A DNA stretch of 64,000 bases from Octopus sinensis (Eukaryota): the NCBI RefSeq assembly GCF_006345805.1, contig NC_043011.1, positions 24,378,464 to 24,442,463 on the forward strand, read 5' to 3'. The translations under genes and the position numbers were made by a program. Positions 1 through 64,000 of the stretch are shown one piece after another. The number at the start of each line of letters is the position of its first letter. Within the stretch, counting starts at the first letter, position 1. Below the pieces are notes generated by a model that was not told the origin of the DNA, did not search any database, and saw only the letters and a list, made by a program, of their open reading frames with translations.

Positions 1-210
1 GTGTGTCATAGAAAAGATGATGTTATTGTTTGGAACATTTTAGCTTAGATCTGTATGATAGTTGGAAATTTAGCTATGAATACAATAAAAAAAAGTGGTT
101 TGAGAATACTTCCTTGTAGCATACCAGAAGCATATGACATGAGGGATACTAACTTGTATATAGCTGTCTGTTGCCAGCTTGCTTGCCTGCTTGCCTGCCT
201 ATCCATCTAC

Positions 211-263
<53 letters not shown>

Positions 264-286
264 ATCTCTCTATCTCCATGCTGATA

Positions 287-338
<52 letters not shown>

Positions 339-339
339 A

Positions 340-612
340 TATATATATTACGTAGGTAAAATAAGGGTAAAGCTCATAAGAGCAGGTTTCATGGCATATA
401 CATTCTCCACCTGGATGGGATGCCAGTCTGTCACAGGATTATTTATTTTTGCCAGCTGAGTGTATGAACATAAAGTGAAGTGTTCTGCTCAAGAACATAG
501 CATAACACATTGCCCAGTCCAGGAATCGAAACCACAATCTTATGATCATGAGTCCAGAACTCTAACCATTAAGCCACATGACTCATATATATATAATATA
601 TATAATATATAT
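340..612 (-). mobile_element. tRNA-derived SINE (CORE-type), decayed
   Basis: Minus strand begins GTCATGTGGCTTAATGGTTAGAG (A box) ... GGTTTCGATTCC (B box), followed by a GTTCTTGAGCAGAACACTT CORE-like block; bounded by (TA)n. Confidence 0.7.
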
Positions 613-725
613 GTATTATATATATATATATATATATATATATCATCATCATCATCGTTTAACGTCCGTTCTCCATGCTAATCATCATCATCATTTAGCG
701 TCCGTTTTCCATGCTAGCATATATA

Positions 726-956
726 TAATCATATCAAAAGGGAAATGGAATTTAATTAAATTTAAAATATTCAATAAAAATTTACATTTCCAGTGGTCTA
801 ACGTGTAAAAAATTCATCAAGAAGACTATATATTAGTTATACGATAGTCTATATTTATACACATAAGGAATCCACACTTAGGGTGAAATTCAACACATAG
901 AACCACATTGAATATTTTAAATTTAATTAAATTCCATTTCCCTTTTGATATGATTA
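726..956. repeat. Foldback module with perfect 50-bp inverted arms
   Basis: 726-775 is the exact reverse complement of 907-956; the internal part 838-906 recurs inverted at 1261-1329. Confidence 0.85.
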
Positions 957-1325
957 AACATTATAACTTTTTGGATAATTTTCGGTTAAAGTTGGCGGTT
1001 TATTGTAGCTAACAATAGGACTGCGATTGTGCAGAAAAATTTGAAAAGTTACTTCATATAAACAGTAGACAGATAGCAGTCCTTGTCTTCTGTCTTATAT
1101 GTTTTAACCCCAGGTTGGTCCTCGACGATGAAGATAAGACCTTGTGAGTTCTCCTGACTTGCTAAAAGAAGATCAGAAACCAATTTTGGTCCAGGGTATT
1201 AAATGGTAAATGTTTTACATTTCCAAATTTTGTTCCTGTCGAATCTTATCCGTTATTTTTGTGGTTCTATGTGTTGAATTTCACCCTAAGTGTGGATTCC
1301 TTATGTGTATAAATATACACTATCG

Positions 1326-1363
<38 letters not shown>

Positions 1364-2885
1364 ATATATATATATATAGTGATATCAAATGCATTTATGT
1401 GATAAAAGCTTTGTTGGAATCTATGAAAATTATTGAAAGGAATGGAATACTTTAAAATTTATAAGACATTGACCCTAAAGTATGTTTATCTGTTCTTCAC
1501 AATGATCCAGTTGCCCTGTTCTCTGATCATTTTTAGACACCTTAGTTTTACACTCACACTCATACACAATACACACACATAGACATGCATACACATACAT
1601 ACATGCATATATACATACATCCAGGCATACATACATACATACCAGGCATGTGCCATCAGTAATTACTCAGGGTAGGCAGTTGGTGACCTTTATGTAGTAA
1701 AGCACACAAAAAATAAGCAAAACACAAGCACACGACTGACTGACGGCAGATTTACTTCTGCTTTTATAGCACGTAAAGAAAACATTGTTGTAGGAATATG
1801 CACAGCATGTGTTGTACAGCAGTACTACGCATAGCTTAAATATTGAGATTGAAAGGCAGGGGTGAATTATGCCTACCTAATCTACAAAAAATAAAATATT
1901 TTGCATTTTATGCATAGTAATTAGAATAATCTTCATAATTTTATTGAATTGGGTGCCTATTTTGCAATAAAAGGAAAATGTTGCTATCGATCTATTTTAT
2001 TCAAGGTAGGCACTGCCCACCTTGCCTACCTAGGTGGCATGTCCTGGGTACATACACATGTACATACACACATACATCTTTCTACACTGCTCTCTCTATT
2101 TATGTGTGTGAGGAAATTTGTCTTTATGCCTATGAGGAGAGGGAAGTGTTTATGTCAACCATGTTCAAGCAATAGATTGTAATGCCTCCCTCTCTCTCTC
2201 ATTCTCTCTTTCACTCTCATTATCTGCTTGTACATATTTCTGTGTGTGTGTGTGTGCATGTGTGCGTGCGTGTGTTTGTGTGTGTGTGCATGTTCCACCA
2301 GTGCCAAAAAGTACTGTTGCTACAACAGGTTGAATATCCAGTCAAGCATGCCAAAATTGCCGGCATCCAAACAGCTGCAGCCAGTCACGATGATCAGTCT
2401 CTCAGTTAATATCTACACACACAGCTTCTGTAGTTTTCATGAGTGTTTAGCATGAATTTTCTTGACTAGAAATGAAAATTTCGTTTCACATCAGAATATT
2501 ATTAACCCTGTCATATCACACGTTCTGCATTCATAACTTTGATGCTTTTCTTCTGATTCCAAAAAGTGAGAGTGGATGTTAATTGTTTTGAAACCACATA
2601 TTGTTATACTAATAGCTCATTTCAGAAAAATGAGTATATAGCCTGAAGGTTTGTTGCACATGGAAGCCAAATGGTAATGAACCAAACCTATGGGATATGA
2701 TCATATCTCATGAGATATTGCAATGTTAACAATGACGATGATGATGATTTTAATAGTGATAGCATGATGATAATCTGGTGATACGTTCGTTTTGATAATT
2801 GTGATGTCTAAAGTTACAACTTGCAGATGGCTGTCACAGATTGAAAATACTACATGTTGAAAATGCATGACGATATTCAGTACTG

Positions 2886-3025
2886 GCATGGTTGTGTGGT
2901 AAGGTGTTTGCTTCCCAATCACATGGTTCTGGGTTCTGCTCCATGGCATGGCACTTTTATTCTTGGCCCAAAGAAATAAAAGCCTTGTGAGTGGATTCAG
3001 TAGACAAAGCTGAAACTCGTCATAT

Positions 3026-3094
<69 letters not shown>

Positions 3095-3240
3095 TGCATC
3101 TTTATGTTTGTATTTGTCCCCCACCAACTGCTTGACAACAAAGAAAACAAGTACTGGAGTTGATTCATTCAACTGAAACCCTTCAAGGTGGTGCCCCAGC
3201 ATGGCCACAGTCTAAGTGATTGAAACAAGTAAAAGATAAG
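2886..3240 (+). mobile_element. Major octopus-type tRNA/CORE SINE with internal (GT)n
   Basis: tRNA-like head (GGTTGTGTGGTAAG...GGGTTCTGCTCC), GCCTTGTGAGTGGATT, internal (GT)n, and tail GCCCCAGCATGGCCACAGTC...GAAACAAGTAAAAGA shared with many copies in the window. Confidence 0.8.
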
Positions 3241-3856
3241 ATACCAAATAAAAACGGATTTTTATTTGATACAGTCAGCCTTTTCCCTGAAATTGTTCTG
3301 GCTACAAAATTCATTTCATGAAACAATAACTCTTCTTTGCATTCATGCTTTCCAACCTCCCTGAAGACATAATTACTGTGCATTTAGAGTGAAATTAACT
3401 CTTGACTATAACATTTCTAAAAACTCTTCTGTTAATCAATATAGACCAATTCAAGCATTATTTCATTGACTTAAGATTGGTGCCTTCGAGGTTGTTTTTC
3501 AAGAAATACAAAACAAATTATGTTTATTGTGTTACAGAAAGTAGTGAGTGTGTGTGTGCTTGGTAACATTTCCTATTAAATCATCAGAGTTAAGACAATT
3601 CTCACAGCTAAGAAAAGTGGCTGTGTTTTCAGTATTCAAAAGCCTATATTCATAATCTTAAGTAATCATTCAGTTACAAAGTTAGAGTATTTATTTTTGT
3701 AGAAATAAAGTGATAAATTGTACACCCAAATGTCAATAATATACAACCGGTATAGCCAGTACATTCTGAATTCATACACTGATTATTTATGACTGTTAGG
3801 TATTACTGTTAGGTATTACTGTTAGGTATTAGACATTCCTACTCCCCCATTCCATA

Positions 3857-3865
<9 letters not shown>

Positions 3866-3909
<44 letters not shown>

Positions 3910-3985
3910 GTATATATTCATATGTATACATATGTATATATATATATGTATGTATATATAGATATGTATACATATGTATGTATAT

Positions 3986-4041
<56 letters not shown>

Positions 4042-4110
4042 ATATATACATATATATATGTATATATATAGATATGTATACATATGTATCTATATATATA
4101 TGTGTGTGTG
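3866..4110. repeat. Compound (TA)n/(TACA)n microsatellite
   Basis: Directly visible; source of several spurious YIYI ORFs. Confidence 0.95.
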
Positions 4111-4450
4111 TAAGTAGGGGACTCTGAAAGGAATCTCAGGAAGTATAGTCCCTGCCTTCCTGGACTAGTTTTTTTTAAAAATCGTGGTTGAGGCCTTGGT
4201 TGCGGGACCACTCATGTCTTGAAACTGAGGTCAGGGGTAAGCAAAGGCATGCTCTCTGTAGAAAATTCAGCTAAAAAAAACCTCATGATAGCAAGGGAGA
4301 ATGGGTACCAGCCAGCCAGCCCAAAGGTTGGGATGGGCTGAACCTACCTGCCGCAGTTGCTATGGCATTGAGGTAGATCTGGCCACCCCCATTAATGGAA
4401 ACAGAACCCTGATTTGAAACACTGGATGATGATGATGATGATGATGATGT

Positions 4451-4485
<35 letters not shown>

Positions 4486-4629
4486 TTAGAGATAAAGCCT
4501 CTATTATGCAATTCAAACAATGATAGACATAAACGAAAACATAAATAACAAATAAAATATATTTTTATAAAACATATAACTAGATCACAAAAGTATAAAA
4601 ATGAATAATCAATATATGATAAGTAAAAA

Positions 4630-4729
4630 AACTATGTACGTTTCATGGCTATAATTAAATTCGAATTACAATTAAATTTAAATGTAATTGAAATGAATTC
4701 AATTTAAAATTATAGTCAATCTTCAGGTT
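4630..4729 (-). ncRNA. Type I hammerhead ribozyme motif (Penelope pLTR style, long loop II)
   Basis: Minus strand: AAC-CTGAAGA-TTGACTATAATT...AATTATAGCCAT-GAAA-CGTACA-TA-GTT; long stem II, 3-bp stem I, imperfect palindromic stem III. Confidence 0.55.
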
Positions 4730-4844
4730 AACAATAATAGTTAAATATATAAGCAAACAGAGTCAAACAATATTTATCAAAATATATAAATAAGATAATG
4801 ATTTTTCTCATAGAAGAAACTCCATTAATTAATCTAGTTTTTTT

Positions 4845-5547
4845 GGCTGTCTCCATACATATACTTGGCTGGTGGTTGGAAATAAGGGAAAAGAATGACT
4901 CGTCTGAGAAAATAACATTCTTTCACTGCTCTACGGACCAACTCTGTAGGTTTTTTACTCCACTCTAAATGCTTTGCAATGTTTGTTTTTGAAAGTAGTG
5001 GTTTTCTGATTGTAGCTCTCCCGTGAAATCCAGCTTTGTGCAGCTCCTGGCAAACAGTTTTTGTAGAAACTGGGTTCTTGAGGTGGTCATTAAGCTCTGC
5101 AGTAATTTTGGGAGCTGTATTTTTGTGATCCTTTTTAACAATTCGCATAAGAGTCCGATGGTACCTATCTGAAAGTTTTGGTTTTCTTCTGGAGTTTTGT
5201 TTCAACAAGGAGGTTTTTCCTTCTTTCTTAAAGGCTGTCATTACTTTCAAGACAATACTTCTTCATACGCCAAACATTTCGGCTGTTTTCGTTATGCTAG
5301 CACCTGTCATATGAGCACCAATAATATGACCTCTTTGAAAGTCTGATAGATCTGTCATTTTAATGAATTTTAATTACCTTTTTCTAATAATATCTGAAAA
5401 CAAACAGCAATTTTAGCAAAACATATTAAGCAACACTAATAATAAATAAAAAAACATTAAAATAAACAAGCTTCTGATGGTTTTATAGATATTTCAAAAT
5501 TATGATGCTGTGATGCTAGGTGTTTCCATTACTTTGTTCAACCCCTG
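4845..5547 (-). mobile_element. Tc1-family DNA transposon, 5' half (truncated transposase)
   Basis: TIR CAGGGGTTGAACAAAGTAATGGAAACACC next to TA (5548-5549). ORF 4834-5250 reads RKPKLSDR...TAPKITAELN...TVCQELHKAG...RKPLLSK (HTH region), with a frameshifted FPTTSQVYVWRQP at the start of the DDE domain. Confidence 0.9.
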
Positions 5548-5554
5548 TATATGG

Positions 5555-5601
<47 letters not shown>

Positions 5602-5736
5602 ATAATTTGTATGTTATGTTTATATGTATTCTTTTATTCTTTTACTTGTTTTAGTTTAGTCATTTATTTGTAGCCATACTAGAGCACTGCCTTCAGTCGA
5701 ACAAATCAACCCCATGCTCACATGTACACAAGCATA

Positions 5737-5783
<47 letters not shown>

Positions 5784-5801
5784 ATATAATAATATATATA
5801 T

Positions 5802-5833
<32 letters not shown>

Positions 5834-6011
5834 GTCAATCTTCAGGTTAACAATAATAGTTAAATAAATAAGCAAACAGAGTCAAACAATATTTATCAAA
5901 ATATATAAAATAGATAATGATTTTTCTCATAGAAGAAACTCCATTAATTAATTTAGTTTTTTTGGCTGTCTCCATACATATACTTGGCTGGTGGTTGGAA
6001 ATAAGGGAAAA

Positions 6012-9000
6012 AGGAAAATTAAATTCCGCAAATATACCAACCAATTGCAAAAAAAACATGAGAGAAAAATTAAGGAGATTAGCGACTCGAATAAGATCTT
6101 CGTTAATTCTGACAAGACAAGGAACTTATATGCACTTGATAAGGACGTTTATAAACGCCTGATTTCGAATAGTGTCACGGACACATACAAAAAAGACAAC
6201 ACGAATATATACAAAGAGGTGAACTTAGAAGCAAGAGGAATAGCTAACGATCTTAAGATTAGCGATAGGATTGAATACCTTTCACCACGACCAGCTTTTA
6301 TACTCTGAAAGACCATAAAGCCAATTTTAGTAGAACCCCAAATGTAGATTGATAAATCCGGCTAAAACTGAGATAGGAATTATTAGCAAAAATATTTTGG
6401 ACCGTATTTTAGTTAAGTTAGATAGTGAAGTAGACTTGAGAATTTGGAAGAATAGTAAGTCAGTTATAGAGTGGTTTAAAGGTATTAGCTATAAGAATTA
6501 TTGTAGTTTCACACAATTCGACATTATTGACTTTTACCCGTCAATATCTAGGACGTTGCTCCTAAGGGCATTGGACTTTGCCAAGCAGTATGTCAACATC
6601 GATAGCTCGGAAATTGAAATTATTATGCATGCGAGGAAATCGCTTCTTTTTTCAAGGATTCCACCTGGATTAAGAAGACTGAGGATTCTCTTTTCGATGT
6701 ACCGATGGGGGCATACGACGGGGCTGAATTATGTATGCTCACAGGAGCCTTTATTCTCCATAATCTAAAAATAGAATTCCCATTTATAGATGCAGGTTAT
6801 ATGGGATGACGGCCTTATAGCCACGCATAATCTAAACGGCCATGAATCAGATAGACTTAGGAAGGACTTTATAGCTTTCTTTCAAAGGATGGGCTTAACG
6901 TTACGATAGATGCTAACCTGAATAGTGTAGATTTTTAGACGTAAATTTTAATGTAAGATCGGATAGATTTAAACCTTTCCGTAAGCCCAATGAAAAGCTA
7001 TCGTATATTAGCAAAGATTCGAACCATCCACCAGTTATCCTTAGGAACTTAGTCAGCAATGTAGGTAGAAGAATATCTTCAATTTCTTCGGACGAGGCAG
7101 CATTCCATAATGCTGCACCTTATTATGATAGCGCATTAAAGAATAGTGGATTCTCGGAGAAGATCCAGTTCAACCAGCTTAATGCTGATAATAATGCTGC
7201 ACGAAGAACTAGGACCAGGAAAGTTTTGTGGTTCAACCCGGCTTTCAATTTAGCCGTAAAGACTAATATAGGTAAGGAATTTTTGAGATTAGTCTCTAAG
7301 CATTTTAAGCAGGGTCATAAATTCTACAGAATATTTAATAGAAGAACCCTGAAGGTTAGCTATTCTTGTTGCAGAAATTTCGCCTCTTACATTAGCCAAC
7401 ATAATAGGAAGCTAATTGAGATTAGACATGGTGCCGAGCCCATTAAGAAATGTATTTCAAAAACGAAAGCTCCTGTCCGTTAGAAGGGAAATGTCTAGTG
7501 AAAGGAGTAGTTTATAGAGCCAAGGTGCAAGTGGAAGGCTCATCGGAATACAAGACATACACAGGGGCTTCAGAAAATTCATTTAAAACAAGATTTTATT
7601 CTCATAAAAATTCATTTAAATACCCAGAGAATAGGAAGAAAACCAGCCTAGCAAAATATGTCTCGGAACTAAAAGAAAAGGAAGCCCCACCTTTCAACGT
7701 GACATGGAGCATTCTGGACAGGGCGGCACCATACAGGCATGGAGCTTACAAAAATAATTTCAAGTGCAGACTTTGTCTATTAGAAAAAATGTACATCTTA
7801 TTCAAAGACAATAATTCTTTGAATCAAAGAAGTGAGTTAATGAACTTATGTAGGCACGCGGCTAAATTTAAAATATCGAATATAAATATACCATATGGAT
7901 AGAGTATATATTTTGTATTTTTTTATTTTTGATTTTGATTTTGACTCTTGAGCGCTACGATGGATTTTGATTTTGATTCTGCTTGTGTTTCCAAGCTATG
8001 CGGATCTTAATCCGTATAGCAAAGTCTTATGTTTCTACATATATATTAGGAAAAACCTACAAACTTTGTTTTCATGTTATTGTATTGCATAGGATTACCT
8101 TGATATCTATATTACCTTGATTATTTATAAATGACCCAAAATAGGATGTTATATTTTATTTTGTCTTTCGTATATATTTTTATTAATGCACCCATTTTTA
8201 AAAGCAATGTTTTTAAAAAAAGCAATGTTGTCAAAATTAGAATGTTTATATAAGTATGTGTATAGCAAAGCATATATTTGTAAGCATGCGTATCTGTGTA
8301 TGTGTAAGTGAAAGTATGTTTGTGCTTAAGCACACATATACACGACGGTATGTATATGTATCATCATTCAAACTTGTGTATGTATACTGGTCTCTATAGA
8401 TGCCAATAGCACAGTTACACTGCTTGTATACATAATTTTTTTTCTTATTTCTTTTTTTTCCCCACCCCTCCTTCGTTCCTTTTTCTCTCTCTCCCTTTCT
8501 TTCGTTCCCCCTCCTTGCCCAGTATATGAGAATTGCTACATAGATGAAATTTAGCTTGCGTGCGAGACGGTTTGCGTGAATATATGTACACATGCTTTTA
8601 TGTGTATATTTAAATTTATATTCATACGTCTGTATATGTATGTATGGCGTTTACGCGCATCCTTTTGTGTATGTTGATATATATATGTAGATTTTAATAT
8701 AAATATGTATTGCAGTATTTATAACAGGTTTAATTTCTATGCATTATTTGCACTGTCTTCATTAACGTCAATAGGTTTTTTCCTCGGATTTTATAATTTT
8801 ATAAGTTTTTTTATATATATACATATATTTTTGACCTTTTTGTTTATCGCTCGAAGATTGACCGTTTTTTCTAAAGGGCCAATCAAACAAGTCCATTTCT
8901 TTTTAAAGGTGTAGCGTTTGTAGAGTATAGATTGAATTGATATATCAGTTCCATTCTAGCAAAACTGTCTGATGAACGGCAACGAGAAACTCAGAGTACA

Positions 9001-9025
9001 GATTTTGTTGAATTTTCTGCTGCTT
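6012..9025 (+). mobile_element. Penelope-like retroelement (RT + C-terminal GIY-YIG endonuclease), 5'-truncated, frameshifted, ~1.1-kb 3' region
   Basis: Motifs across frames: DKTRNLY, AF(I/T)LKDHK, CRLINPAKTEIG, FDIIDFYPSI, FDVPMGAYDGAELC, DDGL, WFNPAFN...KTNIGKEFL, CPLEGKC, GVVYRA...YTGASENSFKTRFYSH, LNQRSELMNLCRH. Ends in a hammerhead motif, then (TA)n. Confidence 0.93.
8960..9007 (+). ncRNA. Minimal type I hammerhead at the 3' terminus of the Penelope-like element
   Basis: CAAAACTGT-CTGATGA-A CG GCAA CG A-GAAA-CTCAGAG-T-ACAGATTTTG. One extra T after GAG would give a canonical U-H site with CTGT/ACAG stem I. Confidence 0.65.
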
Positions 9026-9033
9026 AAAATAAA

Positions 9034-9090
<57 letters not shown>

Positions 9091-9699
9091 ATATAACATA
9101 TAATATATATATATGGTAAAAGCATGGCTGTATGGTTGAGAAGTTTTACTTCCCAATCTCGTGTGCTCTGGTATTGTGACATGTATTATAGCACCAGCCT
9201 TTTTCAATGAATTTAATAGATGGAAACTGAAACAATGTACCGTGTGTGTGTAGGTTAGCATGTCTTTAGGTGTGAGTATATGCATGTCTGCATGTGCTAT
9301 ATGTGTCTGTGTGTGTGTTTACATTTGCACTTCCCTGAAAATCACAAGAGCTACAAGCAGTTTGTTGTCATTTCTCTAGTTACTAACTTTACACCTTTGC
9401 AGATGTGTGAAATATGAGAGGCTTACTTGAAAACATGTAGGCGTCAGTGATAGAAAGAGCATCCAACTGTTAAAACATGTTTCAGAAATATATTTATCTA
9501 ACCATTGCTAGCATGGCAAAACAGATGTAAAAGCAAATGACTATACATGCATACATTCACACGTGCTGATTGCAACTTCTTGTCAGAAGCGTGCTGTCTC
9601 TTCATTGAACACTGCATGTTCATGTGCGTGCAAGTGGTTTTTCAGCCCAGCTTTCATTCTGCTGGAATGTTCACAGATGTGACACTTATTTCTCTTTTC

Positions 9700-10210
9700 A
9701 GTACAAATGTATCATGCTGTGTGTGGGTGTAGAACCATCTCACAAGCAGCTTGATTTCTCCCTAGCTTATGTGACTACAGATGGTTGACAAATTCCACCC
9801 TTGAGAACAGAAATCGTTCACACACATTGCACTTCAATTCCTGCAGGGATTCTGTAGGTACTGCACTTAGGTCCCTCAAAGCAACATGTGCTATTCACTT
9901 TTGTGCAAAGACACCATATCTGTGCTTGATAGTCTCTCTCCATGATGTACAGCTTTCAGCCAATGTCTCCTAGATAACTATATCAATCTCCAAGGCTTTA
10001 AGGTTGCCTTTTATGACATTCTCAAACCATTTCTAAGGTTTATGCTGATGTCTTTTCCCTCAGGTCAGCTCCCCATAAAATATCTGTTTGGGCTTCCTTC
10101 CATTTTCCTTCCTGACATGACCAACCCAATGCATCTGGTTCAAAATTATCCTTTTCTCAATGCTGCTGCTGGATTTCTCAAATACATTATCAGGTGTGTA
10201 AGAGGACCAC
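9700..10210 (-). mobile_element. RTE-clade LINE ORF2 C-terminal remnant
   Basis: Minus translation IEKRIILNQMHWVGHVRKENGRKPKQIFYGELT resembles the RTE QLRWAGHV..M...R.PKQ..YGEL motif. Confidence 0.7.
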
Positions 10211-10606
10211 TTATTGTTCATACACATGTACATGCATGCATCCATCTATCCACCAATACATACATACACACATACCTACCTACCTACCTACCTACCTACC
10301 TACATACATACATACATACATACATACATACATACATTTATACATACAATCAACTGCCTATCAGATTTTAGCATAAAGCTAAAGATCAGCAAAAAAGAAA
10401 ATACCTATGCCGGACTGTTGAGAAATCAACAGTCTCCCTGCCCAGATTACAAGTTCAGGTTTATATCTGTAATTATTGAGGTACTAGAATATGTAACACA
10501 CTGCCTAAATACCAATCTTGAAAACTTAGGCTACTGAAAGCCAGAAAGAAGAAAGCTGATTCGAAGACTACAGATCCAATCCATCACTGAAACTGTAAAA
10601 CTTTCC

Positions 10607-10960
10607 AGAGGCTTATCATTTAAGAATATATGCACATGTTTAGATATGCAACTACATGCATGAAAATACATGCGTAAAACAAAACAAATGCATCAAACAA
10701 TACAAATCTGACCATGCACTGACTCCAAATACTGCACATATACACACATACATGCAAAAATAACTTGTCAATGTTGTCGAAATTCCAGTGAAAGAGGTTT
10801 ATCATTTAAGAATATATGCTCATGTTTAGATATGCAACTGCATGCATGAAAATACATGCATAAAACAAAACAATACAAATCTGCACATGCACTGACTCCA
10901 AATATTGCACATATACACACATACATGCAAAAATAGCTTGTTGATGTTGAAATTCCAATG
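10607..10960. repeat. Tandem duplication, ~185-bp unit x2
   Basis: TTATCATTTAAGAATATATGC...GAAATTCCA(G/A)TGAA occurs twice head-to-tail with ~90% similarity by eye. Confidence 0.85.
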
Positions 10961-11021
10961 AAGGAGCCTTGACTCTAGGTTAGAAACTGGTTTTTTCTTT
11001 ATTGGCAAGAAATCTTGAAAT

Positions 11022-11155
11022 ACTAGAAAAGCACTTGGAGAGCGCAGACCTCCGCCAAGCAGCTCATTTCCACCCATATACATGCATGTTGAAAATCGCC
11101 AAATCTCCCAAACCAACGCCCGTAAAAACATAACCTCCTTGGTGGGGTTAAAAAA
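11022..11155 (-). mobile_element. HINE/Helentron-like non-autonomous element (short)
   Basis: Minus strand: TTTTAACCCCACCAAGGAGGTTATGTTTT ... CTTGGCGGAGGTCTGCGCTCTCCAAGTGCTTTTCTAGT, i.e. subterminal inverted repeats plus a 3' hairpin. Confidence 0.6.
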
Positions 11156-11329
11156 AAATAACACAACCATATGATTTAAAAAAAAAAAACCCTTTAAAAA
11201 CAGGAATCATCTGAAGCAGATATGATACATCAATGACAACAGCAAGCTAGTTTCACAGTGGCGGTGGAGGGAGCAAAGCCTGAGATTTTTTAGTCGACCC
11301 CATTAGTCAAGGCTTGTCATGTCATCCTC

Positions 11330-11707
11330 CACAGACTTCCGCCAAGTAGCTCATTTTAAGATAGATATGTGAATAAAATTACTAATAGAGAAATGAAAAT
11401 AAACTTTGGAAACAGCAACGCCATCATAGGTTAAGTGGAAATGATGAACGTGTTTTTAAGGGAGATAATCAAAGAACATAACATTGTAATAGTTCATGTT
11501 GAGTAAATATAACAAATGAAAAATCCTTCAAGAATCCATAAAAATTGCTCGATCAAAATTTCACCATCTATTTCTTGTGCCACTACTGAATTTTCCTGTA
11601 AGTTTCATCAAATACCGTTCACAACTTTTTGAGTTATTTTGCACATGGACAGATGGACAAACCATCGCCGATGAAAACATAACATCCTTCCTTGGAGGAG
11701 GTAAAAA
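11330..11707 (-). mobile_element. HINE/Helentron-like non-autonomous element
   Basis: Minus strand: TTTTTACCTCCTCCAAGGAAGG...ATGTTTTCATCGGCG...GTCCATCTGTCC...GATGAAACTT ... CTTGGCGGAAGTCTGTG; same family as 11022-11155. Confidence 0.6.
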
Positions 11708-11989
11708 TTGAATAATGACATACATACACACCCTTTTATGCTTTGCTTCTTTCGCTCATTGGACTGTAGCTATGCTGGGGCACCACCTCGACAGGTTTAG
11801 TTAAACAAATTGAACCCAGTACTTATTTTTTAAAACTGGTACACCTTCTATTGCTAAATTACAAAGACATAAACAAACCAACACTGGTTGTCAAGCAGTA
11901 GAAGGGAGCAAACACACATATAAATGTACACAGATGAATGTACATATATAACACATGCATGAATGTACATATATACATATATATATATA

Positions 11990-12300
11990 TCATCATCATC
12001 ATTATCATCATTTAACGTCCGTTTTCCATGCTAGCATGGGTTGGACGGTTCGACCGGGGTCTGGTAAGCCATGGAGGCTGCACCAGGCTCTATTCTGATT
12101 TGGCAGTGTTTCTACAGCTGGATGCCCTTCCTAACGCCAACCACTCCGTGAGTGTAGTGGGTGTTTTTTACGTGCCACCAGCACAGAAGCCAGAGCAGGC
12201 TGGCAAATGGCCACGATCGGTTGGTGCTTTTACGTATCACCAACACGGACACCAGTCAGGTGACACTAGTATCTGCCACGTTCGAACGGTGCTTTTTACG
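11990..12300 (-). mobile_element. Abundant LINE-3'-end/SINE-tail repeat with (GAT)n tail
   Basis: CATCATTTAACGTCCGTTTTCCATGCT...GGATGCCCTTCCTAACGCCAACCAC; related copies near 641-720, 23375-23730, 42045-42200, 49500-49680, 53760-54070, 57540-57780, 62700-63010. Confidence 0.75.
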
Positions 12301-12474
12301 TGTCAATATGTATATATGACAGAATTCCTCAGTTTTCATCCACCAAATTCCCTCACTAGGCATTGATTGATCTGGGACTATATTACGAGACATGTGCAAG
12401 GCACTGCATGGTGGAAGTTAACCTAAAATCAGATGGCTGCAAAGCATGCATCTAACCACACAGCTACGATTAAG

Positions 12475-12509
<35 letters not shown>

Positions 12510-12995
12510 ATATATATATATATAGGTGTGTGTGAAGATATATATATCTTTCAACATTGCCTTGATCTCTCCCTACTCTTACTCTGTGACATGCCTTCTC
12601 ACCTTTATTCCTCCTCTATCTTCCCCTTTTTGGCTTAATAATTGCAAATGGTCAGTTTGGTTAAAATCCTTATATAGAAAAGTATTTATTGACCCTCATA
12701 AATGCTTTTCTGTTTTCTTTTTCTTTTTGTTCTACCTTTCTCTCTTTTTTTCATTCTCTCATTCTCTTGGATCCTGTCTCTTTCGATCTATCTCTATTCC
12801 TAAGATATGTTTTTACTTGCCTTCCTTACATCTTGTTTACTTCTTTCCATAGTTTTTCATATACCTATCCTTACAGATAAAATGATCTTATTCTACTTTA
12901 GGGACGGGCTTCTTCCCCTTAAATTTCTGAATACATTTCCTACATACATTTATGCTTTTCCATTGGTAATACTTTTCTGTGTATATATATGGATA

Positions 12996-13400
12996 TACTC
13001 TTTTACTCTTTTACCTGTTTCAGTCACGTGACTGTGGCCATGCTGGAGCACCGCCTTTTAGTCGAGCAAATCGACCCCAGGACTTATTCTTTGTAAGCCT
13101 AGTACTTATTCTATCGGTCTCTTTTGCCAAACCGCTAAGTTATGGGGACGTAAACACACCAGCATCAGTTGTGAAGCGATGTTGGGGGAATAAACACAGA
13201 CACAAACATATACACACACATACATATATATATTTACATACATACAATGGGCTTCTTTCAGTTTCCGTCTACCAAATCCACTCACAAGGCTTTGGTTGGC
13301 CCGAGGCTATAGTAGAAGACACTTGCCCAAGGTGCCATGTAGTGGGACTGAACCCGGAACCATGTGGTTCGTAAGCAAGCTACTTACCACACAGCCACTC
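12996..13400 (-). mobile_element. Full-length major tRNA/CORE SINE
   Basis: Head GAGTGGCTGTGTGGTAAGTAGCTTGCTTACGAACCACATGGTTCCGGGTTCAGTCCC through tail GAAACAGGTAAAAGAGTAAAAGAGTA. Confidence 0.9.
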
Positions 13401-13436
13401 ATGTTTTCCAAAATAAAATTGCACTTCATGCATGAA

Positions 13437-13515
13437 GCTCTGATGAAGCTGTAGGATGATACATAAGCATTCAAATATTAGTGATTGGCATCTTATTACA
13501 GAAACAGCTGTAAGG
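13437..13515 (+). ncRNA. Type I hammerhead motif with palindromic stem III
   Basis: CTGATGA (13440-13446), stem II TGTAGGATG/CATCTTATTACA (bulged), GAAA (13501), CAGCTG, TA; stem I only 2-3 bp. Confidence 0.55.
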
Positions 13516-14248
13516 TGATGAAGTTCATGATATAATTTATCATACCTTTATCATTCTAATTTCTTATTATTGTTCTGTACTTGACTGACACTTTGTTCTG
13601 AAACATGTATACTGAGTTCTAACACCAGGTTATTTGTATTGCTAAGTAGAAGCGAAATAATAATAATAATGATTATAATGGCCTACCAATGTATACTATG
13701 AATTTCTTTGCCCTAGGAGTCGGGAAGACACTCGGCAAGAAATGGAAGCAAATTTGAAAGAAGGAAAAAAAAGTAATAATAATACTAATAATAACAATAA
13801 TAATAATGATGACAATGATGATTTCATCTATTTGCCACAAGGATGAGAGGGACAATACAAAGATGGATATAAAAATAATAATATAAATAATAATAATAAC
13901 AATAATAACAATAATAATAATAAGAAGAAGAACAACAACAACAATATGTGTGTGTGTGTGTATGTGTGTGTGTGTGTGTGTGTGTAAATTTGCCAACTAA
14001 CAAAAAAATCAAATATTTCTCTAAGCATGAAAGTTCAATTTTCTGTAAAATTAGTTCTTCGTTTCATGAAATTATTTTCTCTCTTCTTTGAAAGTCAGAA
14101 GGTTATATTCTCTTTCTACAGTTAAGAGGTAAATTTTCAATTAATCGAATATTTTTTGCATATATCATTTAGTACATTACCGCCTATCTGAATTATTGAA
14201 TCATATTTATAGATCTACACCAATCTATCTATCTATCTGTCTGTCTGT

Positions 14249-14281
<33 letters not shown>

Positions 14282-15670
14282 CATTTACCTATCTATTTAT
14301 CTATCTGTCTGTTTTGTCTGTTTGTCTAGTAGCTGTAAAACTGTACAGTAGATTCAAGTGCTAAGAGTTTCATGTGTTGCACTCTGCAAACTAGAATTTT
14401 GTAACTGTCATAGATCAGTTTTATCTAATGTCATGTTATATCCAAACTTGTGTGTGTGTGTGTATATGTACAGATATAGGGTACAGAATGACCATGGGAT
14501 TGCACCTAGAAAGTTCCCCTCTGAGGCACAAGTCTGAGCACAAGGTTGTTTATGAAAGACCAGTAGTCCCCCATACATCCCAGCCTTCCCTCTCCATGCT
14601 ACTGATGTTATCCAAGGAAGGGTAAAGGCCAATACAGCTTGGCACCAGTGATGTTGCAACTCATTTCTACAGCTGAGTGAATTGGACCAATGGGAAATAA
14701 AGTGCCTTACTCAAGAACACAACACACAGCCCAGCCCAGGAATTGAACTCACAACTTCATGATCATGAGCCTGATGCTCTAACTACTAAGCCATGTGCCT
14801 TCATACATTTGGGATATTTATATACCATTGTCATCATCATTTAATTTCTATGGTGGTATGAATTGGACAATTCTACAGGAACTGGTAAGTCAGGAGACAG
14901 CACTAATCGCTGCTGTCTGCTTTGGAATGGGTTCTATGGTTGGGTGTTTTTCCTAATGCCAACCACTTTACTGAGTGTACTGGGTGCTGTTTATGTAACA
15001 CCAGCAGCAGGTAACTTGCAAGACAAAACCCCTCAACAGAGGGGATGAGTAGTATTAAGGAACAGATAAAGATGTCTTGCATTAGAGGGGTAATATGGCT
15101 GCTTCAGGTGGGGAGAGAATGTAAAGAGAGAGAAAAGATGGTGACGATGGTGAGTGGGTCTGGAATTGAATAGGTTAAGAGGGTGAGCTCACAACGAGGA
15201 GTGTGGTAGATAGAGTGTGGGGCATAATGAGTGGGCACAAATAAAGGGAAGCTTTGTTGGGGGGAGAGATTGTGAGTGGGAGGTGGGTGGTATGGACATA
15301 AAGTATACACACACACACACATATATATACAATTTTAAAATAGGAAAAAACTTTATAAGAATTTATCAAGTAGTTAGCGTGAAAAACCTCATAAGAAAAA
15401 AACCCATCAATTTTTCTCTTAAATATATTTATATCATATTGAGGGCATTAATATACATAAATGCCACACATTTATGTACAGTAATATTAAAAGTCAAAAC
15501 TATCAAAGTAAATGAACACATAGTATTGAATGCGAGGGAATGCAACTCTCGAAGCAAGCCTTTTACATAGATGTATAAAGGGTGAACATTTCTATATGCT
15601 TCGCTGCATACATTGGGTGTTCAACTGGTATGTTGATTTTTGTTCATTTGTTATAAATCTTGAATTATGC

Positions 15671-15729
15671 TTGCACTGAAGATTAAAAAGTGCATTTCTG
15701 CATTAATTATGAAATCATCTGATTTGCAG
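15671..15729 (+). ncRNA. Type I hammerhead motif inside foldback module 15436-15869
   Basis: TTGCA-CTGAAGA-TTAAAAAGTGCATTTCTGCATTAATTAT-GAAA-TCATCTGA-TT-TGCAG. Confidence 0.65.
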
Positions 15730-15865
15730 CTGAATCCTGGTTTTAAAAGGCTCACTTCGAGAGTTGCATTCCCTCGCATTCGATACTATGTGTTTATTTA
15801 TTTTGGTAGTTTTGACTTTAAGAGTCCGTCCTAGCATGTGGCATTTATGTATAGTAATGCCCTCA

Positions 15866-15921
<56 letters not shown>

Positions 15922-16054
15922 TAAGTTCAGCAAAATTTAGATTCAGATGAATATGGTACTTAAGTTAAAGGCACCAGAATTTGGTAAGGTATTATCCATA
16001 TAAATCAAATGGGATGATTATAGTCAAAATAAGCAACAAGGATATCCGAGGTAG

Positions 16055-16142
16055 TGTAGTACAAACGTTTCATGCTACTTCATTTTATTAAACACAGTAA
16101 GTATTACATCAGTTTTAAAATGTCGAGCAATCTTCAGCCACA
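16055..16142 (-). ncRNA. Type I hammerhead motif inside foldback module 16019-16365
   Basis: Minus strand: TGTGG-CTGAAGA-TTGCT...AGCAT-GAAA-CGTTTG-TA-CTACA. Confidence 0.65.
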
Positions 16143-16595
16143 TATAGAATTTTTTAATTAAATGGACAATGTACATTTTTATACTTATTTCATTTGCCAG
16201 CATTACAAAGAGGGTAGGTATATAGACAGAGAGGTTAATTTCATCATTAAGAACATGGTATTAGAATGTCCTTCTCCATCTGTAGATTTTTTATCACTCA
16301 TGAAGTGAGCATGAAACAGTTGTACTACACTACATTGGATATCCTTGTTGCTTATTTTGACTATATATATATATGAGCAAAATAGCTAGTTCTAAAATCT
16401 CTAAATGAGATATAAGTAGTAACAACACTAGACAGTAACATTTTTTTGCTACTATAACATGGCTGTTCTATAAAGAACTATGTTACTGCATTTTAATCCC
16501 AGGAAAACATCTTTCCCAGCTGGTTAACAACACACAACCTGTGTTCAATATATTGTGATTAAGGAAGTGAATTGCTTCCCTCCAATATGCTAAGA

Positions 16596-16640
16596 CCAAT
16601 AGACCATGGTTTCTGGGTCTTTACCCTTCATCAGTAATGG
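16596..16640 (-). ncRNA. Minimal type I hammerhead (GUC site) inside foldback module 16434-16852
   Basis: Minus strand: CCATTA-CTGATGA-A GGGT AAAG ACCC A-GAAA-CCATGG-TC-TATTGG; full core, palindromic stem III, 5/6-bp stem I. Confidence 0.8.
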
Positions 16641-17093
16641 ACACCTGCCTGCTAAAGATGGCAGTTACTCATCCCTACCCACAATGTATAAATGTTACCA
16701 TCTAATATTGTTACTATTTATATCTCGTTTAGAGATTTTAGAACACAGCTTGTGTGTCTTTAACCAGCTGGAAAAGGTGTTTTCCTAGGGTTAAAATGAA
16801 GTAACATTATCCTTTATAGAATAGCCATGTAATTGGGGCAAAAAATGTTACTATATATAGAGAGAGGGCTATGCCAACAAAGTGCAAGGTGTTGGTAGGG
16901 TCGCCTATGCTGGACAGGCCAAAGGATAGAGACCAGACTAGTATGAACCACCTCTCTCACAGATAAAAATGGGTTTGTGTAAGTCCAACACCCCTACCTA
17001 TAAAAGAGGCAAAGTTACAGAAGCATTGATGACAATTCAAAACCAACAAGGCCTTCCTAGGAAAGGAAGACCTTCCTTCAGGGAAAAGCAGCT

Positions 17094-17401
17094 TTTTTTT
17101 TTGTTCCTTCTCGAGCCATTCCTGGCTCATAAGGGCCGGTTTCCCGGTTTCTTGGCATATAGGTTCCCCACCTGGATGGGACGCTGGTCCATTGCAGGTA
17201 AGCTGCAAGATGCAGGAGGAAAGAGTGAGAAAAAGTTGTGGCGAAAGAGTCAGCAGAGGTTCGCCATTACCTTCTGCTGGAGCTGCGTGGAGCTTAGGTG
17301 TTTCGCTCATAAACACACACATCGCCCGGTCTGAGATTCGAACCCGCGATCCCTCGACTGCAAGTCCGCTGCCCTAACCACTGGGCCATTGCGCCTCCAC
17401 A
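17094..17401 (-). mobile_element. Young tRNA-derived SINE with 14-bp TSD
   Basis: A box TGGCCCAGTGGTTAGG, B box GGTTCGAATC, CpGs intact, A-rich tail; TSD AGGGAAAAGCAGCT at 17080-17093 and 17402-17415. Confidence 0.9.
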
Positions 17402-18259
17402 AGGGAAAAGCAGCTCAGAGTTGAACAGTGGGGAAAAGTTGTCTATGGCCTTTGTTCATAAGTAATGAAGAGCATATCTAAGTAAGAATAGCAACACTTG
17501 CAGCAACATTGGCTCATCCTAATTATCATCATTTTAACATCCATTTTCCCCAGCTTCCAAGGGTTAGATGAAATTTCTTTGAAGCATATATTCTATGGAT
17601 GGATGTTCTTTTTGTTACTAACCCACACCTATTTTGAAGCAAGCTAATATTTCTCCTAGTCCTTCAAACAGAAACAGTACAATGGCTGAACAACAATCGT
17701 TGGGCGTGTTTTCACAGAAGATTGCAAATGAACAACACTGCTTGTATAACAGTGATGTTTGTTTACAATTAGTGCATGATGTCAAGACAAAGTGACACAG
17801 CTTGGCCATGTGGTAAGAAGTTTGCCTCCCAACTACATGGTCTTGCGTTCAATCTCACTACATTGCACCTTGAGCAAGTGTCCCACTGCATTGCACCTTG
17901 AGCAAGTGTCTTCTACTGCAACCTTGGGCTGACCAAAACCTCATGAATGGATATGTTAGACAGAAACTGAAAGAAGCCCTGTGTGTGTGTGTGTTTGTGT
18001 ATGTGTCCACCACCACTTGACAACTGGTCTCAGTGTGTTTACGTTCTCATAACTTAGCAGTTCAGCAAAAGAGAATGATAGAATAAGAAACAATCTTTAA
18101 AAAATAAGTATGGGGGTGGATTCATTTGATTAAAATTCTTCAAAGTGGTGCTACCTGCGTGGCCACAGTCTAAATGACTGAAACAAGTAAAAGATAAATG
18201 ATATACTCATGCACATACACAGATACTCATATGTACACACACACACACACATACATGCA

Positions 18260-18294
<35 letters not shown>

Positions 18295-18662
18295 ATCTAT
18301 CTATTGTTTCACTGTCCTGTTCTTGTTACCACTTTAACCCTCTGCAAAAAATCCCAAATTTTATTTAATTTGCTTTGCGGGAAGGACTGTTTCATTGAAG
18401 TTGCATCTTGTCCTTGCCTTCGTAATGTGGAGTAGATGAAACAGGGACAACTGAAGAAAGGGAATATTCTTTATGTTGTATGTCTTGTTTCTCTGTTTTT
18501 TTTTGTTGTTTGAAAAAAAGCTTGTTTCTATATTCTTGTTTTTATGTTTTCGTTTCTCATTGTGTTAAACATTTTGTTGATGTCCTGTACCCATATATGC
18601 ATGTATATATATAGGTTTGTACATATATGTATGTATATATGCATATATTTATATATTGTTTG

Positions 18663-18710
<48 letters not shown>

Positions 18711-18750
18711 TGTATATATATATTATATATATATATATATATATTATTTG

Positions 18751-18805
<55 letters not shown>

Positions 18806-20956
18806 GTATACACACATACACACAAACCCACACACATGATGGGCTACATTCCATTTCCATCTATCAGATTCAATGACAGTGTTTTGATCACTCCAGGCTT
18901 AAGGTAAAAAAAAAAACATTCATCAAAGTTGCTGTATGGTAGAAATGAACCTGAAGTCATATGGGTGTGAAGTCAATTTCTTAACCACACAACCATGCTC
19001 GTACCTGCTACAAGGAAACATTAAGTAACTTAGGCTGGAATGCTTCTTGCATAATCCACATGTATAGACTAATTGGCATATTCCAGTAAATAAGATTAAT
19101 GGGAAAGAAAGAATCATTGATATTAGTGTAGAAATAAACTTTAGGAAGCAAAATTACTATTACCACCATAAAAAATAACAATTTCTAACATTGTAAAATA
19201 ATAATTTTTAGCAAAATAAACAAAGGAATAAAGAAAATTATGAAGTATTTTATTAAGTGGGAAAATTATTAGAATTAAAATAGGACAATAATGGAGCAGA
19301 CAAGCTTAAATTCTGGAATAAATGTTTGCTGTAGATGATGGAATGTTAAGCTGCAATGACTGGAAATGAGAAATAAAATTTAAAACACACACACACACAC
19401 ACACACACATAATTAAACAGTATCTTTATTTATTTATTATGAAGCCAGTGTTCTACCAGCACTCAAATAGGATGGTATGTTTAGTTTTTAGTACTAGGAA
19501 CTGATTGTAGAAAATAAACAAAATATATAAATACATGTAATGTGGTGGTGTGAAAAACAAAAGATTTTGTAGATGAGTTTCGTGAACTGAATGTAGTAGA
19601 AATTAGATATGGCATTTGGTAGGGGAAGCACTTAGAAAGAGGCAGGCTAAAGGAGTTGAATTAATCTAAAGGTTTAAACCATCGCCATCACCACCACCAT
19701 CATCCTCATTGCTTTAACATCTTTTTCATGCTTGCATGTGTCAGGCATGAATATGTTGGGGTGCAGTTTATTATGGCCAGATTCTTCCTATTGTCAGCCC
19801 TTGCTTGTTTCCAAGTGAGGTCATAATCTCCGTCTGTCAAACAAGAAAAAGCCCAGACATGCTTTTGTGGTGGATTGCAAACATATATGATGAGGAAACT
19901 ATGAAACCTCTCACACAGATATGCACACACACACACACACACACACAAACATACAAACACACTGCATATCTATCTATCTATTTATGTGGGTGTGCATGTG
20001 TATAAAAACAATGAACTTTCAGTTTCTATCTACCATATTCATTTACAAAGATTTGGACAGCTTGAGGCTGTTGTTGGAAAAACACTCGTCCAAAGTGCTA
20101 TGCAGTGGGACTGAACCTGAAACTATATGGTTGTGAAGCAAACTTCTTAACCACTCAGCTATAGACCTGGAAGGGAGATAAAAATCAAAAGGGATTTATG
20201 GAATTTTATTGATGGTTCACATTCTTTTTTAACTAACAGTAAGCTGAAGTTAGTTTGAAAATACATGAAGACTTTAAGTATAACATAAGGTAAAACCTAC
20301 AGAAAATATTAATGTTTCACAAACTTCCAGCCACATGCACAAAGAGGCACATCGGCCTACATGCATCCATGTGTTGCACTAAAACCTACACTCAAAAAAC
20401 CATCCACAACTACTTAGCATGTTGCTTATGTGACTGAATATGAAAACATTAGTTACATGACATTGAAGCAGCTGCATTTAGCCAATACATCTTCTCACAA
20501 AGATACTCAGAAAAAAAGAACAACTACACAAACAAAACACACACCAATATGTGTATGTTCTCATATGCTCACTAAGAATTTTTATTAATATAATATATCG
20601 AGGTGTATGTAAGGCACACATTGTAAGTCCATACAGGTGCGGGCACAGCTGTATGGTTAAAAAGCTTACTTTGCAATCATGTAGCTTCAGGTTCTGTCCC
20701 ACTATGCAGTACTTTGGAAAAGTGTCTTCTGCTATAGCCCTGGCCAGCCAGTGTCTTGTAAGAGAATTTGATGGACAGAAACTGCGTGGAAGCCCATCCT
20801 AGATACATGTATGCATGTGTGTGGGCATATGTGTGTTTCCGTGTGTTTGTGTTCCCTCCCCACCACTTGACAACTAGTACATCCCTGTAACCTAGCTGTT
20901 CAACAAAAGAGACTGATAGAATAAGTGCCAGGCTTAAAAACAAATACTGGGATCAG

Positions 20957-21347
20957 TCTTTTATTCTTTTATTTGTTTCAATCATTTGACTGTGGCCAAG
21001 CTGGAGCACTGCCTTTAGTCGAGCAAATTGACCCCAGGACTTATTCTTTGTAAGCCTTGTACTTATTCTATTGGTCTCTCTTGCTGAACCGCTAAGTGAT
21101 GGGGACGTAAACACACCAGCATCAGTTGTCAAGCGATGTTGGGGGTACAAACAGACACACAAACATATACATACACATATATATATATGATGGGCTTTCA
21201 GTTTCCGTCTACCAAATCCACTCACAAAGCTTTGGTCGATCTGAGGCAATAGTAGAAGACACTTGCTCAAGGTGCCACGCAGTGGGACTGAACCCGGAAC
21301 CATGTGGTTGGTAAGCAAGCTACTTACCACACAGCCATTCCTGCGCC
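20957..21347 (-). mobile_element. Major SINE nested in an older opposite-strand SINE (about 20637-21425)
   Basis: Full head-to-tail copy; the host SINE resumes after 21347 (AAACCC...CCAGCATGGCTGCAGTC...AAACAAGTAAAA). Confidence 0.85.
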
Positions 21348-21817
21348 TGTTTAACTAAACCCTTCTAAGCAGAGCCCCAGCATGGCTGCAGTCCGATGAC
21401 TAAAACAAGTAAAATATATAAGATAAAAGAGTCTTCAACACACTGAAATTCTGAAGCAGTGTTTTTGAAAGGGGGCTGTGTGCATATCACTTGGGTGGGA
21501 GTATGGCACTATTTTGGTGGGTTGTGTGTTACTTCAGAATAGGGTGTAAGTAAACAAGTGAATTAAACTTGCAATTAAATTTTGAATATTGATATAAATA
21601 TTGAATATTGATTTGCCTGTTGATGATAAAGGCACACATTATTTTGGAAAATTGGAAATTTGGCATGGCATAAAAAAAAAGAAAAAAAGAGAAACTCTTC
21701 CCAAAATAATAATCTCACATACACTTTCATTGAAATGCAACTCTATTGGAACAATAACATGAGGACCATGCTCCCTCCTCAACATGAACAACCACACACA
21801 AGCAGTCTAATATAGTC

Positions 21818-22002
21818 CAGTGCTCCGCATCCAGTATGTCACGGCACACTGATGTGCCATGAGATGATGCTAAGTGTGTTGCATCTAGCCTGAATATAAT
21901 CTTTTTCCTTATACTTTTAGTTATGTTTTTAGCTCAGGTGTGCTGCTGAATTTTGAAAAGAATATAAGTGTACCACAAGAGAAAAAAGTTTGAAGAGCAC
22001 TA
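21818..22002 (+). mobile_element. hAT-like MITE remnant
   Basis: Left end CAGTGCTCCGCATCCAGTATGTCACGGCACACTGATGTGCC; right end AAAAAAGTTTGAAGAGCACTA. Confidence 0.5.
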
Positions 22003-22367
22003 ATATCATCCATAGACATATGAACACACTACCAATCAAATTACACTCAAAATGGCTGGGCCTAACCTGGAAGGGAGGAATCACTTCAAAGTAAGATTTT
22101 AAGAATGTAATAACATTATATGGAAGACTGGTGGGATTATTATTTGTATGGACTTAAAGATTGGTTGCTATTTAGTATATAATTTAGTTATTGTAGGTTT
22201 ACTATTAATACCTCTACAGATGTACATAGATTTATATGTTTCTTGTTGTAATTTAATTTTAAAGTTAATGTTTAATCTTGCCTATATTTGATTGAATACT
22301 GTTTATACATAGGGTAAATGTGTTTGAAAGTTGTGTTTTGATTTTTGGTATGTTTGTTCCCAAACAG

Positions 22368-22446
22368 CACTTCTTTTAGTGCTGTTGACACTGCTGGATT
22401 AAATGTCAAAACCATAATGATACCTGTGGGACAGCTGATGATGGAG
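22368..22446 (+). CDS. Candidate internal exon (xTSFSAVDTAGLNVKTIMIPVGQLMME)
   Basis: T-rich tract + TTCCCAAACAG acceptor, GAG|GTATGT donor, single open frame, non-repetitive context. No recognised homology. Confidence 0.25.
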
Positions 22447-24283
22447 GTATGTTGGATTGTTGGTATGGCTATTTGTGTATATGTGGAATAGTGTTATAAC
22501 ACACCCTTTTCATTAATATGACATAAAATTCATTTTTAAATGATTTAAAATTATATTTAAAATTAGACTGAAAGTGTATATAAGAAAATAGCTGTTCAAA
22601 TAGACTGAAAATTCAAAAGGTTTAAAAAATAATCTCATAACTATAAATTTGCAGTGTTAGCAATTAGAATATAAGTTCTGAATCTTTATTCAATAACTTA
22701 AATCTAGGGACAATTATTTTGAATTTTTATTAGCAGCACAACTGTTACAGCTTCCTATAACAACTATATATTTTTTCTTTTGATAGGATTTTCCATGCAA
22801 TATAAAATAGTGTGTTAGAGCTTTTCAAATTCCAGAAGGAAAGATTTGTGGCTGAATTTCACTTTTTTTTCTCTTTTTGAAAGTTCTGTTTTGAGCAAAT
22901 CTAGATTCAAAGGAGTTTAATGTAAGTTCAGTATAGCAAAAGGAGGAGGCAGGAATGTTCACTTCAGCTTGGTATAGCTTTTTACTTAAACATTGTACAT
23001 GATAGGGCAATAATTAGGAGTAGAACAATTACAGTTAAGGTAAAGGGCAAGTTATTAGAGATATAATTATCTTATAAGTTATCACATAATTTTGCATGAG
23101 CCAATGTGGCCATTAGCTCTAAATATTTAGAATTTAATGTTTTTTTTTATACTTTTGTCTATCAAACACTCCTCTAACCTTGTGAATTAAATCATCCTAT
23201 CAAATTAGTTACCTTATATTTACTGTATAAATTATGTTCTAAAAATTCTAAATAATAGCTTGAATGAGCAACTGCTGTGAAATTCTGAAGCTATAAATGA
23301 CTTTAAAAACTATATACCAAAATCTTGTGAGAGGATTTGGTAGATGGAATCTGAGAGAGTTTTACCATATGTATATCATCATCATCGACATTTAATGTCT
23401 GTTTTCCATGCTGGCATGAGTTGGACAGCTTGATAGGAATTAGCAAGGCCACACCAGGTTCCATAGTCTATTTTGACTTGGTTTCTATCACTGGATGCGC
23501 TTCCTAATGGCAACCACTCCACAGAGTGTACTGGGTGATTTATACTTGGCCCCCTCATCAGCTGCTTTTTACATGGTGCCACAACAGTGCTTTTTACATG
23601 GTGCCGGCACCCAAACCAATGCTTTTTACATGACCCCTTGGTTTTAGGATTTAAATTCTGCTGTGGTGGGCAGGTCTTCTGAGTACAGCAATGCACAACA
23701 TATCGCAGTCCTCTGTCACTATTTCAGTCCTATATATATGTGTGTGTGTGTGTGTGTTTGAACCCCCTCAGCTTGATATCATGTAATAGCAGTATCCTTC
23801 ATTTCCAGTCTTTCATGAAAAACATTGTCTGGTCATGGGAAATATTACCTTGCTTGGAAACAAGTGATGGTTGGCAACAGGAAGGGTAACCAGTCATAGA
23901 TTGTTTGCCTTGACAAATTCTGACCCATGCAAACATAGGAAAGTGGACATTGAGGCAGCTGTAATGACAAGTGTGTGTTTGTGAGCATTAGAAACTTAGT
24001 CTATGGTTTCAGTGGTAAAATAACAACGAAGTAAAAAAAAAGTTCTGTGGACATGAAAGGTTAATGGAATATCTTTAAAAATCAGTTAGAATCATGTTCT
24101 CTACACAACACTCTTAAAAAAGCCACTGATTTACTTTTATACCTATACATATGTATATACACATACATACATACATATAATGATAATGGTGTATGTATGT
24201 ATATATACATGTGTGTGACGCGCATATATATATATATATATATATATGTATCCATGTCTTTATACATGTATATATATATATGT

Positions 24284-24314
<31 letters not shown>

Positions 24315-24325
24315 ATATATATATG

Positions 24326-24364
<39 letters not shown>

Positions 24365-24407
24365 TATGTATATATATATATATATATATATGTATATAAT
24401 ATGTATA

Positions 24408-24453
<46 letters not shown>

Positions 24454-25449
24454 GTTTGTGTATATATATATATATATATGTATATCTATTTTATATATCT
24501 GTCCACCCCTCTCTCTCTTCTCATATATATACACACACAAATGTATGTCTACATATGCATATACAGATACATATATGAAAGCAAAATGGAAATCAGCTCC
24601 TTTCTCATGTATAGGAAACATGACTATAGCTAATTTATAAAGATTTTCCATTAACCTTTTAAAACAATTTCGCATCCACCGATTTATAATTTTTTTTTAT
24701 TGTACCACTAAAACTCTACAATAAACTATCTGAAATGTCTGTGTTTCAAGCATTCAATGTACTTTCTCATTATTTAGTCTAGATTTATATATTCATCTTT
24801 ATTTCCTAGTGTGAACATACATTGACTTTCTGTTTCACTCACTGCTATCTTATGCAAAATTTTCTATGATCAGCAGATGCCAGAGGTCATGTGTGAGGAT
24901 ATTGCTGTTATATATACGTATATATATATTTATATATATATATATATATCTAAAGCCTCAGCTGTTGTACTGTTTATTGCCTGTCATAGTTTTCAAGCCT
25001 ATTTCATACATACATGCATATAAATATACATACATTCATACATACATACATGCCTGTGCATACATACATGTATTTTCCATACATGCATATTTACATACAT
25101 GCATACATACATTCATACATGCATATATACATACATGCATGCAGGCATGCCTACATATATTAGATTGGAAAAAAGTTGTATCTCATTTCGAGATGAGAAA
25201 GAAACAAATGCTTCTTTTGATCTTGATACATTTAATCAAGATAATATTCCTTTCATTATTGATAACACAATCCCATTTACTTGTCAATTTGTTGATTCCT
25301 TGGGTATAAAATTTTTCAGGTTTTGAAGCAAGGGAATACTCAATATTATTTCTAACCTCTTAACGGTTAATGAATTGTTTTCCCCTCAAACTAATATTGT
25401 AATGATCTGAAAAAGATGATAGTCAGATGGAGCAAGTTGAGGAGAATAA

Positions 25450-26130
25450 GGAGGATGAAACAAGACTTCCATATTTAGTGCTGTAATCTTTTCCTGTGTG
25501 ACCTGGGCAATATGTGGTTTTGCATTATCATTAAAAGCAACAACCCTTTGTGATTGATCAATGTTGGGTGCAATTTCTTCAAATCTTTATACAGTGCTTC
25601 CAGTTAACAATACTTCTCCATATTAACTGTTTCATTTTGATTTAACACTTCATGATAGATGACACTCTTCATATCTCAAACACAGAGAGTGACTTTTTTT
25701 CAGGTGTAGTCTTGGTTTGGGAGTGGATTTTCCTTTTTCGTCGGATGCTAACAATTGTCATTTCCATTGGACACGCTTATAGGGAACCCACTTTTCATTA
25801 CTTGTGATGAAAGGTTCTGGAAATATTCCATAGCAAGCTTATGACAAGCAGATGGCAACTCTTTGATGATGGAGGACCAACTGACTAAGTGTAAACATTT
25901 TTTTCTCATTCATGAAGGTGTTTTATGATCTAAGTAGGACTTGAATTGAACTGCATTGCTAATTTTCATGCAGTCTGCTTTGGATTTTCCTTAACTACCA
26001 TTTTTAGAAACTCAGTATTGACAGAACCTGATCCCCCAGATCAAGGAAAATCTTCAAAAGAAAAATTTCCTGTGCAAAACTGACCAAGACACTATTGGCA
26101 TGACTGGACACATCAAGATTAATTTAATGA
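25450..26130 (-). mobile_element. Mariner transposase remnant (heavily decayed)
   Basis: Minus translation FITSNEKWVPYKRVQWK*QLLASDEKGKSTPKPRLHLKK matches the mariner IVTGDEKWV...PK..LH.KK region; boundaries approximate. Confidence 0.75.
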
Positions 26131-26922
26131 TTATTTCTTGTTGCTTCCATTGACACAAGAGTGGCTGTGTGGTAAGAAATTTGCTTCTCAATTACATGGG
26201 TCCATGTTCAGTTCCACTGTGCAGCACCTTGGGTAGAGAAATTTAGAAATGATTAGTAAGTATACTATACAGGAAACTGGTGAACAGCATACTGGTGCAT
26301 AACATACATTTAATATGTGCAGTCGATAATATATATACGAAAGAAGGTTTGAAAATGCAATTTTAAAGATGTTTATTCACTTGACTGGTTTCACTTTTTT
26401 AGAAAAAGATTGTCAAAAGTAAAATGTAAAGCTTTGTATAAGCTTTGTTGTGTTGAGTACTGGTTGTCACAAAAGTATTAAAATACATATATACATTCTT
26501 TGATTATAATAAGAAAATGTTAAAAATAGTTTACAAGAAAGTATTTAGGAAAATATTCAACAAAAAGAATTAGGAGTTCAATGAAAATCATGTTTGTTTG
26601 GTAGTATATATATAATATATATATATACATATACAGAAGGAGATATATTTAAGAGTTTACAAACAATTTGAGAGGAACCAACCTGTCTTTCTGGCATTTT
26701 TGTTTTTGTATTAAAATACATGAACATCATGGACAGGTGAGACAACTGGGCCCTAATCCCATTCAGGAATGATATTTTGCCATATATAACAAAAATATAT
26801 AGAAAGAAAATCACCAAATTCAGTTCAGTGCTTTATTGATTTCTGCCTGAATTTTTTAATCCCATTTTTGTTTTGTTATACATACATACATACATGCATA
26901 CATGCATACATACATACATACA

Positions 26923-26957
<35 letters not shown>

Positions 26958-27002
26958 TATCTCTTATTATAATATATATATATATATATCTACACACACA
27001 CA

Positions 27003-27214
27003 ATGGGGTGCTGAAAAGTTCCTTGTTTTAAGAGTATTGTGAAAGGCCTTGTTGGAGGACCAACTTTCCAAGTTCTTTTACAGGGCTTAGAAAAGCTGAA
27101 AGACCACTGCAATAAGTGTGTGAATCTAAGAGAGGAATATGTTGGGTAAAATCATAATTAACTGACCCTCTTGCATTTTCTTTTGCTCAAAAGAACTTTT
27201 GAGCATCCCCTTGT
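27003..27214 (+). mobile_element. Mariner-derived MITE
   Basis: TIRs GGGGTGCTGAAAAGTTCC / GAACTTTTGAGCATCCCCTTGTA; an opposite-orientation copy lies at about 54330-54540. Confidence 0.7.
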
Positions 27215-27221
27215 ATATATG

Positions 27222-27543
27222 TTCTCTTGTGGAAGTGCCATCCAACCAAAATGCAAATATATGGGAAACTACCACCTGTGTCATCTCTTGTGAAAGGTAG
27301 GAGGGTCCAGTTTGCTGGACATTGTTGTAGAGCTGAAAAAGAAGTAATTTCTACTCTTCTCCTCTGGAAGCCATCTACTCGCAATACCAGAGGGCGCACA
27401 CTCTCCTACCCTGATGTAATCTCCAGGGATATAGGCATCCAGCAACAGGACCTCCGTAATGCCATGATGGACCGTGAAGTCTGGCGTAGCATGGTAAATT
27501 CCATTGTCTCGACCACGGTCGAACAATGATGATGATGATGATG
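27222..27543 (+). mobile_element. RTE-clade LINE 3' end with (GAT)n tail
   Basis: ORF 27227-27529 ...GRRVQFAGHCCRAEKEVISTLLLWKP...DREVWRSMV..., followed by (GAT)n. Confidence 0.85.
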
Positions 27544-27639
27544 TATATATGTTTATATAATTGGCCATTTGTCCATAAGTTTGAAAAATAGCGCATTCTA
27601 AGAATATTTTAGTAAAGAGATTATGTGCCTCCAGCCAAC

Positions 27640-27700
27640 AGGTCTGATGAGTTGCCTATATTGCTAAAGGCAATAATAGATGTGAAACCAATGGTAACTT
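27640..27700 (+). ncRNA. Hammerhead-like motif with 9-nt insert before GAAA
   Basis: AGGT-CTGATGA-GTTGCCT/AGGCAAT (7 bp)-AATAGATGT-GAAA-CCAATGG-TA-ACTT. Confidence 0.5.
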
Positions 27701-28590
27701 TCTGATAGCCCATAACCAACGACTACATATGTGTGTGTGTATTTGTGTTTGTTCTACTAACACTTGGTAAACAATGTTGGTTTGCTTATATCCCATTAAC
27801 TTAGCGGTTTGCCAAAATATCAAGAGAATAAGTACCAGACCATACTTAAAACTGAATGCTGGGGTCAATTTGATCAGCTAAATCTTCCAAGACAATGCCC
27901 CAGCATAGCCACTGCACAATAATCGAAACAGTTAAAAGATAAAAGATTCCTGATAAATGCAGCAAAATGGTGATTGATCCAATAGAAATGGTCGCTTGTG
28001 ACCAGCAGTACTATTGATGCACTATAAAATTTAATGCACTATAAAAAATTTTTTTAAATTAATAAAATAATATTGAAAAAATCAGCTAATTGCTATTACA
28101 AAAACAGAATTGAGATGATAAGGGGAAACTTTATGCAGCTGCTCAACCAGTTAAAATGGCTGCCAAATTACTTCCAGCCATACTCTGTCGTCTTAAAAAA
28201 AGTAGCAACTCCATTTGATAATTTCTTCCAAAATATCTTTTAAGTGGCACAGTTGCCAGCACTAGGATTGTGTGTGTTCATAGACATGCTCAATCAGTGT
28301 TGACCTGGCATTAAATAACAATAACAACAACAACAACAGCAAAATAGAGTATTAATTTTGAAGTTCACATAATTGTGAAACATCTATCTTTTATCTTTTG
28401 TCTGTTCCATGTTTCAGTCATTAGACTGTGGCCATGCTGGGGCACCACTGTGAAGAAAGTTTTGTTGAATGAATCAACCACAGTACTTTTTTTTTTTAAA
28501 GACTGATACTTATTTTATCAGTTGCTTTTGCTGAACTGCTAGATTACAGGAATGTAAACACAACACCACCAATTGTCAAGCAGTGATTGG

Positions 28591-28800
28591 GCCATCCAAG
28601 AATTTGGACCCGGAGATCTCCTTTTCCAGTGACTTAGAGGGCCACCTCCCGGTGGTGTTGGGCGTCAACGAAGAGCCCTCGACTACAACAAGACGACCAA
28701 AGTTTTTTTTTTCTTTTCCAAGGTCTGAGGTCTCCTGACCCTAAGCCCTAGACCATTACCTAATCACCCTTACCCGTCTTGTTGCTTAACAACAACAACA
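28591..28800 (+). mobile_element. ~210-bp non-tRNA short retroposon with (AAC)n tail, copy 1
   Basis: TSD AGCAGTGATTGGG at 28579-28591 and 28800-28812; second copy inverted at 31305-31510. Confidence 0.85.
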
Positions 28801-29389
28801 GCAGTGATTGGGGACATCCTCAAACACGAATACATGCATGTACACACGCATGCACAGACATATATTTATACGATGGGCTTCTTTCAGTTTTCATTTAACA
28901 TATCCACTCACAAGACTTTGGTCGACCTGAAGCTATAGTTGAACCATGTGGTTGGGAAGCTTCGTACCACACAGCCACACCTGTGCCTGTAAAGATAAAA
29001 CCCAATAATCCTGAAAATGTCCAAAGCTGTCTTTTGCAAAATGGATCTCTATTGGTTTTATACAATGAGTATTCTAGTCGTTTGATCAACTAAACTACCT
29101 ACCAAGTACTCCTCAGATGCCTATGATCTATAAACAGAGACAGCTTGTTATAATATGTAACAAAGCTGGATCTTTTGAATTACAATTATATTCCTTCTGA
29201 CAGCCTACGAAAGCGTCTGGCTAACCAGTTTTACTCTTTAAGCTTGGAGCAGCCTGAGGCTATAGTAAAAAGACACTTGCCCAAGATACCACACAAGGTC
29301 TCATGATTGATTGTAAAACAAGTTTCTTAATCACCCAGCCATGTCTTAATTAATGACTTGTCAGAAGAAATGATAATATTAAATATTGA

Positions 29390-29580
29390 TAAAAGGCAGC
29401 AAGCTGGCAGAATCATTAGCATGCTGGGCAAAATGCTAAGCAGGTATTTTGTGCATCTTTACATTCTGAGTTCAAATTCCACTGAGGTTGATTTTTGCAT
29501 TTCATCCTTTCAGGGTTGATAAGATAAGTACCAGTTGAACACTGGGGTTGATGTAATCAACTTAACCTCTTCTCCTCACT
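29390..29580 (+). mobile_element. Nin/Deu-domain SINE, decayed
   Basis: GCATTTCATCCTTTCAGGGTTGATAAGATAAGTACCAGTTGAACACTGGGGTTGATGTAATCAACTT matches the Nin/Deu central domain. Confidence 0.7.
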
Positions 29581-29804
29581 TGCTACCCTTGTGCCAATAT
29601 TTTTAATCAATATTAAACATTGACTAATAGAATATTCTCGATGCTGAATATATTTCTAGTCAATTCTATATTGCTTCTTGATTAGAATGTTAACACTAAC
29701 TTATATATTGAATCAAGTGAAATATTTCTTCACATATTGCAATCCATGTGATCATGAAAAAGTGATGTTAAATCAATAAAGATGATGATGTGTTTATAGA
29801 TATT

Positions 29805-29924
<120 letters not shown>

Positions 29925-30079
29925 TACATACACACAAACATATATAATTTAATTTTTACTTTTTCCTTCTCCATTTTTCATTTTCTGTTTTTTAACCTTC
30001 TACATTTTCTATTTGCTTCCTTCTCAGCTTCTGGTATTTCTTTTCTTATTCAATTTTTAGTTCATTATGGTATGTGATT

Positions 30080-30136
30080 TGTGCCTGATGAACATTTTTG
30101 AGGTATTTTTCAACATATGAAACTATTAGTAGCACA
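30080..30136 (+). ncRNA. Type I hammerhead motif
   Basis: TGTGC-CTGATGA-(27-nt weak stem II)-GAAA-CTATTAG-TA-GCACA; perfect 5-bp stem I; lies between (TA)n tracts. Confidence 0.7.
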
Positions 30137-30989
30137 TAATAACATGTATTATATCTATTAAATGATAAATATATATATATATATATAAACATACATACTA
30201 TGTAGGTAGCTAGGGTAAATCCCAGCTGTTTCCTGTTGAAGCACATCTGCTTATTCTGTTATTACAATCCAATATGTAGTCTCAGTCGTTGTTGCGTGTT
30301 CAAAATGCATACAAAAAATTGAGAATTATGGAAATATTTGCAGTTAAACAGGAAAATAATACCCCAAAATTTCCAATTTCCTGTTCTGTTTTATACATAC
30401 ATACATACATGCATGCATGCATGTATGTGTGTATGTATATATATGAATACATACATACATACATACATACACACACCACAGGTGATTTTCGGTTTCCCCC
30501 AGTGGAATTTACTAACAAGTCTTTGGTTACCCAGGGGCTACAGTATACGACACTTGAGACTGAACCTGGAACAATGTAGTCAAGAACCAAACTTCTCAAC
30601 TATGCAGCCTGGTCTGCACTCATTATATAAATACAATGGGCATGTCCCTTGTCCTAATGTTGCAACAGTTGATATGGCTCTGAATGTTAGCAGCAGACCT
30701 GTCTAATTTATGCTTAAATATTGAAAAATTGATATATTGTTACAGAATGAAAAAAAAAAAAAAAAAGAAAAGAATAAAAAATCAATTTTGATAAATTTCG
30801 CTATTTTTATATCCAGTTTTATAGTTTTTACGGTTTGGGGTTGGATGGTTGTACAAGCATAAATAGTGTGGTTATGGAAATATGGAAGTTTGGATGTCTT
30901 TATGAATATTTGAAATATGTGAATTGCAATCTTGCTGTGAGGATCTGGGTGCTGCTTTGCAGGTAGATTTTAAGCATGTTGAGTGATAG

Positions 30990-31860
30990 TAGTTGAAAGT
31001 ATAGCAACGACTGTGAGGTGAGAATAACTAAAGGTGATGATGATGATGGTGGTGGTAATAGTGGTGGTGGTGGCACTTGATTTAATAGCATGGTCATAAT
31101 GGTAGTGATGATGGTGGTGGTGGTGGTGGCAATGTTGATAGCGGAACTGGTCATTGTTGTAGCACTAATGATGTTGTTGGTGGTAGTGGTGTTGATCATG
31201 ATGGTGGTGTTGGTAGCAGTGGTAGTGTTGGTAACAGTGTTGGTGTTGGTAGTGGAGGTGTTGTTGGTTGTGGTGTTGTTGTTGTTGGTGGTAGTGGTAT
31301 GTTGTTGTTGTTGTTAAGCAACAAGACAGATAAGGGTGATTAGGTGATGGTCTAGGGCTTAGGGGCGGGAGACCCCAGACCTTGGAAAAAAACAAAAACT
31401 TTGGTCGTCTTGTTGTAGTCAAGGGCTCTTTGTTGATGCCCAACACCACTGGGAGGTGGCCCTCGAAGTCGCTGGAAATGGAGATCTCAAGGTCCAAATT
31501 CTTGAACAGCGTAGTGGTATGTTGGTGGTGGTGGTGGTGATGTCAGTAGTAGTAGCAGTAATGTATGATGTTGTTGTTGTTGTTGTTGGTTGTGGTGGTG
31601 ATAGTGGTGATTGTAGTTGCAGTGGTGTTGGTTGTTGTAGTGTTGATTGCAGTGGTGTGGAAGGTATGATGGCTGCAGTGGTGATAGTGATGGTAGTAGT
31701 GGTTGTGTAGTTGGTGGTGATGGTGGTGGACAGTAGTGGTTGTGGTGGTTTTAGTGGTTATGGTGGTGGTTGTTGTGATGCTGGTTGTTATGGTGATTGA
31801 AGTTGTAGTGGGAGTTGTGGTGAAAGTAGTTATGATGGTAGCGGTGGTGGTGGTGGTGCC
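30990..31860. repeat. Degenerate trinucleotide low-complexity tract (GGT/GTA/GTT/GAT)
   Basis: Directly visible; generates poly-Val/poly-Thr pseudo-ORFs. Confidence 0.9.
31305..31510 (-). mobile_element. ~210-bp non-tRNA short retroposon with (AAC)n tail, copy 2
   Basis: TSD GTAGTGGTATGTTG at 31291-31304 and 31511-31524; colinear with 28591-28800. Confidence 0.85.
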
Positions 31861-31936
31861 CAAGATGCCACGCAGTGGGACTGAACCCGGAACCATGTGG
31901 TTAGTTAGCAAGCTACTTACCACACAGCCACTCCTG

Positions 31937-31967
<31 letters not shown>

Positions 31968-32192
31968 TTATATCCTTTCTTTGTCAGAGTTGTCAGTGTT
32001 GCTCCTGATTATTATAAACACTTCATCCAAACATAAAATCTGTATTATTTAATTTCTCTGTCTGAAGAATTTGTATCCATTGAAGTTCCTTACATGTCTA
32101 TCTATCATGTAAAACTTTGTAATTCCTATTAGCAAATGAAACACATGTAATGGTGAATATATAATACCAAAAGATTTCCAATATCCTATATA

Positions 32193-32561
32193 TCTCTCTA
32201 TATATAAACGGCAGTTTGTCTGTGTGTGTGTCTGTGTGTCTGTCAGATTGTACCCTCACCCTGACCATGGCTTTCAACCGATTCTGATGAAACTTGACAC
32301 ACACATAGCCCAATGTCATAATTCAAAACTAACGCAGCGAAAATTTTGAAAAGTTCCCCCAGTTCTGAAAAAAATTGATAAATTCGACATGGGGTCGAGA
32401 ATCAGAAACACAAACCACAGACTGTCTAGGGGACGCAACTCGACCTTTTTAACTCTCATAATTTTTTTTCCATTTTTTTCTATTTTTTGGCTATAACTCT
32501 CTAAAAATGCTTTATAGTTATTTCCCTTACAAACCCAAGCAACGCCGGGCGATACTGCTAG
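32193..32561 (+). mobile_element. Non-autonomous Helitron
   Basis: 5' TC after A, (GTCT/GT) microsatellite, 3' hairpin CCCAAGCAACGCCGGG, terminal CTAG followed by T. Confidence 0.8.
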
Positions 32562-34595
32562 TATATATATATATCAAAAAGTCTTTTCTGTGCCATAGGG
32601 TCATAGGGCCAATTTCCTGGATTCTGTGGTGTATGAACTTCCACCAAGATAGGACACCAGTCATGCATTGTCTCGTAGCTTCAAGATTTCAATGGTGTGT
32701 TTGTATATTTTTAGAATGACATTGTAGGGTAAGTGTGAGAGGTTGGATCTGATCAGTTTTAACTTAAAATAGGTAAAATATTCAGGCCAGATATGACCAG
32801 ATTAGATGCTAAAGGGTTAAGCTTCAAAAATTATTAGAAAGTTGTAACAAAATCTTTCATGGAAAACACATCTAAGACTAACACAAATTTATTGAACTTT
32901 AGCCCTCATCTCATAAATGGCAAGGCAATATAGAGTACAATTTGCTGGGAACTACTTTAAATAAAAAATTAACTGTAACATCATCATTTGACATTTGGTG
33001 ACCTCAGCTGGCCTCATATTTGACCTTTGGTAATCTCAGCTAGCTGGTTGGAAAAGTTGCAAGCTCTTTTATCCAGATACCATCACTAAAGATCTGTGAT
33101 ATGAAATACAAGTCTTTGGTGAGGTGTATTAATGCAGAATTATGAGCTCTGAAGAAGAATTATGAGGCCTGTAATAGCAAAGGTCACAAAATGATGATGA
33201 TGATGATGATGATAATGGTAATTGATGTGGTTGTAGTAGTTGTGGGGCTGTAGTACTGGTGGTAATGGAAATGTTGGTAAAGACAATAATGACAAAGAAA
33301 TAGTGAAAAGTATGATGACAATGTTTTCTCAATTTAGGGGAATATATTCAAATGAATCCATCAATTGGATGTGTTGGTACATATTATATTGACTCTGAAG
33401 GCTGAAAATTAAAACTGATTTCAGTCAAATTTCAACTCAGAAACAGAATAAATGTTAATATATTCTTTAGGAATATATAGTGATATTGTAGCATTTCTGC
33501 AAGGCAAGACCCAAATAATGATGATAATAATGATTATAAGGATAATGGCTCTCTACTAAAACAATATTCATTGTATGATAATGGATACCGTTTTGCTTCA
33601 TCAAATTAATTTGCTAAATGACTGCAACATTTTGAGGAAAGAAAATGAGGTTGTATGACAATTATACCACTCAGAAAAACATTGATGGTTTAAGTGAAAC
33701 AAAACAGGCTAGAATGAATTTGGTTAATTCTGTTCATCCGGAGATGCTTATAAAGCTTTTGTCTTCTGTGAAAAGCAAAACTACTGCCAGCCTGTTGTTC
33801 TGTTTAATTCTCTGTTAACTCAAAAGTATAAGTTTTAGATTTAGTTACACTGTATCATCAGAATGGAAGATGATGCATACAGGCTTTACTAACTTACTTA
33901 AACTGTTCATCTCCTATGGAGTCCATCACTCACCTTTCTCTACTGTTCTCGACACTGAGTGGCATTTTCTGCTTCTCTCCTCTTCCAGGCCTTGTTGGGT
34001 TTGGATTATCATTGATGCTCTTGTAACTATGTTTTTTGTCCCCTTTTTCTAGTCAGGATTACTGACTCTATACAAAACTATTTCCCCTCTAGAAAGAGGT
34101 AATATTAGTCTGGCCCCTATCCTTTGACTTGTCTGACATGGGAAGCCCTACCAAGACTTTGCTAGCATAGCTCTCAAGGTTCATTGAGGCACATACACCA
34201 CTACATCACTACAAGGACTGAACCTTGTGGTAGTAGAGAGGACTTAGCAACTTTCACTTTTTAGACTTAGACTTTGGTAAATACAAAACTAAAGAAATCA
34301 GCACTATGAAAACTGCATAATTTGTTAAAACACAACAAAACAACTAGGAATAATAGAGCTTGTTTTGTTTGAAAATGCCTATCCTGAAAGTGTTAAAGAG
34401 TCAAATATACTTATATGAAAGACAATGCTTCATCTAGTTTGAAGCTGATTGAAAGTGAATTCTGTTTTTTCAGAGAAGCCTGCAAAATAAAATAAAATAT
34501 ACTAAATGAATTAAATAAAATTGATGATACTGGCTTTATTTTTTTTTTGTGTTTTGTGTGTATGTATGTATGTATGTATGTATGTATGTACATAC

Positions 34596-34696
<101 letters not shown>

Positions 34697-35622
34697 TATA
34701 TATATATATATATATGCTTTAGCATGAAATATATTATTTATCATACAACAAGCTGCCTAATAGAATTATAAACACTCTTTCATTTAAGGAAATCAAAGAG
34801 AGACTTTTGTAACATTTTTAGTAGTTTCCAAGACATTATGTTCTGACAATGGGTTACAACTATTGATTTTTTTTCCCCTTTTTCTTTAACACAAAAGCTA
34901 TATTTGCAGAGAAAGAGTGTAATTAGTTGATTGAACTCAAACAGTATTTTGCTGGTATGTATTTTACTGAAACTAAGGGCTTTCAAATCCAAAGGCTTGA
35001 AAGACTAAATGGCTCCTGGTGAGGTTTGAACTTGGAATTGAAAAAGACAAGACTAAATTCTGCACCATTTGTGACTCTGGTTAAGAAGCTTGTTTCACAA
35101 CCATCTGGTCTTGGGTTCAGTTCCAATATGTGACACCTTGAGAAAATGTTTTCTACTATAGCCCCAGACAGATCAAAACCTTATGAGTAGGTTTGGTAGA
35201 TGGAAACTGAAAGAAGCCTTTTGTATATATGTGGGATGGGATGGGTGTGGCTTGTTTATGTTACTGTAACAGCTATTTGACTGAAGAAACAGATGGGATG
35301 AATACCAGACTTGTAAAAACAATAAATACTGGGGTAGCTTTATTTGACTAAACCCTTTGAGATAGTTCTTCAGCATGACCGCAGGTCAATGATTGAAACA
35401 AGTAAAAGAAAACAAGATGGTGTTGATATATTTAGTGCATAAAACATTGGAAAGCTTCTTCGAAATAAGTATGTGAAGACCACAACAATATCAGTTAGTG
35501 GTTAACAAGACAAGCTCAGACAAGATTCTGCCTTATTCTAATCTCATCTACAAAGCTTAGTTTTTACTGTACTTGTTGAAGAAGGGAAGAAAGAATCACT
35601 ATTATTATTATTATTATTATTA

Positions 35623-36050
35623 TGAGGGTCGACTGAAATGCTCATAGGCGATAAAATGAAGTTCATTTTTTAACATAGTTCCTCTTACTATCCACACACT
35701 TCCATCAGTAGTGGCAGTGCTTGGATTGCAATGGTAAAAAAGCTATCCTGTTGGTCAAAATAGTCATCAACTTCAGATAAGATGTCATCATCACATTGAT
35801 ACTCATGCCCAACCGAGTGTTTTTCCATATTGGGAAACAGATGATAATCAGATGAACCCAAATCACTAACATAGGAAGTGTGATCAAACAGTTCAAAGCC
35901 GGTAACACACATCAGCCATTGAAAGCAAGGACTTGTATGCTGAAGCATTGTCCTAATGAAACAAGACTACATTCATCAGTTTTTCTGGGTGCTTGGTCTT
36001 GATAGCCTTTCATAACTACCTTAGCAAGTTTGCATTGAACTTTCCATTGA
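35623..36050 (-). mobile_element. Mariner transposon 3' remnant
   Basis: HTSYVSDLGSSDYHLFPNMEKH...DDDILSEVDDYFDQQD (YSPDLAPSD region) and a TA-TGAGGG terminal repeat. Confidence 0.85.
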
Positions 36051-36258
36051 TAATGTAATCATTTTGAAGATAGTCAATAAATACATTATTTTTTGCATTA
36101 GCGTATCATATATGTAATAATATGAAGTATATTTTGTATATTAAAATGCTTAATTTCAAAAATATATCAAGCAAAGCAAACAAACATTAAAAATACAAAA
36201 TGCAAGTATTTCAAAATGTGGGACAATACATGACGAAAACTAACAAAAAAGAAAGAAT

Positions 36259-36603
36259 ATCATCATCATCATCATTGTTCGACCATGGTCGAGACAATGG
36301 AATTTACTATGCTACGCCAGACTTCACGGTCCATCATAGCATTACGGAGGTCCTGTTGCTGGATGCCTGTATCCCTGGAGATTACATCAGGGTAGGAGAG
36401 TGTGCGCCCTCTGGTATTGTGAGTAGATGTCTTCCAGAGGAGAAGAGTAGAAATTGCCTCGTTTTCAGCTCTACAACAATGTCCAGCAAACTGGACTCTC
36501 CTACCTTTCACAAGAGATAACATAGGTGGTAGTTTCCCATATATTTGCATTTTGGTTGGATGACGCTTCCATGAGAGATTTTGAGCTCTCATAAGGAGGC
36601 AAG
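36259..36603 (-). mobile_element. RTE-clade LINE 3' end with (GAT)n tail (same family as 27222)
   Basis: LLMRAQNLSWKRHPTKMQIYGKLPP...GRRVQFAGHC...DREVWRSIV. Confidence 0.85.
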
Positions 36604-38639
36604 AGAAAGAATATAGTGGTGCTTGTGTTCCAAAGGTATGAATAACTCTGTTAATAAAAATACATTGATTCCTCGCGCAGCTTGTACATGGTGATGTGTG
36701 GAAGATAAACATAAAAAAATATTTCTAGTGGCAACTCTTTCCTCTCTGGCTATCTCAAAAGAAATTCCTTATTTATAGCCATCTGTTGGCTCAAAACAGA
36801 CCACACATTTGCTGGTCTGACAAGCGATATCGTTGAATGACTTAGAACATCCAATCAGCACAGCCTAGTATGGTCATGTGACCACTTGTAGAAAACAAGC
36901 AAAATACTCCAATTGGCAGCTAAGTTTAGACAGCCAAATAATAATCATAGCATTCGCTACACCTTCATATAACACAGAAGAATCAAATAATCTTCACCTC
37001 TACAGTCATCAACCACAGAGCATCAAGTAGTGCATACAAGAAATGGTACATGACAAACATCTCACAAACATTGACACATAATGAGTTAGAAGGTACTATG
37101 CACCCCAGAGGGATCATCAACAACTTTGGCAGTCTCTTGCACTCTCATACAAACAGAATGGTTTGAGACTTTCTCTTGCCACAGAGTATGTTTTATTTTG
37201 TATGAGACACCAGAGGGCACAGCTTTTGAGGGTACATCTCCTTCTTATATCTTAAGATAACCTTGCGATATAAGGGGGAGCGTGCAACTCCTCCTTATAA
37301 TTGAAGACAACCACGCAAGGCTATCTTAAATGGTGGATCAAACAGTCTGAGTTTCTTTCTTTTTTTTCTTCTTTTGTGGTATTCATCATATCAGTGACAA
37401 TGAAGTATCACTACAGCCCCAGTAAATATATGGACATTAGCAGCCACTTCTCTGTGCACCAACATGTGATCACATCCTTTGTTGAAGTGCTGTGTAATCA
37501 AATATTTGAATACTTTCTTGATTACAAATCAGTGAATACCTCTTATAACCACATGCAGTGAACCTTTGTGGACAATGAAAGATCTCCATTTCTGGAGCTT
37601 CAAGTATATGGAAGAAGTAGAATAAGCAGGAACAGTTTTGATCCTCTTGGATAATAATAAAAACAATAGGATCAAGAGTACAAAAGGCCGAAATAGGGTT
37701 CTTCCGAATAGGCTTTGGAGATGCATTACGCTATTGTGTGCATAGCCTGGACGTCAGATAGGTGTTTCAGGTAGAGCCTCTTCTTCTATGAATTGGGAGA
37801 TCACAGCTCCTATCCTATAGAAATGTGGTGAGAATGTCTCAGAAAAGAATCAATGGACAGGTTTTACAGGCAAAAACAACAAACAGGTAACCCAGGGGCA
37901 GACCATGAGCAAGGTGTTTGGATAGTATCCATGTGCTCAGTTGATCTCGTTTGGATTTCCAACAGGTTCAATTGGAGACAGTTGCTTCTGAAGGGACCAG
38001 ATAGAAGACGGCTTGAGTACGTTCAAATGACTAGCCTTCGGCACCATAATACTGTTAGACTTTCAAGGCCGGAGAAAGTTAAAAATGTCAGCTCATTCTC
38101 ATTAATCTGTAAGTGCTGAGAGAAGAAAACAAAAGACTCTAAATATAAATTTTAAAGTACTGATTTTTCTGAGACAAAAAATTCTTCAATGCTGTGCCCC
38201 AGCATGGCCGCATTCCAATGACTGAATTTTAGAAAATAAAAAAAATCCCCGAAGAAGCTGTTATTTCTAGCATGTGGAGAGACCTAGGCTTAACTTCATA
38301 CGTTGGTTGAATATTATTAAAAAAAATTCTGGCGTCGATACGTTCGACTAAAAATTCTTCAAGGTGGAGCCCCAGCATGGCCACAGTCTAATGACTGAAA
38401 CAAGTAAAAGGGGAAAACAAAAACAAAATAAACGAAAAATATAACTGTTGATAGATAGGCACGTATGCACACACACACGCACGCACGCACAAATGTGTAT
38501 ACACACACAAACACATTAATGTAAATGCATACATTACATATGTAAATATTTGTTTGTGTACGTATGTGTGCTATCGTGTGAGTGCGCGTGTAGCGTCTAT
38601 GTGTGAAATTCATTTAAGAGATTTCTATGTTTCTTCATA

Positions 38640-38830
38640 TTATCATTATGACGTCACAATATCGGAAACGTTTTCTCCAAGGCCTTCGTTTCAAATAATA
38701 TTCAGTCTCTTTCAACCTTTCGCGGTGATTAGAGGCTAGGGAATGTGTGCGCCGGGGGACGCACCCGAACACTTGAAGACTAGAGTGAAGTCAGAGTCGT
38801 CTTCACCTTGTTTTTGGTTGTTTGAGGGGA
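38640..38830. promoter_or_regulatory. CpG-rich non-repetitive segment with palindromic CRE (TGACGTCA)
   Basis: TGACGTCA at 38649-38656; many intact CpGs relative to the depleted background. Confidence 0.3.
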
Positions 38831-38835
38831 TATTT

Positions 38836-39687
38836 TGAGCAGACCCTCACAGATGTGCCCTCCACACAATTGTTTCCTCATAACCTTCAGCAAAATATAT
38901 GGATACCTTTTAAGGAAATATTCTACAAATACTTCTCAGATAGCGTACGTTATGACTATATCGGAATTTAATGAGAAAAAAATAGAGGTCGCGCACACAT
39001 ATATATATATTGACATACGTCACATTTATTTCCAAAGATTCAAGATTCATTTTGTGAATACATATGTTACGTGTGTCAGTATATATGTGTGCACGTCTCG
39101 AACTTTTTCTTTTTTTTCACATTAAATTCCGAGGCAATCTTTCGTCTCTAGTAGACCTTTCCGTCGATTTCCGTGAAAAAAAATTTTTTTTTTACATATG
39201 GGCTTGCGGGAACTTTTGAAGTAATGAGAGCGAAAGAGACTAAGAGAAAGCGATTGTCTGACGAGGGAAGTTCTTTTGAAGTTACCGTGCATGGGAAGCA
39301 TTGATGTACATGTGTGTGTGTGTTTGATGGGGTGTGGGAGACAGACAGTATGTTGTGTAAGTGAAGTGCTTCTGTTAGTGCGTGTGAAGAGACAGAGTAA
39401 TGTGTGAAAGAAAGCGATAACTGAAATTTTTTACTCGGTGTATGTGTATATGTATGTATATTACTTCAAAAGTTCCCGCAAGCCCATATGTAAAAAAAAT
39501 ATTTTTTTTTACGGAAATCGACGGAAAGGTCTACTAGAGACGAAAGATCGCCAATTCCGATACAATCTAATGTACACCATCTGAGAGGTATTTGTAGAAA
39601 ATTTCATTTAAAATATAGCCATTTTCCTGAAGGTTATCAGAAAGCAAAGTCGGGGACAAAATTGTGTGAGTCTGCTGTTTTATGCAC
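38836..39687. mobile_element. Long-TIR foldback non-autonomous DNA element with nested inverted repeat
   Basis: 39134-39224 is near-exactly inverted at 39460-39552; 38836-38968 is inverted (diverged) at 39552-39687; an extra hairpin lies at 38961-39131. Confidence 0.7.
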
Positions 39688-39744
39688 CTTTGAGTTCTTA
39701 AATACTCTCTGAAACATGCTGGTTGGTACCATAACATAGTTACA

Positions 39745-40540
39745 AGGTGTCCGGTATTGTTCCTCCAAACGTATGAACTTTTAGCCAGGCAATTTCAGGA
39801 CAGGAAACCTGGAGGTTCCGACCAGCAAAAATTCCTGGCCTGGCAATGTTACCGAGGAGCCGTTCGGGATAAGCTCGCACGACACGGTCGAACTACCACT
39901 GCCGACTGTCCAAGATGCGGGCGGGATAGGGAAACCGTCCTGCACGCTATTGTTCAGTGTCCGGGAGTGTCTGAAGTGTGGGCTTATGCAGAACATCTGC
40001 TGTCAGGTTCGGGAAGAGTACAGCTGTCGTCTGAGTCAATCGTAAAAATTGACCCGCCGGATTTCCTCACGAAAGAAGGTAAGCAATGTTTTCTCGCAGT
40101 AGTAGCAATAGCGAAAGAGGTGGTATGGAAGGAAGTCGCGAATGAAAGGTTTGGCGACAGGCAACCTCATCTCCGGTCTCGGGTTGGTGAGATTTTTTAT
40201 CTTCCACCTTAAAAGGAAGGTGAGGCTGGAGAGAAGATGCCTGTCAAAGAAAATGTTCAAAGAAAGATCGTTGCATGTTGCGAGGGTGTTGGGAATGAAA
40301 GATTCGTCGTGAACATGTCATAAGTCTGAATACAAAAGTTTCAGTAGGAGAATGGGGCTCGTGGGGTCGGAGCGTAAGCCATCTCTGCTTCATCTCATGT
40401 TTGTATTACGTCCTTGTATCTCATTCGATTTCATTATATTTTGTAAAATTTTAAAAGTCATATAATCATTGTGCGTCTGACCCCAATCAGGCTGTATTGT
40501 CCCCCTCTATGTTTGGGCCCTTGTGGCTAATAAAAAAATT
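39745..40540 (+). mobile_element. L1/Tx1-clade LINE 3' fragment (zf-RVT region + 3' UTR)
   Basis: KFLAWQCYRGAVRDKL...CPRCGRDRETVLHAIVQCP...WAY (CCHC zinc knuckle of L1/Tx1 ORF2); ends CTAATAAAAAAA. Confidence 0.85.
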
Positions 40541-40703
40541 GGATGTATACACACAGAATATTTCATTGTAAACAATGGTGTAACTGTAAGGTGTGGATGT
40601 GATAGTAAGGATCGGTAAATAAAAATCGTACATGAAATATTCTTTTCTCTTCTAGAGAATTCTCATCTATCTTTAACCTCTGATCAAACACCAGCAGGGC
40701 ATA

Positions 40704-41075
40704 CCGTAAATCCTCGAGTATAATCCACATTTTCCCCCAAAATTTAAAGGTCAAAGTTCCTAGTGCGTATTATACACGAGGTTAAAAATGACAATTTTTT
40801 TTCTAAACCATATTCAAGTCTCTATTTGCTGTCCGGCAATGTTTATTCAGACGCATTTTGTGATGTCGGGCGCGAAAATACCTTAAGCTAAACCTGAAAG
40901 CAATGAAGTCATAAAAGAATCATACATAACTTGCAATAAGCAACATTTATTAAACGTTGTTACTGTTATTTCTTTATTTTCTGCAAACAAAATGTACAAA
41001 AAAGCTACACGTTTGCATTATGTTATATATACAATAATAATAAAGGACGTTACCATATACATTTTTACAAACCAA
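40704..41075 (+). mobile_element. pogo/Tigger-like DNA transposon end
   Basis: TA|CCGTAAATCCTCGAGTATAATCC...GCGTATTATACACGAG terminal and subterminal pattern. Confidence 0.5.
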
Positions 41076-41078
41076 GGA

Positions 41079-41188
41079 CGGGATCTTTTCGGTTTGAACG
41101 GCAGTTTTTAACATAATTACGAAGTTTAAAATTCTTTAGTTACCTACAAATTATGTTAAAAACTGCCGTTCAAACCGAGAAGATCCCG
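41079..41188. mobile_element. Palindromic MITE (~38-bp TIRs)
   Basis: CGGGATCTTTTCGGTTTGAACGGCAGTTTTTAACATAAT ... ATTATGTTAAAAACTGCCGTTCAAACCGAGAAGATCCCG. Confidence 0.75.
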
Positions 41189-41220
41189 ATACTTCACTCT
41201 CGATATATTCACACAGAATA

Positions 41221-41484
41221 TTTTTATATATAAAAGTCAAGTTGTGTGTCTGTCTCCTACGATTTAGATTCCTAACTACTCCCATATTTTATAGTTGTGA
41301 TTCATATCGAGCCCTTCTGGGTATTAGCGCGCGTCTACGATGAGTCTACGATTTAAAAAAAAATGACCATCATTTTTTTCCATTTTAATGCATTTTTTTT
41401 GCTATCTTTTGGCTATAACTCTCTAAAAATGCTTATATAGTTATTTCCCTTACAAACCCGAGCAACGCCGGGCGATACTGCTAG
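41221..41484 (+). mobile_element. Non-autonomous Helitron sharing its 3' ~100 bp with 32193-32561
   Basis: 3' TTGGCTATAACTCTCTAAAAATGC...CCCGAGCAACGCCGGGCGATACTGCTAG|T. Confidence 0.8.
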
Positions 41485-41723
41485 TTTCATTATAAACAAT
41501 AGTATTACTGTAAATTGTAAACAATCGTATAACCGCAGGGGCAGTAGAAAAGACCGCACGGGGTGAGGCTTTTAAGCTAATCTCTAATAAAGTAAAGTAG
41601 TTTTTTCATTAATTGTTCGATAATTTTCATACAATCAATACAGCCCCAAACACAATTTTTACAATACGACTTTGGTTATAAGCGTACAATGTGTTTGGGA
41701 TTTAAAATTTGTTTATGTGCAAC

Positions 41724-41759
<36 letters not shown>

Positions 41760-42199
41760 ACACACGCGCGCGCAAACTTGCTTGTGGGCTTTCTTCAAGT
41801 TACTTTTGTTCATAAACTTTAGTTCATTTAAATTGTTTGATGTTTTTTTCCCTTACTTCCACTCGTATCAACCCTTACACACAGAGGCAGGTACTTCTGG
41901 TACTTAAACTATTCAAAATGAGAAACATGAAACCACCGGCTGTCTCAGTAAGATAAAAACTCATCTCTTTGATCGTAAATTCAACCAATCTCTTTTCCTT
42001 GATGCCGTTTTTTAGGTAAATATTAAAAGAATTTTTCTTCGCTCATCATCATCATGGTTTAACGTCCGCTTTCCATGCTGGCATGGGTTGGACGATTTTG
42101 ACTGAGGGCTGGCGAGCCAGATGGCTGCAATCTTGATCTGGCAGAGTTTCTACAGCTGCATGCCCTTCCTAACGCCAACCACTCCGAGTGTGTAGTGGG

Positions 42200-42513
42200 T
42201 TCGGGCGTAATTTAGCTACTATTTCTAGTTTACCTAGTAGCCACAAATTGTATAATCGAGAGGAATCCACACAAAATTCTGAAGAGAAGCGGCAGAGTGT
42301 AGTGAATCGTATGGGACCTAAGAGATTGGGTAGAACAAGCATCATGAGAAGCCGTTCCCTGGGTATAGAGAGAAGACGTAGCTCGCTTATGGCGAAAAAC
42401 AATCGTGCGTGTGGCTTTTTATATCAGGTACTGTCTAGTGTGACTGCATGCAGCAAAAGTACGTTCCAAATGCGATGAGGGTAATACTCCATTGTGGGCC
42501 TCTGATGAGATTT
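42200..42513 (-). mobile_element. L2/CR1-like LINE RT C-terminal remnant
   Basis: Minus strand shows RPTMEY...IWN...LDS...KKP..RL, and RR...LCRF across frameshifts. Confidence 0.6.
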
Positions 42514-42865
42514 GTTGGTACTCTTGAGTTTGAAGTGCAATGCTAGTCGTCAACCATTTTGAATTTCATTCAAATTCAAAATGGCTGACAACTAGCATTG
42601 CACTTTATACTCAAGAGTACCAATGTATTTGAATCAAACAGGTTTGATTAATACATACATACATACATACATACATACATACATACATGCATGCATGCAT
42701 GCATGCATGCATGCATGCATGCATGCATATATATATATATATATATAATATTATTAGAGACAAAACCACTATTTTGCAAAACAAACAAGGAAAGACTTAA
42801 TCAATACATAAAATTTTAATAAAAAGTCAAAAAAACCGCCACTACAATTGTTTCTTGTCCTGATT

Positions 42866-43139
42866 GCCGAACCGCTAAGTGACGGGGACGTAAACACACC
42901 AGCATCGGTTGTCAAGCAATGCTAGGGGGACAAACACAGACACACAAACAAACACATACATATATACATATATACGACAGGCTTCTTTCAGTTTCCGTCT
43001 ACCAAATCCACTCACAAGGCATTGGTCGGCCCGGGGCTATAGCAGAAGACACTTGCCCAAGATGCCATGCAGTAGGACTGAACCCGGAACCATGTGGTTG
43101 GTTGGTTAGCAAGCTACTTACCACACAGCCACTCCTGCG

Positions 43140-43142
<3 letters not shown>
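42866..43142 (-). mobile_element. Major tRNA/CORE SINE (tail-truncated)
   Basis: Near-consensus head and body, as in 57826-58245. Confidence 0.85.
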
Positions 43143-43187
<45 letters not shown>

Positions 43188-43188
<1 letters not shown>

Positions 43189-43490
43189 GTGTGGAGGCAC
43201 AATGGCCCAGTGGTTAGGGCAGCGGACCCGTGGTTTCGATTCCCAGACTGGGCGTTGTGAGTGTTTATTGAGCGAAAACACCTAAAGCTCCACGAGACTC
43301 CAGCAGGGGGTCGTGGCGATCCCTGCTGTACTCATTCGCCACAACTTTCTCTCACTCTTTCGTCTGTTGGCCTCCTCGCTTAGCCAGCGTGGTGGTGTCA
43401 CTTGAAGGCTAAAACAATGCAAAGCGCACTGTGACCAGCGATGTGTAGCAACATCTGATAGCCTGGTCGGTCACAGTGATCACGGTGATA
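43188..43490 (+). mobile_element. tRNA-derived SINE with the same head as 17094-17401 but a different tail
   Basis: GTGGAGGCACAATGGCCCAGTGGTTAGGGCAGCGGAC...CACCTAAAGCTCCACG...CGCCACAACTTT, then a GAAGGCTAAAACAATGC...ATAGCCTGGTCGGTCAC tail. Confidence 0.85.
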
Positions 43491-43551
43491 TATATATGTA
43501 TGTATGTATATGTACTTGTATGTGTGTATGTATTTATACACCCCCCCCCAG

Positions 43552-43651
43552 TAAAACAGACAAACTGATTAAAAATTACACAGAAGGTAGCAGTTTGGAA
43601 AATCTCATACAAGTGGTGGAGGAGTGTGACGGTGGCTACAGAAGTGGCAGC
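43552..43651 (+). CDS. Candidate internal exon (xKTDKLIKNYTEGSSLENLIQVVEECDGGYRSGS)
   Basis: C9-AG acceptor, AGC|GTAAGA donor, 100-bp open frame with protein-like composition; no recognised homology. Confidence 0.3.
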
Positions 43652-44682
43652 GTAAGATGTGCATTTTGGTATTGGCTGCTGGTGCTTGTATGAACTGCAT
43701 GCTTTGTCTCAAGTAAATGGGTATAATTGCAGTTGCTCTGAATGCATTAGTCTCTTGCATTGAGAAAACTGACATATTTTGGAGTATCATGCATTTATAG
43801 ATTTTACTTAGTTGGCAGATTTATCACGGACCTGTGAGGTATACATTCAAATGTAGGTTGACAAATGGTGGGAAGAAAGACATGATGTAGAAGTGGTTAT
43901 GGTGATAGCATTAGAATATTATGTCAATGATGATGAAGATGATGGGTAGTATTCAGAGGAAATGAAGAATGTGGATAGCTGGGCTATGGAGGGATTTTCA
44001 TCATGGAGAATTCTCCTTGGAATTTTATGACTAGTTTCATTAGTAAACATTTTGGACATTTTTATATATTTTTGTCCTTTGTTCTTGTTTTGAGAAGAAA
44101 CCTAACTCCAAGCAACTTTTAACTGATCCATTTTTAGACATTATTTTCTAAACCTGGCAAAATATGTAGGGGGAGAAAATTTTGATTTTGCATCCCCTAA
44201 AATTGTTAGGGGTTACAAGTGCACCACCTGCACTCCCTGTACTTGGACCTTTTGACACAACTGCTTCCTCTCTCTCTCTCTCTCTCTGTATATATATGTA
44301 TATATATATATATATATAACTGTCTAAGAATCCATAAATCAGAAAAAATATGCACACTTGTATATTTGCCAATAGAGTGGGTATATTAAAGTGTATTATA
44401 TAATCAAAGTATTATATATCCATTACAGCTGAACGTATCAATAGATTTTACACTGGGGATTCAATGGAGTGTTAGGTAACAGCCTGATTATGTAACTTGC
44501 ACTCTTCAAAGATGGCAGTTATGAAATGAAATATTGGTGCAGTCACCATGTTTCATTCCATAACTGCCATCTCTGAAGAGCATAGGGTTACATAATCAGG
44601 CTGTTACCTAACCCCTAGTGCAAAATCAATTGGTAAGATCAGCTGGAATGGATGTATAATACTGTAGACTTTGATTTATATA

Positions 44683-45939
44683 GATCAGATCATTAAAAAT
44701 GAAATGTCTGATTTTCTTATGCACCAAATTTGACAGTCATTAACTCTAATGTTTTATCCTGACAATTCTTTGTTTTATGATATTGAGGAGTCACATCTCA
44801 TCACTTTCCGAAATGCAATCCATGGTGTCTTATTATATTGTGAGTTTTCTCTTGTAAATCAATTTTTGTGAACCCATGGATAGATAAAAAAATTTCTGTT
44901 GCTTATGAATATGAGTTCTGTTGGGGAACCAATGCGTCCCAGACAGCTCGAAACATCAATGAAGTATTTGGTGAAGATGTGGCAAATGAGCGCACTGTAA
45001 GTTAATGGTTTGAGAAGTTCCAGTCTGCTGACCTTACTCTTGAAAATCAGCCCCATGGTAGACCTGATACCAAGGCAGATAATGAGCTGGAAACTGTAGT
45101 GGAAGTGGATACATCTCAAACTATATGTGAGTTAGTGGCAAGGTTTGATGTTTGATGTTTCGATTGCAACTATATTGGACCATCGGTAAGGTATAGAAGT
45201 TGGCCAAGTGACTACCACATGAACTGAACAAGCATCAAATATGACATGTCATCTTGAAACTTGCTGTTCTTTGCTGTCACCATATAAAAACGAACTATTT
45301 TTGCATCATATTGTTACATGTGATGAAAAATGGATTCTTTTCAACAATATCAAGTATTCTGCACGATAGGGACAAAGTGCCAAAGCACAATCCAAAAGAG
45401 AATATTCACTAAAAAAAGCTAAAGGTGTCTGTTTGGTGGTCTAGCACTGGTGTCATCTACTACAGCTTCATGAGACCTGGTAAGTCAATTACAACACACG
45501 TACACATCAATCAATTGGATGAAATGACGAGTGAACTTGCAATTAAACTACAGGATTGGTCAACAGAGACAGTTCAATTCTCTTGCAAGACAATGCTCAA
45601 CCACATGTTTTGCAAAAAACACTACCCAAGTTACAGGAAATGAATTTAGAAGTACTCTGTCATCCACCACATTCACCAGACCTTGCACCAACTGACTGTC
45701 ACATTTTCTAGACATTAGACAACATTTTTCAAGGAAAAACACTTAAAATATGAAGAAGCTGCAAAAACAGCCTTTCATGATTTCATCACCTCTTGCTCTC
45801 CGGCATAAGTAAGCTACCGATAAAATGTCAAAATTGTGTTGAATATTTAGGTGCATACTTTGATTAACTGCATTGCTTTTTGTTGAGATAAAGTAAAATA
45901 AACTTTCAGTTCAAAATTGAACATCTCATTCTTAATGAA

Positions 45940-45943
<4 letters not shown>
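44683..45943 (+). mobile_element. Near full-length decayed mariner transposon
   Basis: TIRs (AGATCATTAAAAATGAAATGTC / ACATCTCATTCTTAATGAACTAA|TA); translated pieces WFEKFQSADLTLENQPHGRP, IVTCDEKWILFNN, HPPHSPDLAPTDCH. Confidence 0.9.
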
Positions 45944-46014
<71 letters not shown>

Positions 46015-47933
46015 ATCATTTAATGCTCATCTTCCAAACTAGCACGGGCTGGATGGTATGGCAGGATCCAAACAAGTTATTTTAACAGGTTTCTATGGCT
46101 GGATGCCTCTCTTAATGCCAGCTAGTTTACAGAGTGTACCAGGTGCTTTTTTATGTGTCTCTGGCATTAGTGAGTTTGTGAAGTAACTTGCAAGAAAAGA
46201 AAGGACCATCTACTGTGTAGGGGTATAGTAGAGAGGGAGGTTGCATTATGCTAGGTGTTAAGAGATTAAATTATGATAGAGGGACAAGCATAGGTGTCTT
46301 ACTATTGAAGAAAAGATGGCTACCCTGCATTATACAAGAACAGATAAGAGTAGCTGGAAAGAAGGTAATGATGATACTGGTGAGGTGTCAGAGTGTGTTT
46401 TCAAGATGCAAAGTGAATGTAGGAGAGAATAAGGACAATGACTCAAGAAGGGTGAGTGAATAAGTTCATTAGAGTGTGAGAGGAGAGTGACCAATGGTTA
46501 CAGATGAACATAGAGGTGAATGTATTAAATGAAATGAGGATGGAGATGTGGTCACTGGTAAATGTCAGAATGGAGATGGATGGAATGAAAGAAATAGAAA
46601 TGACTCAGGAAGGAGGAAGTAAATTGTGGGAAAGAGGAGAACAGCAGTATAACAAACCTGTTGGTAAATCAGAAAATATGTTAATGAGAGTGAAGGTAGG
46701 GGCAGGGATGAGAGAGATGCACAGTGACAGAGATGAATGTTAGAAGTATATTAAGGCACACCACATGAAATATTTTCCAATATGAAGCAGTTTAACATTA
46801 TGATTAAACATGTTGTAGATAGAAGCTTGTAAATTAATTTATTTTGTATTGCTTGGTTAAGTTTTGTATTCATTTGGCTTCTCTTTCCAGGTGGTATCTA
46901 TTTTGTATGCATTGATGTTGTACCACTCATTGATATGGTAACCATTGTACAAGAAGATGTATGACTTAGTTGTTTGGGTATTTGACTTCTCAGGATTGTG
47001 AGTTCAGTTCCTGACAGCATATTGTGTCCTCAAGCATGACACTTTGTCTCATGTATATGTATATATATATATATATCACAGGCACACACATGCATGTATG
47101 TGTGTGTGTCTTTGACTTTGTGCTTGACCCTGCACTATCACTTAACAACCTAAGTTTGTCTACATTCCCATAATGCAGCAGTTCAGCAAAAGGGACAATA
47201 GAACAAGTATTAGACTTAAAAGATCAGTACAAGGGTCAATTTGTTTGACTAAAACCCTTTGAAGTGTTGCCCCAGCATAGCTGCAATTCATAGGGGCCAG
47301 CCTTATCATATTCTGTGTCATGTTGAACCTCCTTGTGAATTACACTAAGATTATGTATATCTGTGGACTACTCAGCCACTTGCACATTAATTTCATGAGC
47401 AAGCTGTTCTGTTGATTGTAACAACTGGAACCCCCAATGTCGCAACTGACAGAGTGCCAGTAGTTAGCCAGCAAATGGTACAGCAGTGTTTCTAAATAAT
47501 TTGCACTGGATACAAGACCATTCAGTTTGCTGAAGCAAGACAACTACTGGAAAAAGACCTCTTGACGAGCAGTTCAACAATTTGCAGCAGATTTGACAAT
47601 GTCCTCTAGAACTATTTCCTGGCCATTTGTGTGCCATCAAAAAAGTGACAAATTTGGATAAATGGGCCATCATTTGAATTGGGTGAACATCCTTGATTGT
47701 GACATCCAATAATTAATTTTGTGACCACATCATTAAGACCATGTGGTTCAGAAGCTTGCTTTGCAACCATGTGGTTTGGGGTTCTGTCCCACAGCTTGGC
47801 ACTATGGACAAATGTATTCTACTATAGCACTGGACCAACCAACACTTTGTGAGTGAATTTCATAGGCAGAAACTGTGTGGAACCTATCACACACACACAC
47901 ACACACATATATATATGTATGTATGTATATATA

Positions 47934-47991
<58 letters not shown>

Positions 47992-48374
47992 TATATATCA
48001 CACACACACACACATGTATGCATGTGTGTGTGTGTGCCTTTGACTATGTGTTTGACCCTGCACCATCACTTAACAACCTTAGTTTGTCTACATTCCCATA
48101 ATTTAGAAGTTCAGCAAAAGGGACAATAGAACAAGTATTAGACTTAAAAGATCAGTACAAGGGTCAATTTGTTTGACTAAAACCCTTTGAAGTGGTGCCC
48201 CAGCATAACTGCAATTCAATGCCAAAGACACATAAAAAAGCACCTGGTACATTCTGTAAAGTAGCTGGCATTAGGAGAGGCATCCAGCCATAGAAACTGT
48301 TAAAATAACTTGTTTGGATCCTGCCATACCATCCAGCCCATGCTAGTTTGGAAGATGAGCATTAAATGATTATC

Positions 48375-48431
<57 letters not shown>

Positions 48432-50059
48432 TATATTAAGTCATTAAGAAGTAAAAACAAGTAAAAGAATTACCCATGACTAGAAATTGTTTGACAATAT
48501 TAATTATCATTTGAGACAGTAGTTAGATGCAGACAAATCTCCAGAAACTATTGCAAACATTTTCTAGCATAACTACTGAATCCCATAAATGTTTGTAGTG
48601 ACTATATAGTATAAGCAAAATTTTTATTTTCCAACAAGCAGGATCAATGACTGCAAACTCATAATGTCAGAAATTAGCCATATGTGTGAAAAACTGAAAT
48701 CACAAAAACACCCAAGACCAGTTAATTAACTGACTTGGACAAATTCCGTTGCATGACAACACTTGATCACACAATTCTAAATCATTCTTCTCAAATTAAC
48801 AGAGCTAGGATATGAAATTTTGTTGCACCCAACATACTCTCTAGACATCTCCACTAGACATTTCATTCTTTCAGACACTTGCAGCCGTTTATATGTAATA
48901 AAAGATTTACATATCTAAAAGCTGTAGCGGAAGCTTTCAAGTAGTTCTACTTTTTTCTTAGTCACAAAAGACAGAGGTTTTTTAAGTAAAATAGGAATAT
49001 CTAATTTAACGTCACATTAACAAAAGACAATTGAACATAATGGACCATAGTTTGATTAAATAAATTTGCATAATCTCGTTTATAGTGTGTTCACTTTTAA
49101 TTTAAAAAACACTTCATGTTGTTTTTTTAATCTATATATATATATGTATGTATGTATGTATGTGTATGTATATATATATGTATATATATGTATATATATA
49201 TAATGGATAAAACCCTTTCATTTGCCATATATATATATTATATGTATGTATGTGGACACAGGTGCAACTGTGTGGTTAAGAAGCTTTTTTCCTAACCATG
49301 GTCTTAGGTTCAGTCCTACTGTGTGACACTTTTAACATGTGTTTCTACTGTAGCCCTGAGCTGACCAAAGCTTTGTGAGTGGATTTGGTAGATGAAACTT
49401 GGAAGAAGCCCATTTTATTATGTGTGTATGTGTGCATGAGAGTGTTCATGTATGCCATTGTTTTGGCATTATGTAATGGTCGTAAATGAGTACCACTGCC
49501 TTAGAAGCGTTCTTGTTTGTTTCCAGTTTTCCACAAAGACATGTCTGGCCAAGTGGTGATGGTTGGCAACAGGAAGGGCATCTGGCTGAAGGAAAAAAAT
49601 TTGCCGCAACAAAATCCATCTGGCCCCAAGGCATGGAAAAGTGGACATTAAATGATGGTGATGATGATGATGATGATATTTAACAAAAATTAGTTAATAG
49701 AAATAACTCAGGGTGGCCACTTGTTAGGTCTCTCATGAATGCTATGGTAACATTGAATCCAGTATAACTTGTTGCATGGTTGAGTTGTCAGTCATAATTA
49801 AACTGGTACCTCCACTAAGCTTGCCTAATGACGAGGGTAGCTAGAAACCCAGCAGGACTAAAAAAACTGAACTTAGTGTTGGTTCAATGATTATCTGGCT
49901 AGAGCACAGGCTCTTAGAAATTCTATGTTGGTTTCTGGTGTGCTAGCAGACTACTGGGAGTGAGGCACCCCATCAGCTTTTATGAAAGCTTGTCTCTAGG
50001 AGAAGATAATTCCAATATAAAACTGGATATGCAGGATGTTGTGATGAGAGTTATGACAC

Positions 50060-50760
50060 CCCCTTCTGAGTTATTTACTCAATATGGTATTCCAGGCATG
50101 TTAGTTTCAGATAATGGAACACAATTCACAGGATATGAATTAAGAAATTTCTGCAAAATGTCATAAATGCCATAAAGCATATCTTTACTCTGCCCTACCA
50201 CCCAAGGTCAAATGGGCAGGCAGAAAGATTTGTTGCTATGTTCAAAAGAGCTCTAAGAGAAGCTAGGAATGAACTAGATAATGACAAGGCACTAACGAAA
50301 TTTTTGAGAGTATATAGAATAACTCCAAATCCAAATACTAATTCAGGAAAGTCACCAGCAGAGTTAATGTTCACATGTAAAATAAAATCAATCTTCGGTA
50401 AACTATTTCCAGGAAAAAATACATATAAAAGAAAGACAAAAAATACTTTTGAAGGAAATACAAGAAATATTACAAAACATTTCAAAGTAGGAGATTAAGT
50501 TCATTTCAAAAATTACAAAAATGATAAAGAAGATTGAGAGGATGGCTGTGTAATAAAAAGATTAGGTAACATGATTTATTTAATTAAAGGAGAATGTTCA
50601 GAACATGAGAAACACCTTAACCAGTTAAAGATGAGATATACAGAAGAATGAAGCGTAATACCAATGGAAGTTTTCTATGATATGTTTGAAGTGCCAGTAC
50701 TGAGAGATATTGAACCCCATAGAACTAGCTTCAGAAAAAGAAAACAGACTGACTATCTGG
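50060..50760 (+). mobile_element. Gypsy-type LTR retrotransposon integrase remnant
   Basis: YGIPGMLVSDNGTQF, PYHPRSNGQAERFV..FKRAL, YRITPNPNT..GKSPAELMF. Confidence 0.9.
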
Positions 50761-50974
50761 AAGTAATACCTAAATGAAAAAGATATTAAATTTTCAATAA
50801 AAAAAAACAAGAGTGCTTAGTACAACAATACTACCTTAAAAGTGGAGCAACAATTAAGATACAGCAGCTAAAACAAAGCAAAAAAAAATATGCAGGTGAG
50901 GTACTGGAAAGAAAAAATATAAAAATGAATGAAATTCCACTTTCTCACAGTAGTCGAAATCTCAAAAGGGGAGA

Positions 50975-51239
50975 TGTGATAAGAGTTACAATGCCCGCTT
51001 GCGAGAGATAGACTGGTCCAATAAAGTATAAATAGTAATTATCCAAGTGAGTTAGGGGTTCACAGTTCAGACTTGAGTGAAGTTCATGTTACTTCACAGT
51101 GAAGTTGGAAGATGTCAGTTGGCTAGTTCACAAAGAATATTGATTACTGGTTCTTCGAGAGATTTTTTTAGTTCATTACACTGTTTTTACTCTTGTCTGG
51201 TTTTCTTATTTATTGTATGCAACAGATTACATTACAACA
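50975..51239 (+). mobile_element. 3' LTR (TG...CA) preceded by a polypurine tract
   Basis: PPT AAAAGGGGAGA at 50964-50974, LTR start TGTGATAAG, end TTACAACA; downstream of the integrase. Confidence 0.7.
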
Positions 51240-51691
51240 CAGAAAATGGCACTGGATCTTTTGCTTGCACTTGAGAACATGGTGCTCCCGTACTCCTGAG
51301 CCTGTGACCCATATTAGCACTGGATATCTTATCTTGGCTTGTCTCTGGATCATGTCAATAGGGTGAAGAGGGTTTGTGAGGTGTTATGAAAGCCTTATTA
51401 GACGTAAAATTTTAGGTTTCTTTTTCGTCAGCAAGGTGACTTTCTGATGCCTGGTCAAGTAGGAGGGTTTCACAGCAAGCATGGAAGCTGCAAGCATGAG
51501 CAATAAACTTATGCACAAGCAATGATAGTCTTCTTCAGTCATGAGAGGTCAGCCATCACACATACACACATTGCAAATGGGCTTCTTTCAGTTTCCATTA
51601 GCTAAATCCACTTATAAGGTTTTGGTGAGCCTGGACTATAGGAGATGCTTATTCAAGATGCCACACAGTCAGACTGAATCCAAAAATATGT

Positions 51692-51903
51692 GGTTGGCAA
51701 GCTGGCAGAAATGTTAGCATGCTGGGTGAAATGCTTAGTGGTATTTCATCTGCTGTTATGTTCTGAGTTTAAATTCTGCTGTGGTCACTTTGCCTTTCAT
51801 CCTTTCGGGGTCAATAAATTAAGTACCAGTTATGCACTGGGGTCGATGTAATCGACTTAATCACTTTGCCTGTCCTTTTTTGTCCCCTCTATGTTTAGCC
51901 CCT
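51692..51903 (+). mobile_element. Nin/Deu-domain SINE
   Basis: GCCTTTCATCCTTTCGGGGTCAATAAATTAAGTACCAGTT...GGGGTCGATGTAATCGACTTA; tail TTGTCCCCTCTATGTTTAGCCCCT. Confidence 0.8.
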
Positions 51904-52325
51904 ATGAACTATGTGGTTGGGAAGCAAACATCTTACTGCACAGCTATGGTGCATTTTACTAAATACCTTGTTGTGGCACTTAAGGATGAATCACTGGACA
52001 CATCAAAACCCATTTCTATGTTGGTTTATGAACTTTTTGACAATTGTAAAACACTGCCTATATTTTCTGTGCAGTTAATTGTCTCATCATGATTTTTTCC
52101 CCATCTTTTATCTCATTAAGTGTGCTCATTCAAGCCTCAGTTACAGCAAATGTGGCCATCAAACCTTACTGATTTTACTAGCCTCATAAAAGGTGAAATA
52201 AATTTAATATTTTGGCCAGGAAACCCTGGGTAACTAATTGACTAGGCTTTTTTTTTTGTGATTTTTATTATAATATTGTTACTTTCTTAAATGATCAGGT
52301 GCTGTACTACTTGTTGAATTTCATA

Positions 52326-52358
<33 letters not shown>

Positions 52359-52364
52359 AATATG

Positions 52365-52395
<31 letters not shown>

Positions 52396-52707
52396 TTGAG
52401 TGTATGTGTAGGATGATGATGATGATGATATATATTAAACTTAAAACCTCACACACATATTCTTTCTCTCCATACCTCCTTCCTCATTTCTTCTTTTCCA
52501 TTCTTTCTCCTTTCTTTATACACACTTCTCCCCCTCCCTCTCTCTCTCTTTCTCATCTTACTTCTGTCTCACCTTGTCTCTCACTCTCCTATCCTTTTTC
52601 TCTTCACTTTCACCCTCATCTCTCTCTCTTTTTTTTTTCCTCTCTTAATAATTCCCCTTTAAATGTCACGATGTTGAATGGTGTAATTGAGATTCTGTAT
52701 TCTAAAG

Positions 52708-52779
52708 CAATGTCACCTTGATCACAATATTGATCACGAACTGTTGATCAACAAGATAAACTCCTCAGAACATTTAGAG
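52708..52779 (+). CDS. Candidate 72-bp symmetric exon (QCHLDHNIDHELLINKINSSEHLE)
   Basis: TTCTAAAG acceptor, GAG|GTAATG donor, open phase 0-0 frame; no recognised homology. Confidence 0.25.
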
Positions 52780-55700
52780 GTAATGCAATGTAATTTTTTT
52801 TTCTTTCAATATTTTGTTTGATATTTTTTTTACACAAGCTGAAAATATTATCAATTAGGACTTTTAGTGATCAGGTTGCCAACCTAATCAAAAAGGACTT
52901 GACAGGAATTATAATCAGTTATGAATAGTGTTTTGGGTGTAAAAAGAACATCTATCTTTTCTAATTTCTTCCAAGAACCATTATAATCATGTTAAGAATC
53001 TCACTTCTTTCCAGATGTACAAGATAAAAATTGTGTTTTCCAACCTCTTCTGTTTCATTGTTGAAGAAATAGAGTCAGGTGTAAGAGATACAGATTCGAC
53101 TTGAAGGTAGCTGAAATTTATTTAAACTGATAAACGTTCACTTGGACTGAGTTCTTGGAGTTTTTGTGGGGGATGTTTTTAGTGCTTAATCAGCAGATCG
53201 GGTAGAGTCTATGACCTTTTAAAGTGGGGGAGCCCAACCACCTGACTGCAAACCAGTATCAGGCATTTGGTTCCAGATTGCACAGAAAGATAAATTTTTA
53301 AATTTCATTTCTATTATGCTGACTATTGTAGTTGCTGAGTGGTTTTTGTATTATGTGTATTATAAATGTAATATGTAATGGTGCATGGCCAAGTGGTTAA
53401 GGTGTTGTCCTCACGATTGCTAGATCATAGGTTCGATTTCTGGGCTGGGCAGTATGTTGTGTTCCTGAGCAAAACACTTTATTTATGTTGCTTCAGTCCA
53501 CTCAGCTGTCAATGAGTTTACCCTGTGATGAAATACTTTTCTGATCAGTGGGAATTTTGGCCTTTTGGCCTGTTCACCTACCCAGTGGGGTAGCATCATT
53601 CAAAGGCTAAAACAATAGAAAGCACATTGTGACCAGCAACATATAACAACATTCGATAGTCAGTACCCTGATACCATGATATATGTTATATATTAATTAT
53701 ACATGTGATATATATGTATTATATATGTAATCTAAGTAAAATTGCTGTCTTCCACACATATAGGCTTGTCCTTTCAGGTGTTGGTGCCACTTAAAAAGCA
53801 TCCATACCAGTGTTGCATTAATGCACCCATGCCAGTGCTGCATTAATGCACCCATGCCAGTGCTGCATAAATGCACCTGTGCAGGTGGTACATAAAAAGC
53901 ACCCAGTACACTCTGTTAAGTGGTTGGCATTAGGAAGGGTATCCAGCCATAGAAACCATGCCACAACAGATAGCTGGAGTCTGGACAGCTCCCCGCTAGC
54001 CAGCTCCATGTCAACCTATTCAACCCATACCAGCATGGAGGGTGGATGTTAAACGATGATAATGATGTAATATTAAATTATATATTATGCACATGATACC
54101 TTGATCTGAAGAAATATTGTCTGGCATGAACTTCGTCCATGGTACAAAAAAAAAAATGGTTGGGGATCACTGCTTTAAAGGACATCTGAGGCTTGTAAAA
54201 GTGAGTGGGGTTATTCTCAAACCAAAGATTTGCTCTGAATGCCTGCAATAAAGTAGACTCTGCTAAAGGAGACCAACAACCAGATGTTAGAGGTAGATCA
54301 AGTGATGGATTAAATCTGCCACCAAAATAGGCCATATTGAGACCCAGAAAGCTGCAACAAATACAGGAAGATCAGTTAATTATGATTTTCTTTCAACATA
54401 TTCCCCTTTCAGTGTCACACTCTTATCGCAGCAGTCCTTCAGTTTTTCTAAGCCCTGTAAAAGAACTTGGAAGGTTGGGCCTCCAACCAGGCTTTTCATG
54501 ATACCCTTAAAATCAGGAACTTTTCAGCACCCCCTTGTTCCACAACACATTACATCTGATGTCCTAGTGATTCCACCAGTCTGTGGAATCACTAGAACAT
54601 CAGATGTCCCTTGTGTGTCCCTGCCAACTCTCCAAAGGAGGAAAAGAAAAGTTGGATCTCACTATCATCAAGGACCTCTCCTGACAAAGTCTTATCCTTA
54701 AACAGCTTGAACCACATCTCAATGACAAACTTTTCTCTTTAGAGCCAGAAGATATTTCAGGTCCCAACAATTATTGACACTCTAAAAAGCTTAGATGCAG
54801 CTTCCTCACTGGGGATATGCTGCTACTGCATTCACACTTCCTAGACTACATCCAGAAAAGAGACATCTGATAATTTGCATAAAGACAGCCATAGGTATAC
54901 TCCAGTCACTGGTCTAAAGGCATGCAGTCTTCTCTGTCTGCCTGCCTGTCTTCCTGGCTTGTCTTTCTCTCTCTCTCCCTATTTCTCTCTCTCTCTCTCT
55001 CTCTCTCCTAGCTCTATTACACTGTATAACAAGATCTTTGTCCTTGGGTAGCAAATGTTATTTCCTATTTGCTTACCTCAAGAAAGTGTGAAAAATGGCT
55101 AATATTTCCTTCAAACTTTGCTTTTGTTACATTTTCTATTCAAACCCCAAAGAATCCCTCCCAACACATGGCTATAATGCTTCCCCACTACTGCTCATGA
55201 TCAGAGATGCACATATTGTCAGCCACTAAGGGACATGCTCAAGTGGTTACGGTCAAGCAACTGACAAGCAAATCTGTGGTAGTGAGCAGAATATTTGCTA
55301 TAATGACATTTCCTTCTGCTTCAGCAACTCAGCACTGAATCTGTCTGAAATGTAATAGAAAATAGATCAGTTTCAAAACATTGATGTACAGGTTACAAAA
55401 GCAAAGTTTGAAGGGGATAGCATTCATTTCCTTTGATTTCTAGATAGAGGCAAATAAGAAATAACACTTACTGACCAAAGGTAAAAATAAAATAAAAAAT
55501 AAAATTTTGTTACAGTGTTATAAATGGTCTCTGCTTCTTGAAGTTGTCACCTCCACTAAGACATTTCTCTTTTTCTTTAATCATCTTTGTTGCATCCTAC
55601 CCCAGGTCTTGCATTAAACACTACACACAGTCTTCTCTTTCCATAATATTGAACCACCAGAATTATTTCCCTGCTCTTGTCTTCCTCTCTGTTGACATAT

Positions 55701-56099
55701 AAAAGTCCAAAAGGAACATTAACAATGTCAATCTCAGCATTCTTGGAGGGACTTTAAAGACAAGACAATGGGCACTTCTCCACCCACTGGACCGGGAAAG
55801 TTTAAAAAATAAACCAAAGTCATTGTGCTAGACAACAATATCTCTTCCATAACTCTAATTTAACAATGGTTTAAAGAACTGTAATCTACAGTGCAGGAAA
55901 TACAAATCTACTGTCTTTTTTTTTTTTTGGTTTTATATTGCAATTTGCAAACAATTATATTTTTGGTTATAAGTTTATAACAGGGCAATCACTGGTTCAG
56001 TGCATTTATGACAGGAAGACAGACAAGTAAATATCTGCAACCGTGTACAAAGGACTTCATTTGAAGAGCACTGGTTTTTCGCCAATGTTTATGTTTTGC

Positions 56100-56330
56100 A
56101 CCAGTATACACACACATGCATACATACATTTATACATACATCTACACATACATACATCTACGCATACATACATACACACATACATACATACATACATACA
56201 TACATACATACAAACATCCATCCGTCCATACATGCATGCATACATACATACATACATACACACACACATACATACATACATACATACATACATACATACA
56301 TACATACAACATACATACATACATAAAACA
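56100..56330. repeat. (CATA)n compound microsatellite
   Basis: Directly visible. Confidence 0.95.
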
Positions 56331-57177
56331 AAGCCATCAAATCTACACATACTGCATACATATGCTGACTTCAAATACGGCACACATACACACAAACTTG
56401 CACTAATACCTTAATGTTGTTTAAAATTCCTCTGAAGGAGCCCTGGATCAAGGTTAGAAGCCAGTTCTCTCTCCATTGGCAAGAAACCCAGAAATAAAAT
56501 TAAATAATAACATACATGCAAATATGCATACGTACACATGTAGCTTAGTGGTTAGGGTATTCAGTTCACAATTGTAAGATTGTGAGTTCAATTTCCAGCC
56601 ACATGTTGTATCCTTAAGCAAGACACTCTATTTCATAGTGTTCCAGTCCATTCAGCTGGTAAAAATCACTAGTTCCTGTATTTCAAAGGGCCAGCCTTGT
56701 CACACCCTGAGTCATGTTGAATCTCCTTGTCAACTGTGCTCAGAGTATGCATATCTGTGGAGTGCTCAGTCACTTGCATGTTAATTTCACGTGCAGCCTG
56801 TTCCATAGATTGGATCCACTGGAACACTCAGTCATAACTGACAGAGTGCTAGTGCACACATATACACATACATACACACACACACACACACACATATGAC
56901 TACATACTTATATAAATACTTTTATATATAAATGCATAGATTCATACATACATACATACATATATATATATTTAAGTAGGTGAATGAATTATCCTAGTAT
57001 GGATAATTCGGTTAACCGATACCCGGGTAGCAAATTCACGTCAGAAAACACGGTTGAAGCTACATGCCAAGGGCAGAAATCCCGTGTTCTCGTGTGGAAA
57101 TTTGTGCGTTTTTTTTTAACTATAAGTAAATGAAGAATGGAGTTGAACGACGATTTTAACAAAATTCCTTTACTCTC

Positions 57178-57267
<90 letters not shown>

Positions 57268-57428
57268 CATATATATATATAAGTGGGATGACCACTAAGT
57301 GGACATCCATTATGCTAGGTGTAGACCCCCATATGGTCTGACCACTAAGAAAATATTGTTCTCCAGAAAATTCAGCAAACACCAGAACATGAGCAAGACA
57401 AATGAAAAGATATAAAATATAAAGATTA

Positions 57429-57499
57429 ATCACAAACCCGGTTTCATTGTTACCACTTATGTAATATTTATGCAAATGTCCGCAATTCATCAGTGTGAT
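57429..57499 (-). ncRNA. Type I hammerhead motif
   Basis: Minus strand: ATCACA-CTGATGA-ATTG...CAAT-GAAA-CCGGG-TT-TGTGAT; perfect 6-bp stem I, 4-bp stem II base. Confidence 0.75.
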
Positions 57500-57825
57500 C
57501 GTCATAGCAAAATACAATTTGCAATGCAAAATTGCAAAGCATCCATGCCAGTGCTGCATTAACACGACCCATACCAGTGCTTCATAAAAGCAGCCGTGAC
57601 GGCGGCATGTAAAAAGCACCCAGCATGCAGTTAAGTGGTTGGCATTAGGAAGGGCATCCAGCCATAGAAACCATGCCACAACAATTAGAGTGTTGACAAC
57701 TCCCTGCTAGCCAGGTCCATGTCAAACCATCCAACCCTTGCCAGCATGGGAAGTGGATGTTAAACAATGATGATGATGATGTGTGTGTGTATATGATGAT
57801 GATGTATATGTAAAATATATATATA

Positions 57826-58245
57826 TACTCTTTACTCTTTTACTTGTTTCAGTCAGTTGACTGCAGCCATGCTGGAGCACCGCCTTTAGTCGAGCAACTC
57901 GACCCCGGGACTTATTCTTTGTAAGCCCAGTACTTATTCTATCGGTCTCTTTTGCTGAACCGCTAGGTGACGGGGACATAAACACACCAGCATCGGTTGT
58001 CAAGCAATGCTAGGGGGACAAACACAGACACACAAACATACACGCACACACACACATATATATATATATATATACATATATACGACGGGCTTCTTTCAGT
58101 TTCCGTCTACCAAATCCACTCACAAGGCTTTGGTCGGCCCGAGGCTATAGTAGAAGACACTTGCCCAAGGTGCCACGCAGTGGGACTGAACCCAGAACCA
58201 TGTGGTTGGTAAGCAAGCTACTTACCACACAGCCACTCCTGCGCC
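57826..58245 (-). mobile_element. Full-length young major tRNA/CORE SINE
   Basis: Complete head (GGCGCAGGAGTGGCTGTGTGGTAAG...GGGTTCAGTCCC) to (AAAGAGT)n tail; CpGs intact. Confidence 0.92.
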
Positions 58246-58530
58246 TATATACATATATATATGTATATATATACATATATACATATACACATACAAAACG
58301 GAAAGTTTTGTATGTGGAACAGTCATTTTAACAAGTTGTTTTTATTTATTTATCCCCCAATGAGATATATCTGCACCACCAGATGCTCCTGAACCAGTTG
58401 TTGAGTGTCCCACCCAAGGGGAATTGATGCTAGATGTGTTGAAATAATTGTCATGATTAGTAATAAATTCTCGTATATTCCATCTTCTGTCTTTCATTTG
58501 TTATATATGGATATATGTACACTATATCTA

Positions 58531-58603
<73 letters not shown>

Positions 58604-58612
58604 CTCTCTCTC

Positions 58613-58684
<72 letters not shown>

Positions 58685-60059
58685 TAGATAGAGAGAGAGA
58701 GTACATATTTATACACACACATGCATACACATATATACTGCAAAGTTTAAATTGAAATTTCATTTTCAATGGTGATGGTCATTTTGGAGCTATGGTAGAA
58801 AACTTATGACCAAGGTTTTCAGGCACTAGAATCAATTTCCAATTTCAAATCAACTTAGTTGTGAGTTCAAATTCTTAACTATGCAACTATTTCTGTGATC
58901 ATTCTCATCAAAATTCTGTTGACCTGAAAGTTGATATTTCAGTATTCTTTCAATCATTTGACTTTTGATATCTTTGATCCAATCTTCTTGATTTACTGGA
59001 CGATGTGACAGAAACCATTGCTGCCAGTTGCAGTTGTGGGAACAATAAAGCAAGAAGGGACCATTTTGTGATGCAACAGTTATCAAAGTTGTAGATCAAA
59101 TGAAATAAACTGGTTAAATAAATGTCTGCTCACAAAACTAGATCAATATATCTTAGCATAACATTTAGGTAAATAAAGCCAGGAAGCACTGCCTCTTCTA
59201 CAAGTTAATATCTTTTGGTAGACATCCAAATTTAGTTTTCTTATAATGGGCCTTCATCTCCATTTTATTGACTATCGGTGTTTTTGTATATCAGCTTCAC
59301 AGAATGAAAGCTCGACGGGAGATTTTTCGGATCTTAGTTCAAGTATTATCAGAGTTGATTGAGATTTTCAGCCTTCTAGGGTTGATAAAGATACTAATAT
59401 AGCATTTATTTTATCAAATTTGAAAGAAGATAGAAGTAATGAGAAAAACTGTTAAATCTGTAAACCATAATATTTACAATATTCAACCTGATACTGATGC
59501 TTCATGATTAAATAAATCTGTTTGCTGTCGTTGTTTAGCCCCCAAGTTAGTCTTAATTGAACAGACCTATAATCAAAGATAGTCTATGCATGATTATCTT
59601 GTCCTTTTTTAATCATATATTATCCAATGAATCCTCCTTTTTGAAGATGGTTAGCTGTAATTTATGAGAGACTTGGCTGCTATTTCTAGCAGATCAAGTC
59701 ATCATGTAGAGACTCCAGCCGTATGGTGACTATCCAGTTAAAAAGCTACAACATGTTAAAACACCCTGTTAAAAGCTCATATATTACAGTTATATAAAGA
59801 ACGATCATCCTTGACATTGAGTAACAGTCGAATACAAGAGTAAGGTTTCTTTTGTGTTATGACTGGTGCTAAAGCTATAAGAATACAATTTTTTTTGCAA
59901 AAACAGATTTTAAAAAAATCTTAATTGTGTAGCATTCTTTATGACATAGCCATTTTTACATTAAAAAAAATTCTTGCAAAATAAAAGAACAAAAATTTTA
60001 AATTCAAAATTTGAATAATTTAGAAAATAAAGAATATTTCCCCGAAAAGAAATCCTTAT

Positions 60060-60560
60060 AATGATGGCAATCTCCAATAGGGCTATTGTGTCAGCTAATG
60101 ACTATGATCATTAATGCAATCATTCCATTAAACTGCATTTGTTAATGCAGTAACTGAACAAATAATAATTTTATTCATTAATGCTGTTATTTCAAAAGCC
60201 ACTGACTTCACTAATCACTGCCGTTATGTAGAGAGGCTAATGACAACAGCCCAGCCGGCATTCATTAATACTGTTGTTTCCAAATCTGATCATTCCATTT
60301 ATAAAGCTTCTACATGTTAATGAATGCTTTAGAATCTACCTGTGTTTGGTGACAAGAAGCTTTTGGCTAATACAGATGCATAGTTTAAAGATATCTCTGA
60401 TATTGAGTGCAATTTTTAAGCTAACAAAATTAATTTAAATTAACAGTGACCGGAAGATTGGTAATTAAAATGGCAGCTGCTAACTTCTTTCCACTGAGCA
60501 GAGTGGCATACACTTTGATAAGAGAAGTCAGTCCCGCCCCCACCGAAACATAACGAACAG
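60060..60560. promoter_or_regulatory. Candidate enhancer/promoter: dense TAAT/ATTA sites plus ETS, CCAAT, YY1-like and GC-box motifs
   Basis: TCATTAAT x3, GCTAATGAC x2, CCGGAAG (60450), ATTGG (60457), AAAATGGC (60467), CCCGCCCC (60533) in repeat-free sequence. Confidence 0.35.
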
Positions 60561-61308
60561 GTTAATCTTTCGCAGGCAGCACACCTCATTGAGAAGACAA
60601 ATAGAATTACGTGTCCCTTTTGTGAGTGCTAGAACATTAAAATTATGAATACAAATTAGAAATTCTGTTTCAACGTTTAATATAAGAAAACATTCAAGGC
60701 AATCTCTGGGCAGAATTTTCCCAGCATGAATACTTGATGTTAAAATTGGCAACTGTTGCCAATCAAATAAGATTACAACCTTATCAGTAACATGCAGAAT
60801 ACTCAGCAGGGTTTCATACTGCATACCATTAGAGTCAACACATACATTTGTCAATTCTCTAATTACTTTGGTACCCTTGATATAAAGCTAAGCATATGAC
60901 CTCTCTCAAGTCTTTTAAGTTGTTCAATGTCTCTAAGATAAAACACTTTGAATAGATTCTAAGCCATTTCAAATAATATCAGCACATGGATGGGTAATCA
61001 CTGCCACAAATTAAAGACTAAATATTCAGGATATTATGGCATTTCCTGTCCAACAAACAGCAAATTCTTTATTGAAACCACCCATACCCATCACTCAAGA
61101 AGTGAAATACCATTATTTTTTTTAGGTACGGCTATGTGGTGCTGTGTGGTAAGAAGTTTGCTTCTCAACCACATGGATTTGAGTTCAATCCCACAGCATA
61201 GTATCATGGGCATGTGCTTTCTATTAGAGCCTTGTGCCAACTAAAGCCTTTGTGAGTGGATTTGGCAGATGGAAACTGAAAGAAGCTTGTTGTATATATA
61301 TATATATG

Positions 61309-61339
<31 letters not shown>

Positions 61340-61424
61340 GTGTGTATATATACACACATACATACATACATACATATATATATATATATATGTATGTATG
61401 TGTGCATATATATATGTATATATA

Positions 61425-61463
<39 letters not shown>

Positions 61464-61782
61464 ATAAGGATAAAATCATTCATGATTTAATCAGGAGGTC
61501 AACACGAAAATAAAAACCTTATAGGTAAATTTTCCAAATATTATATTAATAATTATATACATCATTATAACAAAAGATTGGCAAAAACGCCTCTCCGTGC
61601 ACTGAAAGTAGACACCAAATGGCAGTAAAACATATTGTAGCCAAGCAAAAGAAAGATAATACATTAAACTTTAGGTTAAATGCATATAAGAGTTTTTTTG
61701 GTGGTTTTAGTGCAATTTGGCATCTGTTTTCAGCATGTGGAGAGGTGTTTTTGCCAATCCCTGGTTATAATTATGTATATAA

Positions 61783-62470
61783 TCTATAATAATAAATGGC
61801 AAGTTTGTGTGCTTGTGAATTTGTTACTTTAACTCCTCCAAGACTATCCAACAGACATTGATGAAACTTGACATGTGTATGGGGCTTATGCCCATGAGGT
61901 CACTTATGCACTTGGAATTTTTAAAATATCAATTTTTAATCAGCATTGATTTTTCAAAAATCGTAAAATTTCGGCATTGTTTGCACTAGCCATCATGACA
62001 TCAATTTGACAAAAAATTTCATGAAAAATGTTTCATGGGTATAAACAGACAGCTTATTACTGGTAATCTATTTAGCATTTGCTAATTTTTCATTTCAATG
62101 CGAATTGTTTTGATTTGCTAGAACTTATTATTCCAATTCGTTGTTTTAATTCCTTAGTGTTTCAGGTTTTGATTAGGTAAGACCATTTTATTTCTCAAGC
62201 AAAATTTAGGCACTTTGCGCACCAGCCGTCATGACATCAATTTGACGAAATCCGTCGCAAAGCCTAAAATTTCGCCATTTTGGCAACATGCACAAAAATG
62301 ATGACAACACAGGTTCACTACCAGACTTTGCTCAGTTTTTCGTCAAATTGGTCCTACCCATTAATATAGATTTTAAATTCTTGAAAAATGTAGAAATTTG
62401 ATGAAAAATGTTTCATGGCTATAAACAAACATCTTATTAATGGTAATTTTTTACTGGGTACCTCAGCTAG
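61783..62470 (+). mobile_element. Non-autonomous Helitron with internal duplication
   Basis: 5' A|TCTATAATAATAAATGGCAAGTTTGTG, GATGAAACTTGAC block shared with 32193, duplicated ATGAAAAATGTTTCATGG.TATAAAC, 3' CTAG|T. Confidence 0.7.
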
Positions 62471-62596
62471 TTATTAATATAATATACATATATATATATA
62501 TATAATTTTTTTATCATATTGAACTGTTAATCCTTAAACATTTTTTCTCTCTCTGTTTTTTTTTTGCATTCTCTCTCCATTTTATTATTCTCAACC

Positions 62597-62632
62597 CTTT
62601 CTGTTGAAGAGCATAGGATCGAAATGGCAAAA
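62597..62632 (+). ncRNA. Decayed minimal hammerhead-like motif
   Basis: CTTT-CTGTTGA-A GAGC ATAG GATC-GAAA-TGGC-AAAA; core and cleavage site mutated. Confidence 0.35.
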
Positions 62633-63849
62633 ACTTTTCCATTCTTCCCAAGCATCAAACTTTTGTTTTCTGTAAATTTGAACTATATGTGTGATCATTG
62701 CCCCATTCAAGCATAGTTGTTGCCAGTACTGCTTGACTGGTTCCTGTGCTGGTGGCATGTAAAAAGCACCATTTGAGCATGATCAATGCCAGTGCCGCCT
62801 GACTGGCCCCCATGACAGTGGCATGTAAAAAGCGCCAACTACACTCTTGGAGTGGTTGGTGTTAGCAAGGGCATTCAGCTGTAGAAACCTTGCCAGATCA
62901 GATTGAAGCCTGGTGTAGCCTCCTGGCTTGCCAGTCCTCAGTCAAAACATCCAACCTAGGCCAGCTTGGAAAGTAGATGTTAAACAATGATAATGATGAT
63001 GATGATGATGATGATGATATATATATATATACATACACACACACATATATCATGCAGGTGTGGCTGTATGGTAAGAAGCTTGCTTCCCAACCACATGGTT
63101 CCAGGTTCAGTTCCACTGCTTAGCATCTTGAGCAAGTGTCTTCTACTATAGCCTTGTGAGTGGATTTGGTAGATGGAAACTGAAAGAAGCCCGTCATATC
63201 TTTCTATGCCCTTCAGTTTGTCACCCACAGGCCCCCACAAAACAAACATAATGCTTACAACAAACCCAAAAGTGGTGTCACCCCGATAAAGGTGCTGCCT
63301 AGGTCAGACGCCCTTCCACCCACCTCTAGCTACGCTAATGCTCTTATATCAACATATCAACCAACTGATTTCTTACTCTTATTCCTAATCATTAATTAGA
63401 CTGAAGTTCTTCATTAAGTCCAGCATTTGCTATTCTCACTTCTCTGTATCAAGCTATTATGTTTATGTCATTAAGTGACGCTAAAACACTTAATGTAATG
63501 AGAACAGTGCATTGTAAGTAAATTAAAATTACGCTCATAATGAACAGACATTGGAATGATTGAGAATTTGCTTTTCAGCCGCATGGTTTGGGGCTCATTC
63601 CTATTGTGCACATACACAAGCCCACGTGTGCGTGTGTGCATACATGCACACACAATACACACATGTTATAACACATGCACACACACACATACATGCACAG
63701 ACACACAGACACATACACACACACAGACACACACACACACACACATTATAACTGAAAAACTCTGATTTCCAAACATTGGTTTTGAAATGTTTAATTCATA
63801 GGTTTTGATATGTATGGGTGTGTGACTACGTGTGCATATGAGTATATAT

Positions 63850-63852
63850 GCA

Positions 63853-63889
<37 letters not shown>

Positions 63890-63903
63890 TGTGTGTGTGT
63901 ATA

Positions 63904-63980
<77 letters not shown>
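63850..63980. repeat. (TA)n/(TG)n microsatellite
   Basis: Directly visible. Confidence 0.95.
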
Positions 63981-63983
<3 letters not shown>

Positions 63984-64000
63984 GAATAAAATTATAGATA

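What the first reader, a model, noticed from the sequence alone, without database searches (positions are those of the whole stretch)
28579..28812. Short retroposon with no Pol III head, a fixed 5' end and an HDV-like ribozyme fold (SIDE-like)
Seen: two copies (28591-28800 plus, 31305-31510 minus), each with its own 13-14-bp TSD and (AAC)n tail. Both start at the same position: GCCATCCAAG and GCTGTTCAAG, each a CpG-decay product of GCCGTCCAAG. There are no A/B boxes, and an internal T-run would stop Pol III. By-eye HDV-like parse in copy 1: P2 GAGGGCC(28637)/GAGCCCTC (one bulge), P3 ACC/GGT, L3 TCCCGGT, P1' GTTGGGC, then GT, almost no P4, J4/2 CGAA (28669). A 3' stem-loop GGTCTGAGG...CCCTAGACC precedes the tail. 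Established: HDV-like ribozymes process the 5' ends of R2 and RTE elements, and SIDEs keep only ribozyme plus 3' end. Inference: a ribozyme-headed SINE class. Caveat: the best P1 partner (GTCCAA) starts 3 nt inside the 5' end and gives only 6 bp.
Basis: partly seen in the sequence, partly recalled or inferred. Interest (0 to 1): 0.8.

Follow-up and report, generated by a model that had tools for sequence, protein, structure and literature searches.

The report
Short octopus retroposon, ribozyme head unproven
Two copies of a roughly 200-base mobile element that was copied into an octopus genome by a LINE's enzymes are really there and lack the usual Pol III head, but the proposed self-cleaving (HDV-like) RNA at its front is only a loose fit and could not be confirmed.

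Summary
Two copies (28591-28799 plus, 31301-31510 minus) are about 91% identical. They start at the same base, end in (AAC)4-5, and each has its own target-site duplication. Four uninterrupted paralogues of the older repeat that copy 1 landed in act as empty sites. The host is Octopus (O. sinensis or a close relative). There is no tRNA, 5S or 7SL signal and no usable A/B boxes, and a T10/T5 run lies mid-element, so Pol III is unlikely.

The HDV-like ribozyme is not established. No Rfam ribozyme model matches either copy, even at E<=10. The published Lupták HDV-like descriptor is not matched; the best parse needs 3 errors, in L3 and in J4/2. About 2% of shuffles do as well. The best P1 begins at nt 3-4, not nt 1. 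Both P1 strands also sit in competing local hairpins. Two copies give no covariation power. No further copies and no partner LINE could be retrieved; the RTE copies in the window end differently.

Best reading: an unclassified, LINE-dependent, non-Pol III short retroposon. The ribozyme head remains a roughly 15% possibility. Ribozyme-headed non-autonomous elements are already known (R2 SIDEs, NARTc/SIDER).

The parts
28591..28799 (+). Copy 1 of the short retroposon (209 nt including the tail)
   Evidence: Boundaries are fixed by the target-site duplication and by the empty-site alignment.
28579..28591 (.). Copy 1, 5' target-site duplication AGCAGTGATTGGG. The last G (28591) can instead be read as nt 1 of the element.
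   Evidence: The same 13-mer is at 28800-28812. Paralogues carry it once.
28800..28812 (.). Copy 1, 3' target-site duplication AGCAGTGATTGGG
28591..28702 (+). Head module (nt 1-112) of unknown origin. It has no Pol III boxes, and its open frame has no homologue.
   Evidence: The nested fold is not unusual (z = -0.3).
28593..28599 (+). Candidate P1 5' strand (nt 3-9: CGTCCAA in the CpG-restored consensus, CATCCAA in this copy). It also forms a local hairpin with 28604-28609.
28635..28642 (+). Candidate P2 5' strand (nt 45-52: TCGAGGGC in the consensus, TAGAGGGC here)
28642..28655 (+). Inner hairpin CCACC-TCCC-GGTGG.
28658..28666 (+). Candidate P1 3' strand (nt 68-76, TTGGGCGTC)
28669..28672 (+).
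   Evidence: Compared with the published descriptor, it is 2 nt away from a perfect P2', or it abuts P2' if a 1-nt bulge is allowed.
28675..28682 (+). Candidate P2 3' strand (nt 85-92, GCCCTCGA)
28703..28717 (+). T-run T10CT4, which would act as a Pol III terminator and separates head from 3' module
28722..28754 (+). 3' stem-loop GGTCTGAGG...CCCTAGACC, a probable LINE recognition element
28788..28799 (+). (AAC)4 tail. It can pair with the TTGTTG just upstream of it.
31301..31510 (-). Copy 2 of the retroposon (210 nt including the (AAC)5 tail at 31301-31315)
31511..31520 (.). Copy 2, upstream target-site duplication ATACCACTAC (read on the minus strand; up to 14 nt with CAAC)
31291..31300 (.). 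Copy 2, downstream target-site duplication ATACCACTAC (read on the minus strand)
28400..29000 (+). Older copy of the abundant octopus composite SINE into which copy 1 inserted (insertion target, not part of the element)

Best explanation
This is a family of short (about 198 nt plus tail), non-coding, non-autonomous non-LTR retroposons in an Octopus genome. A LINE-encoded endonuclease and reverse transcriptase copy its RNA into new sites by target-primed reverse transcription.

Shown:
- Two independent insertions with 10-14-bp target-site duplications.
- An (AAC)n tail on each.
- An empty-site proof for one copy.

Inferred:
- The LINE enzyme recognises the 3' module: a 9-10-bp stem-loop about 35 nt upstream of the tail, plus a terminal TTGTTG/CAACAA hairpin and the (AAC)n tail. 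This is the way 'stringent' LINEs (RTE, CR1, L2 types) recognise their own 3' ends.
- The template RNA is not a Pol III transcript. There are no A/B boxes, and a T10/T5 run lies before the 3' module.
- The RNA is most likely made by Pol II. It could come from a promoter acting at the element's first bases or from a master locus. That would explain why both copies start at the same nucleotide.

A 5' self-cleaving HDV-like ribozyme is possible but is not supported by the sequence tests available here.
For: - Copies, duplications and tails.
- Empty-site alignment with four paralogues.
- The differences between copies are mostly CpG decay, as expected for neutral dead copies in a methylated genome.
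- No tRNA, 5S, 7SL or snRNA hit at E<=10 in either copy. ARAGORN is negative.
- A/B-box scan is negative. A genuine tRNA-headed SINE in the same window (56534-56607) is detected by Rfam and has clear boxes, so the method does see such heads.
- The 3' stem-loop is predicted in both copies, z = -1.9 and -3.6.
- The head's open frame has no homologue among 5.8 and 1.8 billion proteins.
- Host identity: an O. sinensis locus shares the window's repeats at 94-97%.
- O. vulgaris is reported to carry 893 recently active unclassified SINE families, together with active RTE, Dong-R4, CR1 and L1-Tx1 LINEs (PMC13282606).
Against: - Only two copies were available, so the 'fixed 5' end' is n = 2.
- No partner LINE with the same 3' module was found. 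The RTE fragments in the window end in ...STTVEQ* followed by (TGA)n and share nothing with the element.
- Pol II transcription is inferred by exclusion. No promoter was identified.
- The head does admit an HDV-like topology more often than chance would give (0.6-2.3% of shuffles), so 5' processing by a ribozyme cannot be excluded.
Confidence: 0.7

Rival explanations
1. The head (nt 1-92) folds into a minimal, P4-less HDV-like double pseudoknot. This ribozyme cuts the element's RNA out of read-through transcripts and so sets the uniform 5' end. The element would be an internally deleted derivative (SIDE) of a ribozyme-headed LINE.
For: - In the CpG-restored consensus, nt 3-9 (CGTCCAA) pair with nt 68-74 (TTGGGCG) for 7 bp. 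Extended from nt 1, the helix is 9 bp with one mismatch.
- This 3' strand lies inside an 8-bp hairpin (TCGAGGGC/GCCCTCGA), immediately after a small hairpin. That is the HDV-like pseudoknot order.
- A topology-only parse is found in 0.6-2.3% of 1000 shuffles.
- A parse within 3 errors of the published descriptor is found in 1.7-2.2% of shuffles.
- L3 (UCCCGGU) is one position off TYYHCG*Y; s4 = GU fits RN; a CGAA precedes P2'.
- Absence of P4 and a long J1/2 are tolerated in natural R2 ribozymes (PMC3774820).
- One pair changes on both sides between the copies (C3-G74 to U3-A74).
- HDV-like ribozymes are known at the 5' ends of R2, RTE and L1Tc-type LINEs and of their short derivatives (PMC3414825, PMC4035085).
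Against: - There is no exact match to the published descriptor. The 3 errors fall in L3 and J4/2 or in the spacing, where the family's few conserved nucleotides lie.
- There is no canonical 2-bp P1.1.
- The best P1 begins at nt 3-4, yet both copies keep the same 2-3 upstream bases (GCC/GCT). Cleavage at P1 would therefore not give the observed 5' end. A 9-bp P1 from nt 1 leaves no room for J1/4 and P4 and is longer than the 6-7 bp typical of the family.
- Both P1 strands are sequestered in the nested minimum-energy fold: GTCCAA-GAAT-TTGGAC at -6.9 kcal/mol against -6.4 to -6.6 for P1.
- No HDV, CPEB3 or drz model matches either copy at E<=10.
- The single double-sided change consists of two CpG decays in a copy that has lost 7 of its 11 CpGs. 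Two other helix positions are broken, and the shuffle control reaches the observed value in 229 of 500 trials.
- No parent LINE was found.
Confidence: 0.15
2. The two copies are ordinary 5'-truncated, dead-on-arrival 3' fragments of an unidentified LINE that happen to break at the same point, perhaps at a hot spot where reverse transcription stops.
For: - LINE insertions are commonly 5'-truncated.
- The 3' module with stem-loop and microsatellite tail looks LINE-like.
- Only two copies are known.
Against: - Both copies have an identical 5' end to the nucleotide, with unrelated flanks.
- The T-run splits the element into two modules, as in composite SINEs.
- The head's open frame has no LINE or any other homologue.
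- No longer copy is present in 84 kb of octopus DNA.
Confidence: 0.08
3. It is a degenerate Pol III SINE whose tRNA-like head has decayed beyond recognition. On this view the pairing of nt 1-9 with nt 68-76 and the 5-bp hairpin ending at nt 65 are relics of an acceptor stem and a T arm.
For: - The long-range pairing closes a 76-nt domain, which is tRNA size.
- A 5-bp hairpin ends at nt 65, just before the 3' strand, in the position a T arm would occupy (geometry read from the sequence).
- Most SINE heads are tRNA-derived (established knowledge).
Against: - There is no tRNA hit by Rfam at E<=10 or by ARAGORN, on either strand.
- No A box is present, and the best B-box match has 3 mismatches and is misplaced.
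- There is no D arm, and the would-be T loop is 4 nt with no TTCGA.
- A T10/T5 run would stop Pol III before the 3' module that retroposition needs.
Confidence: 0.05

Closest known systems
R2 SIDEs and R2/R1 hybrid SIDEs of Drosophila (Eickbush & Eickbush 2012, PMC3414825)
   Same: They are short non-autonomous non-LTR elements with no Pol III head and a defined 5' end. The 3' end is recognised by a LINE protein. The R1-type SIDEs have 14-bp target-site duplications.
   Different: SIDEs carry a demonstrated, active HDV-like ribozyme, and both of their ends match known parent LINEs. They also insert site-specifically in rDNA. Here the ribozyme is unproven, no parent is known, and insertion is dispersed.
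NARTc / RIME / SIDER elements of trypanosomatids with the Pr77 / L1TcRz head (PMC3383444, PMC3185411, PMC4035085)
   Same: They are dispersed, SINE-like, non-autonomous partners of a LINE. Their first roughly 77 nt set the RNA 5' end.
   Different: In those elements the head is both an internal Pol II promoter and a tested HDV-like ribozyme, and it is shared with L1Tc/ingi. Here no sequence similarity and no tested activity exist, and the phylum and tail type differ.
LINE-tail SINEs mobilised by stringent LINEs (RTE, CR1, L2 type; Ohshima & Okada 'common tail' model; Malik & Eickbush 1998 for RTE; from established knowledge and the reference lists seen)
   Same: The 3' module carries a stem-loop and a short tandem-repeat tail. 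They have target-site duplications and a two-module build.
   Different: Those SINEs normally have a tRNA or 5S Pol III head, and this one does not. The RTE copies in this window have a (TGA)n tail and a different 3' end.
Twister-headed Perere-3 (RTE clade) of Schistosoma, and hammerhead retrozymes (PMC8501958, PMC7229834)
   Same: They show that lophotrochozoan non-LTR elements can use a 5' self-cleaving RNA.
   Different: No twister or hammerhead core is present here. There is no GAAA anywhere in the element and no CUGANGA, and Rfam finds nothing.

Membership tests
LINE-mobilised non-autonomous retroposon (SINE in the broad sense) | Dispersed copies, each flanked by its own target-site duplication | tested here: met
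   A 13-nt and a 10-14-nt duplication around two copies in opposite orientation
LINE-mobilised non-autonomous retroposon (SINE in the broad sense) | An empty site lacks the element and carries the duplicated sequence once | tested here: met
   The joined flanks of copy 1 align colinearly with four paralogues of the host repeat. This could not be tested for copy 2, whose target is low-complexity sequence.
LINE-mobilised non-autonomous retroposon (SINE in the broad sense) | A 3' tail of A-rich or simple repeats, and no coding capacity | tested here: met
   (AAC)4 and (AAC)5 tails. The only open frame has no homologue.
LINE-mobilised non-autonomous retroposon (SINE in the broad sense) | The 3' end is shared with a partner LINE | tested here: inconclusive
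   No similar 3' end was found in the window, in L003 or in the RTE loci. No octopus-wide DNA search was possible.
Pol III SINE (tRNA, 5S or 7SL head) | Head homologous to a Pol III gene, with A and B boxes in register | tested here: not met
   Rfam at E<=10 and ARAGORN are negative. The box scan is negative.
Pol III SINE (tRNA, 5S or 7SL head) | No internal T4+ terminator before the 3' end | tested here: not met
   T10CT4 and T5GT7 at nt 113-127
HDV-like self-cleaving ribozyme | Nested double-pseudoknot order P1-P2-P3-L3-P3'-P1'-(P4)-J4/2-P2', with P1 of 6-7 bp, P2 of at least 5-6 bp and P3 of 3 bp | tested here: inconclusive
   The helices can be drawn in the CpG-restored consensus, and 0.6-2.3% of shuffles match this. 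Both P1 strands have equally stable local partners.
HDV-like self-cleaving ribozyme | Core motifs of the published descriptor: L3 = TYYHCG*Y directly between the P3 strands, P1' abutting P3', J1/4 = RN, at least 4 nt of P4 region, and J4/2 = CNRA* abutting P2' (RNArobo supplement, Figs S11-S12, PMC4870747) | tested here: not met
   There is no exact match. The best parse has 3 errors, a level reached by 1.7-2.2% of shuffles.
HDV-like self-cleaving ribozyme | P1.1: two pairs between L3 and the two bases that follow P1' | tested here: not met
   The bases after P1' are GT (6-bp P1), TC (7-bp P1) or AA (9-bp P1). None gives two canonical pairs with the CC of L3 (read from the sequence, index).
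HDV-like self-cleaving ribozyme | The cleavage site (5' of P1 nt 1) coincides with the 5' end of the retroposed copies | tested here: not met
   The best P1 starts at nt 3 or 4, and both copies keep GCC/GCT upstream of it. P1 reaches nt 1 only as a non-canonical 9-bp helix with a mismatch.
HDV-like self-cleaving ribozyme | Match to curated family models (HDV, CPEB3, drz-Agam and others) | tested here: not met
   No hit at E<=10 in either copy. These models cannot represent the pseudoknot, so this is weak evidence.
HDV-like self-cleaving ribozyme | Covariation that supports the helices | tested here: inconclusive
   With two sequences there is one double-sided change and two broken cells, and 229 of 500 shuffles do as well.
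HDV-like self-cleaving ribozyme | Self-cleavage that depends on the catalytic C | not testable with these tools
   This needs an in vitro transcription and cleavage assay.
SIDE (short internally deleted element) | Both the 5' and the 3' end are colinear with an autonomous parent LINE | tested here: inconclusive
   No parent was found. The window's RTE, and the RTE contigs L005/L006, share neither end. Other octopus LINE clades could not be searched.

The most novel reading that the evidence does not exclude
An octopus short retroposon family carries a minimal, P4-less HDV-like ribozyme as its only 'head'. It would be released from read-through Pol II transcripts by self-cleavage and mobilised by a LINE that is still unidentified. 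This would be the first ribozyme-headed SINE-like family in molluscs, and a non-site-specific, high-copy counterpart of the R2 SIDEs.
Probability: 0.15. Interest if true: 0.55.

Novelty: new member of a known kind. Interest (0 to 1): 0.3.

Why it matters
Octopus genomes are about 12% SINEs, most of them unclassified, and how headless SINE-like elements obtain a defined RNA 5' end is poorly understood. If the head were a working ribozyme, it would extend ribozyme-dependent retroposition from LINEs and a few rDNA or trypanosomatid parasites to a dispersed molluscan family. It would also add a very small natural HDV-like variant. As the evidence stands, the element is one more unclassified LINE-dependent retroposon. 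Its main value is as a cheap, well-defined candidate for a cleavage assay.

Tried and rejected
**More copies.**
- Exact-pattern scans of metagenome, prokaryote-genome and viral collections with three conserved 22-25-mers found nothing. The one exception was a chance hit in a C/A-rich contig, L004.
- A peptide search with the head's open frame found no candidate.
- A full HMMER search returned only a repetitive mycoplasma-like protein, which is spurious.
- Octopus DNA could be reached only through annotated proteins. One O. sinensis locus (L003, 20 kb) was obtained, and it holds no copy.
- Further cluster look-ups gave no more octopus proteins. A window ORF was not on record.
- Long ENA contigs (L001, L002) belong to another species.

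**Partner LINE.**
- The RTE family present in the window, in Tara Oceans contigs and in O. sinensis ends in ...STAVEQ* followed by (TGA)n. It shares neither end with the element and shows no Rfam ribozyme in its 5' region.

**Other ribozymes.**
- Twister was considered because Perere-3 (RTE clade) uses one. Superficial GC-rich word matches are in the wrong order.
- Hammerhead is excluded because the core motifs are missing.

**Other leads.**
- tRNA ancestry of the long-range pairing was considered and not supported.
- A literature search for the element's sequence words found nothing.
Full report
**What is there.** The window is AT-rich (about 35% G+C), repeat-dense animal DNA. An O. sinensis chromosome segment was fetched through an annotated RTE fragment (XP_029651369.1). 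It shares several of the window's repeat families at 94-97% identity, so the host is Octopus sinensis or a close relative.

At the stated coordinates there are two copies of one short element: 28591-28799 on the plus strand and 31301-31510 on the minus strand. They are 91% identical. They differ by 19 substitutions and a 2-nt indel in a T-run. Fourteen substitutions are transitions, and ten of those are in CpG context. This is the pattern expected for neutrally decaying copies in a methylated genome. No third copy, even a diverged one, is detectable in the window or in 20 kb of O. sinensis DNA.

**Insertion signatures.**
- Copy 1 is flanked by the perfect 13-mer AGCAGTGATTGGG (28579-28591 and 28800-28812).
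- Copy 2 is flanked by ATACCACTAC. This can be extended to 14 nt, depending on how the junction with the tail is read.
- The tails are (AAC)4 and (AAC)5.
- Copy 1 landed inside an older copy of the abundant octopus composite SINE. When its flanks are joined with one copy of the duplication, they align without interruption to four other copies of that SINE, three in the window and one in O. sinensis. These serve as empty sites and fix the boundaries.
- Both copies start with the same bases (GCCATCCAAG and GCTGTTCAAG), and their upstream flanks are unrelated.
- In copy 2 the first G is outside the duplication. In copy 1 it can be read as part of the duplication. An untemplated 5' G is therefore possible and is worth scoring on many copies.

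**Anatomy.**
- nt 1-112: a G+C-rich head.
- nt 113-127: a T-run (T10CT4 in copy 1, T5GT7 in copy 2).
- nt 128-197: a 3' module with a 9-10-bp stem-loop (GGTCTGGGG/CCCTAGACC), predicted in both copies with z = -1.9 and -3.6.
- A terminal hairpin in which TTGTTG pairs with the first tail repeats, followed by the (AAC)n tail.

This 3' arrangement is what LINEs that recognise their own 3' ends use (established knowledge). It is the inferred handle for mobilisation.

**Not a Pol III SINE.**
- Rfam finds no tRNA, 5S, 7SL or snRNA similarity in either copy, even at E<=10. ARAGORN finds nothing.
- The best B-box match has three mismatches and is misplaced. There is no A box in the first 30 nt.
- The T-run would end a Pol III transcript before the 3' module.
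- As a positive control, a classical tRNA-headed SINE at 56534-56607 in the same window is detected by Rfam and has clear A and B boxes.
- The head is open in one frame for about 37-55 codons. That peptide has no relative in two very large protein collections; the single hit is a repetitive mycoplasma-like surface protein.

**The ribozyme claim: what can be drawn.**
- nt 3-9 (CGTCCAA) pair with nt 68-74 (TTGGGCG) for 7 bp. From nt 1 the helix is 9 bp with one C-U mismatch.
- This 3' strand lies inside an 8-bp hairpin (TCGAGGGC/GCCCTCGA), just after a small CCACC-TCCC-GGTGG hairpin. That gives the HDV-like pseudoknot order.

**The ribozyme claim: how unusual is it.**
- A topology-only search (P1 of 7 bp near the 5' end, P3 of 3 bp, P2 of at least 6 bp) succeeds in 0.6-2.3% of 1000 dinucleotide shuffles of the head.
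- I then applied the descriptor that the Lupták group publishes for HDV-like ribozymes (RNArobo supplement, Figs S11-S12, PMC4870747). The head does not match it. The best parse needs three errors, two in L3 and one in J4/2.
- 1.7% of 600 shuffles, and 2.2% of 1000 shuffles when a P2 bulge is allowed, do as well.

**The ribozyme claim: further points against.**
- No two-pair P1.1 can be formed.
- The best P1 starts at nt 3-4, yet both copies retain the same upstream GCC/GCT. Cleavage at P1 would therefore not produce the observed end.
- The 9-bp alternative from nt 1 leaves no J1/4 or P4 and is longer than the 6-7 bp typical of the family (PMC3774820).
- In the nested minimum-energy fold both P1 strands are occupied by local hairpins that are at least as stable as P1: GTCCAA-GAAT-TTGGAC at -6.9 kcal/mol, against -6.4 to -6.6 for P1.
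- The head as a whole folds no better than its shuffles, z about -0.3.

**The ribozyme claim: points that do not count against it.** Natural R2 ribozymes can lack P4 and can have very long J1/2 (PMC3774820). Curated covariance models cannot represent the pseudoknot, so their silence is weak evidence.

**Covariation.** It cannot be judged. On the two-copy alignment, one pair changes on both sides (C3-G74 to U3-A74). Both changes are CpG decays, in a copy that has lost 7 of its 11 CpGs. Two other helix positions are broken, and the shuffle control is uninformative at 229 of 500.

**Other ribozymes.** Hammerhead and twister are excluded by missing core motifs and by Rfam.

**Partner LINE.**
- The window holds two 3' fragments of an RTE-clade LINE (27203-27543 plus, 36259-36724 minus).
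- Their ORF ends in ...STTVEQ and is followed directly by (TGA)n. The same holds for relatives in a Tara Oceans contig and in many other metagenome contigs.
- These share neither end with the element. Their 5' regions give no Rfam ribozyme hit.
- Other active octopus LINE clades (Dong-R4, CR1, L1-Tx1; PMC13282606) could not be searched, because no tool here scans octopus DNA.

'SIDE-like' therefore remains untested.

**Conclusion.** The element is a LINE-dependent, non-Pol III short retroposon of octopus with a uniform 5' end. I put about 0.7 on the reading that it is mobilised through its 3' module and that its RNA 5' end is set by transcription initiation or by an unidentified process. I put about 0.15 on a working HDV-like ribozyme, and small weights on a coincident LINE truncation or a decayed tRNA head.

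Even if the ribozyme were real, ribozyme-headed non-autonomous retroposons are an established kind: R2 SIDEs (PMC3414825), NARTc/SIDER (PMC4035085), and twister-headed Perere-3. The finding would be a new member in a new phylum, not a new class.

Noticed in passing
window 28400-29000; paralogues at 12996-13400, 20958-21348, 42864-43144, 57820-58248; L003:9168-9586: An abundant composite octopus SINE of about 400 bp, with an internal (CA)/(TA) microsatellite, recurs at least five times in the window. Copy 1 of the studied element is nested inside one of these copies.
   Followed up: partly
window 56534-56850 (+): A classical tRNA-headed SINE: Rfam tRNA at 29.7 bits, just above threshold, with A box TAGCTTAGTGG and B box GAGTTCAATTTCC. 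ARAGORN does not call it. It is a useful contrast to the headless element.
   Followed up: partly
window 27203-27543 (+) and 36259-36724 (-); L003:12177-12515; L005: These are 3' fragments of an RTE-clade LINE whose ORF stop is followed directly by (TGA)n. An O. sinensis protein annotated as 'craniofacial development protein 2-like' falls in the same 90%-identity cluster as this RTE. Near-full-length relatives occur in Tara Oceans and other marine metagenome contigs.
   Followed up: yes
window 5950-7900 (+): A run of frameshifted ORFs with reverse-transcriptase-like motifs, followed by a 150-aa ORF that looks like a GIY-YIG endonuclease (GVVYRAKV...YTGAS...RFYSHK). This suggests a Penelope-like element. 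There is no Pfam hit and no hammerhead by Rfam.
   Followed up: partly
window 39694-40540 (+): The 3' end of an L1-like LINE: a zf-RVT domain (E = 3e-7), about 300 nt of 3' UTR, then AATAAA and a short A-run.
   Followed up: partly
window 4834-5250 (-), 45413-45640 (+), 49918-50495 (+): Fragments of DNA transposons and of an LTR element: a Tc3-type HTH transposase domain, a mariner DDE fragment, and integrase core fragments.
   Followed up: partly
window 31040-31860: An 800-bp low-complexity block rich in GGT/GTT repeats on the plus strand (GC skew +0.36). Copy 2 inserted into it in the orientation where the target reads ACC/AAC, like the element's own tail. An (AAC)8 microsatellite also lies 250 bp upstream of copy 1. 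This may hint at tail-target microhomology in priming.
   Followed up: no
window 28591 and 31510: The first G of the element lies outside the target-site duplication in copy 2 and is ambiguous in copy 1. It could be an untemplated (cap-derived) G, which would argue for a capped transcript and against a ribozyme-cut one.
   Followed up: no
L004 (JGI metagenome contig Ga0307489_10031198) 2660-2681: This is a chance 22-nt exact match to the element's 3' module, inside a C/A-rich low-complexity region. It is unrelated to the element.
   Followed up: yes
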